Assembly: GCA_036514715.1 (NCBI GenBank)
Contig: DATBWR010000016.1
Span: 42,368 to 106,367, forward strand
Direction of reading: 5' to 3'
Length of the DNA: 64,000 nucleotides
DNA from: Candidatus Nanoarchaeia archaeon
GTDB taxonomy: Bacteria; Patescibacteriota; Microgenomatia; Woykebacterales; RBG-16-39-9b
Shown here: in pieces, positions 1 to 64,000 of the stretch
Layout: the number at the start of each line of letters is the position of its first letter
Numbering within the stretch: the first letter of the stretch is position 1
The notes under the pieces: generated by a model
Told to the model about the DNA's origin: nothing
The model's database searches: none
What the model saw: only the letters and a program-made list of their open reading frames with translations
Translations under genes and position numbers: made by a program

Positions 1-3
1 GAC

Positions 4-28
4 TAAAGACGCTCAAGCAGCGTCTTTT
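4..28 (+). terminator. Rho-independent terminator of an upstream off-window gene
   Basis: Inverted repeat AAAGACGCT/AGCGTCTTT with a 5-nt loop, followed by a TTTTT run. Confidence 0.6.
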
Positions 29-106
29 TCTAAACCTTCAGACTGCGGCGAAACTATAACCCTATACCCCCAATCTCTCACTCTTTTTGTCCCCGCGGTT
101 CGACCG

Positions 107-3100
107 TTGGAGATTGACAAAAATTCGTCTAAACGTAGCTTGGTCATTACAATCCACGGCTTCAATAGTTCAGCTACTACTGAGTTCCAAGACATGGCAA
201 GGAAAAGCGCAGGAGAGCCCTCCGGTCCCTTCGACTACATAGCCTACGGCTGGAGTCAGTTAGCAAGCAGTCTCTATTCTGGCACTAAGGTTTCACTTGG
301 ACAAGTTCCTCATCTGGAACAAGCTAGTCGCGTTGGTCGCTGTATCGCTTATGATGTTGCTAACAGCCAATACACATACGTTCATGTTATTGGCCACTCT
401 CTTGGCTCAACTGTAGCAGATTCGTTTTCCAAGAAGTTGTCCGAGTTAGTTGGTGGTTACATTACAGTAGCCCTGACTGGGCTGGATGCTTACACCGGGG
501 TAACTCCGGGAAATTTTGGTAGTGCAGCTGCCTTCACAGATCACTATCTGGCAACTGATGACTACCCACTAACTAACTGGACTTTCGCCAACGCCTGCAA
601 CGTGGACGTTACCAGCCTTAAATTTGATGGTTCCTTCACTGGAGGTTCCCACGGCTGGCCGATTCAATTCTACCTTAAAACTCTTGACAGCCCTCTCCAA
701 GTCAATTTTAAGGGTCTTGGCTTTGCTTACCATCGAGAGTACACCGGAATAACTCCGATCTTTAGCAACCGTTGTCCGCAAGGACAGGTAATTAAACTGG
801 AGCCGTGTCTTCTGAACTGCAGTCCTACGCCTGCCCCTACCCCGACTCCGACCCCCACGCCTACCCCAAACCCCACTCCAAGCCCGGGAACTTCTTGCAC
901 CACTCCGGTAGTAACTCAACCAACTGCCGGGGGGAATTATGCTGCCAACGGTTCGCCGGTGACAATCAAATGGAACACCAATTGTCCATCGAGTTATTTT
1001 GAAATCACCGGTGGGCCGTATACGTCCCCACAAACTGCTGGTTGGAGATCTGGTACCCAATATACGTATGCTCAGGGCTTATGGAGCGGGTCTTACAACC
1101 TTAGAGTTAGAGGAAGGGATTCTCAGTTACGTCAAACCAACTGGAGTACAATTGTTCCCTTTACAGTTGGGAGCTCTTCGCCCAATCCAACTCCGACTCC
1201 TCCTCCAACTTCCGGGGCGTCTTGCAGCACTCCTACGATCACCCAACCCAGTTCCAACGGCAATTTCCCTGAAGGTGGGCCGGTCACCATCAAGTGGTCT
1301 ACCAGCTGTCCCTACAGTTACTTCGAAATCACCGGCGGACCCTACACTTCACCGCAAAATGCGGGTTGGATAACGGCAAAGGAATTTACCTATGCCCAAG
1401 GTCTTTGGCCGGGCGCTTACAGCCTGAGAGTACAGGGTAAAGATTATCAGGGTAGGCAAACAGGATGGAGTTCCACAGTCAACTTTGCCGTCGGCAACTT
1501 CGCACCAACGCCCGCCTGCTCCGGCAATGGGTTGATCTACGATAGTACTGGCCGCTGTGCTGGAGTTTCTGACACAAGTTGTCACAGCCTCCCCTCACTC
1601 GGCTTAAACTCTCTTAAATCTGTCACCCTCAACTCCGGCTGGAGCGTAGTAATTTCTTCTAAAACTGACTGTAGTGATGAGATTGGTCGTTACCAACAAA
1701 GCACGACTATTGATACTGGAGTAGCCTCCGGGGCCAAGGCTATTCGTCTGGAAGCAATTCTCCCCAGCGATTGTCCCGAACTTCCACCAACCGGTGGCAT
1801 CCGCGCTTACCGTGAAGGCGGTTTCCGCGAGGGGGGTGGTTGCCGTAACACTACTCTCTCCCAAGGCGGCATTCCTTCTTTTCCAGCAGTTGGCTATCCA
1901 AACGGCCCCTCCTCCATGAAGTTTTTCGGTGACCATATTGACCGGGCCCAAGTCACGGTTTACCCGGGAGAAAATTACACTGGTACACCTTGTGCAACTT
2001 ACACCCAAGACGTTAGCGACTTCTTAAACTGCAACGGCAAAGTTATTTCTATTAAAGTGGATGCCTTCACACCGCCCACCCAGGCGCTAAATATTGCTAG
2101 TGAGGGTCAGTGGGACCTTGATATGTCCGCAGCTTTGGACAACGACCCAACCACCTGGTCGGGGGTTCCCCACGGCGGAAGCGTTGGTGTAGTTTTCCCA
2201 ACTTCACAAAAAATTCTGGGTCTAGTGGTTCACGACCGACCACCCGACTCCGTAAATCCCAACGGCATCAACAAAATTTACGTTAGTTTTGGTGGCGGTG
2301 TAAGCGGAGGCATGATCATCGATAACATCGACCTAGTGGCTTCCGGGCAACGCTGCGCCATAATAGCTCCAACAACTTCGATTGATGCCAGATGGGTTAG
2401 TATAAAGCTAGCTGATAGTAGCGGCGGTAACGGTTTTTCCGATGTGGAAATTTTCGCTGCCGACGGTGGCACTATCCGTCCAACTATTCCTTGTCCTAAA
2501 GTTTACACGGATGATGCCAAACCAGGTGTTTCCGCCCCACCTAGCAACTGGGTGGAACCAATCTCATCAACTTTGAAAACTCCAGCTTGCGATAGCAAAA
2601 CTCTCATGCTCTTTGTTGCAGCTAACGACAGCTTCTCGGACAAATGTCCTTCCAGTGGAGTGATCGGAGCAACAGAGGCTTTACCTTGCGGACCGTCGGT
2701 TCACTTCAATGGTGCACGAACAATTAATTTGACTGATAGTCCGCAATTAAACTCGGGCAAATTGTCAATAAGCATTTGCGCGAAGATTGATGCTTGGGCG
2801 GCCAGCACTTTCCTACGCAGAGAATTGCAAAACGGGGGGACAACAGACCAGTTTATGTTGGGTACGCGCGACGGTAATTTGTCGGCTCACATTTCCTGCT
2901 ACCCTGATATAATTGGCACAAAGCCTATATCTACTGGTTGGCATGTCTTAGGTTTAATCTTCGATGCTCCCAACGGAACTTTATCAACAACGATTGATGG
3001 AGTAATTGTCGACACGGTGACTAATTCTCCGGGAACCAATTGTCCTAGCTGGGATTCCGGCTATGGACCGTTGGTTTTGGGAAACAACCGCGCCAATGCC

Positions 3101-3148
3101 GATTACTTTACCGGGGACATTGCCTGGGTTAAAATCGCTACTCCCTAA
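107..3148 (+). CDS. Large multidomain surface/secreted protein: N-terminal alpha/beta-hydrolase (lipase-like, GHSLG nucleophile elbow), PT-rich linker, two tandem ~100-aa beta-sandwich repeats, discoidin (F5/8 type C)-like domain, C-terminal LamG/concanavalin-like domain
   Basis: 1013-aa ORF with motifs ITIHGF and GHSLGS. The TPTPTPTP linker, the duplicated CTTPVVTQP...FEITGGPYTSPQ modules, the ALDNDPTTWSG...VEIFA discoidin-like stretch and the FTGDIAWVKI LamG-like C-terminus are all visible. The frame is open to the window edge with a TTG start at 107, so the true N-terminus is uncertain and no signal peptide is seen. Confidence 0.75.
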   Translation: MEIDKNSSKRSLVITIHGFNSSATTEFQDMARKSAGEPSGPFDYIAYGWSQLASSLYSGTKVSLGQVPHLEQASRVGRCIAYDVANSQYTYVHVIGHSLGSTVADSFSKKLSELVGGYITVALTGLDAYTGVTPGNFGSAAAFTDHYLATDDYPLTNWTFANACNVDVTSLKFDGSFTGGSHGWPIQFYLKTLDSPLQVNFKGLGFAYHREYTGITPIFSNRCPQGQVIKLEPCLLNCSPTPAPTPTPTPTPTPNPTPSPGTSCTTPVVTQPTAGGNYAANGSPVTIKWNTNCPSSYFEITGGPYTSPQTAGWRSGTQYTYAQGLWSGSYNLRVRGRDSQLRQTNWSTIVPFTVGSSSPNPTPTPPPTSGASCSTPTITQPSSNGNFPEGGPVTIKWSTSCPYSYFEITGGPYTSPQNAGWITAKEFTYAQGLWPGAYSLRVQGKDYQGRQTGWSSTVNFAVGNFAPTPACSGNGLIYDSTGRCAGVSDTSCHSLPSLGLNSLKSVTLNSGWSVVISSKTDCSDEIGRYQQSTTIDTGVASGAKAIRLEAILPSDCPELPPTGGIRAYREGGFREGGGCRNTTLSQGGIPSFPAVGYPNGPSSMKFFGDHIDRAQVTVYPGENYTGTPCATYTQDVSDFLNCNGKVISIKVDAFTPPTQALNIASEGQWDLDMSAALDNDPTTWSGVPHGGSVGVVFPTSQKILGLVVHDRPPDSVNPNGINKIYVSFGGGVSGGMIIDNIDLVASGQRCAIIAPTTSIDARWVSIKLADSSGGNGFSDVEIFAADGGTIRPTIPCPKVYTDDAKPGVSAPPSNWVEPISSTLKTPACDSKTLMLFVAANDSFSDKCPSSGVIGATEALPCGPSVHFNGARTINLTDSPQLNSGKLSISICAKIDAWAASTFLRRELQNGGTTDQFMLGTRDGNLSAHISCYPDIIGTKPISTGWHVLGLIFDAPNGTLSTTIDGVIVDTVTNSPGTNCPSWDSGYGPLVLGNNRANADYFTGDIAWVKIATP
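890..1510 (+). repeat. Two in-frame tandem copies (~300 nt each) of a domain-coding module, preceded by a PT-rich low-complexity linker (820-893)
   Basis: The protein-level repeat TSCTTPVVTQPTAGGNY...FTVGSS aligns with ASCSTPTITQPSSNGNF...FAVGNF. This is coding, not CRISPR. Confidence 0.8.
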
Positions 3149-3209
3149 AACTTTCCATTATTACCCAACAGGACTTGCTAAAGTCTGTTACACTTTAATT
3201 ACTTCTTGA

Positions 3210-3455
3210 TTGGAGGAGAGGTTGCAACCAAATGAGGTACCGTGCGTTCGCTGTGGAGCAACAGCACAGGAGCAGATTATCGCTGTCGTTTTCAAAATCG
3301 AGGACGACGAGGTAGAGGAGATTCCTCCTGCCCTAACTAACGGTTATCACTGCAGGCACTGCAACATTGACTTCCTTTCGCCAGAACAGGAGGCTGAGCT
3401 AGCAGAGAGTCTCGAGATCGAGGCCTATGCGATCATCTACATTGAGGAGGTCTAA
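3210..3455 (+). CDS. Small acidic zinc-ribbon-like protein (CxxC...CxxC); the start is more likely the TTG at 3222, after a GGAGGAG RBS
   Basis: 81-aa ORF with CVRC and CRHC pairs and an acidic composition. A terminator hairpin lies downstream. Confidence 0.45.
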   Translation: MEERLQPNEVPCVRCGATAQEQIIAVVFKIEDDEVEEIPPALTNGYHCRHCNIDFLSPEQEAELAESLEIEAYAIIYIEEV

Positions 3456-3466
3456 CTTACCAACGA

Positions 3467-3501
3467 GCGGTTCGTTCGCAAGAATGAACCGCTTTTCTTT
3501 T
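3467..3501 (+). terminator. Rho-independent terminator
   Basis: GCGGTTC...GAACCGC stem followed by TTTTCTTTT. Confidence 0.6.
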
Positions 3502-3512
3502 AAAATTGAAAT

Positions 3513-3543
3513 AAAAAAGGCAGGGTTAAACGGTGACCCTGCC
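3513..3543 (-). terminator. Rho-independent terminator for the minus-strand gene ending at 3526
   Basis: GGCAGGGT/ACCCTGCC stem overlapping the stop codon, with a T-run (A-run on the plus strand at 3513-3518) downstream on the minus strand. Confidence 0.5.
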
Positions 3544-3819
3544 ATTAGAGGATGGTGCATATGTTCCCTGATTCGGTTTTTCACCCACAATCCGACGCTG
3601 CGCCTCGTCTATCTCACGGCGGGCAAAGACAATTTGGTTGTAAATGTCCCCGCACCAGCTGTCACCCTGGGCTCGTCTGCTTTCCTGAAACTCTTCCCAT
3701 TCGGGGCCTTGCATTTCTGCTTCCAAAGTCTTGACCAACGCTCCCAGTTGACGCAGCTGTTCCAAGGCAACTTGGTGCGACATCCGGTTGAATTCCTTTA
3801 CCGCGACGTCTCCTTGCAT
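3526..3819 (-). CDS. Hypothetical charged/coiled-coil small protein
   Basis: 97-aa ORF with a strong AAGGAGG RBS 7 nt upstream of the ATG and its own terminator. Preferred over the overlapping plus-strand ORF 3427..3852. Confidence 0.55.
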   Translation of the reverse strand: MQGDVAVKEFNRMSHQVALEQLRQLGALVKTLEAEMQGPEWEEFQESRRAQGDSWCGDIYNQIVFARREIDEAQRRIVGEKPNQGTYAPSSNGRVTV

Positions 3820-3883
3820 TCCCTTCCTCCTTTGGGAAAATTATACTGCTAAAACAGGGAAAAGGCAAGTTTGCTTGCTTGGT

Positions 3884-4177
3884 TTAATCTTCGTCTTCGG
3901 CGTCACCAACACCATCAGAGTCAGTATCAGCGCGGTTTGGATCGGTGCGGCGATAATTAAGTTCGCTACGATCATCTAGTCCGTCTCGATCAGTGTCGGC
4001 AGTTAATGGGCTAGTGCCATGACGTAGAACTTCTTCACCGTCAGCAATACCGTCGCGGTCGCTATCTGCATAGTTCGGGTTGGTGCCTTGATAGGCTTCC
4101 TCTGTATCACTCAAACCATCATTATCAGAATCAGTTGTCCTCGGATCTTCAGTCTTTGGATCGTCTTGCATAAGCAT
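3884..4177 (-). CDS. Thrombospondin type 3 repeat-like calcium-binding mini-protein (four DxDxDGxxD repeats)
   Basis: Repeats DSDNDGLSD, DSDRDGIAD, DTDRDGLDD and DTDSDGVGD. There is no signal peptide and the RBS is weak, so it may be a remnant. Confidence 0.45.
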   Translation of the reverse strand: MLMQDDPKTEDPRTTDSDNDGLSDTEEAYQGTNPNYADSDRDGIADGEEVLRHGTSPLTADTDRDGLDDRSELNYRRTDPNRADTDSDGVGDAEDED

Positions 4178-4291
4178 ACCAATCGGAGTCAGTTCAATCG
4201 CTATAGCGTTGCTAATTATTCTTTATTAAAACCTCACGCCCAAAACGTTGATTGTCGTCCGAAAACATCTAAATCCTGGTTATCTTGAAAA

Positions 4292-4942
4292 CTAGGTGGG
4301 TTTTTCCTCGTCAATCTTGTTAATCTGAAAGTTTATATGTGGGTTTACTTTTTTAATCACAATCTCGTAATCGCCTTTATCTCTACACAGTTGAATGGTC
4401 ATTTTAATCTTATCGCTATCTTCCTCTGAACTTATAATTTTGATAAAATGTCCCACAATTTTATCATCTGTATACCCCCACTTCTTATCATCTTCTTCCC
4501 CAGATTTTCTCTCAATCATTATTGTTAGTAATGCGGTTGTCGCTGCTATCACCAAACTCATGGATGCCAGAGCATAGAAAATACCTTTATACGACCCATC
4601 GCTTATTGTAAGTAAGATGAATATAAAGATGACAGTAAACAACAAACCTGCGTTGGCCAACACGTAACCGTATTTACCTTTTATCAAGCCTAGGTCAGCA
4701 CTATTAGGTAGCAGGTGTCTTTGCAAGTAAATAATTAAAACAGCTAATAAGCTTAGGATGGTCGCTACAATTGAATATTTCAAAAAGTCTTCTGTATTAT
4801 TAAAACCAAGAGATGATGAAACTGCTTCGAACCACGTAAGTGCTAGTGGTATAAGTGAGACAGTAAAACCAAAAATATTAACAGTCCATGAGACTGCCTC
4901 GGCGGGTGAACCTTCTTTCAAAATTGTTCTCTTGATCAACAT
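4292..4942 (-). CDS. Hypothetical 4-TM membrane protein with a ~70-aa charged C-terminal domain, co-oriented 15 bp downstream of the RM gene
   Basis: Four hydrophobic helices. Lies in the ~30% GC island and forms an operon-like arrangement with 4958..8035. Confidence 0.6.
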   Translation of the reverse strand: MLIKRTILKEGSPAEAVSWTVNIFGFTVSLIPLALTWFEAVSSSLGFNNTEDFLKYSIVATILSLLAVLIIYLQRHLLPNSADLGLIKGKYGYVLANAGLLFTVIFIFILLTISDGSYKGIFYALASMSLVIAATTALLTIMIERKSGEEDDKKWGYTDDKIVGHFIKIISSEEDSDKIKMTIQLCRDKGDYEIVIKKVNPHINFQINKIDEEKPT

Positions 4943-4957
4943 AAGTAATTCTTAAAT

Positions 4958-7900
4958 TTAGAAATTTGTAGCTTTGTCTATTTCTTTCATTAGCTTTTCT
5001 GTCTCTGTTAGTGCGACTACTATCTTTTGGTAATGTTCAATATCTTCATTAGTTAAAACTCTGCCCTTGCGGTCTTTGAGCCATTTTTGCGCTGGTTGGT
5101 AACCACCGATATAGAAATTCCAAGCAATTTCAGGAACTTTGCCAAAATATTGCTCTGCATTGATAAATACTTTATCATCCTTATATATTACTTTGTCGAA
5201 AATATCTGATCCGGTTACCGGATAAGTAGTAACGAATTTATTTACCTTGGGAGATTCAAGTAAGTGCAGTGAACGTAACTCAGTACCAAAAGCAACAAGT
5301 TTTTTGAAACTTTTGACGTCCTTGGGATATGGCACACGCGGAAAATCAATTTTCAGGAATTCTTTGTATTTCTCTCGATAACTTGGCGAGTGCAAAACTG
5401 CGTAAATATAATCAAATATGTCTTCTGGTGAAACTTTGCCAACAATTTTTTCTATTTCATCAATAATTTCTTTTTTGAGATTTGCTTCTCGTGTACCATC
5501 TTCTGAATAATTATAAATTGGGAATAGATTATAAGGAGCAAAGGGTTGCGAACTCATGTCTGTAATAGAATTTGTCATATAGGAAGTAAAATGTTTTCCT
5601 GCTGCATACTGCTTACAAGCAATTATTGCATAGTTACTTCTATACATACTCGACATAACTTTTTTACTTGCTCCTCCTCTACCAATTTCTATTAAATTGG
5701 GCTGATACCATATCCATCTATAGTCGAACGGTCTGTACATGTAAACATACTCACGATAATCTTTGTCATTGTTATTTAACAGTTTTCCTTTTTCCCTTTC
5801 AGTATTCCAATACTTCCCATCCTTAATTTCCAGCTTTCTTTGAATTTCGCTTATACTGGTTTCTTTTCTTAAAACGTCTAGTTTATCTAACAGCTTCTTT
5901 TTTTCGAAATTAGTCAATAATTTATCATTATTAGTTTTTACACCATTACCATTTACAATAAAAATTTCTTTTAACGACGGAAAACTTTCATATTCCTTAG
6001 ACGAGCTGAAATTTTTAGGAACAAAGAAATAATAAGGCGATGAATAATTCAGCTTTTCCCATTTAACTTCTCTCATATCATTTTTGTTTAGTGCGTTGAA
6101 TTTATCTGCTTGCTTTCCATAAAGATCTGAGTGATATACCTCACCCAAACCTTTCTTTTCACTTTCTTTACGGAGAAAAATATTTATGGAGACACCTTGT
6201 TGGATATCAAAAACATTTTTATCTTCACCACCATCAGGGGCTTTTTCTTGAATGTTGGAATTACCATGTAGATCCAATATATAAATTTCATCGAAAGTTT
6301 CAAGTAGATGCTTTCTCATCTGGCGGTGAATAACCCCACTTATAAATGAGTTATTAGTAATCATTGCTACAATCCCACTTCCATTTTTCTCAACAAAATG
6401 TTCTGCGAAACGGATGAATTTTATATAATCATCTGAGAGGGGTTGAATATTTCTTTCATTGAGATTTGTTTTGTAATCCTTGGTGAGATTCTGTATCCAC
6501 TCACCTTTATTGGAGGAACTCACACTGTACGGCGGATTTCCGATAACTACCATAATTGGTTTTTCATTTTTTATTTTCGATGCTTCTTTTGCTTCCTCTG
6601 CGATACTTTCAGCAAAACCAAATGAAAACAGATCTTGTTGGGCTGGGCTTTCTTCGAGAGAATTGGTGAGATAAATTCCAAGTCGTTGGTTGAAATATTT
6701 AAAACCAGTTTCTCTAAAGGCCATGCTCAACTTCAAGTGGGCTATTGTATACGGTGTCATCATTAGCTCAAAACCATGCAGTCGTGGAAGCAAGTCGTTA
6801 TGAACATAGGTTGGCCAACGACCTTTTTGCCCACCTTTAAGTAAATGTGTATAGATAACACGAATAACCGCGCTAATAAAAGTACCTGTTCCAGCAGCTG
6901 GGTCAAGAATTTGAACTTTGTGTAGGTTAGAAGCTGTCTTTGACGTGTCTGCCAAACCTGTGGCAAGACCAAACTCTTTCTTGAGTAGGAAATCGACTGA
7001 ACGCACTATAAAATTTACAACAGGAAGAGGAGTATAGTAGGCTCCCATCTTTTTGCGGAGGTTTGGGTCGTATTCCTTCAAAAAATCTTCATAAAAATGT
7101 ATAACGGGATCTGGGCCCTTTTGAGTTTTACCACTTGATTCTTTTTTAAAATACTCTTCCATAAGGGCGGCGACATCAGCATGAGAGAAAACTTCACACA
7201 ATTCATTGACGATATATTCAAGTCTTTTGTCGAAGTCAGGCCCAACTATATGATCGAAAAAATGTCTGAGAAGCGGATTCGATTTTGGGATTAAGTCACG
7301 AGCTTCCTGCCTAGAAAAGTCTTTTTCCGTATCATCATGATAGCGAGCAATGAAAAGTCCATAAACGAGAGTTTGTGCGTACATATCAGCGAAAGAGTCT
7401 TTCGTTAAATCATGAACAAGAAGTTTTTTAATTGTTTCGTAGACCCGAACAAGCTCAGTATTTTTATCTGATTCGGTAGCAAGGAATTGCTTTACGTTGT
7501 CTCGAATTCTTTGAGCTTTACCTCCCATAATCTTTGCTAGATGCTGACCAGACCGTATAGGTTCTTTTTGTGATTGGGTAAAATCAAGAAGAGTTTTAGT
7601 GAGAAACTCAAAGTTTTCTGGGAAAGGTTTAGTTGTTCGACTTTTAAGGTCGTAATCGCCTATTTTTATTGGTTCTCCATAGTGAATACCGTTTCTATAA
7701 AAGCGAAACTCCAGATAGTCTGTAAGAACAAGGTTGGTATAGCCAAAATACCTAGTCATCTGCTCAGATTTTTCGACCTTATCTAGAGAGACACCAATAT
7801 CTTTTGCCTCAATATACAAAATGGGTATATCGCCTTTGAGGACAACGAAATCAGGTTTGTTACCTTGCACAGCCCGAGCATCATGAAATATGTGCAGACC

Positions 7901-8035
7901 GCCAACTGATTCAAAAACATTTTTAAGTAGAGCCTCAAGATCGGCACGGTAGCCCATCTCGCTGGTTTCTGGGTGAGAGAATTTTGTGGCGGTTGACTGA
8001 ATATAATTTTCTAAAATACCTTGCACATTATTCAT
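4958..8035 (-). CDS. Type IIL/IIG single-chain restriction-modification enzyme (MmeI family): N-terminal PD-(D/E)xK nuclease plus gamma-class N6-adenine methyltransferase plus C-terminal TRD
   Basis: 1025 aa. Motifs PDFVVLKGDIPILYIEAKD (D...EAK nuclease motif), GAYYTP, ILDPAAGTGTF (motif I) and VIGNPPY (motif IV). AT-rich composition. Confidence 0.85.
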   Translation of the reverse strand: MNNVQGILENYIQSTATKFSHPETSEMGYRADLEALLKNVFESVGGLHIFHDARAVQGNKPDFVVLKGDIPILYIEAKDIGVSLDKVEKSEQMTRYFGYTNLVLTDYLEFRFYRNGIHYGEPIKIGDYDLKSRTTKPFPENFEFLTKTLLDFTQSQKEPIRSGQHLAKIMGGKAQRIRDNVKQFLATESDKNTELVRVYETIKKLLVHDLTKDSFADMYAQTLVYGLFIARYHDDTEKDFSRQEARDLIPKSNPLLRHFFDHIVGPDFDKRLEYIVNELCEVFSHADVAALMEEYFKKESSGKTQKGPDPVIHFYEDFLKEYDPNLRKKMGAYYTPLPVVNFIVRSVDFLLKKEFGLATGLADTSKTASNLHKVQILDPAAGTGTFISAVIRVIYTHLLKGGQKGRWPTYVHNDLLPRLHGFELMMTPYTIAHLKLSMAFRETGFKYFNQRLGIYLTNSLEESPAQQDLFSFGFAESIAEEAKEASKIKNEKPIMVVIGNPPYSVSSSNKGEWIQNLTKDYKTNLNERNIQPLSDDYIKFIRFAEHFVEKNGSGIVAMITNNSFISGVIHRQMRKHLLETFDEIYILDLHGNSNIQEKAPDGGEDKNVFDIQQGVSINIFLRKESEKKGLGEVYHSDLYGKQADKFNALNKNDMREVKWEKLNYSSPYYFFVPKNFSSSKEYESFPSLKEIFIVNGNGVKTNNDKLLTNFEKKKLLDKLDVLRKETSISEIQRKLEIKDGKYWNTEREKGKLLNNNDKDYREYVYMYRPFDYRWIWYQPNLIEIGRGGASKKVMSSMYRSNYAIIACKQYAAGKHFTSYMTNSITDMSSQPFAPYNLFPIYNYSEDGTREANLKKEIIDEIEKIVGKVSPEDIFDYIYAVLHSPSYREKYKEFLKIDFPRVPYPKDVKSFKKLVAFGTELRSLHLLESPKVNKFVTTYPVTGSDIFDKVIYKDDKVFINAEQYFGKVPEIAWNFYIGGYQPAQKWLKDRKGRVLTNEDIEHYQKIVVALTETEKLMKEIDKATNF

Positions 8036-8120
8036 AAAGTACTACCGTTTAAGCAGAATTTTGCTCGTACAGTATACCTGATTAGAGGCTGGAAGGGAAG
8101 GTTTCTACGGGACAAACTAG

Positions 8121-9887
8121 TCAGATTTTCAAAACCGAGAGGAAAGCTTCTTGGGGTATTTGAACGCGGCCGAATTGCTTCAAGCGCTTTTTCCCCTTCT
8201 TTTGCTTATCCAAAAGCTTGTTTTTACGGGTAACATCGCCGCCGTAAAGTTTAGCAGTTACATCTTTGCGAAACGCCGGAACATCAGCGCGGGCAATAAT
8301 TTTTCCGCCGACCGCAGCTTGCACGGAAATTTCAAAATTCTGGCGGGGAAGGACCTCTTTTAATTTCTCTACTAATTTACGACCAACTTCGTCGGCTTTC
8401 TTGCGAACAACAATTTGGGAAAGTGCGTCCACAATCTCTTTGGCTACTAAAATTTCCATACGAACTGCGTCCACTTCTTGCCAGCCGGAAAGTTCGTAAT
8501 CAAAAGAAGCATACCCTGATGAGATTGATTTGAGTCGATCGTAAAAATCGCTTATTACTTCGGCTAAGGGTAGGGTAAACTCAATCAAAACTTGATCAGC
8601 CGCGTATTTGACATCGGTGACTACTGCTCGACGGTTATTTAATAATTCTAAAATCGCTCCTAAATAACTCTCTTTAGTAACAATTAAAGCGTTGATGATC
8701 GGTTCATGGATAGTTTTAATTTTGGTGGGTTCCGGAAATTTAGTCGGATTGGATATTTCCACTTCTTCGTCATTAGTCAAGGTAATTTTGTAGTTGACGG
8801 TTGGTGTACTGGCTACTAAATCTAGGCCGTACTCTCTTTCCAATCTTTCCTGAACAACTTCGAAATGCAAGAGTCCCAAAAACCCGCAACGAAAACCAAA
8901 CCCCAAAGCTGTGGAACTATCTGCTTCAAAAGTAAGAGAAGCGTCGTTAAGTTTCAGTTTTTCCAGACCATCTTTCAAAGCTGGGAAACGATCGTTATCT
9001 ACAGGGTAAAAACCGGCAAAAACCATCGGACGTACCTGGCGGTAGCCGGGTAAAGGTTCTTTGCTAGGATTGGCGGCCAAGGTAATTGTGTCACCAACAC
9101 GAACTTGGCTAACGTCTTTTAGTCCGGTTGCCAAATAACCAATTTCCCCAGCCTCCAGCTTTTCTTCAGACTTTAGTTCTGGTTTAAAACAACCCACTTC
9201 CACCAAACTTGCGCTAGCTTTAGTACCAATAAACTTCACTTGATCGCGCTCTTTGAAAGACCCGTTAAACACTCGAACATAGGCAATCACTCCTTTGAAG
9301 GGGTCGTAGGTGGAATCAAAAATCAACGCTCGTGAGTTTTCCTCATTAGTAAGCGGGGCGGGAACTTTCTCGATGATTTTAGAGAGGAGTTCTTTTACAC
9401 CTTGTCCAGTTTTCGCTGAAATCTTCAAGATGTCGGTCTCTTTCACACCAAAGACTTTGATTATTTCAAGAGCGACTTTTTCCACTTGCGCAGCTGGCAA
9501 ATCAATTTTATTAATCACGGGAATAATTTTCAAATTTTGCTTCTGGGCTAAGTAATAATTACTTAGAGTTTGAGCCTGTATTCCTTGAGTAGCATCCACC
9601 AGTAAAACTACCCCTTCGACAGCAGCCAAAGAGCGGCTCACCTCGTAGCTAAAATCAACATGGCCGGGTGTGTCAATTAAATTAAGAGTGCAACCTCGCC
9701 AATTCATGCGAACTGGCTGCAACTTGATAGTAATACCCCGCTCCCGCTCAATGTCGAGCTGGTCTAAAAGCTGTTCCTTCATTTTGTTTTGCGGGACAGT
9801 ACCAGTTAGCTCGAGCATCCTGTCAGCAAGGGTAGACTTACCGTGGTCAATGTGGGCGGCAATCGCAAAATTTCGGATTGTTAACAT
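8121..9887 (-). CDS. lepA: Elongation factor 4 (LepA)
   Basis: AHIDHGKSTL G-domain and the typical LepA length and C-terminus. Confidence 0.95.
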   Translation of the reverse strand: MLTIRNFAIAAHIDHGKSTLADRMLELTGTVPQNKMKEQLLDQLDIERERGITIKLQPVRMNWRGCTLNLIDTPGHVDFSYEVSRSLAAVEGVVLLVDATQGIQAQTLSNYYLAQKQNLKIIPVINKIDLPAAQVEKVALEIIKVFGVKETDILKISAKTGQGVKELLSKIIEKVPAPLTNEENSRALIFDSTYDPFKGVIAYVRVFNGSFKERDQVKFIGTKASASLVEVGCFKPELKSEEKLEAGEIGYLATGLKDVSQVRVGDTITLAANPSKEPLPGYRQVRPMVFAGFYPVDNDRFPALKDGLEKLKLNDASLTFEADSSTALGFGFRCGFLGLLHFEVVQERLEREYGLDLVASTPTVNYKITLTNDEEVEISNPTKFPEPTKIKTIHEPIINALIVTKESYLGAILELLNNRRAVVTDVKYAADQVLIEFTLPLAEVISDFYDRLKSISSGYASFDYELSGWQEVDAVRMEILVAKEIVDALSQIVVRKKADEVGRKLVEKLKEVLPRQNFEISVQAAVGGKIIARADVPAFRKDVTAKLYGGDVTRKNKLLDKQKKGKKRLKQFGRVQIPQEAFLSVLKI

Positions 9888-9889
9888 TT

Positions 9890-11581
9890 TTAGGGTCGGG
9901 GGTCAGTGTGGGTGGTATCAACAGTTTCTTCAAAATTAAGAATTTTAGTAACTTTACGCAAATCCGGAAGCATTTTTATAAAAGTTTTCAGCTCTTCTGA
10001 TTTAAACCACCAGGTCAAAAAAACATAAAGGGCAAGCCCCGATGTAGCCACTCCCGCTGTCAGAAAGAGTAGATTAAGCGCTTTTCTGGTGTCAATTATG
10101 TAGTCGATAATAAATTCGCCGTTGACTCGAAAGTGTAGTGGAACGTAAAGAAAAACCGCCATTATTAGGGCTGGGACAACGATTTTAACAGCTGGATAAA
10201 ACAATGCTTTTCGGTTGAAGCCTCCTACCTTACGATCCAGAAGAAAGAGCAAGGTGAAAAAACTGAAAGCGCCGGAAATTGAAGTTGTCAGACCTAAATA
10301 AGCCACTGGTATTGGGGCGTTTTTTGCTAAAACGAAGACAAAATAATAACCGACTGCTCCATGCACTAGCAAGCTCACTATCGCCACCTTTAGAGGGGTA
10401 ATTGTGTCGTGCATGGCATAAAAAGCGCGGGTTACCAAGAGAAATCCGGCTTGAGCAAAAACACCCAGTGCAAACCAGGACAAGGTCGTGGCAGTAGCGA
10501 CTGTAGCTGGCCAATCAAACAACCCACTTCCAACTGCCAAACGCACTACTGGTATACGTAAGACCGCTAAAAGCACGCTCAACGGTACAGCTAAATAAAG
10601 CAGCTGCCAGAGAGAAGCTAAAAAAGTCTTTTTAAAGTCCTCCGCCTTACCGCCTGCCCACTCTGCTGATAAGGTGGGTAGCGAGGCAGCGGCAATCGTC
10701 AGTCCAAACAAACCAATGGGTAAATTCTGAAGGTCAGAGGCAAATTTCAAGACCGCAATTGAGCCCACTGCCAAACTGGAAGCCAAAATAACATTAATTA
10801 CAATTTCCAACTGCCCAACTCCAACCCCCAAAGCTCGTGGTAGTGATAGTTTCAAGATTTTTAAAACATCCGGATCTTTCAATTTAAACGCTGGTCGGTA
10901 GTTAAACCCAAGTTTATTAAGCGCAAAAAATTGCACACTCAGGTGAAAGAGGGCACCAATTACCACCCCTAACCCTACTCCCAAGATACCAAAGGACCGG
11001 CTTAAAACCACAATTCCAAAGATAATCCCCAGGTTGTAAACCACCGGTGCTACCGCGGCGATCAGAAAACGACGGTAACTTTGCAAAACTGAAGTGAAGA
11101 AACTACCAATTACTAAGAACAGCTCTCCAAAGACAATAATCCGCATTAAATCTGCCGCCTGCTGATCGAAAGGTGGATCAAGCCTCAAACCTAGAAAATT
11201 GTTTATTTGCAAGGGGAATAAAAAGATGACTACTCCAACAACAAAGTAGGCCGTTAAGCTTAAGTTTAGAATAGTTGAAGCTAAGATTTCGGATTCTTTA
11301 GTTTTCTTGCCTTGAATATAAGCGGTAAAAATCGGGATGAAGGCGACTGAAAGAGCTCCAGTGATCAAAACATTAGCTAGTAGATCCGGGATGACAAAGG
11401 CAGTATTAAAAGCATCCAGTGTTCCGGAAGCTCCAAAGTAACGGGCTAAAAACCAGTTGCGCCACAATCCTAAAAAGCGGCTGGCCAGCACCAAAACCAT
11501 CATTATCAGCGCGGCCGAAAGGATTGAGGTTTGCTGTCTAAATAGTAGGGAACTGCTTTCGCGGAGAAATTTATTAACCAT
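9890..11581 (-). CDS. murJ: Lipid II flippase MurJ (MviN)
   Basis: 563-aa polytopic membrane protein with a MurJ-like N-terminal region. Confidence 0.8.
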   Translation of the reverse strand: MVNKFLRESSSLLFRQQTSILSAALIMMVLVLASRFLGLWRNWFLARYFGASGTLDAFNTAFVIPDLLANVLITGALSVAFIPIFTAYIQGKKTKESEILASTILNLSLTAYFVVGVVIFLFPLQINNFLGLRLDPPFDQQAADLMRIIVFGELFLVIGSFFTSVLQSYRRFLIAAVAPVVYNLGIIFGIVVLSRSFGILGVGLGVVIGALFHLSVQFFALNKLGFNYRPAFKLKDPDVLKILKLSLPRALGVGVGQLEIVINVILASSLAVGSIAVLKFASDLQNLPIGLFGLTIAAASLPTLSAEWAGGKAEDFKKTFLASLWQLLYLAVPLSVLLAVLRIPVVRLAVGSGLFDWPATVATATTLSWFALGVFAQAGFLLVTRAFYAMHDTITPLKVAIVSLLVHGAVGYYFVFVLAKNAPIPVAYLGLTTSISGAFSFFTLLFLLDRKVGGFNRKALFYPAVKIVVPALIMAVFLYVPLHFRVNGEFIIDYIIDTRKALNLLFLTAGVATSGLALYVFLTWWFKSEELKTFIKMLPDLRKVTKILNFEETVDTTHTDPRP

Positions 11582-11645
11582 AGAACTTTAAGTTCAAAGT
11601 ATATCAACTTGAGCTTGCTTAAACAATAGTTGACAGGTAAGTTAA

Positions 11646-11722
11646 ACTAAGGTGTATGCCATTAAGGATGTAATTGGCATAACAAAAATTTATAAAGTTT
11701 AGACTAAGGTATATGCCAATTA
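11646..11722 (+). promoter_or_regulatory. rpsT leader: a stem-loop plus 5-codon uORF that duplicates the rpsT translation-initiation sequence (ACTAAGGTRTATGCCAATTA x2)
   Basis: Direct repeat at 11646-11664 and 11703-11722. Hairpin ATGCCATTA/TAATTGGCAT. Mini-ORF ATG CCA TTA AGG ATG TAA at 11656-11673. Confidence 0.4.
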
Positions 11723-12009
11723 TAAAATCAGCCATTAAAAAATTGCGTCAAGACCGCGCCCGCACGAAAATCAACGCGGTTAAACGTTCGCAGCTAAAGA
11801 CAGCTCTTAAAGAAACCAAGGGTAAGAAAAGCGCAGAAACACTTGCCAAGGCTTTTAGCGCGCTGGATAAAGCCGTAAAGCGCGGGCTAATTCATAAGAA
11901 TAAGGCTGCTCGCCAAAAGTCTTCTTTGGCTAAACTAATTAAGAGTACAGCCAAAACTAAAGTTGTCGCTAAAAAAGCTAGAACGACTAAAGCAAGGAAA
12001 GCAAAATAG
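11713..12009 (+). CDS. rpsT: 30S ribosomal protein S20
   Basis: MPIIKSAIKKLRQD... basic, alanine/lysine-rich protein. Confidence 0.9.
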   Translation: MPIIKSAIKKLRQDRARTKINAVKRSQLKTALKETKGKKSAETLAKAFSALDKAVKRGLIHKNKAARQKSSLAKLIKSTAKTKVVAKKARTTKARKAK

Positions 12010-12073
12010 TCTCTTACCCGACTTAGTAAAGTCAGTTGCTAGGCCTCAAGGGTGGATGTTATACTAACTGCAA

Positions 12074-12673
12074 ATGCCCAAAGCTGCTCCAAAAACCCCA
12101 GAGCTCAACATTGAGTTACTCCCTAAAGAAAATATCGATGTCGAAAGCAGTAGTTTACTACACTGGATTTTAACCGTTGGTAGATACTTAATAATTTTTA
12201 CCGAGGTTATTGCCATCGGCACTTTTTTATTCAGCATTTATCTTTCCAAGCAAAAAAATGATTTGCGAACTAACATTCGCGCTAATCAAGCACAAATTGA
12301 TAATTTCCAGGAGTGCGACCCAAAGGATCTGTCCGCTTTTTGCGAAGACCGCTTCCGCCTTATCCAAGAACAAGTAAACCAGGTGTTGGCAGTAAGAGAC
12401 GCTAATCTTCCGCAGAACGCGGTTATTGATGAGTTTCTAAAACTCCTACCCACAGAGATTACCTTAGAAGGTTTGATCGTTAACGGCACGGAGATTATCT
12501 TTTCCGGAGAATTTCCAGCTGAACAGCAACTGCAAACGCTGGTGGAATCTTTTGGCCGTTCGGATAAAGTCACTTCACTAGATATCACCGATTTAACCAA
12601 GGAGTTAAATTTTAAGTTCACCGCCAAAGCACAGGTTAATGCTTCTGCTTTTTTAAATCAGGGGGGAAAGTAG
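12074..12673 (+). CDS. Type IV pilus assembly PilN-like protein
   Basis: N-terminal LNIELLP motif followed by a single TM and a periplasmic domain. Confidence 0.5.
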   Translation: MPKAAPKTPELNIELLPKENIDVESSSLLHWILTVGRYLIIFTEVIAIGTFLFSIYLSKQKNDLRTNIRANQAQIDNFQECDPKDLSAFCEDRFRLIQEQVNQVLAVRDANLPQNAVIDEFLKLLPTEITLEGLIVNGTEIIFSGEFPAEQQLQTLVESFGRSDKVTSLDITDLTKELNFKFTAKAQVNASAFLNQGGK

Positions 12674-12676
12674 TTA

Positions 12677-13309
12677 ATGCAATTTTACGAGAAAGCTCTA
12701 GCTAGCTACAATCACTACCTTACCGATCCTAAGAAAAAGGATTATTTTGCGTTAGTCGCCTCGTTGAGCTTATTGATTGTTCTGGTGATTATGATTTATC
12801 CAGCTGTTATTCACGTCTCTAAGTTGAATAAGGAGGTTTCTGACGGCAACGTACTTCTAGCGGCCTTGGTGGAAAAAAGTAACCAACTTTCAACAGCTGA
12901 AAAAAATTATAATCAGATTAAAAAAGACTTAGACCTGATCGATTCTGCGATGCCGATTGGTTCGGACATTAAGACCTACATTAAAAATCCTCTTGAGACT
13001 CTGGCTCAAAAAAATAACTTAACTATCAAATCGCTTCAGTTTAACGACGTTCCCATCTCCATCCCAGGCCGCGAAGAAGATTTGGGCTTAAGGCGGTTTG
13101 AATATTCGGCTAGTTTTGAGGGTGATTTTGTCGCTTTTGTTGCTTTTCTAAAAGATCTGGAAAATTATATTAGGGTTACTAAAGTTGTTGGGCTGGATAT
13201 AAAAAAGAGTCCCAACAACACTCAATTAGTAACTATGAAAGCTGAGACTAATTTTCTTGGTACGCCAATTGACGTTATCCCTAATGAAGCTGTTCCGGAG
13301 AACCCATAA
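12677..13309 (+). CDS. Type IV pilus assembly PilO-like protein
   Basis: TM plus a coiled-coil periplasmic protein immediately after the PilN-like gene. Confidence 0.45.
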   Translation: MQFYEKALASYNHYLTDPKKKDYFALVASLSLLIVLVIMIYPAVIHVSKLNKEVSDGNVLLAALVEKSNQLSTAEKNYNQIKKDLDLIDSAMPIGSDIKTYIKNPLETLAQKNNLTIKSLQFNDVPISIPGREEDLGLRRFEYSASFEGDFVAFVAFLKDLENYIRVTKVVGLDIKKSPNNTQLVTMKAETNFLGTPIDVIPNEAVPENP

Positions 13310-13491
13310 TGCGCGCTCGAAATTTTACTACAGTTCTCATACTCTTCCTGGTTGCTCTACTTGGCTTTGCTATAGTCCAGGTGATCAATATTTTAACCTC
13401 CGACCCCTTACCAATTTCGGCTGAAAAACAACTTCAGCAGCTAGATCCCAGCCTAAACCAATCAGTTTTAGATGACCTTAAAGGTAACTAA
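13309..13491 (+). CDS. Small single-TM protein (possibly pilus-associated)
   Basis: 60 aa with a hydrophobic N-terminus. Translationally coupled (ATGA overlap) to the upstream gene. Confidence 0.35.
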   Translation: MRARNFTTVLILFLVALLGFAIVQVINILTSDPLPISAEKQLQQLDPSLNQSVLDDLKGN

Positions 13492-13492
13492 G

Positions 13493-14152
13493 TCAGGCGA
13501 GCTTTGCTAGCTGACATAACCGGCTAACTAGTTGAGTTAGAGAGTGGGTACGAGCAAGCCCACCACTTTTAAGATCCCAGTCAGCCTTTAAAAGCAGTAG
13601 GGTAGCAGCTTTTAATTTTTTGCGGTTCCAGTGATAAAGTTGCTCTCTGATTTTGCTGATCAAAAAAGGGCTTTTCGAGACTTTTTCCCACTCGTTAGTG
13701 TACCCCAAACTAAGTAACTTTATTTGACGAGTCAAGGCGCCGATTATCAATTCGGAGGCTGTGTTTTCCAAAAGAAGTTTTTCTAGTATTGTCAGGGCTT
13801 GTTTTTCCGAACCGAAAGCGATCGCATCAGCAAGTTTGAAGGTTGAATTCTGATCAATCTGTTTAAAAGGTACACTTTTATCTATCCAACTTGGCGGTGT
13901 TATCAGATCCTCTAGCCAGATGGCTAGATCGATATCCTCTTGGGGCTTTAAGGGTTTGGCCTGCTCTGGAGTGAAGTTTTCGATTACTAGCAATTTCTTA
14001 TTCCCAAACAAGTTTTGGGATTGCAAAAAAACTGACAAGTTTTCCTTTAAAATTTTAAAATTTACAGTTTCGTAACTAGGATATTGACTCTTAAGTTTAA
14101 GAAGAAAGGTACGAGAGGAAACAGTATCCGGACCGTGAACTAGGTAAATCAT
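13493..14152 (-). CDS. holA: DNA polymerase III delta subunit-like (short)
   Basis: LVHGPD start and the ADAIAFGSEKQALTILEKLL...IIGALTRQIKLL pattern resembling HolA domain III. Confidence 0.45.
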   Translation of the reverse strand: MIYLVHGPDTVSSRTFLLKLKSQYPSYETVNFKILKENLSVFLQSQNLFGNKKLLVIENFTPEQAKPLKPQEDIDLAIWLEDLITPPSWIDKSVPFKQIDQNSTFKLADAIAFGSEKQALTILEKLLLENTASELIIGALTRQIKLLSLGYTNEWEKVSKSPFLISKIREQLYHWNRKKLKAATLLLLKADWDLKSGGLARTHSLTQLVSRLCQLAKLA

Positions 14153-14156
14153 CTCT

Positions 14157-15329
14157 TTAAGTATCTTTTTTATCAGTTTCGTCTTGAGGGGGGTTCAGGA
14201 GGTTATCAACTGCTTTTTGGATAATTTCCCAACTATTACCTTTTGGCAGCAGTACGTAAGCACCACCATACTGATTTGCGCTAGGTGTGTAGAGATAGTT
14301 GTCAGTTGAATTATCAAGAACCAGACTGCTAACTTTATCTACTTGGATTTCCCTACCTAAATTATAAAGTGCTACTAATGCGCTAACGTCCAAATCAGTC
14401 TCAACCGACTTATCAAATTCATCAAAAAGGCTGCTAAGTTTAACAGGATCAAGCAGGTTTTCAAGTTTCAAAGCCTTATCTTTAGCAGCTAACATCACCT
14501 TTTGCTGGCGGGCGGCTCTGGCAAAATCACTTCCCTCTCCGTTAGTACCCTTGCGGCTGCGCACAAAGGCCAGTGCTGTTTCTCCGTCCATATGAGTTGT
14601 TCCGGCGTCAAAATGAAGATGTTTATAGCGACAGGAGTAGTTAATGTCCTCACACTTTGCAGCCTCTTTTCCATCAACCGGGTATTGATAATCATCGAAG
14701 GTTTTTTCCACTAGTACATCAACTCCGCCTAAAGTGTCGATTGCTTTCTCAAAACCCTCAAAGTCTATTCTGACTCCATAATGAAGCGGGATGCCTAAGA
14801 TCTCCTCAACCTGTTTTCTAAGGAGTTCCATCCCTCCACCAGGATATTTGTTCTTATCACCAAAAGAATAAAGAGCGTTAATCTTTGAAGCTTGCCCTTT
14901 GTATTTGCCAAAGGCAGGTATTTCCACCCAAAGGTCACGGGGTATTGAAACCATCGAAACGTTGTTTTTGTCTTTACTAATAGAAGCAACCAAAACTGTG
15001 TCGGTAAGAAAACCGTTTTGCTTGATTTCCCCACCTGGTCCCTTATAGGTGTAGGGAATATCAGCACGTTTATCAATCCCGACCAAAAGAAAATTAGTCC
15101 GTCCGTCGGTTGCTTTCAACTCACCTTTCGGGTTCTTAATTAAAGAAAAAACTGAACTCGGCGATTTAAGAATTTGTTTCAATAAGGTTGCGGCTGGCCA
15201 ATAAAGAATGTAGCCGGCGTAAACGATCACGGCAAGTAATAGAGTAAGGGCGCCAAACTTAATCAGCTTTCTTTTTCTGGCGTTTTTGTCTGACCGGTAG
15301 GGCATCTGCCCGAGTTCAACGTACTGCAT
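14157..15329 (-). CDS. LytR-CpsA-Psr (LCP) family cell-envelope phosphotransferase
   Basis: N-terminal TM, FLLVGIDKR...DTVLVASI...SIPRD LCP core. Confidence 0.8.
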   Translation of the reverse strand: MQYVELGQMPYRSDKNARKRKLIKFGALTLLLAVIVYAGYILYWPAATLLKQILKSPSSVFSLIKNPKGELKATDGRTNFLLVGIDKRADIPYTYKGPGGEIKQNGFLTDTVLVASISKDKNNVSMVSIPRDLWVEIPAFGKYKGQASKINALYSFGDKNKYPGGGMELLRKQVEEILGIPLHYGVRIDFEGFEKAIDTLGGVDVLVEKTFDDYQYPVDGKEAAKCEDINYSCRYKHLHFDAGTTHMDGETALAFVRSRKGTNGEGSDFARAARQQKVMLAAKDKALKLENLLDPVKLSSLFDEFDKSVETDLDVSALVALYNLGREIQVDKVSSLVLDNSTDNYLYTPSANQYGGAYVLLPKGNSWEIIQKAVDNLLNPPQDETDKKDT

Positions 15330-15369
15330 AATAAGTTAAGGGATTAAGGAGGTTTAGATTATACAACAC

Positions 15370-16062
15370 TCAAGCACAACTCACCAAGGCCAAAAAATCG
15401 CTTGGTGTGAGGCTTGCTTTACCGACTAAAAAGCCGTCGATATTTTCCTTTTTCAGGAAGCTGTCGATAACTTCCGGGTTAACACTTCCGCCATACAAAA
15501 CCGGGCAGTTTCTACCAATTCCGCTTTTAAATTGTTCAACAATTTTAGAGGCTTCGTCCGGACTTTCAGGATGATAATCCCCACCACCGCTAATTGCAGA
15601 CGGAGGCTCGTAAACAAAAATAATTTTCTCTCCTTGGGTTTTAATATATGAATAACTATTCATATAATTATTTAGTTGGTCCAAGTTGGCTACGCAAAGG
15701 ATTGGTGTTATTTCAAAACCAAGAAGTTGTTTAACTTTCTCTGCTACCGCACTTTCAGTCTCAGCAAAATATTTTTTACGTTCGGAATGGCCAACAATAC
15801 AGTGGGTTACAAGTCCTTTGAGAATTTCGGCGCTAACTTCCCCGGTGTAAGCTCCGCTTGGATAAGGAGAGACGTCTTGCGCACCCAACTTTATCTCAGA
15901 GCCTTGGAGTTGCTCTGATAAACTTTTCAAGGCAGTAAACCCCGGGCAGATGACTACTTGGGTGTTTGAACTTTCCAAACCGGATTTAGCTTCTCCCAAC
16001 CAAGCGAGAGCCTCATCAACAGTTTTATTGGCTTTCCAGTTAGCAACAAAAATTTTTTTCAC
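15370..16062 (-). CDS. tpiA: Triosephosphate isomerase
   Basis: FVANWKAN motif, ~230 aa, sits next to pgk. Confidence 0.9.
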   Translation of the reverse strand: MKKIFVANWKANKTVDEALAWLGEAKSGLESSNTQVVICPGFTALKSLSEQLQGSEIKLGAQDVSPYPSGAYTGEVSAEILKGLVTHCIVGHSERKKYFAETESAVAEKVKQLLGFEITPILCVANLDQLNNYMNSYSYIKTQGEKIIFVYEPPSAISGGGDYHPESPDEASKIVEQFKSGIGRNCPVLYGGSVNPEVIDSFLKKENIDGFLVGKASLTPSDFLALVSCA

Positions 16063-16607
16063 TTGTTTAACTCTTTCTCTGCTAATAATAAACTTAAAAC
16101 CGTTGTGCTGTCGACCAAAAGTTTTGCTTTTTTCTTAATGGACTCTAATAAATCGCCGAATTTAAAAAGCTTAACTTCAATCTCCTCGTTTTCGTCCAAC
16201 TGTTGTTTTTGGATTTTTCTGGCACCCCTGGCCAGAAAGACAAAGGCGAGTTCGGAAGTAAATCCCGGGCTAGGAGCAAACGAACCTAAATTTGAAAAAT
16301 TCTCTGCGGTAAAACCAGTTTCCTCTAAAAGCTCTCTTTTGGCCGCTTCTTCTGGAGTTTGGCCTTGGTCAATATACCCTGCCGGCAAAGTCCAGATTGT
16401 GTCCTTAAGACCGTTACGGTACTGGTAAACCAACGGTAAAGTGTTCTCGTCCGTAAGAGCCAGCACTTCTATCCAATTTTTTCTTTCTATCGAATAAAAA
16501 TCCTCAACGATCTTGCCGCTGCCTTTCTCTAACGTATCGCGGTAAAGCCTCACGTAGTCGCTTTCAAAAACAGTCTCTGATTTAAGTAGCTCCCACTTTT
16601 TAAGCAT
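16059..16607 (-). CDS. NUDIX hydrolase
   Basis: Nudix box AAKRELLEETG. Confidence 0.8.
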   Translation of the reverse strand: MLKKWELLKSETVFESDYVRLYRDTLEKGSGKIVEDFYSIERKNWIEVLALTDENTLPLVYQYRNGLKDTIWTLPAGYIDQGQTPEEAAKRELLEETGFTAENFSNLGSFAPSPGFTSELAFVFLARGARKIQKQQLDENEEIEVKLFKFGDLLESIKKKAKLLVDSTTVLSLLLAEKELNK

Positions 16608-16615
16608 TGTAACTT

Positions 16616-17617
16616 TTACTTATAATAACCAAGAGCTTCCAGAGCTGGTAAGCGTTTTCCGCTTAAAAATTCCAGCATTGCCCCTCCGCCAACGGAAACA
16701 AAGTCCATTTTTTCCAAGAGTCCAAGCCCTTCCAAAGCGCTAATTGTATCCCCACCACCGACAATTTTATACGCTAAGCTGCCCGCGACCATTTCTGCCA
16801 GTTTTAAGGTTCCAGCTCGGTATTTTTCCTCTTCGTATTTACCCATTGGCCCGTTCCAGACAATCATCTTGGCTTTTTCAATCTCGTTCCCAAAACTTTC
16901 GAGCGTCTGTGGACCAATATCTTTTTCGTCCACGTGATCGGAAGCTACTACCACATTTGGGGACAAGTTATTTTTATCGATCTCAAACATCAACCGACCG
17001 CCTACTAAAACCTTATCAGCCACTTTGGAAATATTGGTTATCGCTGGTAACTTTGTCTCAATCTTAGCTCCACCGATAATCGCAATTAGTGGGTGCTGTG
17101 GGTTTTTTAAAATTCTCTCCAACTCGACCATTTCTTTTTCAAACTTCAAACCGGCGTAGGAGGGCAGCAGGGTCGGTAAGGTAGCAATAGAAGCATGGGC
17201 TCGGTGGGCGGCGGAGAAGCACTCGAAAACAAAAACTTCGCCGCAAGAGGCTAGTTTTTTGGCAAACTCCAAATCGTTTTTTTCTTCCTCTTCCCAAAAA
17301 CGTAAATTTTCTAGCAGAACAATTTCTCCACTGGTCACGCTTTCCAAATCTTGCTGAAAAACAATTTTTTTGCTTAAGCGTTCTTCAAGAACCGGTTGGA
17401 CAATTTTTAGACTAAAGTTTGGGTCCTGATTAACTGGGCGGCCAAGGTGGGAAACAAGAAAAAGTTTGGCTTGGTTTTGTAGAAGTAGTTTTAAGGTCTC
17501 GATGTTTTTTTCGATCCGCGTCCGATCCTTCACCGCGCCGTCTTCAACCGGGACATCAAAATCGCAACGGACTATGACACGCTTACCAGCAACGTCTGCT
17601 TCTTTTACTGACCGCAT
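16616..17617 (-). CDS. pgk: Phosphoglycerate kinase (short form)
   Basis: VRCDFDVP...SHLGRP N-terminus and GGGDTISAL...GGGAMLEFL C-terminus. Confidence 0.9.
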   Translation of the reverse strand: MRSVKEADVAGKRVIVRCDFDVPVEDGAVKDRTRIEKNIETLKLLLQNQAKLFLVSHLGRPVNQDPNFSLKIVQPVLEERLSKKIVFQQDLESVTSGEIVLLENLRFWEEEEKNDLEFAKKLASCGEVFVFECFSAAHRAHASIATLPTLLPSYAGLKFEKEMVELERILKNPQHPLIAIIGGAKIETKLPAITNISKVADKVLVGGRLMFEIDKNNLSPNVVVASDHVDEKDIGPQTLESFGNEIEKAKMIVWNGPMGKYEEEKYRAGTLKLAEMVAGSLAYKIVGGGDTISALEGLGLLEKMDFVSVGGGAMLEFLSGKRLPALEALGYYK

Positions 17618-17658
17618 GAGCTTATTCTAACATGTCTAGCCTTAGTCGTATTGTGAAT

Positions 17659-17976
17659 TTACGAAAGGTGGGATTGAATCTTACTAAAGAACTCGTCTTT
17701 CGGCTGGGCGCCGATAAAACGGTCAATCTCTTGTCCGTCTTTTAAAATAATGTAGGTAGGGATGCTCATCACGCCGTATTTTATGGAAGTATCGTTATCG
17801 GTATCAACGTCAATTTTTTTAAAAGTGACTTTGCCGGAAAACTGACTTTCGGCTTCTTCCAACACTGGCTCCATTACTTTACAGGGGCCGCACCAATCAG
17901 CATAAAAATCAAGAAACTCAATCATAGAAAAACCTCTTTGAAAGTAACTAACGGGGAGGTAATTAAAGTATAGCAT
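17659..17976 (-). CDS. trxA: Thioredoxin
   Basis: WCGPCK active site, 105 aa. Confidence 0.95.
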   Translation of the reverse strand: MLYFNYLPVSYFQRGFSMIEFLDFYADWCGPCKVMEPVLEEAESQFSGKVTFKKIDVDTDNDTSIKYGVMSIPTYIILKDGQEIDRFIGAQPKDEFFSKIQSHLS

Positions 17977-17997
17977 CTTTTTTATGTTGTAAAATAG

Positions 17998-19845
17998 TTG
18001 CTGATGAATAAATTTTTGGAAGGGTTAAACGCCCAGCAACAAGAAGCGGTAACTACTACTGAGGGGCCGCTTTTGGTTTTATCCGGACCAGGGTCTGGTA
18101 AAACTCGGGTCATCACCCACCGCATTGCTTACATTATCGACCAAAAACTGGCCGCTCCAGAAGAAATTATGGCAGTAACTTTCACCAATAAAGCTGCTGG
18201 TGAGATGAAGGAACGACTGAAGAAACTGGTAACCATCGCTCCAGCTTGGATGGGAACTTTTCACTCTATTTGCGCCCGTATCTTAAGAGCCGATGGTGGT
18301 GCTGTCGGCATTAGCCCTCGTTTTATTATTTACGATGATAACGACAGTTTGGATTTAATTAAGGATATCCTCAAAGAACTTAATATCGACCCAAAAAATT
18401 TTTCCTCGTATTCAATCAAAGGTGCTCTTAGCAGCGCGAAAAACGAGATGGTTGGGCCTAAAGAATATGAAGGTTTGGCCCGAGGCTATTTCCAAGAAAT
18501 TGTTGCTAAAGTTTATTTCCGCTATCAAGATGCCTTACGGAAAAACCAAGCGCTGGATTTTGATGACCTTTTAATGGAGACTGTTCTGCTTTTTGAAAAG
18601 TTTCCTGAAATGGCCACCAAATACCAAAACCGCTTCAAATACGTACTAATTGATGAGTATCAAGACACTAATAAAGCTCAGTATTTGTTGTCCAAAATTA
18701 TTGCCGACAAACATCAAAATCTTTGTGTGGTTGGGGATGCAGCTCAAGCCATTTACGGTTGGAGGGGGGCAGATTATCGCAACATTTTAAATTTTTCTAA
18801 AGATTTTCCGAGTGTGAAAATTATTAACCTTGAACAAAACTACCGCTCAACCAAGAATATTTTGAGCGCGGCCAAAAGTGTTATCAGCCACAACCGCTCT
18901 CACCCTGTTCTTAACCTTTGGACTGAAAATGAGGCGGGAATACCAACGGTTTTGTATGAAGCTAAAAACGAGGTTGAAGAGGCAGAGTTTGTCGTCCGCA
19001 ACATTACCAAGTTAATGGCTGCCCACCAAAACTATTCTTTAAGCTCATTTGCTGTTCTTTACCGCACCAACGCTCAAAGCCGAGTACTGGAGGAAGTTTT
19101 CTTAAGAGGCGGCATGCCTTACGTCTTAGTTGGCGGGACACGCTTCTATGACCGTCGGGAAGTTAAAGACGTCTTAGCTTACTTACGCTATCTGGCTAAC
19201 CCAAACGACAGTTTGAGCTTTAAGCGTGTTGTTAACACCCCACCGCGTGGTATCGGTCCAAAGGCTCTTCAAGAACCAAACAACCCCAAGGTAGCTAAGT
19301 TTAAAGAACGGTCAGAACTTTTGCGTCAGAAGGCTTCTGCTCAAGAGACTATCGATATTATCGATTTGGTTTTAGCTGAAACAAAATATTTGACTTACCT
19401 TGACGACGGTTCGGAAGAATCGCCCTCTAGAATTGAAAACGTTAAAGAACTGCGTAGTGTGGCTAGCGAGTTCCCGCAACTGGCCGACTTTCTGGAAAAC
19501 GTTTCTTTAGTTGAACAAGAGTATCTCCCTAATCGTCAGAGAGTTGAAGAGAAAAAGGAAGCGGTGACCTTAATGACTTTGCATTCAGCTAAAGGTCTTG
19601 AGTTTCCGGTCGTCTTCATCGTGGGTATGGAAGAAGGTCTCTTCCCGCATAACCAGTCCATGACAGATGCTTTGGAACTAGAGGAAGAGCGTCGACTTTG
19701 TTACGTCGGTATTACCCGCGCCCAAAAACAACTTTACCTTACCTACACAGAGTCCCGACTTTACTTTGGCAACCGAACCCAAGGTATTATTTCCCGCTTC
19801 GTTCTCGACATCCCCGAAAACCTTTTAATACCCATCCGTTTTTAA
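17998..19845 (+). CDS. UvrD/PcrA-family ATP-dependent DNA helicase
   Basis: LVLSGPGSGKTRV Walker A and UvrD helicase motifs. 615 aa. Confidence 0.9.
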   Translation: MLMNKFLEGLNAQQQEAVTTTEGPLLVLSGPGSGKTRVITHRIAYIIDQKLAAPEEIMAVTFTNKAAGEMKERLKKLVTIAPAWMGTFHSICARILRADGGAVGISPRFIIYDDNDSLDLIKDILKELNIDPKNFSSYSIKGALSSAKNEMVGPKEYEGLARGYFQEIVAKVYFRYQDALRKNQALDFDDLLMETVLLFEKFPEMATKYQNRFKYVLIDEYQDTNKAQYLLSKIIADKHQNLCVVGDAAQAIYGWRGADYRNILNFSKDFPSVKIINLEQNYRSTKNILSAAKSVISHNRSHPVLNLWTENEAGIPTVLYEAKNEVEEAEFVVRNITKLMAAHQNYSLSSFAVLYRTNAQSRVLEEVFLRGGMPYVLVGGTRFYDRREVKDVLAYLRYLANPNDSLSFKRVVNTPPRGIGPKALQEPNNPKVAKFKERSELLRQKASAQETIDIIDLVLAETKYLTYLDDGSEESPSRIENVKELRSVASEFPQLADFLENVSLVEQEYLPNRQRVEEKKEAVTLMTLHSAKGLEFPVVFIVGMEEGLFPHNQSMTDALELEEERRLCYVGITRAQKQLYLTYTESRLYFGNRTQGIISRFVLDIPENLLIPIRF

Positions 19846-19893
19846 GTTTAAAGTTTGCAAAAGAACTTTCTTTCTTCTAGAATCTTCTGTTAG

Positions 19894-20661
19894 ATGCGCC
19901 TTGTTGCAGGCAAAATCAACACCTTCAATTCTACTGTGGAAGGGTTTTCTACCCTTTTCTTTAACCGCGTTTCTTATCGTACTGCTGGTTTAGTTTTTTT
20001 AATTTCGACTTTTGCTTTTTTTGAATTCCTTTTTCCCCAGGTGACTTTTGGCGGTATCAACAATGTCTTTAATTTTAGCCTTTCCAATCCGGTTGACCCA
20101 GCCACAAAGTCGCTTTTTTCCGAAAAAATTACCACCGCTAGCGAAGTAGTTAACTACACAACTCGGACGATTATCGACCCTTCTTTAAAAGATGGGGAAA
20201 CCAAGGTCATCAAGGCAGGTAGCAGTGGTAAAAAAGTTTTCGAAAACCGCTTCATTTACCACAATGGCCAGGAGTTTTCTAAAACTACGGTTTTGATCGA
20301 AAGCGTTCCTCCTAGCGAAGAGGTTGTTGCCGTTGCTCCTAGCAAGCAAACTATTGACACGATTTACGGAACTTTAACTTATTATCAAAAACTTACTGTC
20401 TGGGCTACCTCTTACGATGCCAGTTGCGCTGGCTGCAATAAAACTACTGCCGTCGGTTTACCCACTGGTTACGGTGTGATTGCAGTTGACCCTAAAATAA
20501 TTCCCTTAGGATCAAGGGTTTATATTCCCGGTTACGGAGTGGCTACTGCCGGCGATACTGGTGGGAGCATTAAAGGTAATAAAATTGACCTTGGTTTTAA
20601 TGATGTTTCTCAAGGTTGGTGGTCTGCCCGCTACACTGATATTTACCTTTTAACTGATTAA
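19894..20661 (+). CDS. 3D-domain (YabE/YuiC/MltA-like) cell-wall protein
   Basis: C-terminal VWATSYDASCAGC...AVDPKIIPLGSRVYIPGYG...DTGGSIKGNKIDL 3D-domain signature. Confidence 0.7.
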   Translation: MRLVAGKINTFNSTVEGFSTLFFNRVSYRTAGLVFLISTFAFFEFLFPQVTFGGINNVFNFSLSNPVDPATKSLFSEKITTASEVVNYTTRTIIDPSLKDGETKVIKAGSSGKKVFENRFIYHNGQEFSKTTVLIESVPPSEEVVAVAPSKQTIDTIYGTLTYYQKLTVWATSYDASCAGCNKTTAVGLPTGYGVIAVDPKIIPLGSRVYIPGYGVATAGDTGGSIKGNKIDLGFNDVSQGWWSARYTDIYLLTD

Positions 20662-20692
20662 ATTCCCCTTCAAAATAGTTTAATATGGGTTT

Positions 20693-21586
20693 ATGACCGA
20701 CATTCGCCAATCACCCTATTGGTCAGAATTTATGAAAGAGTTGGGATGGGGAGTCGAAAAAATTGGCAAAAAAGATCAAAAACAATTTGTTTTTCTTAAA
20801 AAGATCCCTCTTTTAGGAACGGTTTTAAAATCCCCCCGAATTGCCACTCCTATACCCTTTACCGAGATCGACGAACTAGCACAAGAAAGTAAGGCCGCCT
20901 TTGCCAAAATCGAGCCAAACCACACTAGTTCAGACAAAAGCCTATTTGCGGCTCTAGCCCAAAACTCCTTTTTACCAGAACGTTGGTCTTTGCATCCAAC
21001 GAAAACTATCATCATTGATCTAAGAAAAGGCGAAAACGAGCTTTTGGCAAATATGGAAAAAGATACTCGCTACAGCATCCGGGCGTCCCAACGACGGGGA
21101 GTTCGGGTGGTCAAAAGTAGTGACCTGGAAAGGTTTTTAAAGCTTTATCGGCAGACTGCCAAACGGCAGCGATTTTGGATTGCCGAAGCAGAGCTGAGGC
21201 TGTTGTGGGAGATTTTTTCTAACGAAGGCAAAGCTTTTATCTTAATTGCTCAGTGGAATAAAGCGGATATCGCTGGCTGTTTAATTTTGCATTACGACAA
21301 AAAAGCCTATTATTACCACGCTGCCTCGATCCGCCATTTGGGCGAGCTTTTTGCTCCGTATCTCTTAGTCTGGGAAGCAATGTTAAAATCCAAGGCCTTA
21401 AAGTTGAAGGAGCTGGATCTGGAAGGAATTTATGATCCGCGTATCCCCACAACCTCTAAGTGGCGCGGCTTTAGTCATTTTAAAAAGGGTTTTCGTGGGG
21501 AAGAAGTAGAGCTGGCCGGTAGTTTCGTAAAAACTTACAACCCCTTGGCAAAACTACTTTTCAAATTCGGCAACTTTTCTTTTTGA
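20693..21586 (+). CDS. FemAB-family peptidoglycan bridge-formation aminoacyltransferase-like
   Basis: DTRYSIRASQRRGVRV and GNAT-fold-like features consistent with the FemABX family. Confidence 0.55.
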   Translation: MTDIRQSPYWSEFMKELGWGVEKIGKKDQKQFVFLKKIPLLGTVLKSPRIATPIPFTEIDELAQESKAAFAKIEPNHTSSDKSLFAALAQNSFLPERWSLHPTKTIIIDLRKGENELLANMEKDTRYSIRASQRRGVRVVKSSDLERFLKLYRQTAKRQRFWIAEAELRLLWEIFSNEGKAFILIAQWNKADIAGCLILHYDKKAYYYHAASIRHLGELFAPYLLVWEAMLKSKALKLKELDLEGIYDPRIPTTSKWRGFSHFKKGFRGEEVELAGSFVKTYNPLAKLLFKFGNFSF

Positions 21587-21620
21587 AGCTACTGTCCCAA
21601 TTGTCTTGAACCTATAGTTG

Positions 21621-21649
21621 TTGACTTTTCCTAAATTTAGTGCTATAAT
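21621..21649 (+). promoter_or_regulatory. Near-consensus sigma70 promoter (TTGACT-17-TATAAT) driving the GC-rich island gene
   Basis: TTGACT at 21621-21626, 17-nt spacer, TATAAT at 21644-21649. An AAGGAGG RBS at 21663-21669 and a GTG at 21678 follow. Confidence 0.6.
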
Positions 21650-21677
21650 TTTCGCCAAAAGTAAGGAGGGAGAAACG

Positions 21678-22676
21678 GTGGTCGTGTCAAACTCAGAAGA
21701 GGGCCTTCTTGATCGAATCGTTAGGATCGCTTTTGAGGAAACGGCGCCGGAAATCCACGCTTTAGTGGTCCACCGTTTCCCCGATGACGATGCATGGCTC
21801 AGCACCTGGATAGCCAGGAAGTTCATTCCCAGGGCAGCCAACGCCCAACTCGTTTTCGTGAGGTCGGGGGAAAAACTGCCTGGAACCGAAGATGATCCGC
21901 ATGTGCTCCACTTCGATACCGGAGGGGGCGAATACGACCAGCACAACAGGAGCCTGGAAAAAACCTGCAGTGCTGTTCTTCTGGCCAACAGGTTAGGGGT
22001 TCAGAATGACCCAGGTCTAACCGAGCTACTCAAGATGGCGACCGATGTGGACAACGTCAGGAAGCTGCCTCCGACCAGCATTCACTACGCTATCGAAGGC
22101 TACGCCCGGCTCTTCCAAAAGGAAAACGAAGTTGCCTGGGAAAAGGTTCAGGAGCGGGTGTTTGAGCTCTTCAACATTGTCTACGGACAAGAAGCCCAAC
22201 GAGCTCGAGGAAAAAACGATCTAGAGAAATTCGGGCGGTGGACACAGCACCCTAACGGTGCCAAGGTTTGCTTTCTTCCCTATCACCCAAACACTCGCGA
22301 AGCTGCTTTCGCAGCGGGAGCAACTGTGGTGATTTGGACTGAAGCTTGCAAAGCGCCTTTCAGGGGTCGGGTCCAGATCGGTATTCAACGTAGCCGTGAC
22401 CACGAGTACCTCAAACTGAGGAGTGTGGCCTGGTCGCTGCGGAAAGCTGAGGCCTTGCAACGCACCCTTCAGCTGGGTGAGCAAGAGCTGGGGGCGGTGG
22501 GAGAAGATTCCAACACTCATTGGTTCCTACACGACAGCTTGGGCTTTGTTTGCAACGGCAGCCGCACTCACCCGCTGGAGAGAGAAGAAGAGTTTAGTTT
22601 GCTCAGTCTGAATCAGGTTCTAAATCTGGTAAACCGCGAGGTAGCTTCAATGTCGCTTGCTCCTGCAGGCAGATAA
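21678..22676 (+). CDS. Divergent DHH-superfamily phosphoesterase-like protein (NrnA-like motif HRFPDDDAWLS...YDQH); GC-elevated foreign-looking gene
   Basis: Start assigned to the GTG 8 nt after the AAGGAGG RBS; the ORF track extends it to a TTG at 21618. Motif II resembles the NrnA H-x-x-PDxDAxGS motif. Rough hand counts give 53-58% GC. Confidence 0.35.
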   Translation: MVVSNSEEGLLDRIVRIAFEETAPEIHALVVHRFPDDDAWLSTWIARKFIPRAANAQLVFVRSGEKLPGTEDDPHVLHFDTGGGEYDQHNRSLEKTCSAVLLANRLGVQNDPGLTELLKMATDVDNVRKLPPTSIHYAIEGYARLFQKENEVAWEKVQERVFELFNIVYGQEAQRARGKNDLEKFGRWTQHPNGAKVCFLPYHPNTREAAFAAGATVVIWTEACKAPFRGRVQIGIQRSRDHEYLKLRSVAWSLRKAEALQRTLQLGEQELGAVGEDSNTHWFLHDSLGFVCNGSRTHPLEREEEFSLLSLNQVLNLVNREVASMSLAPAGR

Positions 22677-22761
22677 GGAGGCTTCGGTCAGAGGAGTGAA
22701 AATCCACAAGATTTTCGCCCCTTCTTTATTTTCAAATTCTTCCCTCTCTTAAATTAAAAGC

Positions 22762-22790
22762 AAAAAATCCATCTCTTTTTGAGATGGAAA
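22762..22790. terminator. Bidirectional hairpin terminator between convergent island genes
   Basis: AAAAAAT CCATCTC TTTTT GAGATGG AAAG. Confidence 0.5.
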
Positions 22791-22903
22791 GTGTTGGGAA
22801 GGTTTTTTGCAACCAGACTCGTTTTCGAGTACTTCCCCTGATTCTTATTCTATTTTTGGAGTTCCTTGCGTCAGTAATGTTCGCCGATCACCCTCTGTCC
22901 TTT

Positions 22904-23791
22904 CTAGCTGTAGCGACCGGGCCCGCGGTTGCTCTTCCTGCTATTGCGCGGTGCCCCTCGCTTCTCGATCCTCTTTTTGCTTCGCGGAGTTGGTTCCGAC
23001 GGAACGTACTCGACTACCTGATGGTCTGCGAGAAGCCGCACCATTTCCTCAGCCGCACCATCAAGCGGGTCTGACGCTGCAGATTGGTGACCGTCGCAGG
23101 TAACCTGACCGTTAGCAACGGACAAGCCACCACGGTGAGGTGTGCCCCGAACAGGACAGCAGTAGTGTCCTTGGCAAACCACACCGCCTTCCACCACCCT
23201 TAGGTTCCCCCAGTGCTTCTCTGGTGAGTTCACTACGAGGCAGGATGGAGCGGGTGTGTTTGCGGGGTTATGACCCTCGCAGTGCCACCTACCGTTCACC
23301 TTCACGAGCTTCGCACCAGAGTGAGGCGTGCCGTTCTGAACCACACAGCGAACGCTTGTGGTCACCCGAGCCTTGACTCCGGAAACGATGCCGCTCTGTG
23401 GATCCGAGGCTTTTTTGGTTGCCTTGAACCCTTTTCGGCAGCGGTCGCAATACGGATTTTCACCTTCGGCGACTGGCTTCGTCACGCGCTCACACGTAGC
23501 GAAGTTGGTACAGTCGACATAACCCCTACTTCTGAGCTTCTGCACATAGCAGGAACCGCAGTAAGGGTCTAACCCTGTCCGTAGTTTCGTCAAGCGTTTG
23601 CACTTGGCGTAGTTGACACACTCAACGTACCCCTGCTTCCTCAGCTCCTCTTCGAAGCATGGTTGGCAAAGGGGACCGTTGGGATCGGCGGGGTTCTTGC
23701 CGCACTTGGAGCACATCTTTTCGCTTGGAGTCTCGGCTGAGACAGCCTCGCTCACCTTGGTTGTTTTTGCGCTTGACTTATGTGCTGCCAC
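22904..23791 (-). CDS. Cysteine-rich protein with internal repeats (3x CxxC...GYV[ED]C.N[YF]A.C and 2x GTPHxG...NG...C[ED]GH) and a basic C-terminal tail; function unknown
   Basis: 295 aa. GTG start with an AAGGAGGG RBS. GC-elevated. The repeats are visible in the translation. Confidence 0.6.
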   Translation of the reverse strand: MAAHKSSAKTTKVSEAVSAETPSEKMCSKCGKNPADPNGPLCQPCFEEELRKQGYVECVNYAKCKRLTKLRTGLDPYCGSCYVQKLRSRGYVDCTNFATCERVTKPVAEGENPYCDRCRKGFKATKKASDPQSGIVSGVKARVTTSVRCVVQNGTPHSGAKLVKVNGRWHCEGHNPANTPAPSCLVVNSPEKHWGNLRVVEGGVVCQGHYCCPVRGTPHRGGLSVANGQVTCDGHQSAASDPLDGAAEEMVRLLADHQVVEYVPSEPTPRSKKRIEKRGAPRNSRKSNRGPGRYS

Positions 23792-24446
23792 TTTGAAAAT
23801 CCCTCCTTAAAAATGGGGCTAACTAACGTGTGGAGCGCTATTTGGTTGTTAAGGACCTCCTTTAGGCGACTATTATACTCCTTTCAAGCTAAATCTAATC
23901 CTCACGAAGCTGGCTTAGCAAGGGGAAAGAATTCACCTCCTTTTTTGACCTCTCACCAAGCCAAGTTCGTATTGATTAAGTTTTTAAAGATAGAGACGGG
24001 CGGTGAGGGGTTTTCCGTTCAGCATATAGCTTACTTGTACTTTCCTCACCACCCAGAGAGTTTCTCGAAGACTAACCTCGCGGCGGGGTCTTCGGCTAGG
24101 TCGACGTAGCTCTGGAGGCTAGCGCCGGCTGTAGGATGGGTTAGCGGGTCCGCTTGTACTCGATGGCCTTCTCCAGTTCGAAGAAGATGATGCCGTCGAT
24201 GACCCAGTATGGCCGATCCGAAACCTTGCGCTGCACTTTATTTTCCTTTCGCTACTGTACAACCAGTTTTGTAGCTAATACTATAACATATTTTTGTCCT
24301 TTTGTCAAGTTCTATAGGACGTTCTTGAGAGCTAGATCAAGAACGTCCTGCGCTTTGCTACGCAAAGCTAGGGTCTATAACTAAATCAATATTTTGTAAC
24401 CCATAGTTAGAGTCTGTTTCCTTCTGTGGATTAGGGCGTAAGTGGA

Positions 24447-27389
24447 CTATTTATTAGCTAGAGAGAAGGGGCAAATGGAGTTGTATGCACAGTAATTACA
24501 GGCCGGTACTCGGCCAAAATACTTGGGGTTAGCGGGGAAATTATTGTTTTGTAAATTCTGCTTTATGTTTTGGGAAACTTCAATTATTTCGTTTTCTGTT
24601 TTTTCTAGAGCTTCTTTTTCCGGCTCATAACCGCCTGCTAAACCAGAGTCCAAGTCGTAAATGCCAACAAACTCTGGAATAACTTGATAATTTTTATAAT
24701 AGCCTAAAGTATAGACTTTAAGTTGGATGCTTTTCTTTGCATCTTTTTCCAAATTTTTGTGGGTGCGGCCTTCGGTTGATTTAAAATCAATAATTCTTAC
24801 CTTTTCCCCGTCAACATCAACCCGATCAAAACGGCCGCTGACTAAGACTTTCGTCTTTCTACCGTTTAAATTGAAGCGAAAAGGTTTTTCAATAAAAGTC
24901 GGGATTTCTCTCGACTTTTTCTCCCGGTTCCAAAAATTTCTAATGACTTCTTTAGCTTGGATAAGTCGCTTTTCCTCGTGCTCAGCAGTCAAAAACCCCT
25001 CGGAAATCCAAGCATTTTCCAAAACTTCCAGCGTCGACTCTAGGTTAAGTGTCTTACCGACCATTTTCTGGCGGTAGAACTCTGCGACAGCAGCATGGAG
25101 CGCGTAGCCGTAAATTACGGTGTGGTGACGTAAAATCGGTACCCGTAGCACATGGGCGTAACGGTATTTGTAAGCGCAAGTTTCGTAATCATCAATTGAA
25201 GCTTGGGTTAAGCGAATAATTTCCGACTCTCTTTTAGCGCTAAAAGGTGTCGGTGGTCTACCGGCAAACTGTTCAATTTTTCCCCGAACGGTCTGTTGTT
25301 GGAGACTCTCCTCCATCTTAGGCCGATCTAAGGCTTCTAAAACAAACGGAGAAATTTTTTTAAAGCGCTTGCCTCCAACGTCTTTGGACCAAGTGTAGTA
25401 AAGCCGGCTCTTGGCGCGGGTTGTGCCTACATAAAAAAGCCTACGTTCTTCTTGAACATGGTAGTCACCTAACGGTAAAACTTCCTTGATAAGTACTTCT
25501 GGAAGAGAAATCGGCTCACCCCGCTCTCGGGAAGGAAAATGATCAGCATCTAGTCCGACCATAAAAACAACTTTAAACTCTAAGCCCTTGGCTGCGTGCA
25601 CAGTCATTACGTTTACTGCATTTTGTTCCGGGTCAGCCTCTGCGGTGGCTGGATCGTCTCCGGCCAAACGCATAATTTCAAGGTAGTCAATAAAAGCGCG
25701 AACTGACTCATTTTGGGAAAGGTCAATAAACTCTTTAATTTTGTCGAAAAACTTGGCAATATTCTGGATTTTTACCTCTGCCTCCACACCTTGTTTTTCC
25801 AGTTTCTCTAGGTACTTAGTTCGTTGAATAAACTCGTACAAAACTTTACCCACGTTTTCACGGCGTGATAAATCAAGGAATTTTTCGACATCGGTGTTTA
25901 TTTGCTTGACTGTCTCTCGGCCCGCCTCTGAAACCTGTATTTCTTCAAGTTTTTCGAGATTTTTAAAAACATAGTGCAAGGTTCTTGAGCGTCGTTTGGC
26001 TAAATCCATAGCAACTATACAGTCCTCTGGTGGTAAATTGTAAACAACGCTCGCAGCCAAGTTGTAGAGGTTGAGGCTGTCATCAAAATTGGAAATTGCA
26101 GTCAGAAACGAGATTAAAACTTTAACTTCCGGCTGGTTGTAAAGACCTGAGAAACCGACAAATTTATGAGGAATACCCTTTAAGTTTAGCGCTCGCAAAA
26201 ATGGGTCAGCTTGAGAATTAGCCCTGATCAAAATCGCAGTTTCTTTAAAATCTAACTTGCTTTTTGTAAGTTTTTCAATTTCACTAGCGACAAAATCAGT
26301 TTCCTCAGATAAGGTTGGGCAGGTCACTAGCGTTGGTCCCTCTCCAAGCACGCTGCGGCCGGCAGTAAGTTTTTTATTAATTTTATTCTTTACTTCCAAA
26401 CGGTCCGGATCGTTAAAACGTATTAGACGGTAGCCAGCATCCAGTAAATTCTGAGTAGAGCGGTAATTGGTGGCTAAAACAATTTGTTTAGACTTCTTAA
26501 AAGCCTTTTTGAACTCTAAAATATTGGAGATTGCCGCTCCCCTGAACTTGTAGATACTTTGGTCATCATCCCCAACCACACAAATATTTTGGTGGGACTT
26601 GGCTAGCAGCTTGACCAGTTCGTTTTGGGCGTAGTTGGTATCTTGGTATTCATCCACTAAAATATACTTAAACTTCTGTTGGTACTCTTTGAGAATTTTA
26701 GGTCGCCTCCGAAAAAGGTTTAGAGTCATCAAAACTTGATCACCGTAATCAATTTTTCCGGCAGCTGTTTTCAACCGCTCGTATTGCTCATAAACTTTAC
26801 CTAACTCCTCCTGCCTCTTAATTTCTTCCAAAAACTCCCTCTTTTCCTCTGCACTTTTGGCTTTTAACTTTTGACTTTTTAATTCTCTAATATATTTTTG
26901 ATACTGTTCGGGTGAGACGTCTTCATCCTTACAACGACTAATAAAGGCCAAAATAGCCTCGATAAATTTAGTCGGGTTGGCGAGCGGTCGGTAATAGTTA
27001 AGATCAAAGGCAAATAAGTTTTGTTGGAAAAATAAATTTGCTTGGGGACGGGTCAAAACTTGGAAATCTGGCGGTAAACCCAGATCCAAGGCTTTTTCCC
27101 TTAAGATCCTGTCGCCGAAAGCGTGGAAAGTGGAGATCCAAGTGTCGATATAACCATAAGGTACCAGAACGTCAACTCTTTCCTCCATTTCGGCCGCGGC
27201 TTTTTCCGTAAAAGTAAGCCCCAGAATTTCCGAAGGTTTAGCTAATTTTTTTTCAATGATGTAGGCGATGCGTCGGGTGATAACGCTAGTTTTTCCAGTC
27301 CCAGCTCCAGCGATAATCAACAACGGGCCTTTGGTAGTGGTTACAGCCTCTTTTTGTTGCTGGTTCAAGCCTTTAAGAATATCTGCCAT
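24447..27389 (-). CDS. UvrD-family helicase fused to a C-terminal PD-(D/E)xK (RecB/Cas4-like, 4-Cys) nuclease domain
   Basis: IIAGAGTGKTSV Walker A. C-terminal IIDFKS...QLKVY nuclease motifs and a CNYCAYNSICPF cysteine cluster. 980 aa. Confidence 0.85.
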   Translation of the reverse strand: MADILKGLNQQQKEAVTTTKGPLLIIAGAGTGKTSVITRRIAYIIEKKLAKPSEILGLTFTEKAAAEMEERVDVLVPYGYIDTWISTFHAFGDRILREKALDLGLPPDFQVLTRPQANLFFQQNLFAFDLNYYRPLANPTKFIEAILAFISRCKDEDVSPEQYQKYIRELKSQKLKAKSAEEKREFLEEIKRQEELGKVYEQYERLKTAAGKIDYGDQVLMTLNLFRRRPKILKEYQQKFKYILVDEYQDTNYAQNELVKLLAKSHQNICVVGDDDQSIYKFRGAAISNILEFKKAFKKSKQIVLATNYRSTQNLLDAGYRLIRFNDPDRLEVKNKINKKLTAGRSVLGEGPTLVTCPTLSEETDFVASEIEKLTKSKLDFKETAILIRANSQADPFLRALNLKGIPHKFVGFSGLYNQPEVKVLISFLTAISNFDDSLNLYNLAASVVYNLPPEDCIVAMDLAKRRSRTLHYVFKNLEKLEEIQVSEAGRETVKQINTDVEKFLDLSRRENVGKVLYEFIQRTKYLEKLEKQGVEAEVKIQNIAKFFDKIKEFIDLSQNESVRAFIDYLEIMRLAGDDPATAEADPEQNAVNVMTVHAAKGLEFKVVFMVGLDADHFPSRERGEPISLPEVLIKEVLPLGDYHVQEERRLFYVGTTRAKSRLYYTWSKDVGGKRFKKISPFVLEALDRPKMEESLQQQTVRGKIEQFAGRPPTPFSAKRESEIIRLTQASIDDYETCAYKYRYAHVLRVPILRHHTVIYGYALHAAVAEFYRQKMVGKTLNLESTLEVLENAWISEGFLTAEHEEKRLIQAKEVIRNFWNREKKSREIPTFIEKPFRFNLNGRKTKVLVSGRFDRVDVDGEKVRIIDFKSTEGRTHKNLEKDAKKSIQLKVYTLGYYKNYQVIPEFVGIYDLDSGLAGGYEPEKEALEKTENEIIEVSQNIKQNLQNNNFPANPKYFGRVPACNYCAYNSICPFSLANK

Positions 27390-27420
27390 GGGAAACTATT
27401 GTACAGATAATTGAGGGAAA

Positions 27421-27452
27421 AGAAAAACGACCCGAAAAATTTCGAGTCGTTT
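27421..27452 (-). terminator. Rho-independent terminator (minus strand) after the rmuC-small ORF unit
   Basis: AAACGAC...GTCGTTT stem, with TTTTTCTTTTCC on the minus strand. Confidence 0.5.
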
Positions 27453-27466
27453 GTAGCCACAAGACT

Positions 27467-27691
27467 TCAAGCTCCGTAGCGGATTTCGGAAAGTAGTACT
27501 CTCCAGTCTACCCATGTTGGCGCGAATGGGATCAGTAGCGTAACCACGAGAAGGCTCACCTCGTCTCTGTGCTGGACCACGAGCCCATTACCCATCCGCC
27601 ATTCAGCCAACCGGTTTATTAACTGAAAAGCAACCGCAACGACGACGTAATAGACCGCCAGTATTGTCAGGACGATCTCCCACAATTCCAT
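27467..27691 (-). CDS. Small hydrophobic hypothetical protein (GC-elevated)
   Basis: 74 aa with an AGGAG RBS, 10 bp downstream of the rmuC stop. Rough hand counts give ~48-60% GC. Confidence 0.35.
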   Translation of the reverse strand: MELWEIVLTILAVYYVVVAVAFQLINRLAEWRMGNGLVVQHRDEVSLLVVTLLIPFAPTWVDWRVLLSEIRYGA

Positions 27692-27701
27692 TTATCTACT
27701 C

Positions 27702-28748
27702 CTACCTTTCTTCGGTGATTTCTTCGGCTTCTTCCAGAGACGGGACTTCTGGTTCTTCAAGAGTTTTGCTTGAAGGACCTTTTAGACCTTGTGCTAGGTC
27801 TATTTTGGAATGTAAACTAGTATAACGTACGTTGGCAACATCAGTAGTGTTTTTAGCTTCGTTTATGTGTTTTGTTAACACTTTGAGAGTGTCGCCAAAC
27901 TTCTCCGATTCACCGCGAATTGCTCGCAGAGTTGTCAAAATAGTCCGCGCGGTTTCTTCAATCTTTTTACCCTCAAAACTCATTAAAATGGCCCGCATAT
28001 AGGCGTAAAAAGTCGCTGGAGAAACTGGTAAAACTCGCATTTTGTAAGCGTGGTCGGAAACTTCTTGGTTGCCGATAATCTCGTAATAAACACTTTCTGA
28101 AGGTATATACATCAGCGCGTAATCAATCGTTCCTTCATCAGGGAGAATATATTTTTTGGCAATATCATCAATATGTTTTTTAACATCGCGGGTAAACTCC
28201 TTTTCAAAGGCTTTTTTCTCACTTTCAGTTTCGGCCTTTGCCATATTCTGGAAGTTGCCTAAAGGAAATTTTGAATCAATGGGGATTATGCCTGTCTCAG
28301 TTTTGATAGCAGCGTCAACGATTTCGCCGCTACGGAAACGGTACTGGAGATTAAAACTTTCTTTCGGTAGAAACTGTCCCAGTAATTCTTTCAAAACCTG
28401 TTCGCCAATGTTGCCCCGCAATTTGGGACTACGCAAAAAATCCTGCAATTCTTTCATCGAACGGCCAATTTCACTCATCTGACCGACTTCCTTACCAACT
28501 GAACCAATCACCCGGGCAGCGTTATCAAGCCGTTCGTTAATCGCTTTATTAGTTGCCTCCAATCGCTCTTGCATGGTTTGCGTGTTTTTATCTACACTCA
28601 AGCGCATTTCAGATAACCATTTCATTAGTATTTCCTGCGATTTATCTTTTTCTTTATCAGCTTGTAGAGATTGAATTTGCCGGTAAAGAAAGTAGAAACT
28701 TCCCGCTACGATTAGGATTAAGATTGTCAGTAAGGTTTGCTGGTCCAT
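27702..28748 (-). CDS. rmuC: DNA recombination protein RmuC
   Basis: N-terminal TM, coiled-coil and RmuC C-terminal domain pattern. Confidence 0.75.
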   Translation of the reverse strand: MDQQTLLTILILIVAGSFYFLYRQIQSLQADKEKDKSQEILMKWLSEMRLSVDKNTQTMQERLEATNKAINERLDNAARVIGSVGKEVGQMSEIGRSMKELQDFLRSPKLRGNIGEQVLKELLGQFLPKESFNLQYRFRSGEIVDAAIKTETGIIPIDSKFPLGNFQNMAKAETESEKKAFEKEFTRDVKKHIDDIAKKYILPDEGTIDYALMYIPSESVYYEIIGNQEVSDHAYKMRVLPVSPATFYAYMRAILMSFEGKKIEETARTILTTLRAIRGESEKFGDTLKVLTKHINEAKNTTDVANVRYTSLHSKIDLAQGLKGPSSKTLEEPEVPSLEEAEEITEER

Positions 28749-28814
28749 ATAAGTTAGGCCATCTTAACAAAACACAGTTGGCCTTGCAAACACAAAAAGG
28801 CTAAAATTTAAGAA

Positions 28815-29213
28815 ATGTTTTTGTTTATCTTGCCAATAATTCTAGTAACACTCTTTAGTCTTGGGGTAATTGTTTTCATGTTAAATTTCACCTCTCCGCA
28901 AACTAAAGAGGGCTCGGTGATAATTATTAATTTGGTTTACTTTTTTGTTTCGGGGTTTGTTAGCCTTGCTGGGGCTATCACCTTGGTGCTATACTGGCTC
29001 GGAAATTGGCAGTTGAAACGCTCGAGATCGGAAGTTGAATCTGTCCACAAACCGAGAATTCTTTTGAAAAAGAGCCTGCGCCACGGTGTTTTAGTGGCTG
29101 GCACGCTAACTGGGATTGGTTTGTTAAACGCCTTAGAATTAACTAACCCGCTCAACATTATTTTGTTAATTTCAGCTGCAATTTTGATAGAAGTGTACTT
29201 CTTTGGACACTAA
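28815..29213 (+). CDS. Hypothetical 4-TM membrane protein
   Basis: Hydrophobic segments; no recognisable motifs. Confidence 0.5.
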   Translation: MFLFILPIILVTLFSLGVIVFMLNFTSPQTKEGSVIIINLVYFFVSGFVSLAGAITLVLYWLGNWQLKRSRSEVESVHKPRILLKKSLRHGVLVAGTLTGIGLLNALELTNPLNIILLISAAILIEVYFFGH

Positions 29214-30622
29214 TGAACAAAACATTCTTTGTAACGACGCCCATCTATTACATAAACGACGTGCCTCACGTTGGCCATGCGTATGCTACTTTCGCGGCTG
29301 ATATTCTTGCTCGTTACCACAAACTGCTTGGCGAAAAAACTTTACTTTTAACCGGGAGTGATGAGAACTCTCAGAAAACGGTCGAAGCAGCAACAAAGAA
29401 AAACTTGCCGGTGGAAAAATACGCCGCTGAAATGGCTAAAACTTGGCAGGAAACTTGGAAAAAACTGGGCATTGCTGATGGGGGGTTTGGTTTTGTTAGA
29501 ACCACAAGTGCCAAGCACGAAAAGTTCGTCCAAGATATTTTCAAAAAGCTTTACGAGAAAAAGTTAATCTATAAAGGCGTTTATAAGGGTCTGTATTGCG
29601 TTGGCCATGAAGCTTTTATTCAAGCAGGTGATTTAGACGAAAAAGGCCTTTGCCCAGATCACAAAACTAAACCTCAGGACCTCGAGGAAAAAAACTATTT
29701 TTTCAAGCTAAGTGGTTTTGAAGAAAAGCTAAAGGAGCTCTTCGCGAAAAACTCTAACTTTGTGCAGCCGGAGGAGCGCCGTAACGAAATTCTCTCCTTT
29801 ATTAACAGTGGTTTAGAAGATATTTCCATTTCCCGCGAAAACGCCAAGTGGGGAATTAAAGTTCCTTTTGACCCGAACCACCGTATTTACGTTTGGTTTG
29901 ACGCCCTTTTAAGTTACTATTCGGAAACTCCGAAAGAGTTTTGGAAGACAGGGGCGGATTTGCATATTATCGGCAAGGATATTTTGCGTTTTCACGCAGT
30001 AATTTGGCCGGCAATGCTCTGGGCAGCTGATTTACCTCTGCCCAAGCTGATCTTCGCCCACGGGTTTTTTACTATTAATGGGCAAAAAATTTCCAAGTCT
30101 TTGGGCAACGCTATTGACCCAATTGCCATCGCCCAAGAATATGGAACTGACGCCTTGCGTTATTTTCTCTTTAAAGAAATTCCTTTTGGCTCTGATGGAG
30201 ATTTTTCTTTTGAAAAACTTAAAGAAGTTTATAATGCTGACCTTGCCAACGGTTTAGGTAATTTAATTGCTCGGGTGGCAAAACTAGCTGAAAGCTTAGA
30301 TCTTGAAGCTTCTATAGCTGAGAGTAAGCCTCAACTTGACATACCTGTAGGCTTTGCCTTAGAAACTTTAGAATTCCAAAAAGCGCTTAACTATATCTGG
30401 GATAAGATAAAGGCCACTGATAAAAAAATTGAAGAAACCCGGCCCTGGGAATTGGTCAAAAACGATCCTGATAAAGCTAAAAGTGTGGTTGAGAATTTAC
30501 TCCGCCAAATTGATGAAATTCAAGAACTCTTGTTACCTTTTTTACCAGAAACTGCTGAAAAAATCGCTAAACAATTCACGGGAAAAATCAAGGCTGGTGA
30601 ACCTCTCTTCCCACGCAAATAA
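29213..30622 (+). CDS. metG: Methionyl-tRNA synthetase (short form)
   Basis: HVGH (HIGH), KISKS (KMSKS) and the DILRFHAVIWPAML MetRS signature. Confidence 0.9.
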   Translation: MNKTFFVTTPIYYINDVPHVGHAYATFAADILARYHKLLGEKTLLLTGSDENSQKTVEAATKKNLPVEKYAAEMAKTWQETWKKLGIADGGFGFVRTTSAKHEKFVQDIFKKLYEKKLIYKGVYKGLYCVGHEAFIQAGDLDEKGLCPDHKTKPQDLEEKNYFFKLSGFEEKLKELFAKNSNFVQPEERRNEILSFINSGLEDISISRENAKWGIKVPFDPNHRIYVWFDALLSYYSETPKEFWKTGADLHIIGKDILRFHAVIWPAMLWAADLPLPKLIFAHGFFTINGQKISKSLGNAIDPIAIAQEYGTDALRYFLFKEIPFGSDGDFSFEKLKEVYNADLANGLGNLIARVAKLAESLDLEASIAESKPQLDIPVGFALETLEFQKALNYIWDKIKATDKKIEETRPWELVKNDPDKAKSVVENLLRQIDEIQELLLPFLPETAEKIAKQFTGKIKAGEPLFPRK

Positions 30623-30625
30623 CCC

Positions 30626-31396
30626 ATGAAGTTAATTGATACCCACGCTCATTTGCAGTTTGCGAAATTTAACGAAGACCGCGAGGAGGTGGTTAAACGT
30701 ACTTCGCAAGAGTTGGAGGCAATTATTATGCCGGGGGCTAAAATCGACTCATCCGAAGCTAGCGTAAAACTTGCTCAGCAAGTTCCCAATTTCTACGCTG
30801 CGGTCGGGGTACACCCGCATCATGCCGGAGAATGGCAAGAAAACTGGAGTAAGAAGTTGGGAAGTTTAATTACTGAGGATAAGGTCGTTGCTGTTGGTGA
30901 GGTTGGTCTTGATAATTATCGGTACAAAGACTACCCGACGCCAGATTTAAAAAACCAGCTCGAAATTCTAATTCCGCAAATAGAACTAGCGCGAGCCCAT
31001 AACAAACCTATTCTCTTTCACTGCCGGCAGGCTTATGATGAGTTGTACGAAGCGATTGAAAGATACCAACCGCTAACTGGTCTTGTTCACTGTTTTATGG
31101 GCGATAAGACCGTTGCTAAAAAGTTCGTTGATCTTGGGCTTTATATCTCGTTTGCCGGAAACTTAACCTACCCTCAAAACGATCATATGAGGGAAGCAGC
31201 TGCCTTTTTACCGGAGGATAAAATTGTAATTGAAACTGACTCGCCTTACCTAGCACCAGAGGGGTTGCGTGGTCAGAGAAACGAGCCAGTAAATGTCCAC
31301 TTTGTAGCGGAGATAATTGCGCGAGTGAAAAAAATAGATTTGGAAAAAGTAGCTCTCTTCACAGTAACAAACTCTAAAAAGCTTTTTAAAATTTAA
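30626..31396 (+). CDS. tatD: TatD-family metal-dependent hydrolase
   Basis: MKLIDTHAHL start, 256 aa. Confidence 0.9.
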   Translation: MKLIDTHAHLQFAKFNEDREEVVKRTSQELEAIIMPGAKIDSSEASVKLAQQVPNFYAAVGVHPHHAGEWQENWSKKLGSLITEDKVVAVGEVGLDNYRYKDYPTPDLKNQLEILIPQIELARAHNKPILFHCRQAYDELYEAIERYQPLTGLVHCFMGDKTVAKKFVDLGLYISFAGNLTYPQNDHMREAAAFLPEDKIVIETDSPYLAPEGLRGQRNEPVNVHFVAEIIARVKKIDLEKVALFTVTNSKKLFKI

Positions 31397-31402
31397 TTAA
31401 AC

Positions 31403-32881
31403 ATGAGTGGAAAATCTATTGGCCGGCTAACTGAAATACTAACTACCTTAATTTCTTGGACTTTGCTAACTTCGCCTTTCTGGGCCTCATTCTTCATTCC
31501 AACCCCAGTGGTTTATTTTATTTTCATTTTCGATCTTTATTTTCTTTACAAAGCAGCTAGTTTAGGGGTTAACTCAGTTCGTTCCTACTTACGGCTGAAA
31601 AAATCCTCAACGACTAATTGGTTAGAAAAAATGAAGGCGGAGAACTTAGACTACTCTAAAATTTTGCATGTAGTTTTCATTCCTACTTACAAAGAACCAC
31701 TGGAAATTTTAGAGAGAACTTTGTCGTTTTTAAGCAGTCAAGAGTTTCCTACTCAACAAATCTTAGTAGTTTTAGCTGGGGAGACCAGAGAAGAAGCCTT
31801 CCCCCAAAAAGCCTCTATTTTGGAAGCAAAGTTTAAAGGTGCTTTTTTTGATTTTGTGGCTACAAAGCATGCTCTAAAAGAAGGGGAAGTGGCGGGTAAA
31901 TCTTCCAACCTCCGCTACTCATCCCTACAAATTAAGAAGCTAATTGAAAAGAGAAAACTTCGAAAAGAGTCTCTTACAGTCACCTCTTGCGATGCCGATA
32001 TTTCTATCCACCCAAAATACTTTTCCAACCTAACTTATCTTTTCTTAAAGAACCCAAACCGTTACGAGCGGTTCTGGCAAGGGGCAGTGGTTTTCTACAA
32101 CAATATTTGGAGAGTGCCCCTACCGGTTAGAGTAGTCCACACTATCTACTCAATGGTGGGTATAGCAGAGTTAATGCGTGCACGCTCTAATTTCATTTAT
32201 TCCAGCTATTCAGCTAGTTGGAACTTGATCGAAAAAACTGGTTTCTGGGACCCGGATGTAATCGCCGAAGATTGGCACCTTTTCTTTAAAGCTTTCTTTG
32301 CAACGGGCGGCTCAGTAGAACTGGAAGCAATTTTTCTTCCACTTTTTGGCGATGCGGTTGAAGGCCAAAGCTATTGGGCTTCCTTAACAGCCCAGTATCA
32401 ACAAAACCGACGTTGGGCTTGGGGAGTGGTAGATATTGGTTACGCAGCCCGCGAATTTCTTAAACATCGTCGAGAAGTCTCTATACCCAACTTTATTCTC
32501 CGCTTCGTCCGGGCCCTTGAACAACACCTGCTATGGCCGGTTAATTGGTGGATTATCACTCTTGGGGCTACTTTACCACCATTGTTAAACCCTGCTTTCC
32601 GCTACACTGCAGAAGGCTACTACTTACCGAAATTGTCTGGTTTAATATTGACCGGAAGTACGGTCTTTATTCTCTTTATTATTATCGTTGACTGGCTTCT
32701 GCGTCCACCCCGACCAAGTGGCGTAAGGAAGCGAGCTACTCTTTTCACCATTATTCAATACTTAATGCTACCAATTACCGGCTTCCTTTTTGGCGCCCTA
32801 CCTGGGATGGACGCTCATACCAGACTTCTTTTGGGCAAAAGGTTGGATTATAAGGTTACAGAAAAGATTGTTAAAAACTAA
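31403..32881 (+). CDS. Membrane-embedded processive family-2 glycosyltransferase (cellulose/hyaluronan synthase-like)
   Basis: N- and C-terminal TM bundles, CDAD (DxD) and a QQNRRW (QxxRW) motif. Confidence 0.65.
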   Translation: MSGKSIGRLTEILTTLISWTLLTSPFWASFFIPTPVVYFIFIFDLYFLYKAASLGVNSVRSYLRLKKSSTTNWLEKMKAENLDYSKILHVVFIPTYKEPLEILERTLSFLSSQEFPTQQILVVLAGETREEAFPQKASILEAKFKGAFFDFVATKHALKEGEVAGKSSNLRYSSLQIKKLIEKRKLRKESLTVTSCDADISIHPKYFSNLTYLFLKNPNRYERFWQGAVVFYNNIWRVPLPVRVVHTIYSMVGIAELMRARSNFIYSSYSASWNLIEKTGFWDPDVIAEDWHLFFKAFFATGGSVELEAIFLPLFGDAVEGQSYWASLTAQYQQNRRWAWGVVDIGYAAREFLKHRREVSIPNFILRFVRALEQHLLWPVNWWIITLGATLPPLLNPAFRYTAEGYYLPKLSGLILTGSTVFILFIIIVDWLLRPPRPSGVRKRATLFTIIQYLMLPITGFLFGALPGMDAHTRLLLGKRLDYKVTEKIVKN

Positions 32882-32912
32882 TATTGTCTGCAACCTTGCG
32901 TTCTCTGAACTT

Positions 32913-32952
32913 AAAGTCACTGAGAAAAGAGTAAGGGAGATCGAGTGACTTT
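32913..32952 (+). other. 9-bp perfect inverted repeat (AAAGTCACT...AGTGACTTT) in an intergenic region
   Basis: Seen directly. No T-run, so its role as terminator or operator is unclear. Confidence 0.3.
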
Positions 32953-33044
32953 GGTCTTAAATAATCTTTAGCAAAGGCTAGCAAACAGGTTGCAATGGTG
33001 TATAATCGCTTCGTTCCCTGCCTACCTTAATTAGAACTTGTAAA

Positions 33045-33386
33045 ATGGTTACCTTTAGGTGGTTAAACCCGATTGATTTTCTCGCCGCTCTAATCAACTT
33101 AGTAGTCTTGGGCGTCAGTGTTGTTTTATTGTTAACTCACCAAAACTTACCTTCCTTAGTTCCTCTGTGGTTTTCAAAAGTTTGGGGGCAAGAGCGTCTA
33201 TCAGAACCGGTTAATCTCTGGCTGATCCCAGGGCTAATACTGGCTTTCTTTGTGATCAGCAATGTTTTTGGTAAGGCACTTGGTGCAAACTACCCAGTTC
33301 TTGCCAAAATTTTTGTTTGGTCGTCAGCTTTCATCTCAATTGTGTTTTTACTTGCGCTCTACAAAATTATCTTAATCGTTATTTAG
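33045..33386 (+). CDS. Small polytopic membrane protein
   Basis: 113 aa with 3-4 hydrophobic helices. First gene of a co-directional envelope operon. Confidence 0.45.
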   Translation: MVTFRWLNPIDFLAALINLVVLGVSVVLLLTHQNLPSLVPLWFSKVWGQERLSEPVNLWLIPGLILAFFVISNVFGKALGANYPVLAKIFVWSSAFISIVFLLALYKIILIVI

Positions 33387-34505
33387 ATGGAAACTTGGCT
33401 TGCAGGAACAGTAGCCTTCGCAGTCACAATTTTGTTAACCCCGTTAGTGATAGGTTTAGCTTACCGCTTTAACTTTCTGGATTTACCGACCCGCAAACAT
33501 CCGGCTATTCTCCATACTAAACCAACACCACGAGGGGGAGGGGTAGCACCACTGCTTGGTTTCACCCTGGCTTTATCCCTTATTGCCTTAATTAGCCCAA
33601 CCTTTTTCTTAAGTAAGGCTACTGTTGGTATAATTATTGCCGCCATTTTTCTAGTTTTTATTGGAGTTTTGGATGATAAATACGATCTCCACCCCTATTT
33701 TCGTTTAGTCACAAATTTGGTTGCGGTTGCGATCGTGGTTGCCGCTGGTATTGGGATAACTTCCTTCACTAACCCTTTTGGAGGGCAAGTAATGCTGGAT
33801 AGTTTTATTTACACTATTAACCTGCCTAGCCTTTTCGGATTTCTGGCCGGCCCTCACACAATTGTCTTATTAGCCGATCTTGTAGCTTTTATCTGGATCG
33901 TGTGGGTAATGAATGCGGTTAACTGGTCCAGCGGGGTAGATGGACAACTTTCCGGGATTGCGGCAATTGCTTTAGCTGTTCTGGGGGTAGCCGCTTTGCA
34001 ACTCTCCCTCAGAGATCCTGCGCAAACCTTTGTAGCCATCATCGCTTTTGCTGCAGCTGGAGCATATCTGGGTTTCTTACCTTGGAGTTTCTTCCCGCAA
34101 AAAATTATGCCTGGGTATGGTGGGGCAACTTTGGCTGGTTTTTTGATCGCAGTTTTAGCAATCCTTTCTGGAGCAAAGCTAGCGACTGCCTTGCTTGTTC
34201 TACTTATTCCTTTGGTTGATAGTCTTTGGACTGTAGTCCGGCGACTAGCCTCCAAGCGCTCGCCGGTTTGGGGAGACCGACTTCATCTTCACCACCAACT
34301 TTTAAAGATGGGCTGGTCTGTACCTAAAATTTGTCTTTTCTATTACTCAATCGGACTAATCTTAGGAATTTTAGCCTTGGGTTTTGACACCCAGGAGAAG
34401 TTTTTTGCTCTCAGCGTGTTGGGCGTGCTAATCTTTTCGTTACTCTTCACAGGTTTTATGGTTCTTAGAAAAATTGGTCTTGGCGGTAATGAAAATAATA
34501 ACTAA
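33387..34505 (+). CDS. Polyprenyl-phosphate N-acetylhexosamine-1-phosphate transferase (WecA/MraY family, GT4)
   Basis: DDKYDLHP and VNAVNWSSGVDGQLSG motifs. 10-11 TM helices. Confidence 0.8.
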   Translation: METWLAGTVAFAVTILLTPLVIGLAYRFNFLDLPTRKHPAILHTKPTPRGGGVAPLLGFTLALSLIALISPTFFLSKATVGIIIAAIFLVFIGVLDDKYDLHPYFRLVTNLVAVAIVVAAGIGITSFTNPFGGQVMLDSFIYTINLPSLFGFLAGPHTIVLLADLVAFIWIVWVMNAVNWSSGVDGQLSGIAAIALAVLGVAALQLSLRDPAQTFVAIIAFAAAGAYLGFLPWSFFPQKIMPGYGGATLAGFLIAVLAILSGAKLATALLVLLIPLVDSLWTVVRRLASKRSPVWGDRLHLHHQLLKMGWSVPKICLFYYSIGLILGILALGFDTQEKFFALSVLGVLIFSLLFTGFMVLRKIGLGGNENNN

Positions 34506-35415
34506 AATTTACTATCTGCTTATTTCTCTTCGGCCGCGTCAATGGTTAAAAAACTTGGCTGTTTTCACCGCAATCTTCTTTGGCGGCCGGTTTTTGGAAG
34601 GCGACTCCTTTCTTAAAGTGTCTTCTGTTTTCTTGATTTTTTGTGCCTTATCTTCGAGTATGTACCTTCTCAATGACGTTATTGATATCAAGGCCGATCG
34701 AGTTCATTTTTCCAAAAAGGAACGTCCGCTTGCCAAAGGTTTGTTGCCAAAAAATCTGGCTCTTGTTACAAGCCTTGTCTTGTCGGTACTAGGACTAGCC
34801 TGGTCATATCTAATCTCTGACCTGGTTTTACTTACTAGCGTTACTTTTGTTGTAGTTCAAGCCTCTTACAGTTTGTTCCTTAAACAAGTCATTATTTTGG
34901 ATATCTTAGCTATTGCGCTTACTTTTTTACTGCGGGTTTTCGCCGGGTCCTTTGCTATTGAAGAGCCTCTTTCCTCCTGGCTAATTTTAACTATTATGAT
35001 GCTTGCAATTTTCTTAGCCGTTGGTAAAAGACGTAGTGAACTTACCCTGATGAGTTATCAACAAGCAGTTGAACATCGTCATATTTTATCCCATTATCCA
35101 GTCGGCTTCCTGGACGGAATAACCTTTATGATGGGTGCAGCAAGCCTTCTTACCTACAGCTTATTCAGTTTTAATTCCGGCAAATCGCTCTCTCTAATTA
35201 GCGATTATCTACCAATTACTCTAACTAACTCACGATGGCTAATGCTAACCATACCGCTCGTAATTTATGGGATTTTTCGCTACCTCTACCTTGTCTTTGA
35301 AAAGAAAGAGGGGGAATCTCCGGAAAAGGTCTTGCTCTCCGACTTTCCCTTATTTTTGGCCGTTGGCCTTTGGGTTTTAGCTGTCTTTGTTATCGTTTAC
35401 GTTTTTAATGCCTAA
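34474..35415 (+). CDS. UbiA-family prenyltransferase, decaprenyl-phosphate phosphoribosyltransferase-like
   Basis: NDVIDIKADRVH...KKERPLAKG UbiA aspartate-rich motif. Polytopic. Confidence 0.7.
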   Translation: MVLAVMKIITKIYYLLISLRPRQWLKNLAVFTAIFFGGRFLEGDSFLKVSSVFLIFCALSSSMYLLNDVIDIKADRVHFSKKERPLAKGLLPKNLALVTSLVLSVLGLAWSYLISDLVLLTSVTFVVVQASYSLFLKQVIILDILAIALTFLLRVFAGSFAIEEPLSSWLILTIMMLAIFLAVGKRRSELTLMSYQQAVEHRHILSHYPVGFLDGITFMMGAASLLTYSLFSFNSGKSLSLISDYLPITLTNSRWLMLTIPLVIYGIFRYLYLVFEKKEGESPEKVLLSDFPLFLAVGLWVLAVFVIVYVFNA

Positions 35416-35426
35416 AGGCAAAACTC

Positions 35427-36314
35427 ATGAAAAAACTGCTAATCTTCATATTAGCCTCTACCGCGCTAATTTTTGGCTTCTTCATTTTTAATGAATGGGT
35501 TTCGCCCCTTCTAAAACCTGCTACCGGCCGCTTAAGTGTGGACGTTGCCAACCAAAAAGCTAAGGTTTTCCTTGATAACAATTTTCTCGGCACCACTCCT
35601 TTCTATGCCGCTAATTTAAGGCTTGGGGATTATGTTATCGAAGTTGATCCTGAAAGCTCAGGGCAATGGCGCTGGAAGGCTAACCTCGTTTTAACTGACT
35701 CTACCTTAAGTGTGGTTGATATAGATCTAGCTAGCAGTCAACTTTTCTCAAGCGGAGAGAGTATGTACTTTCGGTCAGGCGAAAAAGGCATTTCAGTTAT
35801 AGTAAGACCTACAGATGCTTTTGTAGCAATTGACAGCCAAAACGAAGTCAAAACCCCAGTCAATAAGAACTTGGAGAAAGGTGTGCACACCTTAACGGTG
35901 AGAAAAGAAGGCTACTTAACGCGCGACATAGCCGTAAATATTGAGGAAGGTTTCAAGCTAAATGTGATCGTTTATTTGGCTGCTGATCCTTTTAAGGGGC
36001 TGACAAAAATAGACAACGGTGCTAAAGCTTCTCTTTTCACTCTTTACAATTCCGAGGTGGATTTATCCAAATCTTACGAGGATTGGGCGGCCGGTATCAA
36101 ACACCTTCAGGAGAATTTTTCCGGAGCACAAACTAGATTTGATACTCTTTTAGATCCAAACGGAAAAGTTTATATCTTGGACCAAACCGAGTGGAACAAC
36201 AAGGTAGCATTAAAAACCGTAGTTAACGCAGCCTACTTGGGTAAAAAAGAGAACGATACTTTAACTGATAAAGCCAAAATCGAGTGGGAGAAACTAAAAA
36301 AATTGTTCAATTAA
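35427..36314 (+). CDS. PEGA-domain protein with an N-terminal anchor
   Basis: Two stretches resembling the PEGA pattern (GTTPF..L.LGDYVIEV and EKGVHTLTVRKEGY). Confidence 0.45.
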   Translation: MKKLLIFILASTALIFGFFIFNEWVSPLLKPATGRLSVDVANQKAKVFLDNNFLGTTPFYAANLRLGDYVIEVDPESSGQWRWKANLVLTDSTLSVVDIDLASSQLFSSGESMYFRSGEKGISVIVRPTDAFVAIDSQNEVKTPVNKNLEKGVHTLTVRKEGYLTRDIAVNIEEGFKLNVIVYLAADPFKGLTKIDNGAKASLFTLYNSEVDLSKSYEDWAAGIKHLQENFSGAQTRFDTLLDPNGKVYILDQTEWNNKVALKTVVNAAYLGKKENDTLTDKAKIEWEKLKKLFN

Positions 36315-36358
36315 CTTGTACCAATAGGTTTGTTGGTATATAATTTGCTGATCTCAAT

Positions 36359-36433
36359 GGCGCGATGGCGAAGTGGAAACGCTGGGGTCTGCAAAACCTC
36401 GATGCGCGGGTTCGATTCCCGCTCGCGCCTCCA
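36359..36433 (+). tRNA. tRNA-Cys (anticodon GCA), CCA encoded
   Basis: Acceptor stem GGCGCGA/TCGCGCC. Anticodon loop CTGCAAA. T-arm GCGGG TTCGATT CCCGC. 3' CCA. Confidence 0.9.
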
Positions 36434-36476
36434 AGATATTTGACAGGCGGCCGATAGTTTGTTAAAATGTCTTCTT

Positions 36477-36503
36477 CCTTCCAAGATTGTGGAAGGATTT
36501 TTT
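36477..36503 (+). terminator. Rho-independent terminator after tRNA-Cys
   Basis: CCTTCCA/TGGAAGG stem followed by ATTTTTTT. A possible TTGACA-17-TAAAAT promoter lies at 36440-36468, and a second hairpin CCCTGAA/TTCAGGG at 36507-36523. Confidence 0.55.
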
Positions 36504-36528
36504 TGTTCCCTGAATTTTTCAGGGACTT

Positions 36529-37191
36529 ATGTTGACCTTACAGAGGTTTGAACGTGCATCTTACAACTGGCCTCAAACTTTCAAGTTAAAACGTTTTACT
36601 CTAAAAACCCTTCGGGGTGTTTTTGCTGTGCTTAATTGGCAAAACAGACTCTCTTCGACCCGCGTTAAAATTTTAGCGTTCTTTCTCTCCCTTTTAACTT
36701 TTTTATTTATTAACCCCAGCATTGGTGCTCAAACTTATCTTTTGGAAAAGGTTATTCTGGAAAAGCCTAAAGCCTTCGTAACCATAGAGGATTCTGTTGG
36801 TAGCACTCAAGTACCCTCATTTACTAACCCGCTCCAAGGCTATATTTCAACCTATTTCTCAGCAAGACATCAGGGAATCGACATTCCAAACCCCTACGGG
36901 GCGGTGGTAAAACCAGTCGCCGAAGGTGTCGTGGTTTTTGCTGGTTGGTCAGCTCTTGGTTACGGAAAGTTAATTACTATCCGCCATGAGGGTGGTTTTG
37001 AATCACTTTATGCTCACCTTTCCAACATTGACGTCAAGCTTGGGCAAAAGGTCTCGCCTGAGTCGGTGATTGGTGAGGTTGGTGCCACTGGGGTGGCTAC
37101 TGGAACCCATCTTCACTTGGAAGTCCATTTTTATGGTCAGCCAATTGACCCTCTGACCTTCATTTCTCAAGAGAAGTTGTTTGGGGATTAA
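36529..37191 (+). CDS. M23-family metallopeptidase (LytM-like)
   Basis: HQGIDI...LYAHL...GTHLHLEV M23 motifs. Confidence 0.85.
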   Translation: MLTLQRFERASYNWPQTFKLKRFTLKTLRGVFAVLNWQNRLSSTRVKILAFFLSLLTFLFINPSIGAQTYLLEKVILEKPKAFVTIEDSVGSTQVPSFTNPLQGYISTYFSARHQGIDIPNPYGAVVKPVAEGVVVFAGWSALGYGKLITIRHEGGFESLYAHLSNIDVKLGQKVSPESVIGEVGATGVATGTHLHLEVHFYGQPIDPLTFISQEKLFGD

Positions 37192-37192
37192 G

Positions 37193-37918
37193 TTAAATAA
37201 ATTTTAGGATATTTGCTTTTTTCTCTAAGTTTTGGTACCAACTTTGAAACTTTTCGTTTAGTTTTTCGGAGCGCAACTGCTCTCTAAGGGCTTCGCGGTT
37301 TGGGCCTTTTCCATCTTCCGTTCCCGCAACGTTAGGATCGGAGGGGTTCTGGGCGATAAAATCGTCAACCTCTCCTTCTGATACTTTGATCTGATCCTCA
37401 AGCAGTTTTTCTACTAAAATTTGGGTTTTGATCTGAGTGCGGAAATCACTTTCAGCAATATTTCGGCTCCTTAAAGCTTCCTTAAGTTGCTCCTGGCCAC
37501 CAACTTGCCCCTCAACTTCTTTAATTCTCTTGTCAATCTCACTCTGACTAACGCGGAGGTTGTGGCGATTGGCCTCTTGGAAGATCAGTTTATCCCTAAT
37601 TATTTGGGTTAAAACTTCCTCTCCGTACTTAGTTTTGAGATTTTGGTAAAGTTCGAAAGTGGTAATTGGCTGACGATTGACCACCGCAGCCACGAACCAG
37701 TCTTTTTTTACAAAGGCTAGTACTCCAACCAATAAAATTACGCCTAAGACGATCAGATAACGGGAGTATTTCTGTTTGTTTGCCAAAAAATTGCTGCGCA
37801 GAGAATCGTAATACTTTTTTAAGTTTAGTTTTCGGCTGGTTTTTCTTCCTCGGGGCGTTCTGGCAGTGGTTTTCTTTATTTGGGAGGCGGCAGCTTTTTT
37901 AGTTCTCGGCATATACAC
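37193..37918 (-). CDS. SurA N-terminal-domain chaperone-like protein (no PPIase domain)
   Basis: TM, then a VAAVVNRQPITTFEL... SurA_N-like pattern. 241 aa. Confidence 0.5.
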   Translation of the reverse strand: MYMPRTKKAAASQIKKTTARTPRGRKTSRKLNLKKYYDSLRSNFLANKQKYSRYLIVLGVILLVGVLAFVKKDWFVAAVVNRQPITTFELYQNLKTKYGEEVLTQIIRDKLIFQEANRHNLRVSQSEIDKRIKEVEGQVGGQEQLKEALRSRNIAESDFRTQIKTQILVEKLLEDQIKVSEGEVDDFIAQNPSDPNVAGTEDGKGPNREALREQLRSEKLNEKFQSWYQNLEKKANILKFI

Positions 37919-38037
37919 TTTCAGGACTGTATCTTCTTAGAGTATGTTCTATTTTCTCAGAAGAAATCAAAAATACTTGGTTATTTTATCTCATCCTGTA
38001 AAGTTTTTTCAAGGGGTATTAAATCTTCTTCAAAAGT

Positions 38038-39672
38038 TTAATAACCCATACCTTCCATACCACCACCGGACATACCGCCGGCTACCGGTTTTTCCGGTTC
38101 GGGCTTGTCAGTCACCAAGGCTTCGGTAGTCAAAATCATCATAGCTACACTGGCAGCGTTCTGAACCGCACTTCTAGTAACCTTGACCGGATCAATAACC
38201 CCAGCTTTTACTAAATCTTCAAATTCGTCTGTCAGCACGTTGTATCCCCAGTTAACATCTTTTTTATCAGCTACCGTTCTTAGAACCCACCCACCATCTT
38301 GACCCGCATTTTCTGCCAGTTTCCTAATTGGTTCCTCCGTAGCTTTCTTAATTATTTCAACCCCAACTTGCTCGTCACCCTCTAATTTCAGCTTACCTAA
38401 CGCCTCCCTAGAAGCTCTAATCAAAGCAACTTCTCCGCCAGGTACAATTCCTTCTTCGATAGCTGCTTTAGTTGCTTGCACTGCGTCGTTAACTCGTTCT
38501 TTCTTCTCCTTCATTTCGATTTCAGTAGCAGCACCGACATTAATAACCGCAACACCACCGGAAAGTTTAGCTAAACGCTCCTGCAACTTTTCCCTGTCAA
38601 ATTCGCTGGTAGTTTTCTCAATTTGCGCTCTAATTTGGCTAATACGGGCGTCAATTTTGGATTTTGCGCCCTTGCCGCCAACAATAACTGTGTTGTCTTT
38701 ATCGCTAGTTAATCGGTCGGCTTTACCCAACATCTCGGGTGTTACTGATTCAAACTTAATCCCGGTATCCTCACTAACCAATTGCCCACCGGTAAGGACT
38801 GCAATATCCTCGAGCATTTCCTTGCGGCGATCACCAAATCCTGGAGCTTTAACTGCTAGGATGTTCATCGCCCCGCGCATTTTGTTAACCACTAAAGTTG
38901 CCAGAGCTTCACCCTCGACATCGTCAGCGATAATGACTAAGTCTTTCGTGGTCTGAACTAGTTTTTCAAGTAAGGGGAGTAGGTCACCAATAGCACTGAT
39001 CTTTTTATCAGTAATCAAAATATGAGGGTTCTCAATGGAAGATACCATCTTGGCTGTGTCAGTTACAAAATAAGGGGAGACATAGCCACGATCGAACTCC
39101 ATACCTTCTTTATATTCAACGTTTGTCTCTAGTCCTCTTGACTCCTCGACTGTGACAACACCGTCTTTTCCTACTTTATCCAAAGCCTCCGCGAGGATAC
39201 TACCGATAGTTTCATCTCCTGCTGAAATTGTTGCCACTTGGGCTGTCTCCTCTTTTGTCGAAATTTTCTTGGCCATTTTCTCTAGTTGGACCACAACAGC
39301 CGCTACACTCTTCTCGATACCTTTTCTAAGTATCATTGGGTTAACCCCTGATGTAATATTTTTTAGCCCCTGTTCGACAATTGCCTGAGCTAAAATTGTC
39401 GCTGTGGTGGTACCATCACCGGCAACGTCATTAGTCTTGTTAGCTGCTTCTTTAATTAACTGAGCGCCCATATTTTCAAAGGGGTCTTCCAGTTCAATTT
39501 CTTTAGCTACAGTAACTCCATCATGAACCACGCTTGGAGCTCCCCATTTTTTATCAATAGCTACGTTGCGGCCTTTAGGACCTAGGGTTGTTGCTACCGC
39601 CTCGGTGAGTTTATTAACACCGTCTAAAAGTTTTTTTCTGGCTTCTTCACTGTAAAGTAGTTGTTTTGACAT
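38038..39672 (-). CDS. groL: Chaperonin GroEL
   Basis: GroEL motifs and a C-terminal GGM repeat tail. Confidence 0.97.
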
Positions 39673-39685
39673 AAAGCTCCCTTAA

Positions 39686-39982
39686 TTAGTCAATAATCGC
39701 CATGACGTCATCGAACTTCACTAATTTGTACTCCTCATCGTTAACTTTAAGCTCGTCACCGCCCCATTTTTTATAAATGACATTGTCTCCAATTTTAAAT
39801 TGAGCTTTTACCTCTTGACCATGATCGAAAGTAGAGGCGCCAACCGCGATCACTTGGCCACGGGCGGGCCGCTCTTGAGCGTTATCAGGTAAGTAAAGGC
39901 CGCTGGCAGTTTTTTCCGCTGCTTCTTCAGGGGCAAGTAGCGCGTAGCCTGCCATTGGTTTGATGTTGGGTTTTTTTGCCAT
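39686..39982 (-). CDS. groS: Co-chaperonin GroES
   Basis: 98 aa GroES upstream of groL. Confidence 0.95.
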   Translation of the reverse strand: MAKKPNIKPMAGYALLAPEEAAEKTASGLYLPDNAQERPARGQVIAVGASTFDHGQEVKAQFKIGDNVIYKKWGGDELKVNDEEYKLVKFDDVMAIID

Positions 39983-40122
39983 TAATTTCTCCTCTTAATA
40001 TATCTATAGGTTGATCTAATTTAGCAAGTTAGAGTTCGCACTCCAATGCTTAATTTGCTAACGCATATTAAGGATTTATTAGGAATTTGTCAAGGGTCTT
40101 GAGAAAGGTTTGCCTGGGTGAG

Positions 40123-41457
40123 TTATTCGGAGACTATCCCATATTTTTTTAGGGTGGGGCTGATGTTTTCGACAAAATCTTCCAGCGCTCCTTCAGTTGA
40201 GGTACCCTTTTCGATTGCCAGCAGCATTTTTTTCAACTCGGTAATTAGACTGTCATTTAAACTTTCGTCAAAAGTGTCGCTGTGAAAAAACCAGCTTTTT
40301 GCAGTGGCTGCTTGAGCTATATAGGCAGCTAAAAAGACGTTAGTAGTTTGTTCGGAGGCCATCTCGACTCTTGGGTAAGCTCGTGCAAAGCCATCTACTT
40401 TACTTTCCAGTTCAAAAACTTTTCTTAAAGTTGCTGGCTGACTTATATACTTTACAAATTCCCAAGCGTAACCTTTTTCCTCGCTAACAGAGTTTACCCC
40501 CAAAGCCCAGTAGCGCCCCCAAGTCACTAGGGGTGCTGATGGTAGTTGGGGGACAGGCTCAATCGCAAAGTCAAGCTTAAGATTTTCAGCTCGTATAAGA
40601 GCAAGCAGATCGTGAACTTTGTAAGCAGGTAACAGTATCATCGCTACTTTTCCCCGGCCAAAGGCTTCCAAGCTGTTGGGTTGGGTGTTATCCCAAGTTC
40701 GATCTTCTTCGGAGAAAGCCTCGTAGAAATTGACCGCATCTTTAGTAAGATTTGCCGACCCTTCCCGCTCGTTTAAAACTAGCTTCCCATTTTTAGTAAA
40801 CTCCACCCCGTTTTGCAAGAGAAACAAACCAATTATTTCTCCTAAATTTTCAACGTTGTTAGTTGCCCCCAACGCAATACCAGAATTTATAATTCTTTCT
40901 TTATCGGCAGTTGTTAACGAAGGAACAAAATCAGAACGAAGCGAAGTCCAAGTACTGGGTGCTGAGGCGAAGTTTTTGGAGGTAAAAATATCTTTGTTGT
41001 ATAAAAGGGCCAGACCATCAATTTCCAAAGGCACTCCCCGATAATCACCGCCAATTTTCATATCCGTCTTAGTAATTGGGTAAAAAGTTTTCTCGTAATC
41101 AGCCTTGCTAAAAATACTCCCTGGCAGACTGTCTAAATGCTCGGCAAGCAGCGGTCCCCAACCAGAGTGCCACCAAAAGACGTCCGGGGGTTCGGGGTTG
41201 TTAAGCTCAGCTTTTAAATTAGCAAAGTACTGCCCAGGCGGTTTTTGCTCATAAGTCAAGGTAATTTCAGGGTACTCTTTTAGAAAGTCCTCTTTAATAG
41301 CCTCGAAAACTTCTTTATCCCAAAGTCCGGCAACTTTAAGCGGCACCGACCCAGGCTCTTTTTTGAGAGGGTAAAAAAGTGTTAATAAAAGATAAGTTAG
41401 AAGAAAAGCAGCAACAAAAACGATGATGAGCGGAAGAGCTTTACGAGCAGAAATCAT
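40123..41457 (-). CDS. Extracellular solute-binding protein (ABC family 1-like), orphan
   Basis: N-terminal TM/signal anchor and an SBP-like fold pattern. No adjacent permease genes. Confidence 0.5.
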   Translation of the reverse strand: MISARKALPLIIVFVAAFLLTYLLLTLFYPLKKEPGSVPLKVAGLWDKEVFEAIKEDFLKEYPEITLTYEQKPPGQYFANLKAELNNPEPPDVFWWHSGWGPLLAEHLDSLPGSIFSKADYEKTFYPITKTDMKIGGDYRGVPLEIDGLALLYNKDIFTSKNFASAPSTWTSLRSDFVPSLTTADKERIINSGIALGATNNVENLGEIIGLFLLQNGVEFTKNGKLVLNEREGSANLTKDAVNFYEAFSEEDRTWDNTQPNSLEAFGRGKVAMILLPAYKVHDLLALIRAENLKLDFAIEPVPQLPSAPLVTWGRYWALGVNSVSEEKGYAWEFVKYISQPATLRKVFELESKVDGFARAYPRVEMASEQTTNVFLAAYIAQAATAKSWFFHSDTFDESLNDSLITELKKMLLAIEKGTSTEGALEDFVENISPTLKKYGIVSE

Positions 41458-41460
41458 TAA

Positions 41461-42336
41461 CTAAGAGCCTTTTATTTCATTCAAATAATTTTTTAAATCG
41501 TCTGCCAAATCGTCCCTGCGGAGCGCAAACTCAATATTAGCTTCAATAAACCCAAGCTTATTGCCAATATCGTAATAACGGCCATTTTCGATTAATACCG
41601 TGTAAACAGGCTCGTTCTTAACCATTTCTCCAATTGCTTCCGGCAGCCAGAGCTCCCCGCCCTTACCTGGCTTGAGGTTATCCAAATATTTCCAAATGCT
41701 GGGCGCTAGAACGTAAGCCCCGTGAGTAGCAATATCAGAGGGGGCTTCATTGGCGGGGGGTTTTTCAACAATTGCCTCAATTTGATAAACATTGCCTTCC
41801 ACTTGCTTGACCGCGGCAATGCCGTACTTACTTAGGTCTTCCTTCTTAATAATTTTTACTCCACTAATTACACTGTGGCCGTACTTGTCATAAACGTCGA
41901 GAAGTTGTTTCAGGCGAGGCGGCTGGGCATAAATAAACTCATCTCCCCAAATTACGGCAAAGGGTTCGTCGCGAACCAAATGTTTAGCCGTAATTACCGG
42001 GGTGGCGTTACCGTAGTTGCCTTTTTGACGAACGTAGATGAAGTTAGCCATTTCGGCAATTTCGCGAATTTCACTAGCTTTATCCTCTTTACCTGACGCT
42101 TTCAAAAAGTTTTCCAACTCCAAACTGCGATCAAAGTGATCTTCAATTGCCCGTTTGCCACTACCAGTAACAATAATGATGTCAGTTATCCCAGAACCAA
42201 CTACTTCCTCAACCACGTATTGGATAACCGGCTTATCCACAATCGGCAACATTTCTTTGGGCATTGCTTTAGTAGCCGGCAGAAAGCGGGTCCCAAAACC
42301 AGCTGCGGGAATAATTGCCTTAGTTACCTTAGTCAT
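41461..42336 (-). CDS. galU: UTP-glucose-1-phosphate uridylyltransferase
   Basis: KAIIPAAGFGTRFLPATKAMPKEMLPIVDKP signature. Confidence 0.92.
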   Translation of the reverse strand: MTKVTKAIIPAAGFGTRFLPATKAMPKEMLPIVDKPVIQYVVEEVVGSGITDIIIVTGSGKRAIEDHFDRSLELENFLKASGKEDKASEIREIAEMANFIYVRQKGNYGNATPVITAKHLVRDEPFAVIWGDEFIYAQPPRLKQLLDVYDKYGHSVISGVKIIKKEDLSKYGIAAVKQVEGNVYQIEAIVEKPPANEAPSDIATHGAYVLAPSIWKYLDNLKPGKGGELWLPEAIGEMVKNEPVYTVLIENGRYYDIGNKLGFIEANIEFALRRDDLADDLKNYLNEIKGS

Positions 42337-42410
42337 GGCTAATATGGTAACATAGGTTAGTGTTTATTGGAAGTTAAGTTCGTAGCTACCTATAAAGGAG
42401 GTGTTAACCT

Positions 42411-42980
42411 TTGCTTAAGAACACTTTTCAAAGAGTCGGTGTTTTTATTGATATCCAAAATCTTTACTATTCAGCCAAAAATCTCTACAGTGCTAAAGTA
42501 AATTTTGGAAAAATTTTGGAAACTGCAGTTGCTGGCCGGCAACTAATTCGTGCCTTTGCTTACGTCATACGGGCTGATATTCCCGAAGAGCAACCTTTTT
42601 TCGATGCTCTTACCAAGAGTGGTTTCGAAGTTAAAGCTAAAGATATTCAAATTTTTCCCGGGGGAGTGAAAAAGGGTGATTGGGACGTGGGAATTGTCAC
42701 GGATATGATCCGTCTTGGTCCAAAGCTTGATGTGATGATTTTGGTTTCCGGTGACGGGGACTATGTGCCGGCGCTTGAATATTTGCGCAACCAAGGACAT
42801 CTAATCGAGGTAATTGCTTTTGGTAAAAGTACTTCAGCCAAACTAATTACCGAAGCTGATGAATTTACAGATTTAGATCAAGAAGCGCAGAAATACTTAA
42901 TTCGAACCTATAGAAACCAACCAAGACGAGCCTACCACCGTAACCCCAACCGGGAAAAAACTAATTTAGAGGAACTGTAA
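42411..42980 (+). CDS. NYN-domain (LabA-like) protein
   Basis: VGVFIDIQNLYYS...DVMILVSGDGDY NYN/PIN-like acidic motifs. Confidence 0.7.
   Translation: MLKNTFQRVGVFIDIQNLYYSAKNLYSAKVNFGKILETAVAGRQLIRAFAYVIRADIPEEQPFFDALTKSGFEVKAKDIQIFPGGVKKGDWDVGIVTDMIRLGPKLDVMILVSGDGDYVPALEYLRNQGHLIEVIAFGKSTSAKLITEADEFTDLDQEAQKYLIRTYRNQPRRAYHRNPNREKTNLEEL
42942..42980 (+). repeat. Direct repeat copy 1 (gene 3' end; att-like)
   Basis: AACCCCAACCGGGAAAAAACTAATTTAGAGGAACTGTAA. Matches 43628-43666 at 37 of 39 positions. Confidence 0.8.
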
Positions 42981-43073
42981 CTTGTTGTTGCATGAGATGC
43001 TTATAGGATTGGTTAAATCTAATTATTGACTATAGGTCTGCTCTCTGCTGTGGTTTTTGTCGCTTAATTACTA

Positions 43074-43364
43074 TTGTGCGACGTTTCGAATCGTGCCGAT
43101 ATTGAAGTGGATATTGGGCGGGCGAATCTCTCAAGTCTTGTGCAATATGTTAGAATGCACACAATGGATAACTCAGTTTCTAGTCAAATCGGCTACCTGC
43201 TAGCGGTCGGGGGCCTAGTTGTCATTCCCTTAGGTATTTTGGTTTCGGCTTCAGCAGCGTTATTTGCGATCGCGACTCACAAACGAAGGTTGTGGCCATA
43301 TGTTAAATGGCCGCTCCTAGTGACGATCGGACTCACCCTTCTTTACACGCTAGCCATCGGCTAG
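43074..43364 (+). CDS. Small 2-TM hypothetical protein inside the repeat-bounded insert
   Basis: 96-aa ORF with hydrophobic helices. Uncertain. Confidence 0.3.
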   Translation: MCDVSNRADIEVDIGRANLSSLVQYVRMHTMDNSVSSQIGYLLAVGGLVVIPLGILVSASAALFAIATHKRRLWPYVKWPLLVTIGLTLLYTLAIG

Positions 43365-43627
43365 TTATCTTCGGCAAGCGGACCAGCCGCCGGCCGCTAT
43401 GACCCCGCAAGCGACAAAGACTTTCTTCGTCTCATTGGGCTCTTTCCAGATAGTAGTGTGATCGTCTGTCATTCTGCTTGGGAACCGATTTTTGGCGACA
43501 CGGTTAGAGCTTCGAAAATAGTAGATAGGATTAAAGAACGGCGTGCTGAAATTGTTATCGATGGTGACTCGTATAGAGTTAGGGATAAACTTCTAGTCTC
43601 TTAGATTAGTGTAGAAACGTCTACTGC

Positions 43628-43666
43628 AACCCCAACCGGGAAAAAGCTAATTTAGAGGAACTATAA
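43628..43666 (+). repeat. Direct repeat copy 2 (displaced original gene 3' end, in frame ...NPNREKANLEEL*)
   Basis: AACCCCAACCGGGAAAAAGCTAATTTAGAGGAACTATAA, followed by a terminator. Confidence 0.8.
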
Positions 43667-43680
43667 ATTGGAATAGAAAT

Positions 43681-43702
43681 GGATCCCTTCGGGTTCCTTT
43701 TT
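43681..43702 (+). terminator. Rho-independent terminator following repeat copy 2
   Basis: GGATCCC-TTC-GGGTTCC stem with one T-T mismatch, followed by TTTTT. Confidence 0.5.
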
Positions 43703-43720
43703 ACTACAAGAAAATAGTGA

Positions 43721-43769
43721 AGCCCGCCCCGCATTGAGTTGACATTGAAGTCTTCTCGCGGGGCGGGCT
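43721..43769. other. 12-bp GC-only-clamped perfect hairpin (AGCCCGCCCCGC...GCGGGGCGGGCT, 25-nt loop) at the start of a GC-rich noncoding stretch (43.7-44.1 kb)
   Basis: Seen directly. No ORF of 60 aa or more in the region. Confidence 0.5.
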
Positions 43770-44167
43770 CTTGCGTAGTCTCAATTAAAGTCGAGAACTA
43801 CGCGCCGGCGTCGAAGGGTCGGCTGGCTCAGCTACCCGGGACGGCGCCGAAGTCGAGGTCGACGATGGACGTACAGGCGATTTGCTTTATGCTCGTGATC
43901 TTGCCCGGGTCCAAATGAAACCCCTTTCCTGAAAGCTTTGTTGTCCCATGACGACAAAGCACTTACCGATAGCAAACATTCTAGCATAGCCGTCAATTCT
44001 TGTCAACCACTATAGGATCCTCGTATTTACTATCTCCTACCGGAGATTAAATACTGTGGATCCTGCGCTCCAGCAATAGTCTAACGACATTAATCCAAAG
44101 GACGCAAAGCGCGCAGCGATTTATTTCGCTGGAAGCTTAGGCCCCTTGACTATGTTAAAATTGGCTG

Positions 44168-45151
44168 GTGAAGATTTTAGGTATTGAAACTAGTTGTGAT
44201 GAGACTGCTGTCGCAGTGGTCGAAGACGGAGTAAAAATTCTCTCCAATGTGGTAGCTTCTTCGCTGCCTTTACATGCAAAAACCGGTGGTATAATTCCGG
44301 AAACTGCTGCCCGCGAACAGCTCCGTTTGATGATCCCAACTGTTGAAAAAGCTTTGCTGGAAAGCAAGTTAAAACCGCAAGATTTAGATGCTATTGCGGT
44401 AACACAAGGACCCGGTCTTCTAGGTTCCTTGTTAATCGGTGTCGAAACTGCTAAAACTCTTTCCTTTGTTTGGAATAAACCTTTAGTACCCATAAATCAC
44501 CTTGTCGGTCATGTTTACGCTAATTGGCTGGAAAACCCCTCTCCTCCTAAATTTCCTAATCTAACTTTGATCGTCTCCGGAGGCCACTCAGAGCTGGTCA
44601 TAGCAGGCAACCACGGCGATTTTGAATGGCTTGGTGGCACTCGAGACGATGCGGCCGGAGAAGCTTTTGATAAAACCGCCAGAGTTTTGGGACTTACCTA
44701 CCCAGGAGGTCCGGCAATTCAGAAAGCTGCTGCGAGCCACAAACATATCGATAACTCTTTGCCCAGACCTTTACACGACAGCGGCGATTTTGATTTCTCC
44801 TTCAGCGGGCTTAAAACTGCAGTGGTCAATAAAGCTAGTAATAAGAGGTTTTCTGATCAAGAGACTGCTGATTTTGCCGCCAGTATCCAAGAGGCGATTG
44901 TTGATTCACTACTTAACAAAACCCTTAAGGCCGCTAAAAAATATAATGTTAAAGAGTTGCTGCTGGCTGGAGGTGTAGCTGCCAATGCGCGATTAACCGA
45001 GAAGGCGAGGGAAAGCTTCTCCGGAAAAGTGCACGTTGCTCCACCCAAATTATGCGTGGACAACGGGGCCATGATCGCTGCCGCTGCCTTTTTTAACTAC
45101 AAACCGGTTCCCTGGCAAGACGTACAAGCTGACAGCGGCCTTTTCTTTTAG
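44168..45151 (+). CDS. tsaD: tRNA N6-adenosine threonylcarbamoyltransferase TsaD (Kae1/YgjD)
   Basis: KILGIETSCDETAVAVV start (GTG) and TsaD motifs. Confidence 0.92.
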   Translation: MKILGIETSCDETAVAVVEDGVKILSNVVASSLPLHAKTGGIIPETAAREQLRLMIPTVEKALLESKLKPQDLDAIAVTQGPGLLGSLLIGVETAKTLSFVWNKPLVPINHLVGHVYANWLENPSPPKFPNLTLIVSGGHSELVIAGNHGDFEWLGGTRDDAAGEAFDKTARVLGLTYPGGPAIQKAAASHKHIDNSLPRPLHDSGDFDFSFSGLKTAVVNKASNKRFSDQETADFAASIQEAIVDSLLNKTLKAAKKYNVKELLLAGGVAANARLTEKARESFSGKVHVAPPKLCVDNGAMIAAAAFFNYKPVPWQDVQADSGLFF

Positions 45152-45183
45152 CTTGTTTAGAACTCAGGTTTTGGTATAATCGC

Positions 45184-47274
45184 TTGCGCATGGATAAAGT
45201 TTACGAACACAAAAATATTGAGGAAAAATGGTACTCTTTTTGGGAAAAAGAGGGTTTTTTTAAACCTAGTTCTTCCAAGAAAACTTTCACGATCATCCTC
45301 CCCCCACCTAATGCCAACGGCCGGCTGCATATTGGCCACGCTATGTATGTGATTGAGGACATTATGGCCCGTTACCATCGCATGTGTGGTGAAGCAACTC
45401 TCTGGCTACCTGGAGCAGATCATGCTGGCATTCTCACTCAAGTGGTTTACGAACGTGAGCTGGAAAAGCAAGGTAAAACCCGACACGATCTTGGACGAGA
45501 AAAGTTTTACGAAGAAACTTACAAATTTACTCAAGGTAGTAAAAAACAAATGTATGAACAACTCCGAAGAATGGGTTTTTCTCTAGATTGGTCCCGCGAG
45601 AAATTTACTCTAGACCCGAAAATTTCTCAGGCAGTTTATAAAACTTTCAAAATGCTCTACGATGACGAACTTATCTACCGCGGCACGCGGATGATTAACT
45701 GGTGCCCACGTTGCGCCACAGTTTTGTCTGATTTGGAAGTTAATCACGTTGAAAAAGAATCTAACCTCTGGTTTATTAAGTATCCTGTTAAAGACACTGG
45801 ACAATTCATTACCGTTGCCACTACCCGTCCGGAAACTATGCTTGGTGATACTGCCGTGGCAGTTAATCCAGACGATAAGCGCTATAAAAATTTAGTTGGG
45901 AAAACCGTTGTTTTACCACTTACAAACCGAGAAATTCCGATTATTGCCGATAGCTTTGTCGATTCTGAGTTTGGAACTGGAGCGGTTAAAGTTACCCCAG
46001 CCCATGATCCCAATGACTACGAGATCGGTGAGCGCCATAAGTTAGAAAGTGTCCAAGTGATTGGTTTCGACGACAAAATGACTAAGGAGGCAGGAAAATA
46101 CTCCGAATTGGATAAATACACTGCTCGCAAACAAATTGTCTCCGACTTAGAAAAACAGGGCCTTTTGGATAAAACTGAGCGTCATAAAAGCAGCATTGGG
46201 GTTTGTGAACGCTGCGGCACTGTGGTCGAACCACAAATCTCCAAGCAGTGGTTTGTAGCAGTTAATAAAACTGGTAAATCTGGTAAGAATTTAGCTAAAG
46301 ATGCTCTCAAAGCTGTCGCAGAAAAACAGATAAAAATCATCCCCGAGAGATTTGAAAAGATTTACTACAATTGGATGGAAGATTTGCATGATTGGTGCAT
46401 ATCGAGGCAGCTGTGGTGGGGTCAGCAAATTCCCGTTTGGTACAAAGGTGAGGAAATTCATGTTGGCGAAGATTCGCCCGGTGAGGGTTGGCACCAAGAC
46501 CCAGATACTCTGGATACTTGGTTTTCCTCCGGTCAATGGCCTTACACAACTCTAGGCTGGGGACAAAAGGATGATAGTGATTTCAAGCGTTTTTACCCAA
46601 CTACAGTCATGGAAACCGGCTACGATATTCTCTTTTTCTGGGTAGCCCGCATGATCATGCTTGGAATTTACTCTACTGACAAAGTACCTTTTGAAAATGT
46701 TTATTTACACGGTTTAGTTCGTGACGAAAAGGGTCAGAAAATGAGTAAAAGTAAAAACAACGTTATTGACCCACTGGTAGTTGCCGATCAATACGGGGCG
46801 GATGCGGTCCGCATAGCACTAGTTTTTGGAACGGGGGCAGGTAATGATGCCAATATTGGCGAAAGTAAAATAAAAGGTATGCGCAATTTTACTAACAAAC
46901 TCTGGAACATCGGTCGCTATATTATTGATATGAAACCGGAAAAAGTTCGCGCAAAAGCTGAGATGAATAAGGATGATAAATTGATTCTGGAAGAACTAGC
47001 TAAAACCCGCAAAATAGTAACTGAAGCTATTGAAAACTACAGGTTTGGCCAAGCAGCTGAAGAGCTCTACGAGTTTGTTTGGCATAAGTTTGCTGACAAG
47101 TACATAGAGATGAGTAAAAACCGCCGTAGTGAGGCTCAGGCGACCTTAGAGAAGGTCTTTGAAGAAAGCTTGTGCTTGCTTCATCCCTTCATGCCGTTTA
47201 TAACTGAGGAGTTATGGCAGAAATTACCCCACGAAGGGTCTTCAATCATGATTAGTACATGGCCGGGAAAGTAA
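45184..47274 (+). CDS. valS: Valyl-tRNA synthetase, short form lacking the C-terminal extension
   Basis: PPPNANGRLHIGHA (HIGH), KMSKSKNN, an editing-domain-sized insertion. Ends shortly after FITEELWQKL. Confidence 0.85.
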   Translation: MRMDKVYEHKNIEEKWYSFWEKEGFFKPSSSKKTFTIILPPPNANGRLHIGHAMYVIEDIMARYHRMCGEATLWLPGADHAGILTQVVYERELEKQGKTRHDLGREKFYEETYKFTQGSKKQMYEQLRRMGFSLDWSREKFTLDPKISQAVYKTFKMLYDDELIYRGTRMINWCPRCATVLSDLEVNHVEKESNLWFIKYPVKDTGQFITVATTRPETMLGDTAVAVNPDDKRYKNLVGKTVVLPLTNREIPIIADSFVDSEFGTGAVKVTPAHDPNDYEIGERHKLESVQVIGFDDKMTKEAGKYSELDKYTARKQIVSDLEKQGLLDKTERHKSSIGVCERCGTVVEPQISKQWFVAVNKTGKSGKNLAKDALKAVAEKQIKIIPERFEKIYYNWMEDLHDWCISRQLWWGQQIPVWYKGEEIHVGEDSPGEGWHQDPDTLDTWFSSGQWPYTTLGWGQKDDSDFKRFYPTTVMETGYDILFFWVARMIMLGIYSTDKVPFENVYLHGLVRDEKGQKMSKSKNNVIDPLVVADQYGADAVRIALVFGTGAGNDANIGESKIKGMRNFTNKLWNIGRYIIDMKPEKVRAKAEMNKDDKLILEELAKTRKIVTEAIENYRFGQAAEELYEFVWHKFADKYIEMSKNRRSEAQATLEKVFEESLCLLHPFMPFITEELWQKLPHEGSSIMISTWPGK

Positions 47275-47300
47275 ATATCCGAAGTTACAGAATGCTTTAG

Positions 47301-47390
47301 CTGTCTATAACTGAGGATCTCTGGCAAAAACTTCCCAACAAACAAGGCGAATCGATCGTGGTTTCCGAATGGCCTAAAGCTCAAGGATAA
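47301..47390 (+). pseudogene. Orphan diverged duplicate of the valS 3' end (LSITEDLWQKLPNKQGESIVVSEWPKAQG*), no start codon
   Basis: Aligns at the protein level to the valS C-terminus ITEELWQKLPHEGSSIMISTWPGK*. An in-frame TAG lies immediately upstream. Confidence 0.7.
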
Positions 47391-47803
47391 AGCTTCAAAA
47401 ACTCGTCGGGTGTCACGATTTTAATCCCTCGAAACTCTTTCAATTCCAGTAACCCTTTGTCGCCAGTCACAATAAAATCGACCTTTCCTTCAACTGCTGC
47501 CTCTAAAACTCGGTTATCATCTTGATCTTCAAGAACAGCGATCTGCTCTCTTGGGTTAAGTACTACAGCATTTTTACGTATTAAATTTAAAGACTTGTCA
47601 ATCTTCTGGTCGTAAAAACCGAATTTTTTAACTAAAACGTCTGCAAGCTCCGCTAGCAAAACTTCTGAAGTGAGGGCTTGAACTTCTTTACTAAGAACTT
47701 TTTGGAAAATAGTGCCGGGCTTACCAGCGAAAATTACAGCGGAGATAAAAATATTGGTGTCGAGTACAACGCGTAATTTTTTAACGGCCGTGGCGGTATT
47801 CAT
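47381..47803 (-). CDS. PIN-domain toxin (VapC-like)
   Basis: VVLDTNIFIS...acidic PIN residues. 140 aa. Overlaps the upstream RHH gene. Confidence 0.75.
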   Translation of the reverse strand: MNTATAVKKLRVVLDTNIFISAVIFAGKPGTIFQKVLSKEVQALTSEVLLAELADVLVKKFGFYDQKIDKSLNLIRKNAVVLNPREQIAVLEDQDDNRVLEAAVEGKVDFIVTGDKGLLELKEFRGIKIVTPDEFLKLYP

Positions 47804-48023
47804 GCACTAAGCGGTTAACGTCTTCCTCGGATTTTATTCCCATTTTCTTGGCAACCTCGCGACCATATTCTCTGAGACTTTGCCACTCTTCCATATTTTC
47901 GATGTAACGTCTTGTTACCTCACGGATTAACTCACTGCGGCTACGTGCTTCAGTTTCGGCTTGCTTATCAATTTTTTCTAAAAGGCTTTTAGGAATGGAG
48001 ATGTTAATTGTCTGGGTTTTCAT
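47781..48023 (-). CDS. Ribbon-helix-helix (CopG/VapB-like) antitoxin
   Basis: 80-aa RHH-like N-terminus (INISIPKSLLEKIDK). 23-bp overlap with the PIN gene. Confidence 0.7.
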   Translation of the reverse strand: MKTQTINISIPKSLLEKIDKQAETEARSRSELIREVTRRYIENMEEWQSLREYGREVAKKMGIKSEEDVNRLVHEYRHGR

Positions 48024-48261
48024 ACAAAGATTGTATGTTTTATGTATAAGTTTGTCAATGATTTAGCCAACAAAAAACAACCCTTCGCGTTAAGCTTCGC
48101 GGTACAAGAAAGGCACCTGGTAACTGGCTTCAAATGTGTTTCTTCAGGGCATCCGCCAGCTGGCGGACATTGCAATGACAGTTATAACTACATTCAACTC
48201 CAGTTACTAAGTGCCTTTAGAGTTTCCAGTAACTTTTTAAATTGTTAACAATGGTATTATA

Positions 48262-49026
48262 TCAAACTATAGGTTTCTTGTCAAGTTCGGTGTCTTTATT
48301 CTTGGGTTTTTCGGCTGGAGTTTCAGGGGCTTTCTCACCCTCTTCTTTGGCTTCCCCACCTTCTTTGGTAGCCTCGCCTTCAGCTGTCGCTTCGCCTTCA
48401 GCTTCACCTTTTTCAGCAGTAGCTTCAACTTCTTCAGGAGAGACTTCTGGTTCAGGCTCTTCTTCTTTCATTTCCGCAGTTTGCACGCTAACGACCACTT
48501 CTTCCGGGTCGTTTTTAACTTCAACCTTATCCATATCAATCTTAAGGTCCTTGACGTGAACGCTCTGTCCTACCTCAGTCAGTTTATCAGCATCAATTGT
48601 AAAGTGGGCCGGGATATCAGTTGGCAAACATTCCACTTCAACTTCGTTTAAAGTTTGCAAAAGCAGCCCAATACCGCTCTTTTCGGCTGGTGACTGACCT
48701 TCCAAAATTACTGGGACATGAGCAGTAATTTTTTCTTTCAGATTAACTTTGTGAAAATCAACGTGAATAATTTGATCGGTTCTAGGATCACGCTGGAGGT
48801 TGTGGATTAGAGACGGGTAAGTTTCTTTATCGAGTTTGACATCGACCAAAGCGGTTTCGCCAGCTTCCTTAAAGCTCTTTTGGAAGTCTTTGGAGTCAAC
48901 TTGGACGGAAACGGACTTAAAATCTTTGCCAAAAACATTGGCTGGTACTATACCTTCAGCTCGAAGTTTTTTAACTTTTTTACCCACAACTTGCCGGGGT
49001 TCGACTTTAATAGCAACGCGTTCCAT
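48262..49026 (-). CDS. rplY: 50S ribosomal protein L25 / general stress protein Ctc, with an acidic low-complexity C-terminal tail
   Basis: L25 beta-barrel N-terminal region plus an E/A/G/K-rich tail. Confidence 0.8.
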   Translation of the reverse strand: MERVAIKVEPRQVVGKKVKKLRAEGIVPANVFGKDFKSVSVQVDSKDFQKSFKEAGETALVDVKLDKETYPSLIHNLQRDPRTDQIIHVDFHKVNLKEKITAHVPVILEGQSPAEKSGIGLLLQTLNEVEVECLPTDIPAHFTIDADKLTEVGQSVHVKDLKIDMDKVEVKNDPEEVVVSVQTAEMKEEEPEPEVSPEEVEATAEKGEAEGEATAEGEATKEGGEAKEEGEKAPETPAEKPKNKDTELDKKPIV

Positions 49027-49060
49027 CAGGGATCATTATACGTTCTGTGTCAACTAGGTT

Positions 49061-49411
49061 TTAGGCGCTGGGTTGGTTTTGGCGATTGAGGCGACGGATT
49101 TTGGAGCTCTGCAAGCTACGGATGGAAGAGGGTTTCATTAAACGCACTTCTTCGCGGATATCTAAAACGTCATCAGCAGATAATGCTCCGACGTTAATCA
49201 CTGGTAGTTCTCCACTCGTTTGTTTATCCCCGCTAATTGAGGCGGCTAGCATTTGCTCCTTACCACAATTTGGACAGATGTAATGGGCGACTAGCGAGTT
49301 TTCTGACTCTGAAATTATCTCTAAACTACTCTGCCCGAAAGGCGCCTTGCAAGAACATTGCCAATCTTCACCAAACTGCTCTGCAAACGCTCTGATGATT
49401 TTCTTGCTCAT
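49061..49411 (-). CDS. Hypothetical zinc-ribbon protein (CSC...CPNC)
   Basis: 116-aa ORF with two Cys pairs. Confidence 0.4.
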   Translation of the reverse strand: MSKKIIRAFAEQFGEDWQCSCKAPFGQSSLEIISESENSLVAHYICPNCGKEQMLAASISGDKQTSGELPVINVGALSADDVLDIREEVRLMKPSSIRSLQSSKIRRLNRQNQPSA

Positions 49412-49467
49412 ATGCTTATTTTACACCCAGTATACCAAAGGTTTCAAAGCTAAGCTAGACCTTCTTT

Positions 49468-51138
49468 CTAAAGCAGTTTTTCAACTGCGGTGATTAACCT
49501 CTCCACCTGCGTATGCAAATTTTCTGTTTGAGTGGTGATAAAGTCCTTTTCCACAGCTATCAGACTAGGGGTCTTTGACCAGTTTACTCTCTCCAACAAA
49601 ACTTGCGTTTGTTCTAATTTTTCTTGACTAGTGTAGAGATTAGTTAAGACTTGACTGAAGGTCTCCAAGGCTTCTTCTTTATTTAAATTAGCCCTGCTAG
49701 CAGTATCAATTAAAATTTGGTTGGCACGGGAAGAGTTGCGCACACTTTCCGCCAAGCTAGCGGAAGCTTCCAACAAACGGCTAAAATTAGTAGTTCTTTC
49801 GGAGAGGCCAATAATCTTAAATAACCAACTTACTTTTTGCAAATTAGCGCCCGAAGCTTCAAAAGAGTTTTGAGCACTCAAAGCACGGCTGACCGCACTC
49901 TCAGTTTTCTCAGCCTCCAAGTTTTCAACTGCTTCTCTCAGGGCTCCTTTACCCAACCAACTACTAAGGCCAGCAGCTGAAACTGGGTAGATAATTGTAG
50001 CTAGCAACAGAACCAGGCAGAGAATAAAAATACCCAGCCGCAACCAGTTACTAGGTTCCTTAAGCTCCTTTACTTCCCCAACCGTTTCCTTTTGCTGACG
50101 GTCACTTATCTCTAGGGGTTTTAGATCGGCAGTTGGACTTTCAGCAAAAGCCTCTTCGAGACGCTCACTTTGAATTACACTGCTTATACCTTCGGCAAGA
50201 GAAACTTTTGGGCTCCAGGAAAGTTTTTCCCGGGTGTTTTCCAGATCAAGATGGGAAAAGGGCAGATCGAGAGTCTCTTCACTCTTCTTACGTTCGATCT
50301 CTAGAGGTCCGGCAACCAGTTTGACTGTTTGAGCAAAATTCTCAACGGTAATCTTCTCCGGATTTACCAGTACAAAGATCTCGCTGTTAAAATCTCCTAA
50401 GGCAGCCTTAGTTAGGCCGAAAACCACATCGCTAATAAAAGTCGGGTTGAGGATTTTTAAACCATCGCCAAAAACTTTTAGAGGTTGTCTGTTCAGAGCG
50501 TTTTTTAAAAGGTCGGCAATTTCGTCGCTGCGGTCAAAACTCATTTTTGGGCCGTAAACATCTTTTAGGCGAACAACGGTCACGGAAAGAGCAAATTTTT
50601 TGAAATACTCAAAAGTTAAGGCTTCGGCAAAACGTTTCGCCTCGTGGGCGGAAAGGACACTTTCATCATCTGGCGACTTACCAAAGTAAAAACGCAGAGA
50701 ACTACCAGAAATCACCCCACTGTAAAGATCGGCTGAAGAGGCGAGGATAAATTTCGCTTGGTTGGCTCTAGCGATCTCAAGCAGTTGCCTGGTACCTAAA
50801 GAATTGACTAAAAGGGTATCCAGGGATAATTCTTTGCTGGCGCGGTGTTCTTCACTGCTAGCCAAATGGAAACAATAATCAATTTTTAGTTCTGGCGGCA
50901 GCTGAAAGCTAGGGTTATTGATATCTTCTTGAATAAAAGTAAGGTTTGGTGAGGTCAGCAGGTCTTTGAGATTTTCTTTTTTGCCAGTACTTAAATTGTC
51001 AACACAGACAACTGAAAAATTTTGTGATAGGAGAGTTCTAACTAAATGAGAGCCAATAAACCCGGCACCACCGGCTACTAAGGCGGTTGGTTGGTTGTTT
51101 TTGGTTTCCGAGCTTTCATTTGTTTTCGGGGCAGACAT
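49468..51138 (-). CDS. NAD-dependent epimerase/dehydratase (UXS-like Rossmann) fused to a C-terminal TM plus coiled-coil domain; catalytic Tyr apparently replaced (SAHEAKR instead of CYDEGKR)
   Basis: GGAGFIGSHL Rossmann motif, a TM segment near aa 365-385 and a coiled-coil C-terminus. Confidence 0.6.
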   Translation of the reverse strand: MSAPKTNESSETKNNQPTALVAGGAGFIGSHLVRTLLSQNFSVVCVDNLSTGKKENLKDLLTSPNLTFIQEDINNPSFQLPPELKIDYCFHLASSEEHRASKELSLDTLLVNSLGTRQLLEIARANQAKFILASSADLYSGVISGSSLRFYFGKSPDDESVLSAHEAKRFAEALTFEYFKKFALSVTVVRLKDVYGPKMSFDRSDEIADLLKNALNRQPLKVFGDGLKILNPTFISDVVFGLTKAALGDFNSEIFVLVNPEKITVENFAQTVKLVAGPLEIERKKSEETLDLPFSHLDLENTREKLSWSPKVSLAEGISSVIQSERLEEAFAESPTADLKPLEISDRQQKETVGEVKELKEPSNWLRLGIFILCLVLLLATIIYPVSAAGLSSWLGKGALREAVENLEAEKTESAVSRALSAQNSFEASGANLQKVSWLFKIIGLSERTTNFSRLLEASASLAESVRNSSRANQILIDTASRANLNKEEALETFSQVLTNLYTSQEKLEQTQVLLERVNWSKTPSLIAVEKDFITTQTENLHTQVERLITAVEKLL

Positions 51139-51241
51139 TTCTTTGTTTTCCTTTGAGCAAGCGCATTTTAACTAAAGAAAGTCAACTTGAAAAGCCAGTA
51201 TTAAGAGTTTTGTGGCTAAGTCTGGGAGTTTATCACTACCT

Positions 51242-51661
51242 TCAGCGGACATGTTGGTCAAGAATACGGTTAACTTCCTGATCCGCGAGTTTATTCTCTG
51301 CTCTAGGAACGTGTTGGTAGTCAACCTTGTAGAAAAGCTTTTCCATTTGTTTAATTTTCTCAGTAAAGCGGGCGAGGTTAGGGTTTTTAATTCGATAGTC
51401 ACCGGATAATTGTTTGGCCACCAATAAAGAATCCGTAAAGAAATTCAGCTCGAGAGTTTTCGTAACTTTCTCTTTGGCGAGAATAGTTTCATACACTAAA
51501 AGTACTGCGCTATATTCGGCCACATTATTGGTAGCAACACCTAGATATTTCCCGCATATTAACCGCAGATTTCCCGCAAGGCCTTCGATAACTGCTCCGG
51601 CGGCAGCTGGTCCAGGGTTACCCCGGGCTCCCCCATCAGTGAAAATTTTTATGGGCTTCAT
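51242..51661 (-). CDS. rnhA: Ribonuclease H
   Basis: IFTDGGARGNPGPAAAG RNase H start. Confidence 0.75.
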   Translation of the reverse strand: MKPIKIFTDGGARGNPGPAAAGAVIEGLAGNLRLICGKYLGVATNNVAEYSAVLLVYETILAKEKVTKTLELNFFTDSLLVAKQLSGDYRIKNPNLARFTEKIKQMEKLFYKVDYQHVPRAENKLADQEVNRILDQHVR

Positions 51662-51668
51662 TTAGAGG

Positions 51669-52139
51669 TTATCTCTCCTGTTCGTAAAGGGTAACTCGGC
51701 GATTAGGCTCTTCCCCTTCGGACTGGCTAGCTAAGTTTGGGTATTTCTCGCTAACAATCAAGTGTACTTCTCTTCGCTGAGCACTCGACATGACTGGTAA
51801 ACTAACTCTTTTTAGTTTTTGGGCCACTAGAGCCTCGACTGCTTGCTCAACCATTGACCCAAGGGTAGAAAGCCGCTCAGCTCTCCAATCGCCAATATCT
51901 AAAACCACTCTTTTCCATTCCCCCTCTGCAGCCCTCTTATTAACTACTGACCCTAAAATTAGTTGCAGGCTTTCTAAAGTTTCACCGTGGTAACCAATTA
52001 GAGCTCCCAGGTTCTCTCCAAAAATGCTTACCTTGACACTACCTTCATCTTCTTCAACTTTAACTTCTGCTGCCATCCCGATTTTTTTAAGCACTTCCTT
52101 AGTAAAATCGGTAGCTATCTTTTCAGAATTTTTAGCCAT
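51669..52139 (-). CDS. jag: Jag (KH and R3H domain RNA-binding protein)
   Basis: KH-like and R3H-like stretches. Conserved position after yidC. Confidence 0.75.
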   Translation of the reverse strand: MAKNSEKIATDFTKEVLKKIGMAAEVKVEEDEGSVKVSIFGENLGALIGYHGETLESLQLILGSVVNKRAAEGEWKRVVLDIGDWRAERLSTLGSMVEQAVEALVAQKLKRVSLPVMSSAQRREVHLIVSEKYPNLASQSEGEEPNRRVTLYEQER

Positions 52140-52852
52140 TGATTAAGACCTCCCAGACCTACTATGTAATATTGTTGGAAAAGCCCAACCACAGTACTTA
52201 CCAGCCAAAATAAAGCCAGTCCTGAAGGGAAAAGTCGCCCAGTGAAAAGAATTAGGAAAGGAAAGAGAAAAACAAACTGTCCTTGAGAAGCAGTCAGCGC
52301 GCTAGCAAGATCTTGCTTCTTCTCCATTTCTTTTTTTGAATCCTGTTTTTCTGGTTTAACTGGTTCAGGCAACATCATCTTTGACTGCAGAAGGGTCGCC
52401 ACTGCAGTCAAGATTACTAAAACTCCTGGCAGCTGTCCCCAAAAGCCTTCGACTCCAAAGGTGCCCTTAAAGGTGTCGGGCTGGGCGAGATCCCAGATGA
52501 GAAAGGAGGTATTAAGGCCGCTTTTTACGACATTGCTGATAGCGTTAAACAATACTATAGCTACTACCAGCTGGATAATTGGCGCTAAACAACCCGCTAG
52601 TGGGTTGAAACCAGCCTCTCGGTAAATCTTAGCTTGTTCTTCTGCATGACGCTTTCGGTCGTGGCCATGCTTCTTTTTAGCTTCGTCAAGTTTTGGACGC
52701 AGTTCTTGCAAAACTTTTGTTTGGCGCAAGCTAGTTTTCAGAAAAGGGTGAAAAATTAGGCGGCTGAAAACACCGATAAAAATTATCGTTGTCCCTAAGT
52801 TACCGCCAAAAAAGTTAGTCAGCGAAATTAAAAAATCAGCAAAAATTCCCAT
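52115..52852 (-). CDS. yidC: Membrane protein insertase YidC/Oxa1 (short type)
   Basis: 245-aa polytopic protein in the rnpA-yidD-yidC-jag context. Confidence 0.8.
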   Translation of the reverse strand: MGIFADFLISLTNFFGGNLGTTIIFIGVFSRLIFHPFLKTSLRQTKVLQELRPKLDEAKKKHGHDRKRHAEEQAKIYREAGFNPLAGCLAPIIQLVVAIVLFNAISNVVKSGLNTSFLIWDLAQPDTFKGTFGVEGFWGQLPGVLVILTAVATLLQSKMMLPEPVKPEKQDSKKEMEKKQDLASALTASQGQFVFLFPFLILFTGRLFPSGLALFWLVSTVVGLFQQYYIVGLGGLNQWLKILKR

Positions 52853-52860
52853 TAAGTTTA

Positions 52861-53073
52861 TTACTTGACAGGGTCAAAACCTCCCTTAGACCAAGGGTGG
52901 CAGCGCAAAATTCTTTTTGTACCTAAAAAACTGCCCCTGATTATACCATAGCGCTCGATTGCACGGTAAGTATATTCAGAACAACTGGGAACGAATCGAC
53001 AAGTGTTACTTAAGAAAATTTTGTGATGGTAGCTTTGATAAAGCTTTATCAACCTCAAGGCTAATTTCTTCAT
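52861..53073 (-). CDS. yidD: Membrane protein insertion efficiency factor YidD
   Basis: [10 protein letters not shown]...RCHPW motif. Confidence 0.9.
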
Positions 53074-53353
53074 CTTTCGCGCGCTCTATACCCGGGTGGA
53101 GAATCCAGATTGCTTCTATTCCAGGCTTTAAGGTCGTTAGTTTAGGTCTAATAAGTTCTGAGAGCTTTCTTTTTAGACGGTTACGGGTAAAGGACTTACC
53201 GACCTTAGTAGTAATGATAAAACCTATCTTCGGCCCTTCCTCTTGGAGATTTTTCTTGGCAACGACTTTAAAAAGGTTGTTACTGACCTGGATATCCGGA
53301 GCTCTTCTGTCCCACTTCACCGGTAATTTTAAACGGTTTTGTTTGGGCAACAT
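53006..53353 (-). CDS. rnpA: RNase P protein component
   Basis: Basic 115-aa protein overlapping yidD, immediately after rpmH. Confidence 0.85.
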
Positions 53354-53355
53354 TT

Positions 53356-53493
53356 CTAGATAGAAAGACGGTTTCTTTTTTTAGCAGTACGTCTTTTAAG
53401 CACCTTCTGGCCACCGCTTTGTTTTGAACGAGCTAGAAACCCGTGTTTACGAGCCCGTTTTGTTTTCTTTGGTTGGTAAGTTCGTTTCGGCAT
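53356..53493 (-). CDS. rpmH: 50S ribosomal protein L34
   Basis: Manual translation gives [45 protein letters not shown]. Missing from the ORF track because it is under 60 aa. Confidence 0.9.
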
Positions 53494-53587
53494 TGACGGT
53501 GTGCAGTATAGTAAACCCGCTTCGGGCTGTCAACGTGGTTGGCGACAAAACTGACATAGTAGGTTCCACTTCGATGGGCTTGACTGA

Positions 53588-53596
53588 TGTGGATAA
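53588..53596 (-). promoter_or_regulatory. Perfect DnaA box (TGTGGATAA) upstream of dnaA
   Basis: Exact reverse complement of TTATCCACA. Confidence 0.7.
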
Positions 53597-53653
53597 CTTT
53601 TCCTATCATGGTTTCCTGTTCTCCTTCTTAAGGTCTCTGTCCCGAAAGTATGT

Positions 53654-55018
53654 ATGGACGAAAAAACTCTTTGGAACTCTGTTCTGACCGAACTACAACT
53701 TTTGCTTTCAGGTGCCAACTACCAAACTTGGTTTAAAGGTAAAACGGTAATCCTCCACCAAGAGCGCGGGGTGATTGAAATTGGCTGTAATTCTGCCTAC
53801 ACCAAAGACTGGTTGGAGCAACGTTACCACGGCCAGTTAAAAGCTATTTTGGATCGTCTTACTGACACCAACAATGCTTTAATCTTCTCGGTTTCTGCTT
53901 CCTTGAGAAACCCACCAACGAAAGTCACCCAAAACGACTCGGGGGAGGAAGCGCTTTTGTTTACTAACCAGAGTATTGATGAACTCTACGGGAAAATTGA
54001 AGCTTGTGGGCTCAATCCTAAATACACCTTTGAAAGTTTCGTGGTTGGATCTAGCAACCAACTTGCCCATGCAGTTGCCAAAGCGGTTGCCGCCTCCCCT
54101 GGTAAAGGTTACAACCCCTTCTTTGTTTACGGTGGGGTTGGTTTGGGAAAAACCCACTTGATACAGGCAACTGGTCACGAAGCAGTTAGTAAACACCAGA
54201 AGCTTAAAGTTCTCTACTGCACCTCTGAGAACTTCACCAACAATCTCATCGAAGCAATTCAGAACCGAGCTATGAAAGAGTTTAGGGCTAAATACCGTAG
54301 TTTGGATGTTTTGATAATTGACGACATCCAGTTTATTGCTGGGCGGGAAACAACTCAAGAAGAATTCTTTCACACCTTTAATGAGCTCTATGCTAAAGGA
54401 AAGCAAGTTATTTTGAGCAGCGATCGCCCACCAGAGGCTATTTCTAAGCTTGAGCAAAGGTTAAAGAGCCGTTTTGAAGGCGGGATGATTGCCGATATCC
54501 AACCTCCAGATACTGATTTGCGAGAGGCAATTCTACTCTCGAAGATTAAACGTCAAAACATTAGTATTCCTGCTGAAGTTGTTCACTATCTTGCCCAAAA
54601 CGCTAGTTCCAGCGTGAGAGATTTGGAGGGCTCTCTAATTAGGTTGGTCGCTCAAGCCAAGATCGGCAACAACTCTTTGTCGCTAGAACTGGCAAAAAGT
54701 TTTTTTGATAAAAGGAGTCAGGGGCTTGTCAAAGCTCGCCCCAAAGATGTTTTGGAGATAATTTGTAACTACTTTGATTTGCGGCATACGGATCTTAAAA
54801 GCGCCAACCGTTTAGCTAAATTTGTTTTCCCACGCCAAATTGCTATGTACTTACTACGCAAAGACTTGGGCTTGCAGTATGCGCTTATTGCCGAGGTTTT
54901 GAACAAAAAAGACCACACTACTGTAATTCACGGTGTGGAGAAAATTACTGGTGTTGTGGAAAAATCAGAGAAAGTCCGAGGATTAGTTGAGGATATCCGC
55001 TCAAAACTTTACAACTAA
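53654..55018 (+). CDS. dnaA: Chromosomal replication initiator DnaA
   Basis: GGVGLGKTHL Walker A, the AAA+ core and the C-terminal DNA-binding domain. Confidence 0.95.
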   Translation: MDEKTLWNSVLTELQLLLSGANYQTWFKGKTVILHQERGVIEIGCNSAYTKDWLEQRYHGQLKAILDRLTDTNNALIFSVSASLRNPPTKVTQNDSGEEALLFTNQSIDELYGKIEACGLNPKYTFESFVVGSSNQLAHAVAKAVAASPGKGYNPFFVYGGVGLGKTHLIQATGHEAVSKHQKLKVLYCTSENFTNNLIEAIQNRAMKEFRAKYRSLDVLIIDDIQFIAGRETTQEEFFHTFNELYAKGKQVILSSDRPPEAISKLEQRLKSRFEGGMIADIQPPDTDLREAILLSKIKRQNISIPAEVVHYLAQNASSSVRDLEGSLIRLVAQAKIGNNSLSLELAKSFFDKRSQGLVKARPKDVLEIICNYFDLRHTDLKSANRLAKFVFPRQIAMYLLRKDLGLQYALIAEVLNKKDHTTVIHGVEKITGVVEKSEKVRGLVEDIRSKLYN

Positions 55019-55214
55019 GGGTCTTTTGTATACTTATCCACAAAACACCCACATAATTGTCCTCTGCGCGCTTGCTTAGTTTTGCTCAATAACAAACCCG
55101 AAACTACAAACCTTGGGTTGGACAATTATCAACTTATCCACACAAACTACTATTACTACTTTATTATTAAACTGTATTTAGTATTATTCTTACTGACTAA
55201 TTAAATCAAAAAGA
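55019..55214 (+). promoter_or_regulatory. oriC-like region: two perfect DnaA boxes (55034-55042 and 55134-55142), a near-box TTATCAACT and an AT-rich unwinding stretch (55145-55210)
   Basis: TTATCCACA occurs twice in the dnaA-dnaN intergenic region, with an AT-rich run downstream. Confidence 0.7.
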
Positions 55215-56312
55215 ATGACTAAACTTATCCGTGAGGACTTTTTAAAAACAATCTCAATCGCAGGGCGTTTTGTGCCTGTTCGGCCAAGCCTACCAGTACT
55301 GGCAAACATGTTATTGGAGGCTGATAAAGGTATACTGAGAGTCTCCACAACCAACCTTGATTCGTCAGTTAGGTTGGTACTGCCTGCAAAAAGTGAGGGG
55401 GTTTGGAAGATAACTACCCCAGCCAAAATTCTCACTGATTTCATCGGTTCAGCAGTTGATAAAGAGGTATCTCTAGAGGTTGATAAAGAAAACCTCTTGG
55501 TAGCCTCGGGAGAAATCAAAGGCATTTTCGCTGGAATTTCCGCCAGCGAGTTCCCCACACTACCTGAGGCTACTGAGGAGGGTAGTGAGTTTGAGTACCA
55601 CGAGCTTCAGGAAGCAGTTAATAACGTAGCCTTTGCTGCTTCTAGCGACGAGGCTAAGCCAATTTTGACAGGTATTTTTATTAACCAAGAGGCTGGTGGA
55701 ACAATTATCGTCGCCACCGACGGGTATAGGCTTGCTAAAAAGACCTTAGGAAAAAAATATGAGTTTAATCAAGTAGTCATACCGGCCAGGACCTTAGTGG
55801 AATCTTTGAGAATTGCCGGAGAAATGGGTGAGCCTTCGGTACGTTTAGTTGTTGCCAAAGGCAAAAACCAAACCCTTTTGGTAGGGGAAAACTTCCAGAT
55901 TGCCAGCCGTTTACTGTCTGGTACTTACCCACAATTTCAACAAATTATTCCCAACGATTTTGTAAATAGCTTTACCGTTGATAAAGATAAATTAACCGCG
56001 GCCATTAAAGCAACGGCAGTTTTTGCCCGGGATTTAGGTAATGTGGTGAGATTTAACCTCACCAAAAACGCCTTGAAACTAACCGCTAGTACTGCTCAGG
56101 TTGGCGAAGGGGCGGCAACTTTAGAAGTTGCTGGAGGCGGGTCAGAGATCAAAATTGCTTTTAACTCGCGCTTTATTCTCGAAGGACTAAGTGCTATTGG
56201 CACGACTACTGTTGAAGTAAAATTTAGCGGCCCGCTGAGCCCAGCCGCTATCTGCGGCAGGGGTGAAAAAGACTTTCTCTACATAATTATGCCAGTAAAA
56301 TCGCAAACTTGA
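55215..56312 (+). CDS. dnaN: DNA polymerase III beta sliding clamp
   Basis: 365 aa in the dnaA-dnaN-recF context. Confidence 0.9.
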   Translation: MTKLIREDFLKTISIAGRFVPVRPSLPVLANMLLEADKGILRVSTTNLDSSVRLVLPAKSEGVWKITTPAKILTDFIGSAVDKEVSLEVDKENLLVASGEIKGIFAGISASEFPTLPEATEEGSEFEYHELQEAVNNVAFAASSDEAKPILTGIFINQEAGGTIIVATDGYRLAKKTLGKKYEFNQVVIPARTLVESLRIAGEMGEPSVRLVVAKGKNQTLLVGENFQIASRLLSGTYPQFQQIIPNDFVNSFTVDKDKLTAAIKATAVFARDLGNVVRFNLTKNALKLTASTAQVGEGAATLEVAGGGSEIKIAFNSRFILEGLSAIGTTTVEVKFSGPLSPAAICGRGEKDFLYIIMPVKSQT

Positions 56313-57412
56313 TGTATCTTGAAGAGCTTTCCTTAATTAACTTCCGCAACTTAGAGAGGCAAACTGTAAAGTTTAAGAGGGGGGTAACGGTTTTCTGGGG
56401 AGATAACGCCGCCGGCAAGACAAATTTGTTGGAAGCTATTTACCTTTTATCAACCGCAAAATCTTTTCGCACCCGAGCCGACCATGAGCTGATAGCTTGG
56501 GGGCAAGAGCAGGCTAAAGTTTTTGGTAAGGTGGGCGCCTTAGCCTTAGAATTGTCAGTTAAACCAGAAAGTAAGCAGCTATCTATCAACAAACAACCAA
56601 AAAATTTAACAGAAATAATTGGTAGCTTTGTAACCGTCTTGTTTACCCCCAGCGATATTGCCCTTGTGGGCGGCCCACCCTTCGAGCGAAGAAGATTTTT
56701 AGACCACCTCGCCTCTAATTTAAGTAAGGAATACCTCCTTCAACTAGTGAGCTTTAATAGAAGTTTGCGGAACCGCAACCAGCTTCTCTACCAACTTAAG
56801 CCCCAGCAAGAGGGAGATTTGTGGGTTTGGGATCAACAACTTGCTAAGGCGGCTAGTTTTGTTTGGGAGTTTCGGGTTGGCGTGATCAAAGAACTAGCAG
56901 AAAAATTGAAAAGTTTGGGCAAAAAACTTCTCCAAGCTTCTTTAACAATAGACTACCCAGCACCTTTCGGGGAGACTACTAAAGCCAGAATACAAGAAGC
57001 CTACTTAAAAACCTTACAGTCAGCCCGCAAGCAAGAAATTGTTAAAAAGCAAACCCTCTTTGGTCCCCACCGGGACGACTTCAAACTAATTCAAGAAGAG
57101 GAGAAGGAAAACAAAGTGGTCAGCAAAAACCTCGGTATTTATGGTTCTAGAGGAGAGCAAAGAGGCGCTGCCTTAGCCTTGAAACTCTCAGAAGTAGAAA
57201 TACTTGAAAGTGACAAAAAAATTAAGCCCGTGCTACTATTAGATGAGGTTTTAAGTGAGCTGGACGAAAAACACCGGCAGTTGCTCCTGCGTCAAGTGCA
57301 CACTGGTCAGACTTTTATCACTACAACTAGCCTTGTAGCAGTTGAAAGTGTTTTAGGAGGCAACTTAAATAGCTTTCTGGTTCGCGAGGGTAAATTAGAA
57401 CCTAAAAAGTAA
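56309..57412 (+). CDS. recF: DNA replication and repair protein RecF
   Basis: NFRNLE...GDNAAGKTNLLEAI Walker A. Confidence 0.9.
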   Translation: MMYLEELSLINFRNLERQTVKFKRGVTVFWGDNAAGKTNLLEAIYLLSTAKSFRTRADHELIAWGQEQAKVFGKVGALALELSVKPESKQLSINKQPKNLTEIIGSFVTVLFTPSDIALVGGPPFERRRFLDHLASNLSKEYLLQLVSFNRSLRNRNQLLYQLKPQQEGDLWVWDQQLAKAASFVWEFRVGVIKELAEKLKSLGKKLLQASLTIDYPAPFGETTKARIQEAYLKTLQSARKQEIVKKQTLFGPHRDDFKLIQEEEKENKVVSKNLGIYGSRGEQRGAALALKLSEVEILESDKKIKPVLLLDEVLSELDEKHRQLLLRQVHTGQTFITTTSLVAVESVLGGNLNSFLVREGKLEPKK

Positions 57413-57413
57413 C

Positions 57414-59225
57414 CTATTTCACCGCAGACTCTTTACCAAGCTCTTGGGGGTTAGAAGTGATCAGAACGTGCTCATGAGGAGCAGCCTGGACTCTGATAGC
57501 CACGTGGTTACTACCAGCAAAGAAAATCCCCTCGCCAACATCAGCAGACAAAAGTAAGTTTCTTTCACCTTCGGAAAGATAAAAGGTGCCAACCACTTGG
57601 TCAATTGAGGCTGGTGACTGCTTTAAAAGTACTTGGATTGAGGAATTGGTGACAATCGCTCGGCCATAATCGCTAGCGAGAAAATCTTCCACGTCTTGTG
57701 TCACTGTGGTCAACCCCAAAAAGTATTTACGGGCGCGTTTAGCAATTGAATACATAAAAGAAGCGCTGTCCGGATGCTTCATCAAGTACCAAGCTTCGTC
57801 AACGATCAACAGCCGTTTCTTGCGATCCTTTTTAATTTTAGTCCAGATGTAATCCAGAATAATAAACATGCCAATGGGGCGGAGTTCATCCTCCATATCA
57901 CGGATGGAAAAAACAGTAAAGGTGTTCTTGATATCAATTGTGGACTGACGGTCGAAGATGCCGGCCAAGGAACCGCGAATGTATTTTTCAATTCTTTCCG
58001 CCATGGACTTTGCTTCTGGCTCAGCGCTATTGAGCAAAACTTCATAAAGATCCTCAAGTACTGGGGAGGGTCTAGTCTGAGTGGCTGGATCTGGGGTAAT
58101 TCCCTTGAGTTTGTAGGTAGTGATCAGGGCACGATCAAGAATGGCATCTTCAGTCGGGGTCATGTTACCTAAGACGATCCGGAAAAGTGAGTGCAGAGAA
58201 AGGATTTTTAAGCCCAACTCGTTTTCACCTTCTTCGTAGACGCCGGAGAGATCAAAAGGGTTAATTTTAGAAGCTTCCCGAGCCGCAAACTTAATATACT
58301 CACCACCGATTGCCTCGCACAAGGGGTGGTACTCTTCCTCGGGATCGATGATAATTATTTCCGTACCGAACATTAAACTGCGCACGGCTTCCAATTTAGT
58401 TAAGTAACTTTTACCAGCCCCACTCTTGGCAAAAACCACACTGTTAGCATTTTCCAAAGTAAAGCGGTCAAAGATCACGAGTGAGCCGTTGTGCTCATTA
58501 ATGCCGTACAAAATACCTTCATTGGCGGTCAGTTCTGAAGAAGTGAAAGGAAAAGTAGTTGCCAGAGAGGTGGTGTCCATATTACGGGTTACCAAAAGTT
58601 TGTCGGTAAAAGTTGGCAGGGTAGTCTGAAAACCCATTTCTTGCTGGAGGGTAGCGTGTTTGGTGACAATGAGTAAGGAGCCAAGGGTGGCCTCAACTTG
58701 CTTAGTGACCGCATTTAACTCATCAAGAGAGTTAGCTGGAACAGTGACATAGAAAGAAAGCTGGAAAAAACGTTCGATACCGGCCACTAACTGATCCTGT
58801 AAGGATTGAGCATCCTCCAAGGCGATTTTTACTGCCGGATCAACAACTCGACCTTTGTCTAAATCACCTTCGACCGTCGCTTCCATCTCAGCGATTTTAC
58901 GACGCAGCTCATCTAATATCCCTTTAGCTTCAACTGGATAGTAGTAAAAGACAATATCAAGGGTATGGTCAAAATTGATAATCGGTGCGAGCCAGTTGGC
59001 GCCGACAAAACGTGGGTAGCCAGAGACAAAGAGAGTTCGAAAGAAAGTTTCCCCAATCCGAAGATGATCGAAATCAACCTGCAAGGCCGGTGGAGCAATA
59101 ATATCTTTGACATCTACCATACCCCGACCAAGAGTCATTTTCACTTTGTCGCGGGTAGAAGCTAGTTCTAATTCCTGTGGGGAGGGAGGTTGTTTCTTGC
59201 GAAAGAAATTTGCTAAGAGGCTCAT
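57414..59225 (-). CDS. VirB4/TrbE/CagE-family type IV secretion ATPase (middle and ATPase domains)
   Basis: Walker A FAKSGAGKSYLTK, Walker B LLIVDEAWYLM and a C-terminal TQ motif (GLTTVTQDVEDF). Confidence 0.7.
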   Translation of the reverse strand: MSLLANFFRKKQPPSPQELELASTRDKVKMTLGRGMVDVKDIIAPPALQVDFDHLRIGETFFRTLFVSGYPRFVGANWLAPIINFDHTLDIVFYYYPVEAKGILDELRRKIAEMEATVEGDLDKGRVVDPAVKIALEDAQSLQDQLVAGIERFFQLSFYVTVPANSLDELNAVTKQVEATLGSLLIVTKHATLQQEMGFQTTLPTFTDKLLVTRNMDTTSLATTFPFTSSELTANEGILYGINEHNGSLVIFDRFTLENANSVVFAKSGAGKSYLTKLEAVRSLMFGTEIIIIDPEEEYHPLCEAIGGEYIKFAAREASKINPFDLSGVYEEGENELGLKILSLHSLFRIVLGNMTPTEDAILDRALITTYKLKGITPDPATQTRPSPVLEDLYEVLLNSAEPEAKSMAERIEKYIRGSLAGIFDRQSTIDIKNTFTVFSIRDMEDELRPIGMFIILDYIWTKIKKDRKKRLLIVDEAWYLMKHPDSASFMYSIAKRARKYFLGLTTVTQDVEDFLASDYGRAIVTNSSIQVLLKQSPASIDQVVGTFYLSEGERNLLLSADVGEGIFFAGSNHVAIRVQAAPHEHVLITSNPQELGKESAVK

Positions 59226-59944
59226 TGCGGTGCTTCTCCCGTACTTTCCGAGCCTTCCGCTTGAGTGGGTTGTAAGGCCGGTTCGACAATTGGAGTAGTA
59301 TATTCAGTGGTATTTAAGGCTGCTTTTTGCTCGCGAGACACCTCGGGGTTATAAAGATCGTAGAAAAATTCTACCAGCTCTTCGGTACGTAAAAGCCTAG
59401 TTTTAACCCCAATACGAGCAATTTGTTTGGTCAAATGGTCGATTTTTGGCCCTAAGTTGACTTTGGCTTTTTCTAAAGTGTGCCACTTATCGGGGACAGG
59501 TTTGTCTTTCTTTACCAAACTCGGTAAAGTTAAGGCTTGCGAAAGACTGGTATTAGCATAGGGTATCACCACGTAGAAGCGTTTATCAAGGACTTGGTTT
59601 TTCGAAACTAAATCATGGATAAATTTAGTGTAAAGGCCAATCATATTGGCTAAACTCTCGTTCACCGCCTGGTTTTGAGCGCCAGCAAGAAGCTTCAGGT
59701 AGCTAGAGATATCCATACGTTTCGAACGGACTACAATTTGAATTGGATAGGTTAGCGAGTTCAAAAGAGCTGCGTAAGCGAAAATCATGGCGTCTTGCTC
59801 CCGCTCGGAAAGCAGGTCAAAATTAACTGCCGTGGTTTGCAGAATGGCCACCGCGTTGCCGTTTTTTAAAATGACCAAATCATCACGAATATCTTCGATA
59901 TCTAAATGTTGTTGAGTGGAAGCATTGGGGGTTTTGGCAGCCAT
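59222..59944 (-). CDS. VirB4 N-terminal-domain-like protein (split VirB4, translationally coupled by an ATGA overlap)
   Basis: The pattern LDIEDIRDDLVILKNGNAVAILQTTAVNFDLLSEREQ...YPIQIVVRSKR resembles the VirB4 N-terminus. The stop/start overlap is at 59222-59225. Confidence 0.45.
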   Translation of the reverse strand: MAAKTPNASTQQHLDIEDIRDDLVILKNGNAVAILQTTAVNFDLLSEREQDAMIFAYAALLNSLTYPIQIVVRSKRMDISSYLKLLAGAQNQAVNESLANMIGLYTKFIHDLVSKNQVLDKRFYVVIPYANTSLSQALTLPSLVKKDKPVPDKWHTLEKAKVNLGPKIDHLTKQIARIGVKTRLLRTEELVEFFYDLYNPEVSREQKAALNTTEYTTPIVEPALQPTQAEGSESTGEAPQ

Positions 59945-59950
59945 GTTTTT

Positions 59951-62164
59951 TTATCGAGCGCTAACCGGAGTATTAATGTTTTTAGCCTTAATTTCGATCG
60001 GTTGCATCACTGAACCGCTGGCTTCAACTTCAATAATGTCAAACTCGTAACCTGCTTTTTCAAGTTCCAGAGTGTAAATTCCGTTTGGCAGAGGAGTCGA
60101 AAGGGCAAACTGACCTAATTTGTTAGGTCTGAAGGCCCGTACCGGCTCCCCATCTTTATTTTTAACAATAATGACGACGCCCGAGAGTAATAGGCCGTTG
60201 GCATCTTTGATAATACCATTAATGACATTAGGTACGTTCGGGGTGTTAGGTAACATTTTACCGTAAGCAGGAGTGGCTTTGACAGTTGGCTTGGTAACCG
60301 CTCGAGCTTTTTTGGCCTGCTCTCTGCGGGCTAAGTCTTTAATTTCCGCAATAACCCGGGCCTTATCCTCAGGGGAAGTGAACTTCTTGCCTGCTTCTTT
60401 TAGAGTTTCGATCCTTTCCTGGGTGCTTTCGGTAGGTACAGCTTGGGGTTTTAACTGAGAAAACAGTTTTTGTAGCTCGTCATTAATACGCCGCTTTTCT
60501 TGAACTGCCTGAAGCTCGCTAAATTGCTTCAGAACGTTGTTGTCCCGCTCCAAAGCCTCGAATTTTTCCAGCATCTCTTTTCTCTGTTGTTGGCTCAGCT
60601 GTTTTAGAGTTTGGGGGTCGAGGTTCGCTAAGGCAGTTTTAAGTTGCTGGAAACTGGGTTTTAAATCTTCAGGGCTAACTTCAAGTGGCGGCGGTACTGC
60701 TATTTTAAGTGGTTGGGTAACTTCTGGTTTTGACGGTGGTGAGAGTGGCTCCACTCTCTGCGAGATGGGTAAAGCCCCCTCCTGGCTAGTTGCTGATTTA
60801 GCCGGTTCTTGAGGAAGTTTGGGTACGCTTTCAGTAGGGACTGCTGGTGGAGTTGAAGGCTTGCCTTTCTCCTCAAGATGTCGGAGCAAGTCCCGCACGC
60901 TTTCGAATGATTGACTACTAACTTCCAGAGGAGGCTTCTCTACTTGAACGATGATAGGGCTGGGAGATTGCTTGGACTCTGGACCAACTGGCGGTTTTAG
61001 TTCTTCACTGGGTATGACTAATACCGTCTTGGGAGCCTCTGGTAAAGGTTTCTCGGTGTGGAGTTTGGCAAAATCAAATTTTGGTTCAACCCCTGGCTGG
61101 TGGTGAGTTTCGTGCTTGGCTTGGTGAGGGTACTTTACACCTTTGGTTTTTTCTTCCAGAGAGTCAGTTTTTTGCTTGAGATGTTTAAGGGCCAGTGAAT
61201 GACTATTAATTAAGTTAGTCAGGGCCCTCCTCCAGTTTTCAGCTGCTTTCAACAAACGCTCGTCAACATCGACCCTTTCTTTTAAGGAAAAAATTTCTTG
61301 GCTTTGGGAAGGGCCGCGAGCTAAATTAAAAGTTCGGTCGAGATCCACAACTTCTTTAACCAAAGCCTTAATCTCTTCCTCCAATTTTACAATGTGCTTT
61401 TGATAATCAGCGTAGTTGTCAGCGCTTAAAGTGACGAGCGGTACTACACCTCGAGACTTCTTGGTAATTGGCTGGCTAGCTAACTCCAAAGAAGTCTCAG
61501 CCTCTTGCGGTTGATTTTGGTCAGCTGTAGAGACAGTAACCGGTTTTGCAAAGGCTAGTTTAGGAGACTCGCTTGAAGACAGAGTAGTTGCCTCTTGGTT
61601 TGGGGTTTTTTGGCGAGTGATTTCTTCGGCTACTCGTTGTTTAATTTGTTCAAAGAGAAGCTTATTAACGTCATCCAACTGACTTTTAATTTGGTCGTTA
61701 AATTGATGATTACTGTTGAGTGCTTCTTGACTGACTACTGGTCTGGGCTTTATAGCTTGGGTTTCTAAATCGTGAGAATTAACATAGGCGCCAGTTTCTG
61801 CAGAAGGTTTAGTGAGTGCCTCAAAAGCAGAGCTTGCCTTGGCCTTAATCTCAGAGTGTAGCTTTGGGGTAAGGCCAACTTGCGGTTCACCTTTAATGCT
61901 GATACTTCCAGAAGTTCCTAAAATTGATGGCGACACTGCTCTAGTGTGAGTGTTTTTAACCGCTCTTACGTAGACATCTCGATCAGGTAGTTGTATCTTA
62001 GTAACCGGTTTAAAACCCACCTCTCCAGCAATCTTAGCTCTCAGCTCCTGGTGAGTTTCAACTACTTGGCGCGGTTTTTGGCCTGGCAAATAACCTTGGC
62101 TAAAGGCAAGCCCGGGGTGGGTCAAAAGGTCAAAACTAGGTAGGCTTTCTTTTTCAGGTATCAT
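59951..62164 (-). CDS. 737-aa low-complexity/coiled-coil protein with a C-terminal carboxypeptidase-regulatory-like beta-sandwich domain (putative T4SS-associated surface/scaffold protein)
   Basis: P/Q/E/K-rich, central coiled-coils and a C-terminal GIIKDANGLLLSGVVIIVKNKDGEPV...GIYTLELEKAGYEF stretch. Confidence 0.6.
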   Translation of the reverse strand: MIPEKESLPSFDLLTHPGLAFSQGYLPGQKPRQVVETHQELRAKIAGEVGFKPVTKIQLPDRDVYVRAVKNTHTRAVSPSILGTSGSISIKGEPQVGLTPKLHSEIKAKASSAFEALTKPSAETGAYVNSHDLETQAIKPRPVVSQEALNSNHQFNDQIKSQLDDVNKLLFEQIKQRVAEEITRQKTPNQEATTLSSSESPKLAFAKPVTVSTADQNQPQEAETSLELASQPITKKSRGVVPLVTLSADNYADYQKHIVKLEEEIKALVKEVVDLDRTFNLARGPSQSQEIFSLKERVDVDERLLKAAENWRRALTNLINSHSLALKHLKQKTDSLEEKTKGVKYPHQAKHETHHQPGVEPKFDFAKLHTEKPLPEAPKTVLVIPSEELKPPVGPESKQSPSPIIVQVEKPPLEVSSQSFESVRDLLRHLEEKGKPSTPPAVPTESVPKLPQEPAKSATSQEGALPISQRVEPLSPPSKPEVTQPLKIAVPPPLEVSPEDLKPSFQQLKTALANLDPQTLKQLSQQQRKEMLEKFEALERDNNVLKQFSELQAVQEKRRINDELQKLFSQLKPQAVPTESTQERIETLKEAGKKFTSPEDKARVIAEIKDLARREQAKKARAVTKPTVKATPAYGKMLPNTPNVPNVINGIIKDANGLLLSGVVIIVKNKDGEPVRAFRPNKLGQFALSTPLPNGIYTLELEKAGYEFDIIEVEASGSVMQPIEIKAKNINTPVSAR

Positions 62165-62778
62165 TTTTCGCTTTCCTTGCTCTCACTGGCAATTTGGTTC
62201 AAGCGTTGAAAACGTGGTTGGGTTTCCCGGATAGTTTGAGTAAACTCAGCTTGGGGTACGTTCAAGTTTGGAGCCACAAAGACCTGGCGGTCGCCGGTTG
62301 CAAAAGGTAGTTGTGCTAAACGTTTTTCTTCGTTCTCATCCACCGCGTTCCCTGTTTCCTGACGAGTGTGACTCTTTAGGTAAGCATCGAGCTTTGAGCG
62401 ATCGGAAACTACCTTCGGGCCCAGAGCAGTTTGTTGGGCTTGCAAATAGGAAGAAAACTGCGGTTCCAGGAAACCCAGATTTTTGGCTTCCCTCCTCCAA
62501 ACCCGGATAGTCGGGGCGTAGATAGTTTTGATGAAAGCAACTAACCACCTTTCAAAAGGCTGATCGTTAATTTTAAAGAGGGCTAGAGCAACTGCTAGTA
62601 AACTAAAGGGCCCACCAATAAGGATAACTACCAGAAAAGGAAGTTGAGCAGCGTAAAGGACAATGTCAATGATACCGGCAAATGCCAGATACCCGAACTG
62701 ACGTAGGGTTAAAAAGCCGATGAGTTTAAACTCAAAACCAGTGATGTTTTGCGGAACAGGGTGCTGTTGCATGGACAA
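62161..62778 (-). CDS. VirB3/PrgI-like 2-TM protein (first gene of the T4SS-like operon)
   Basis: 205 aa. Two TM helices after an N-terminal FEFKLIGFLTLRQFGYL motif. 4-bp overlap with the downstream gene. Confidence 0.45.
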   Translation of the reverse strand: MSMQQHPVPQNITGFEFKLIGFLTLRQFGYLAFAGIIDIVLYAAQLPFLVVILIGGPFSLLAVALALFKINDQPFERWLVAFIKTIYAPTIRVWRREAKNLGFLEPQFSSYLQAQQTALGPKVVSDRSKLDAYLKSHTRQETGNAVDENEEKRLAQLPFATGDRQVFVAPNLNVPQAEFTQTIRETQPRFQRLNQIASESKESEK

Positions 62779-63092
62779 GTTTTTCTATTGACTTTGGTTT
62801 TTTTATTATGCCCTAGAAAAGGCGAAAAATTCAACCCGCACAAAGTGGGTCATAGGGTGGTGGAAGTTATAAACTTCTTCGGCTTCGCCTTCGAATTTTG
62901 TAATTATTCAAGTAAAAATTTTAGTAAAGTGAGAGACAATTATGAATCTCTTCGAGCTTCGTAGCTATCGTAATAGCTATGGGATTGACAATAGCTTCAT
63001 TTCATGTTAAAATCCCCACGAAAAGGTTTACAGATGTTTAGTAAGAGAATTCTTAAGTTAAAAGGCCGAGGAAGCACTCCGACGTAAATTTG

Positions 63093-63165
63093 GAGGGCTT
63101 TGCTTAAGTCAAGACTTAAGCAAGCGGGCTTCTGAGGACTCTAGTTAGTCACCAGAAGCCCGCTT
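63093..63165. other. Cluster of stable hairpins (CTTAAGT/ACTTAAG; 13-bp AAGCGGGCTTCTG/CAGAAGCCCGCTT) in a GC-rich intergenic region
   Basis: Seen directly. Possible terminator, leader or ncRNA. Confidence 0.4.
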
Positions 63166-63600
63166 TTAGTTTGCAAAACTAGGGCGCGAAGCGCCACGTC
63201 AGCAAAGCTTATGCGGCGTTGACTTTTAGCGAAGTGCCCTTAGTGTACCAAAAGTTAACGAAAGGACGGGGCGCACTTTACCAAATTAATAGTTAGAGAA
63301 GCCTTGTTGAAACCCATCAAGAGGGCAACTTGGTAGTAACTCTGAATTCTAAATTCAAGTTATCGCCAGTTTCCCCTCTTGATGAAAATTGCTTTAGGCA
63401 AACTTCATCAAGGTAAGGGGTTAAGAAAAACCAGCCGTAGGTCCCGCGTAGCACGCCTGTGCGAAGTGGGATTGAGCTCTCCGTTCTAGCGCAAGCTAGG
63501 GTGGATGGAGTTCCGACTGTTAACCTTTTTACCTGTAAAGTTTGCGTAAAGCACACCCAGCCTTTGGGCTGAGGTGAATAGTTCAGCAAGGAGAAAGAAA

Positions 63601-64000
63601 GTGACAAACGGAAACGAAGATGACGAGCCCGAACCTATTGGAGATGAAGAAGAAGAGCTACGACGGCTAGAACGAGAACTTGCTATTTTAGAAGGCAGAG
63701 GGGCAGGAGGAGCTTCGCTTATTTACTCAAGCCCTCTGTCCGACGAAGAGTACGTTGCACTAGCTGCCCGTCCCTATGAGGTTTCCTTGGACTGGGTCGT
63801 TCGGTCAGTCGTAACAGCTGACCGAGCTTCTATGAACGCGATCGACCAATTCTTGCAGAGATCGATGGCTCACTTCCGACGCTGGGTTCCTGTCCAGGTC
63901 TACTACCGTGTCCACAGAGCTTGGGAGTTTAAATCGGAACCAGGAAAGGTGAAGGCGGACCGCAGAGGAAAACCCATACCTCTTAGAGACAAGGGTACCA
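63601..64000 (+). CDS. Hypothetical GC-rich gene (5' part), acidic N-terminus, runs off the window end
   Basis: GTG start 7 nt after an AAGGAG RBS, then 133 or more codons with no stop. Rough hand counts give ~55% GC. Confidence 0.45.
   Translation, partial: MTNGNEDDEPEPIGDEEEELRRLERELAILEGRGAGGASLIYSSPLSDEEYVALAARPYEVSLDWVVRSVVTADRASMNAIDQFLQRSMAHFRRWVPVQVYYRVHRAWEFKSEPGKVKADRRGKPIPLRDKGT

Follow-up and report, generated by a model that had tools for sequence, protein, structure and literature searches.

The bacterial regulator CarD, which in Myxococcus xanthus carries four AT-hooks, is one of the described systems closest to the protein presented here. DNA is bound by its HMGA-type C-terminal domain (PMC2919716). 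A second point of reference is given by the bacterial silencers H-NS and Lsr2, which read AT-rich DNA through AT-hook-like RGR motifs (PMC4466236, PMC8476142); here it is the minor groove that is read by the RGR or AT-hook-like element, and in MucR a zinc finger is found together with AT-rich DNA binding (PMC4466236, PMC8476142, PMC7710501). For the Candidate Phyla Radiation, whose tiny genomes hold many unannotated genes, the organisation and regulation of DNA are almost unknown.

The gene considered here is chromosomal, located amid the cellular housekeeping genes of an uncultured Curtissbacteria-like bacterium, and was studied within a stretch of 64,000 nucleotides that we refer to as the window. 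It is a complete ORF at 22904..23791 on the minus strand, encoding 295 aa between a GTG start and a TAG stop. The original prediction had the coordinates right and overlooked the strand: read on the plus strand, 22904-23791 is interrupted by many stops, and the minus strand holds a single 295-aa ORF. The product contains 19 Cys and 9 His, and its sequence has no membrane segment and no hydrophobic N-terminus, in keeping with a cytoplasmic location. With moderate confidence, we propose that it is a soluble, basic and modular protein with about six metal sites, most probably for zinc, and that nucleic-acid binding is its most likely mode of action. From the features described below we infer that metal is bound and which metal it is, as well as the nucleic-acid target and an architectural or regulatory role.

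The gene is real and under selection. A Shine–Dalgarno sequence, AAGGAGG (23802..23808, minus), lies 10 nt 5' of the GTG start, and a sigma-70-type promoter, TTGACA-17-TATAGT (24280..24308, minus), is present with 11/12 matches and an extended TG, equivalent promoters being located in related loci directly behind the stop codon of the helicase. An intrinsic-terminator-like hairpin with a T-run (22768..22788, minus) follows 116 nt past the stop codon. The identical protein was called on eight contigs from independent samples (ENA, Logan, JGI), and among homologs the C half has a dN/dS of ~0.1–0.6, with third-position changes in excess. Two other interpretations of this region were discarded, namely a small leader ORF (24138-24236, minus, 32 aa), which shows no conservation in relatives, and the GC-rich stretch as a large non-coding RNA, given the clear protein-level selection and an empty Rfam search at E <= 1 in 21500-24600; the sole Rfam match in the window was a tRNA-Cys away from the gene.

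At the sequence level the family is new. An exhaustive search of 1.84 billion representatives returned four short relatives alone (104–162 aa), each covering just the C half. Of the individual searches, exhaustive HMMER gave four partial relatives, a profile search two more and a word-index search only the protein itself, and no further members were found in GTDB species genomes, JGI metagenomes or IMG/VR. Nothing significant was obtained with Pfam (whole protein, fragments and homologs), with NCBIfam, or in PDB sequence searches (phmmer, and profile searches with the C half or the single unit), where an eIF5A ‘PGKHG’ match (E = 1.3) was set aside as chance. PHROG matches, all of unknown function, had E >= 0.05 and none was significant, while the PADLOC defence models matched neither the window protein nor its neighbour and gave one chance-level match to a relative (P0008, E = 0.023, 11.8 bits). 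These searches uphold the initial description of an array of small Cys/His modules, putatively metal sites, that cannot be assigned to any known family, the ligands of the C-half units being invariant in 13/13 of them. The companion suggestion of a virion or structural protein fares badly, in view of the housekeeping chromosomal context, the absence of viral-contig relatives in IMG/VR and the lack of a significant PHROG match.

The AF2 model of the full protein, built with a 5-sequence alignment, reached a pLDDT of 46 and is thus too weak for fold assignment, the treble-clef-like architecture suggested initially included; at this low confidence, helices begin at C42, C78 and C115, which belong to three of the four CxxC motifs. 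A model of one C-half unit built with 12 unit sequences reached a pLDDT of 66 and predicts a beta-hairpin ending on the second Cys and, after it, a short helical turn bearing the last His. Foldseek searches of the PDB with both models gave only matches with E > 1, among them RING, LIM and RBR proteins that we do not regard as meaningful.

The C half is built from three repeats of general spacing C-x6-8-H-x-G-x10-12-C-x2-H, which we refer to as CHCH units. Unit 1 (aa 149-174; 23270..23347, minus) reads C-x7-H-x-G-x11-C-x2-H, with ligands kept in P0002 and P0008; unit 2 (aa 184-209; 23165..23242, minus) reads C-x8-H-x-G-x10-C-x2-H and unit 3 (aa 212-235; 23087..23158, minus) C-x6-H-x-G-x10-C-x2-H. 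The units align pairwise with z-scores of 8.6, 7.7 and 3.8, the middle one being more divergent, and its H193, G195, C206 and H209 are invariant in 5/5 proteins. Across the 13 units of six proteins the C, H, G, C and H positions are all invariant. The internal repeats and the conservation of their ligands are real, and the repeats lie far above chance.

In the N half, all 12 Cys fall into three putative Cys4 units (C-x2/5-C...C-x2-C). Finger 1, C-x2-C-x11-C-x2-C at aa 27-45 (CSKCGKNPADPNGPLCQPC; 23657..23713, minus), with C27-x2-C30-x11-C42-x2-C45 as its ligands, is the sole N-half unit with relatives elsewhere: in the exhaustive HMMER search aa 18-51 match the repeated CxxC..CxxC[FY]xE fingers of four proteins (P0003, P0005, P0006 and P0007; library-wide E 8e-7 to 5e-4). 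Finger 2, GYVEC-x5-C-x13-DPYC-x2-C (aa 58-81; 23549..23620, minus), and finger 3, GYVDC-x5-C-x14-NPYC-x2-C (aa 94-118; 23438..23512, minus), align to one another and have no relatives anywhere in the exhaustive HMMER search. They form two full copies, at aa 54-89 and aa 90-125, of the repeat GYV[ED]C.N[YF]A.C...[DN]PYC..C, whose alignment score of 88 was reached by 0/2000 shuffles (shuffle mean 21; z = 15). The 147-residue N-terminal arm as a whole has a net charge of +9, and the two halves of the protein differ in evolutionary history.

The repeat counts given initially therefore need some revision. Of the three N-terminal copies proposed, the three [DN]P.CxxC knuckles stand, and the GYV units are two, placed after the CxxC-x11-CxxC finger; the C-terminal repeats are likewise confirmed as repeats and number three instead of two, CHCH unit 2 having been missed. 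The K/R-rich tail was correctly recognised. It comprises aa 266-295 (TPRSKKRIEKRGAPRNSRKSNRGPGRYS; 22907..22996, minus), with 11 K+R and a pI of 11.9, and is preceded by an acidic, partly helical linker of net charge −5 (aa 238-265; 22997..23080, minus), the counterpart of an acidic helix also seen in the homologs.

A motif, PTPRSxKx[IV]xxRGxxR, is kept in the tails of 5/5 proteins. In P0002, P0004 and P0008 the tail contains the canonical RGRP AT-hook core, as QRGRPRVKS with flanking basic residues; the tail of the window protein contains KRGAPR and NRGPGR and no GRP, so that its core is degenerate (RGAP), and that of P0009 is RGRD. Judged by a G-R-P core, in most cases R-G-R-P, with Lys/Arg on its flanks, three of the five family members qualify as having an AT-hook and the window protein does not. 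The isolated tails did not match the Pfam AT_hook model (PF02178) even at E <= 10, the model being very short and weak matches being dropped by the HMMER filters. Since the GRP core is broken in the window protein and in P0009, what is invariant in the tail does not amount to an AT-hook in the strict sense, and it could alternatively be a partner-binding or targeting peptide.

On the reading that we prefer, the N half would contribute three putative Cys4 sites to holding the fold together, and the C half three putative Cys2His2 sites with the ligand order C-H-C-H. The C half, with its three CHCH hairpin units, acidic helix and short basic tail, is the conserved core of the family. The tail may insert into the narrow minor groove of AT-rich DNA or grip structured RNA, with the zinc modules supplying further contacts or protein–protein interfaces, and the window protein would have gained its extra N-terminal arm of three Cys4 fingers as additional binding surface. 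Nucleic-acid binding is made plausible by the overall pI of 9.3 and net charge of +19, the high pI and conserved motif of the tail, and the RGRP core in three homologs; against it stands the lack of homology to DNA- or RNA-binding domains that have been characterised. The Cys/His clusters could also be iron–sulfur or other-metal sites instead of zinc sites.

The position of the gene is syntenic. The search for homologs and their neighbourhoods, which yielded few C-half relatives, showed that in all three relatives with readable DNA the gene directly follows the same AddB-like helicase, and in one of these loci (L005) FemAB also comes after the CHCH gene. Upstream of the gene lies a conserved non-coding leader or small-RNA element (23780..24089, minus), defined by nhmmer, two alignments (A4 and A8) and a covariation test, with a structured core at ~23890-23982. 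The window copy has an nhmmer E-value of 3e-62, loci outside the model have values of 3e-27 to 7.5e-10, and the element has no match in Rfam. This structured RNA, with its own promoter, is found 5' of the gene in every locus, and in L005–L007 a terminator-like hairpin stands between the two, so that expression of the gene may depend on read-through.

This arrangement raises the alternative that the protein partners with the adjacent RNA or regulates itself through it, either in an RNP or by feedback on its own read-through expression, by analogy to ribosomal proteins that act on their own leaders. RNA binding is common for basic tails and small zinc modules, and aa 69-96 have a sub-threshold resemblance to ribosomal protein L36. 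However, the L36 matches are insignificant (E = 0.4–0.7), and elsewhere the RNA is followed by no gene at all (L011, L072) or by unrelated ones (L010, L071, L074), from which it follows that the RNA does not need the CHCH protein. We consider a dedicated role of this kind unlikely.

The interval from the helicase and RNA to FemAB is hypervariable. Differing GC-rich orphan genes occupy it in L010, L012, L071 and L074, it is empty in L011 and L072, and in more distant relatives it holds a methyltransferase-like gene and no GC island. GC3 in the slot is 0.59–0.63, as against 0.30–0.47 (~0.40) in 29 of the 30 other tabulated genes, the exception being a small ORF (3427-3852) at 0.56. The genome as a whole is 57% A+T. 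The CHCH-family proteins diverge much faster than the neighbouring helicase despite their dN/dS of 0.1–0.6, identity to the window protein being 27–34% among the relatives compared with 63–70% for the helicase.

Such rapid divergence and a variable, GC-rich locus are as compatible with a role in conflict as with an architectural housekeeping function. The protein might thus be cargo that serves defence against phages or counters such defence, or it might be an effector directed against the host cell of a presumably episymbiotic bacterium, with the tail as a DNA-targeting or export signal, and a Type ISP restriction enzyme encoded elsewhere in the window could be counted in favour of this. The PADLOC and PHROG searches, however, gave no significant match, viral relatives were not found, and neither flanking direct repeats of convincing length around the gene nor a Pfam family among the ORFs scanned in the variable slots could be detected, so that no integrase was recognised. 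Moreover, the three readable CHCH loci are syntenic although dS is saturated, which favours vertical persistence over repeated import. A conflict role for this protein is, in our estimation, also unlikely. A broader and rather improbable version would hold that the promoter and the ~200–300-nt structured RNA mark an undescribed hypervariable slot in a subclade of Curtissbacteria, in which GC-rich orphans are gained, shuffled and replaced, that the CHCH/AT-hook proteins are a new family of metal-dependent nucleic-acid binders deployed from the slot in symbiont–host or phage conflicts, and that the RNA serves as an expression or recombination platform.

It is very unlikely that the protein handles metal or has a redox function, as a zinc buffer or chaperone or as an Fe–S or copper carrier, rather than binding nucleic acid. 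The abundance of Cys and His and the regular spacing of the ligands would suit such a role, and C-x2-H and H...C-x2-H are superficially reminiscent of the Rieske and CDGSH ligand sets; no match was found, however, to the Pfam Rieske, CDGSH, metallothionein or ferredoxin families, the C-x-H spacing of Rieske proteins is absent, and neither the strongly basic character of the protein nor its conserved basic tail would be accounted for. A further hint was the 332-aa neighbour gene (21678-22676, plus), which belongs to a separate family of >40 members, some of them annotated at times as chromate resistance (PF09828). This gene is convergent, on the opposite strand, with its own promoter and terminator, and is missing from the homologous locus L005, and a functional link to it was rejected. 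Finally, the view that the ORF is a spurious or decaying frame, arising in GC-rich DNA where stop codons are scarce, and for which several overlapping 50–100 aa ORFs in other frames of the GC-rich region might speak, is effectively refuted by the strong Shine–Dalgarno sequence, promoter and terminator, by ligands kept at the protein level under the third-position excess and dN/dS reported above, and by internal repeats that are significant at the protein level.

The protein would define two new types of small metal-binding repeat, the C-H-C-H hairpin unit and the GYVxC-x5-C...PYCxxC unit, and its family would give a rare bacterial case of a eukaryote-style AT-hook tail. Were AT-rich DNA to be its target, it would be a candidate chromatin or silencer-like factor of the lineage. 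The locus, in which a fast-exchanging GC-rich slot comes after a conserved structured RNA of no known class, may also offer a view of gene acquisition and turnover in reduced genomes.

How, then, do the modules compare with those already described? The A20-type finger (PF01754) is characterised by a C-x2-4-C-x11-C-x2-C spacing and the features NP...G.LC..C[FY]. Finger 1 has this spacing and these features and is alike to the CxxC-x9-11-CxxC[FY]xE fingers of the uncharacterised proteins P0003, P0005, P0006 and P0007, whereas fingers 2 and 3 carry C-x5-C in place of the first CxxC. The zf-A20 model had no match at E <= 1 with the whole protein or at E <= 10 with the N-terminal fragment, nor any in those four proteins; DZR_2 and DUF7685 matched weakly, below their cut-offs, in the window protein or its finger relatives, and a ZZ match in P0005 was marginal (22.0 vs 21.4 bits), with no single stretch passing. 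Ribosomal protein L36 (PF00444; C-x2-C-x12-C-x4-H) is approached by aa 69-96, which can be aligned to bL36m, with the CxxC-x12-C spacing and basic residues in common. The match scores 11.2 bits against a 26-bit cut-off (E = 0.41; E = 0.67 for bL36m in the PDB), the last ligand is a Cys at +5 and not a His at +4, and the AF2 model places a helix where L36 has a strand; we treat the resemblance as chance or convergent. Nor do the C-half units, C-x6-8-H-x12-13-C-x2-H, follow the C-C-H-H order of classical C2H2 fingers (C-x2-4-C-x12-H-x3-5-H), or the Rieske [2Fe-2S] pattern (PF00355), whose first box is C-x-H and not C-x6-8-H; neither gave a Pfam match.

With the silencers and nucleoid proteins H-NS, Lsr2, MvaT, Rok and MucR/Ros, the window protein shares small size and basic character, and its own genome is AT-rich. 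This is a functional analogy alone, as there is no sequence similarity and no recognisable oligomerisation domain in the window protein, and the C-H-C-H units stand in tandem where Ros/MucR has a single CCHH-type finger. The likeness to AT-hook/HMGA proteins and CarD is more concrete, in that P0002, P0004 and P0008 end in PQRGRPRVKS(K/N)RR, with the RGRP core beside an acidic stretch (PMC2919716, PMC4482583). The family nevertheless has a single hook, at the extreme C-terminus, compared with three in HMGA2 (PMC4482583). Its invariant motif is longer than an AT-hook, with the core altered in the window protein and P0009 as described above, and, in contrast to CarD, the tail is joined to Cys/His modules and not to a CarD/CdnL RNAP-binding domain.

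The 295-aa protein encoded on the minus strand at 22904-23791 is best read as a cytoplasmic, zinc-stabilised, modular nucleic-acid-binding protein, a function that we infer. Its gene is genuine and is almost an orphan by sequence. The ORF begins at a GTG codon with a Shine-Dalgarno sequence (AAGGAGG) 10 nt upstream, and lies between a near-consensus promoter (TTGACA-17-TATAGT, 24308-24280) and a downstream terminator made up of a hairpin and T-run (22788-22768); the plus strand of the same interval translates with stop codons throughout. Codon alignments of the C-terminal half give a dN/dS of about 0.1-0.6, with differences of 0.56-0.64 at third positions vs 0.29-0.55 at first and second positions, and the reading frame is thus translated and constrained. 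This selection effectively excludes a spurious ORF, and the non-coding frame lacking homologs and conservation, which the original prediction had weighed against itself, is at odds with both this constraint and the homologs found.

The cysteine-rich, repeat-bearing protein of that prediction is real, as are both of its repeat families, with corrections needed to the strand, to the three N-terminal copies, a wrong count, and to the two C-terminal copies, where a third was overlooked. The protein contains 19 Cys and 9 His, with a net charge of +19 and a pI of 9.3. Twelve of the cysteines fall in the N-terminal half in three sets, namely finger 1 (C27-x2-C30-x11-C42-x2-C45), finger 2 (C58-x5-C64-x13-C78-x2-C81) and finger 3 (C94-x5-C100-x14-C115-x2-C118), and alignment of the two GYV[ED]C...[DN]PYCxxC units scores 88, where shuffled sequences average 21 (z = 15). 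The C-terminal half holds three CHCH units (C-x6-8-H-x-G-x10-12-C-x2-H; aa 149-174, 184-209 and 212-235; pairwise z-scores 8.6, 7.7 and 3.8), beyond which come an acidic linker of net charge -5 (aa 238-265) and, at the C terminus, a basic tail of pI 11.9 (aa 266-295). Judged on sequence, the GYV and CHCH types represent two new small Cys/His repeat types; proteins that join a small array of metal sites to a basic tail are, as a kind, already familiar.

That no known family could be assigned is borne out by every search. Neither the protein, its fragments nor its homologs had a significant match in Pfam, NCBIfam, PHROGs or PADLOC, and sequence and profile searches of the PDB returned chance-level matches only (bL36m, E = 0.67; eIF5A, E = 1.3). 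In an AF2 model built from a five-sequence alignment (pLDDT 46), helices begin at three of the four CxxC motifs (C42, C78 and C115) and each C-x2-H follows a beta-hairpin; a hairpin and then a turn appeared again when one CHCH unit was modelled by itself from 12 unit sequences (pLDDT 66). Foldseek comparison with the PDB, a check proposed at the outset, found no match with E < 1 for either model.

The search for metagenomic homologs and their neighbourhoods, also proposed there, yielded four C-half relatives, with three loci syntenic at the helicase. A word-index search of 5.8 billion clusters returned only the protein itself, which is called in identical form on eight contigs (ENA, Logan and JGI samples). 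When 1.84 billion representatives were scanned exhaustively with HMMER, P0002 (143 aa, E = 8e-12) and the partial P0004 emerged as relatives through the C half alone, and four other proteins, which carry repeated CxxC-x9-11-CxxC[FY]xE fingers, matched finger 1 alone (aa 18-51, E = 8e-7 to 5e-4). Two more C-half relatives, P0008 (151 aa) and P0009, came from a profile search, and GTDB species genomes, JGI metagenome contigs and IMG/VR contained no additional members. The short homologs begin M[AV]HPEA[HQ].C, which makes the 147-residue Cys4 arm unique to the window's lineage. All metal ligands of CHCH units 2 and 3 are invariant in the family alignment, as is the tail motif P-x2-PTPRS-x-K-x-[IV]-x2-RG-x2-R, and 13 CHCH units from six proteins agree without exception in their C, H, G, C and H columns. 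In three of the four homologs the C terminus reads QRGRPRVKS(K/N)RR, where basic residues flank an RGRP AT-hook core of canonical type; the core is altered to RGAP in the window protein and to RGRD in P0009. The relatives share 27-34% identity with the window protein vs 63-70% for the adjacent helicase in the same genomes, and the family diverges fast despite constraint.

The helicase relatives identify the source organism as Curtissbacteria-like (Patescibacteria), with identities of 53-62% to named Curtissbacteria MAGs and 66-70% to the closest other MAGs. In all three homolog loci read (P0002, P0008 and P0009), the CHCH gene comes immediately after the same UvrD+PD-(D/E)XK AddB-like helicase and shares its strand, and in L005 a convergent FemAB gene follows, an arrangement identical to that of the window. 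The interval from the helicase stop to the window protein gene contains a conserved promoter together with an element showing nucleotide-level conservation (23780-24089, minus strand, core about 23890-23982), which nhmmer also detects in related loci L005 (3209-3534), L006 (737-1038), L007 (595-904), L010 (8958-9177), L011 (8589-8813) and L012 (8251-8549). A pattern scan found it on three JGI contigs; its positions are 930-1151 in L071, 7663-7837 in L072 and 430-654 in L074. It was not found on viral contigs and has no match in Rfam. Across ten distinct sequences its 17-bp closing helix is 91% paired, with compensatory changes in seven pairs, and 89.5% of cells pair in the whole 27-pair structure vs at most 56% in slid-partner controls. 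Inside the helix are a GNRA hairpin, missing from the window and L010, and a nearly invariant A(A/G)GGAGGTGAA (GGAAGG in L005) that is complementary to the 16S rRNA 3' end and is left exposed in an alternative pairing given by RNAalifold. In the 'empty' loci L011 and L072 the element spans promoter to intrinsic terminator with no gene after it, and so resembles an independent small RNA; L005-L007 keep that terminator-like hairpin ahead of the CHCH gene. A less likely rival reading takes the window protein as a partner or autoregulator of this adjacent RNA; that the RNA occurs by itself in the empty loci speaks against it.

Several smaller features were also noted. A perfect inverted repeat, its 13-bp arms 8 nt apart (AGGACGTTCTTGA / TCAAGAACGTCCT, 24316-24349), falls after the helicase stop codon and ahead of the leader promoter, and may be the helicase terminator or an operator. 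GC-rich putative short ORFs lie between promoter and RNA core in the window (24138-24236, minus strand), L006 (546-731) and L007 (423-593); the latter two are alike (E = 9e-6), and the 32 codons of the first (VQRKVSDRPYWVIDGIIFFELEKAIEYKRTR) have no counterpart elsewhere. Positions 2131-2231 of L005, inside the homologous helicase gene, match Rfam RF03531 below threshold (41.7 bits, gathering score 65.2, E = 3.5e-4). This family is a Clostridioides difficile sRNA 'included into helicase gene', and conservation of the helicase coding sequence is the probable source of the match.

A second rival takes the protein as conflict or effector cargo of the hypervariable slot between helicase/RNA and FemAB gene (window about 21650-24250; L005 3460-4000; L010 8500-10200; L012 7950-10498; L071 1178-2047; L074 1-394). 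Slot GC is 0.53-0.64 vs 0.39-0.44 for the genomes, and stays high even at loci that combine a syntenic gene with saturated dS. The two island genes of the window have GC3 values of 0.63 (window protein) and 0.59 (332 aa), against 0.30-0.47 in 29 of the 30 other tabulated genes, the exception being a small ORF (0.56); the L005 CHCH homolog is likewise GC-rich (0.61, genome 0.435). In the closest genomes the slot is empty or holds differing GC-rich orphan ORFs: a 278-aa ORF with a CxxC-x13-CxxCF finger in L010, two in L012, of which one (142 aa) has just one CHCH unit and the other (at least 396 aa) runs off the locus end, unrelated ORFs in L071 and L074, and no gene in L011 and L072. More distant Curtissbacteria have a methyltransferase-like gene in this position, without the GC anomaly. 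No integrase was recognised in the slots, nor any convincing flanking repeats. The locus is unusual in its persistent high GC, rapid turnover and unclassified structured RNA. The 332-aa gene (21678-22676, plus strand), convergent with the window protein gene and absent from L005, is served by a promoter (21621-21649) and terminator (22696-22718) of its own. It belongs to a separate family, with 42-56% identity to over 40 metagenomic homologs, and a functional link between the two genes is discounted; a few of its homologs carry PF09828 (a chromate-resistance-like domain), and its own product has no Pfam match.

Elsewhere in the window, a second region of raised GC (0.49-0.51) comprises two plus-strand ORFs, one of 1013 aa that starts at TTG and gives weak Laminin_G_3 and lipase-like hits (107-3148) and the small ORF of GC3 0.56, 141 aa and without a family (3427-3852); nhmmer did not find the leader RNA there. 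A low-GC stretch (GC3 0.30) encodes a 1025-aa Type ISP restriction-modification enzyme (4958-8035, minus strand) with Type_ISP_C, N6_Mtase, Eco57I and MmeI_Mtase domains.

A metal-handling or redox protein is an improbable third rival, which would leave the strongly basic charge and the conserved tail unexplained. The virion or structural role once entertained is unsupported, with no significant PHROGs match, no IMG/VR relatives and housekeeping neighbours (PGK, TIM, an aminoacyl-tRNA synthetase with tRNA-synt_1 family domains, RmuC, FemAB and LytR).

Under the preferred reading as a nucleic-acid-binding protein, the conserved basic tail, which is of AT-hook type in most family members, would make groove contacts. 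None of the membership tests run placed the protein in a known group, so HMGA, CarD, H-NS, Lsr2 and MucR serve as analogies rather than memberships. The AT-hooks of HMGA and CarD (PMC2919716, PMC4482583) are analogous in mechanism to the tail of this family. AT-rich DNA is read in RGR fashion by H-NS and Lsr2, and MucR is a zinc-finger silencer (PMC4466236, PMC8476142, PMC7710501); all three are mechanism analogues of the window protein.

What the first reader, a model, noticed from the sequence alone, without database searches (positions are those of the whole stretch)
42942..43702. 39-bp direct repeat duplicating the 3' end of the NYN-domain gene around a ~650-bp insert (integration scar)
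The last 39 nt of the NYN gene at 42942-42980 recur at 43628-43666 with 2 mismatches. The second copy keeps the same reading frame (NPNREKANLEEL*) and is followed by a hairpin/T-run terminator. This makes it the displaced original gene end. This pattern is typical of a site-specific integrative element that carries a replacement gene 3' end. The bounded segment is only ~650 bp, with one doubtful 96-aa membrane ORF, so it is probably the remnant of a larger element or a miniature one. No integrase is present.
Basis: seen in the sequence. Interest (0 to 1): 0.6.

Follow-up and report, generated by a model that had tools for sequence, protein, structure and literature searches.

The report
Mobile-DNA insertion scar at NYN gene end
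About 640 bases of decayed mobile DNA sit just after a small nuclease-like (NYN) gene of an uncultivated candidate-phyla-radiation (CPR) bacterium, flanked by two copies of the gene's last 40-48 bases; this is an ordinary insertion scar, and the enzyme that made it cannot be identified.

Summary
The repeat is real. 42942-42980 recurs at 43628-43666 with 2 mismatches, and the similarity extends to 48 nt (42937-42984 vs 43623-43670, 90%). No shuffle of the window reproduces it.

The insertion is derived. About 90 related CPR loci, including the closest (NYN 87, 84, 83, 82, 81% identical), carry one tail copy followed by a GC-rich hairpin. Every contig of this species that reaches past the gene end, from at least eight samples, carries the insert.

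Copy 2 lies next to the native terminator, so it is the displaced gene end. Copy 1 keeps the gene intact.

The insert holds the last ~70 codons of an IS21-type istB gene (43401-43604). Its ends also form an imperfect inverted repeat (17/24, p about 0.001).

No recombinase is present. No related element sits at NYN in other genomes. Both copies share substitutions specific to this lineage, so the "replacement" end is not visibly foreign.

My best reading is Campbell-type integration followed by decay (about 0.45). The rivals are a transposon-like insertion with a long target duplication (0.25) and illegitimate recombination (0.2). Interest is low.

A second, older gene-end duplication lies after valS.

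The parts
42411..42980 (+). NYN-domain (LabA/DUF88-like) gene, 189 aa, intact. Its last 13-16 codons are repeat copy 1.
   Evidence: PF01936 E = 3.7e-34. The tail ...NPNREKTNLEEL aligns with the tails of the closest homologues, e.g. P0006 ...NPNREKTTLEEL.
42937..42984 (+). Direct repeat copy 1 (attL-like): the functional gene end, stop codon and 4 nt beyond. The exact 39-nt core is 42942-42980.
   Evidence: It keeps the base found in the closest relative L144 at both positions where the copies differ (at 42977/43663 L145 has a third base).
42985..43622 (.). Unique inserted DNA, 638 nt. It is absent from all relatives. GC is 0.46 overall and 0.525 at 43200-43500, against 0.434 for the window.
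   Evidence: No DNA or translated similarity in about 90 related loci or elsewhere in the window. GC percentile 0.96.
42982..43005 (+). Left arm of an imperfect inverted repeat at the inner edge of copy 1 (TTGTTGTTGCATGAGATGCTTATA).
   Evidence: I1: 24 nt, 71% complementary. Only 2 of 2000 shuffles of the insert give 17/24 or better near both junctions.
43074..43364 (+). Orphan ORF of 96 aa from TTG, or 66 aa from the ATG at 43164. It has two hydrophobic segments, and a TGnTAGAAT extended -10-like motif lies at 43148-43156. It is doubtful as a gene.
   Evidence: No Pfam or PHROG hit. No homologue outside this organism among 5.8 billion protein clusters.
43401..43604 (+). Remnant of an IS21-family istB (AAA+ helper) gene. 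Only the C-terminal ~70 codons remain, and the 5' side is truncated.
   Evidence: PF01695 IstB_IS21, profile positions 168-236 of 238, E = 1.4e-5. The best real hits of an exhaustive HMMER search are istB proteins (P0130, P0136, P0137), 50-58% identical over the last ~40 aa.
43612..43635 (+). Right arm of the inverted repeat. It starts 8 nt after the istB stop and overlaps copy 2 by 13 nt.
43623..43670 (+). Direct repeat copy 2 (attR-like): the displaced, non-coding relic of the NYN 3' end. The core is 43628-43666.
   Evidence: It differs from copy 1 and from the closest relative L144 at both mismatch positions, an in-frame TAG lies at 43607-43609, and the native downstream context follows.
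43681..43706 (+). Small hairpin plus T-run, the likely original NYN terminator. It now lies 700 nt after the stop codon in use.
   Evidence: No comparable structure follows copy 1 (fold z = -1.4).
43721..43769 (.). Large GC-rich hairpin. In relatives it sits about 10-210 nt after the NYN stop, so it marks the ancestral position of the gene end.
   Evidence: Fold z = -5.6 on the plus strand and -7.6 on the minus strand. Equivalent hairpins follow the NYN stop in L008, L010-L013, L144-L146, L148 and L150.

Best explanation
This is the scar of a mobile-DNA insertion into the extreme 3' end of the NYN gene of a CPR (Patescibacteria, Woykebacteria-like) bacterium.

The most likely mechanism is Campbell-type integration. 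A circular element that shared about 40-48 nt with the gene's end recombined with it. An element-encoded site-specific recombinase is the usual cause of this pattern, although RecA acting on the short homology would give the same product. Integration left one copy of the shared segment on each side of the element:
- The upstream copy (42937-42984) completes the NYN reading frame, so the gene still works.
- The downstream copy (43623-43670) is the displaced original end. It remains next to the native terminator and is now drifting, with changes at both core mismatch positions relative to copy 1 and the closest relative.

Internal deletions then removed the recombinase and nearly all cargo. What remains is 638 nt holding a truncated IS21-type istB fragment and an orphan two-helix ORF. 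The remnant appears immobile and fixed in the sampled population.

Shown: the repeat; its derived status; which copy is the working end and which is the relic; the mobile-element origin of part of the insert; and the absence of a recombinase.
Inferred: the circular intermediate, the type of recombinase, and the later deletions.
For: - The repeat is far beyond chance.
- The synteny groEL-groES-SBP-galU / NYN-(gap)-tsaD-valS is conserved. Every relative has one NYN tail followed by the big hairpin. None of 83 relatives has a tail duplicate.
- Copy 2 is adjacent to the conserved downstream context and a terminator.
- At the first core mismatch copy 1 carries the base shared by L144, L145, L146 and L008; at the second it matches only the closest relative L144, the others differing from one another.
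- Part of the insert is mobile-element debris and it is moderately GC-rich.
- IS21 itself makes 5-bp duplications (PMC10122671), so the istB fragment is passenger debris and not the cause of the repeat.
- The same structure occurs in independent assemblies from at least eight samples, including variant strains, so it is not an assembly artefact and is not recent.
- From general knowledge: a 15-60+ nt direct repeat made of a gene's 3' end around foreign DNA is the usual signature of integrase-mediated islands and prophages. Examples are tRNA-gene islands, and phage 21 and e14 at the E. coli icd gene.
Against: - No integrase or any other recombinase lies in the insert or within about 6 kb.
- No intact relative of the element was found. 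The insert's ORFs have no homologues, and scans of viral contigs found nothing.
- None of the 22 immediate non-core neighbours downstream of NYN in other genomes is a recombinase. NYN is therefore not a habitual attachment site.
- Both repeat copies share synonymous and non-synonymous states specific to this lineage relative to L144 and L145. An element-borne arm would have had to come from this same lineage.
- The ends of the insert form an inverted repeat unlikely to be chance, which Campbell integration does not predict.
- No empty site or excision product was found within the species.
Confidence: 0.45

Rival explanations
1. A non-autonomous, transposon-like element (about 42982-43635, with imperfect terminal inverted repeats, possibly a deletion derivative of an IS) inserted by staggered cuts 30-48 nt apart. 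Gap repair then duplicated the host's own NYN tail, giving a long target-site duplication.
For: - Both copies carry this host lineage's specific substitutions, as expected if both derive from the target itself.
- A terminal inverted repeat of 17/24 sits exactly at the inner edges of the repeat, p about 0.001.
- The istB 3' fragment lies directly inside the right end, as in an IS that has lost its middle.
- The size is typical of a MITE (miniature non-autonomous transposon).
- There is precedent for long, variable duplications of 8-514 bp by IS1634 and IS1549 (PMC2266710).
Against: - The only family identified in the insert, IS21, makes 5-bp duplications.
- The right inverted-repeat arm overlaps the direct repeat by 13 nt, which does not fit a clean TIR-plus-duplication layout.
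- There is no second copy in 64 kb and no transposase.
- Long target duplications are rare.
Confidence: 0.25
2. Illegitimate or homology-facilitated recombination. DNA taken up from a close relative was anchored by homology on one side (within NYN/galU, or within tsaD) and joined illegitimately on the other side, inside the resident NYN tail. Foreign DNA was thereby inserted and the tail duplicated. No mobile-element enzyme was involved.
For: - No recombinase or transposase is present.
- The two tails are near-identical, as expected for a donor from the same lineage.
- The NYN-tsaD and valS-L25 gaps both carry different cargo in different relatives, i.e. they are variable hotspots.
- A second gene-end duplication sits 4.3 kb away at valS. 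Its copies differ mainly at synonymous or conservative positions, which indicates gene ends that evolved in different lineages.
- A strain variant has 9 SNPs clustered in 80 nt of galU, which suggests a recombination tract.
Against: - No lineage with the insert natively downstream of NYN was found among about 90 loci.
- This model does not explain the terminal inverted repeat.
- The valS duplication is ancient and is shared with L148, so it is a weak analogue for a species-specific event.
- From general knowledge, homology-facilitated illegitimate recombination usually deletes recipient DNA and does not duplicate it.
Confidence: 0.2
3. The repeat is a chance similarity or an assembly artefact (a chimeric join or collapsed repeat).
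For: None beyond the small size of the repeat.
Against: - 0 of 100 shuffles reproduce the match, and BLAST gives E = 2.8e-12.
- The arrangement is identical in contigs from at least eight samples built by three pipelines: MEGAHIT/ENA, Logan and JGI.
Confidence: 0.01

Closest known systems
Integrase-mediated islands and prophages that integrate into the 3' end of a gene and restore it (tRNA-gene islands; phage 21 and e14 at E. coli icd). This comparison rests on general knowledge.
   Same: A direct repeat made of the target gene's last tens of bases brackets foreign DNA. The upstream copy keeps the gene intact, and the downstream copy is a displaced relic next to the original downstream sequence.
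   Different: No integrase, excisionase or recognisable cargo is present, and only 638 nt remain. The 'replacement' end is not divergent from the host's. The target, an NYN gene, is not a known attachment site and is not reused in about 83 related genomes.
IS21-family insertion sequences (istA transposase plus istB ATPase)
   Same: The insert ends with the C-terminal ~70 codons of an istB-like gene, placed just inside the right boundary as in IS21 elements.
   Different: There is no istA, and 70% of istB is missing. IS21 makes 5-bp target repeats and has paired terminal repeats ending in a reactive CA (PMC10122671). Here there is no short duplication and the flanking repeat is 39-48 nt.
IS1634/IS1549, which create long, variable-length direct repeats (8-514 bp; PMC2266710)
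   Same: A target duplication of tens of bases flanks an inserted element that has terminal inverted repeats.
   Different: No IS1634-type transposase or any relic of one is present, only one copy was seen, and the inverted repeat overlaps the duplication.
[quoted passage not shown]
   Same: Foreign DNA is inserted without any element-encoded enzyme, next to a region of homology.
   Different: This process usually comes with a deletion and not with a 48-nt duplication. No donor arrangement was found.

Membership tests
Site-specific integrative element (attL/attR scar) | Direct repeats of the target's 3' end flank non-host DNA | tested here: met
   48 nt at 90% identity, with a 39-nt core at 2 mismatches. 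The insert is absent from relatives and contains IS debris.
Site-specific integrative element (attL/attR scar) | A tyrosine or serine recombinase gene lies inside or next to the element | tested here: not met
   Pfam scans of the ORFs found in the six reading frames of the insert give only the IstB fragment. The gene table for about 6 kb on either side lists no recombinase.
Site-specific integrative element (attL/attR scar) | An uninterrupted (empty) site exists in related genomes | tested here: met
   Met between species: L144, L145, L146, L148, L150 and L008-L012 have a single tail followed by the hairpin. Not found within the species.
Site-specific integrative element (attL/attR scar) | The same attachment site is used by related elements in other genomes | tested here: not met
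   No tail duplication in 83 relatives. No recombinase among 22 immediate downstream neighbours.
Site-specific integrative element (attL/attR scar) | The element-borne arm of the att site has its own history, i.e. a foreign replacement end | tested here: inconclusive
   Both copies share lineage-specific states relative to L144 and L145. The segment is short (39-48 nt), so a same-lineage origin of the arm cannot be excluded.
Site-specific integrative element (attL/attR scar) | Excision products exist (a circular junction or a restored site) in read data | not testable with these tools
Only assembled contigs were available.
IS21-family insertion sequence | istA DDE transposase gene | tested here: not met
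   No hit among the ORFs found in the six reading frames of the insert.
IS21-family insertion sequence | istB AAA+ helper gene | tested here: inconclusive
   Only profile positions 168-236 of 238 are present, E = 1.4e-5, just above the Pfam cutoff. Full-length IstB homologues confirm the assignment.
IS21-family insertion sequence | 4-8 bp (typically 5 bp) target duplication | tested here: not met
   No short duplication at any plausible end. The only flanking repeat is 39-48 nt. The IS21 value comes from PMC10122671.
IS21-family insertion sequence | Terminal inverted repeats, each with two transposase-binding repeats, ending in CA | tested here: inconclusive
   There is one 24-nt imperfect inverted repeat. 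Only about 20 nt lie between the istB stop and copy 2, which is too little for a two-repeat end unless it overlaps the gene or the repeat.
MITE / non-autonomous transposon | Terminal inverted repeats at both ends | tested here: inconclusive
   17/24 complementary, p about 0.001 by shuffling. The right arm overlaps the direct repeat.
MITE / non-autonomous transposon | Multiple copies in the genome | tested here: not met
   No second copy in the 64-kb window. The rest of the genome could not be searched.
IS1634/IS1549-type elements with long target repeats | IS1634-family DDE transposase | tested here: not met
   No transposase relic in the insert.

The most novel reading that the evidence does not exclude
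The 650-nt segment is a member of an undescribed kind of small non-autonomous element in CPR bacteria. It would have imperfect terminal inverted repeats and insert at gene 3' ends with a 30-48-nt duplication of the target, so the gene is always preserved. It would be moved in trans by an enzyme encoded elsewhere, either a transposase with an unusually long stagger or a Cas1-like or integrase-like enzyme.
Probability: 0.1. Interest if true: 0.55.

Novelty: new member of a known kind. Interest (0 to 1): 0.25.

Why it matters
The finding matters little on its own. It records one old mobile-element insertion in a candidate-phyla-radiation genome, a group in which integrated elements are poorly catalogued. 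It also shows that the NYN-tsaD and valS-L25 gaps are variable hotspots. If the long-duplication transposon reading were right, it would point to an unrecognised insertion mechanism in these reduced genomes. The 48-mer and the insert ends give concrete probes to test that in complete genomes or in reads.

Tried and rejected
- I suspected a tmRNA or other known RNA gene, a classic integration target, in the GC-rich stretch 43700-43970. ARAGORN and Rfam found nothing. The stretch is instead a minus-strand small-ORF cassette with its own promoter and terminator.
- IS21 transposition as the cause of the repeat: rejected, because IS21 makes 5-bp duplications and no short duplication exists.
- The predicted empty-site junction was searched in the metagenome contig collection: 0 hits. 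The 18-nt core gave 55 hits, all unrelated; the best is a MarR-like gene in L135. That collection does not seem to hold this organism.
- The hypothetical empty-site protein allele (T183A) is absent from 15 billion proteins. The 90% cluster holds only this protein and a variant that differs in its start residue.
- Homologue searches for the istB fragment and for orf96 found only themselves. Scans of viral contigs found nothing.
- Weak tail 'duplicates' in L043 and L036 are Lys-rich low-complexity matches in a different synteny, rpsO-NYN-pnp.
- I considered a single-event model in which the block 43623-47292 (NYN tail to 18 nt past valS) was transferred at once. I rejected it because the two duplications differ greatly in divergence (5-10% vs ~28%) and the valS one is shared with L148.
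- Contig breaks at 44038 coincide with a palindromic hairpin and do not reflect a variant junction. The 742-nt contig L147 is a plain fragment and not a circle.

Full report
**Observation**

The last 39 nt of the NYN gene (42942-42980) recur at 43628-43666 with two mismatches. Without gaps the similarity runs for 48 nt at 90% identity, 42937-42984 vs 43623-43670, spaced 686 nt. A degenerate 39-mer allowing three mismatches finds only these two sites in 64 kb, and finds none in 100 dinucleotide-preserving shuffles. BLAST gives E = 2.8e-12.

Copy 2 translates as NPNREKANLEEL*. It is preceded by an in-frame TAG seven codons upstream and is out of frame with NYN, so it is a fragment. A small hairpin with a T-run follows it (43681-43706).

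**Organism and context**

The window comes from a CPR/Patescibacteria genome. The nearest named relatives are Candidatus Woykebacteria. The order groEL-groES-SBP-galU (minus strand), then NYN, a gap, tsaD and valS (plus strand), is conserved in L008-L012, L014, L038, L145, L148 and L150.

The NYN tail ...EKTxLxEL is ancestral. The closest homologues end in NPNREKTTLEEL (87% identical), NQNREKTTLEEL and PVQEKTSLEEL.

**The insertion is derived**

In relatives the gap between NYN and tsaD is 1-830 nt, against 1187 nt here. In the closest relatives whose DNA could be read (L144 87%, L146 84%, L148 83%, L145 82%, L150 81%, L008 80%), a single NYN tail is followed after about 10-210 nt by a large GC-rich hairpin. 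That hairpin corresponds to window 43721-43769.

None of 83 related loci has a second copy of its NYN tail within 5 kb. The two weak hits are low-complexity matches in a different synteny. No relative has DNA or translated similarity to 42985-43622.

Copy 2 therefore sits where the gene end belongs, and copy 1 plus 638 nt are the addition.

**Fixed within the species**

Sixteen contigs carry the exact NYN protein or its start-residue variant. Every one that could be read past the gene end continues into the insert. They come from at least eight samples and three assembly pipelines.

Variant strains also have it. L005 carries SNPs inside the insert, and L088 carries a 19-nt deletion further downstream.

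The 90% protein cluster holds no other allele, and the predicted empty-site allele (T183A) is absent from the collection. A scan for the predicted empty junction found nothing. The structure is therefore not an assembly artefact, and the event is not recent.

The copies differ by 5-10%. The NYN gene differs from its closest relative by 19% overall and 38% at third codon positions.

**Content of the insert**

- The 48-aa ORF at 43458-43604 and the open frame upstream of it match the C-terminal end of IstB_IS21 (PF01695, profile positions 168-236 of 238, E = 1.4e-5).
- An exhaustive HMMER search of 1.8 billion representatives returns bona fide IstB proteins as the best real hits. They are 50-58% identical over the last ~40 residues.
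- Nothing else in the ORFs of any of the six frames hits Pfam or PHROGs.
- The 96-aa ORF (66 aa from the ATG at 43164) has two hydrophobic stretches and no homologue anywhere.
- GC reaches 0.525 at 43200-43500, against 0.434 for the window (96th percentile).
- There is no recombinase in the insert or within about 6 kb on either side.
- IS21 elements make 5-bp target repeats (PMC10122671). The istB piece is therefore debris carried in the insert and is not what made the 39-48-nt repeat.

**Two features that bear on mechanism**

First, both copies share states that distinguish this lineage from L144 and L145. These are AAC, AAC and CGG against AAT, AAT and AGG/CGT, and the codon AAT (Asn) where relatives have Thr or Ser. 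At the two positions where the copies differ, copy 1 agrees with the closest relative L144; at the first it also agrees with L145, L146 and L008, while at the second the relatives differ from one another. Both copies therefore descend from this lineage's own sequence, and copy 2 has drifted since. The 'replacement' end is not visibly foreign.

Second, the ends of the insert form an imperfect inverted repeat, 42982-43005 vs 43612-43635, 17 of 24. Only 2 of 2000 shuffles of the insert give an equal match anchored near both junctions. The right arm overlaps copy 2 by 13 nt, so this is not a clean layout of terminal repeat plus target duplication.

**Mechanism**

Three processes could give this product.

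(a) Campbell-type integration of a circle that shares the 48-mer, followed by decay. From general knowledge this is by far the commonest source of such scars. It explains why the gene stays intact. It does require losing the recombinase while keeping both att copies, and it requires an element arm derived from this same lineage.

(b) A transposon-like insertion with a 30-48-nt target duplication. This fits the host-derived copies, the inverted repeat, and the istB end lying just inside the right boundary. Long duplications are rare, although IS1634 and IS1549 make repeats of 8-514 bp (PMC2266710). No transposase or second copy is seen.

(c) Illegitimate or homology-facilitated recombination with DNA from a close relative.

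No recombinase was found among 22 immediate neighbours of NYN in other genomes, so NYN is not a recurrent attachment site. I rate (a) at about 0.45, (b) at about 0.25 and (c) at about 0.2.

**A second gene-end duplication nearby**

I scanned all 58 long ORFs of the window for downstream copies of their last 35 residues. Only NYN and valS scored.

The valS tail (about 47186-47274...[24 protein letters not shown]) recurs 18 nt downstream (about 47293-47390...ITEDLWQKLPNKQGESIVVSEWPKAQG*) at about 72% identity. The changes are mostly synonymous or conservative. The second copy abuts a convergent PIN/RHH toxin-antitoxin pair that L011 and L150 lack.

The whole two-tail arrangement is homologous in L148/L149 but absent from L150 and L008-L012. 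It is therefore old and retained. It shows that gene-end duplications next to variable cargo recur in this clade, but it is not a close analogue of the young NYN event.

**Comparison and verdict**

The feature works like the attL/attR scar of an integrative element. It cannot be filed as one, because the defining recombinase and any evidence of site-specific recombination are missing. It contains an IS21 relic but is not an IS21 insertion. It is an ordinary, decayed mobile-DNA insertion that preserved the target gene.

Novelty: a new member of a known kind. Interest: 0.25.

The most novel reading not excluded is a small non-autonomous element that inserts at gene ends with a long target duplication. 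I give it a probability of about 0.1.

Noticed in passing
window 47186-47274 vs 47293-47390; L148 14076-14190: The 3' end of valS is duplicated 18 nt downstream of its stop (about 72% identity, with mostly synonymous or conservative differences and an intact 28-codon frame). The same two-tail arrangement is homologous in L148/L149 but absent from L150 and L008-L012. NYN and valS are the only two of 58 genes in the window with a duplicated tail.
   Followed up: partly
window 47381-48023 (minus strand): A PIN_3 / RHH (HicB-like) toxin-antitoxin pair lies between valS and the L25 gene. The PIN stop overlaps the end of the second valS tail. L011 has no such pair at this site, and L150 has three unrelated small ORFs there. 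The valS-L25 gap is therefore a variable hotspot.
   Followed up: partly
window 43829-43915 (minus strand), promoter 44006..43978, terminator hairpin 43721-43769: A GC-rich (0.60) small ORF, MDPGKITSIKQIACTSIVDLDFGAVPGS, has a near-consensus promoter (TTGACA-17-TAGAAT with a TG extension) and a strong terminator. Small ORFs in the same place start MDPGK/MDPPK in L145 and L144 and differ in L010-L012. The cassette is absent from L009 and L014. Strain L088 has a frameshifting 19-nt deletion (43876-43894) in it.
   Followed up: partly
window about 48100-48250 (minus strand), promoter 48283..48255; L150 14800-14983: A conserved non-coding stretch (71% identity over 202 nt, E = 1.4e-19) lies just downstream of the L25 gene. 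It has a TTGACA-17-TATAAT promoter and a long rod-like hairpin with a few compensatory changes. It has no Rfam match even at E = 10. It is a candidate small RNA of an unknown family.
   Followed up: partly
L013 5777-6142: In this relative (NYN 72% identical), a phage major head protein gene (phrog_334, E = 2.7e-12) lies directly after the NYN terminator hairpin, where tsaD is expected. The contig ends there. It may be a prophage in the same gap.
   Followed up: partly
L038 5611-6198 (minus strand): In this relative the NYN-tsaD gap holds a ~190-aa ORF with an HExxH metalloprotease-like motif in place of the small-ORF cassette. This is another example of variable cargo at this site.
   Followed up: no
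window 21618-23791: This is the most GC-rich part of the window (up to 0.60, against 0.43). It holds a 352-aa ORF and a convergent Cys-rich 295-aa ORF, and may be another foreign island.
   Followed up: no
window 41761-41841 (galU 3' part), strain contig L005: Nine of the 12 differences between this strain contig and the window cluster within 80 nt. This looks like a short recombination tract from a diverged allele.
   Followed up: no
window 44023-44060: A near-perfect palindromic hairpin (GTATTTACTATCTCC TACC GGAGATTAAATAC) lies upstream of the small-ORF promoter. Two independent Logan contigs end in its loop at 44038, which is probably an assembly effect.
   Followed up: no
L148 11439-14075: valS of this relative is 878 aa and has a His_Phos_1 (PF00300) domain inserted in the synthetase. 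The gene here is 696 aa.
   Followed up: no
window 42411-42980 (protein HEY4695224.1): The public record labels this genome bin 'Candidatus Nanoarchaeia archaeon'. All close relatives and the gene content are bacterial (CPR/Patescibacteria), so the label is probably a misclassification.
   Followed up: no
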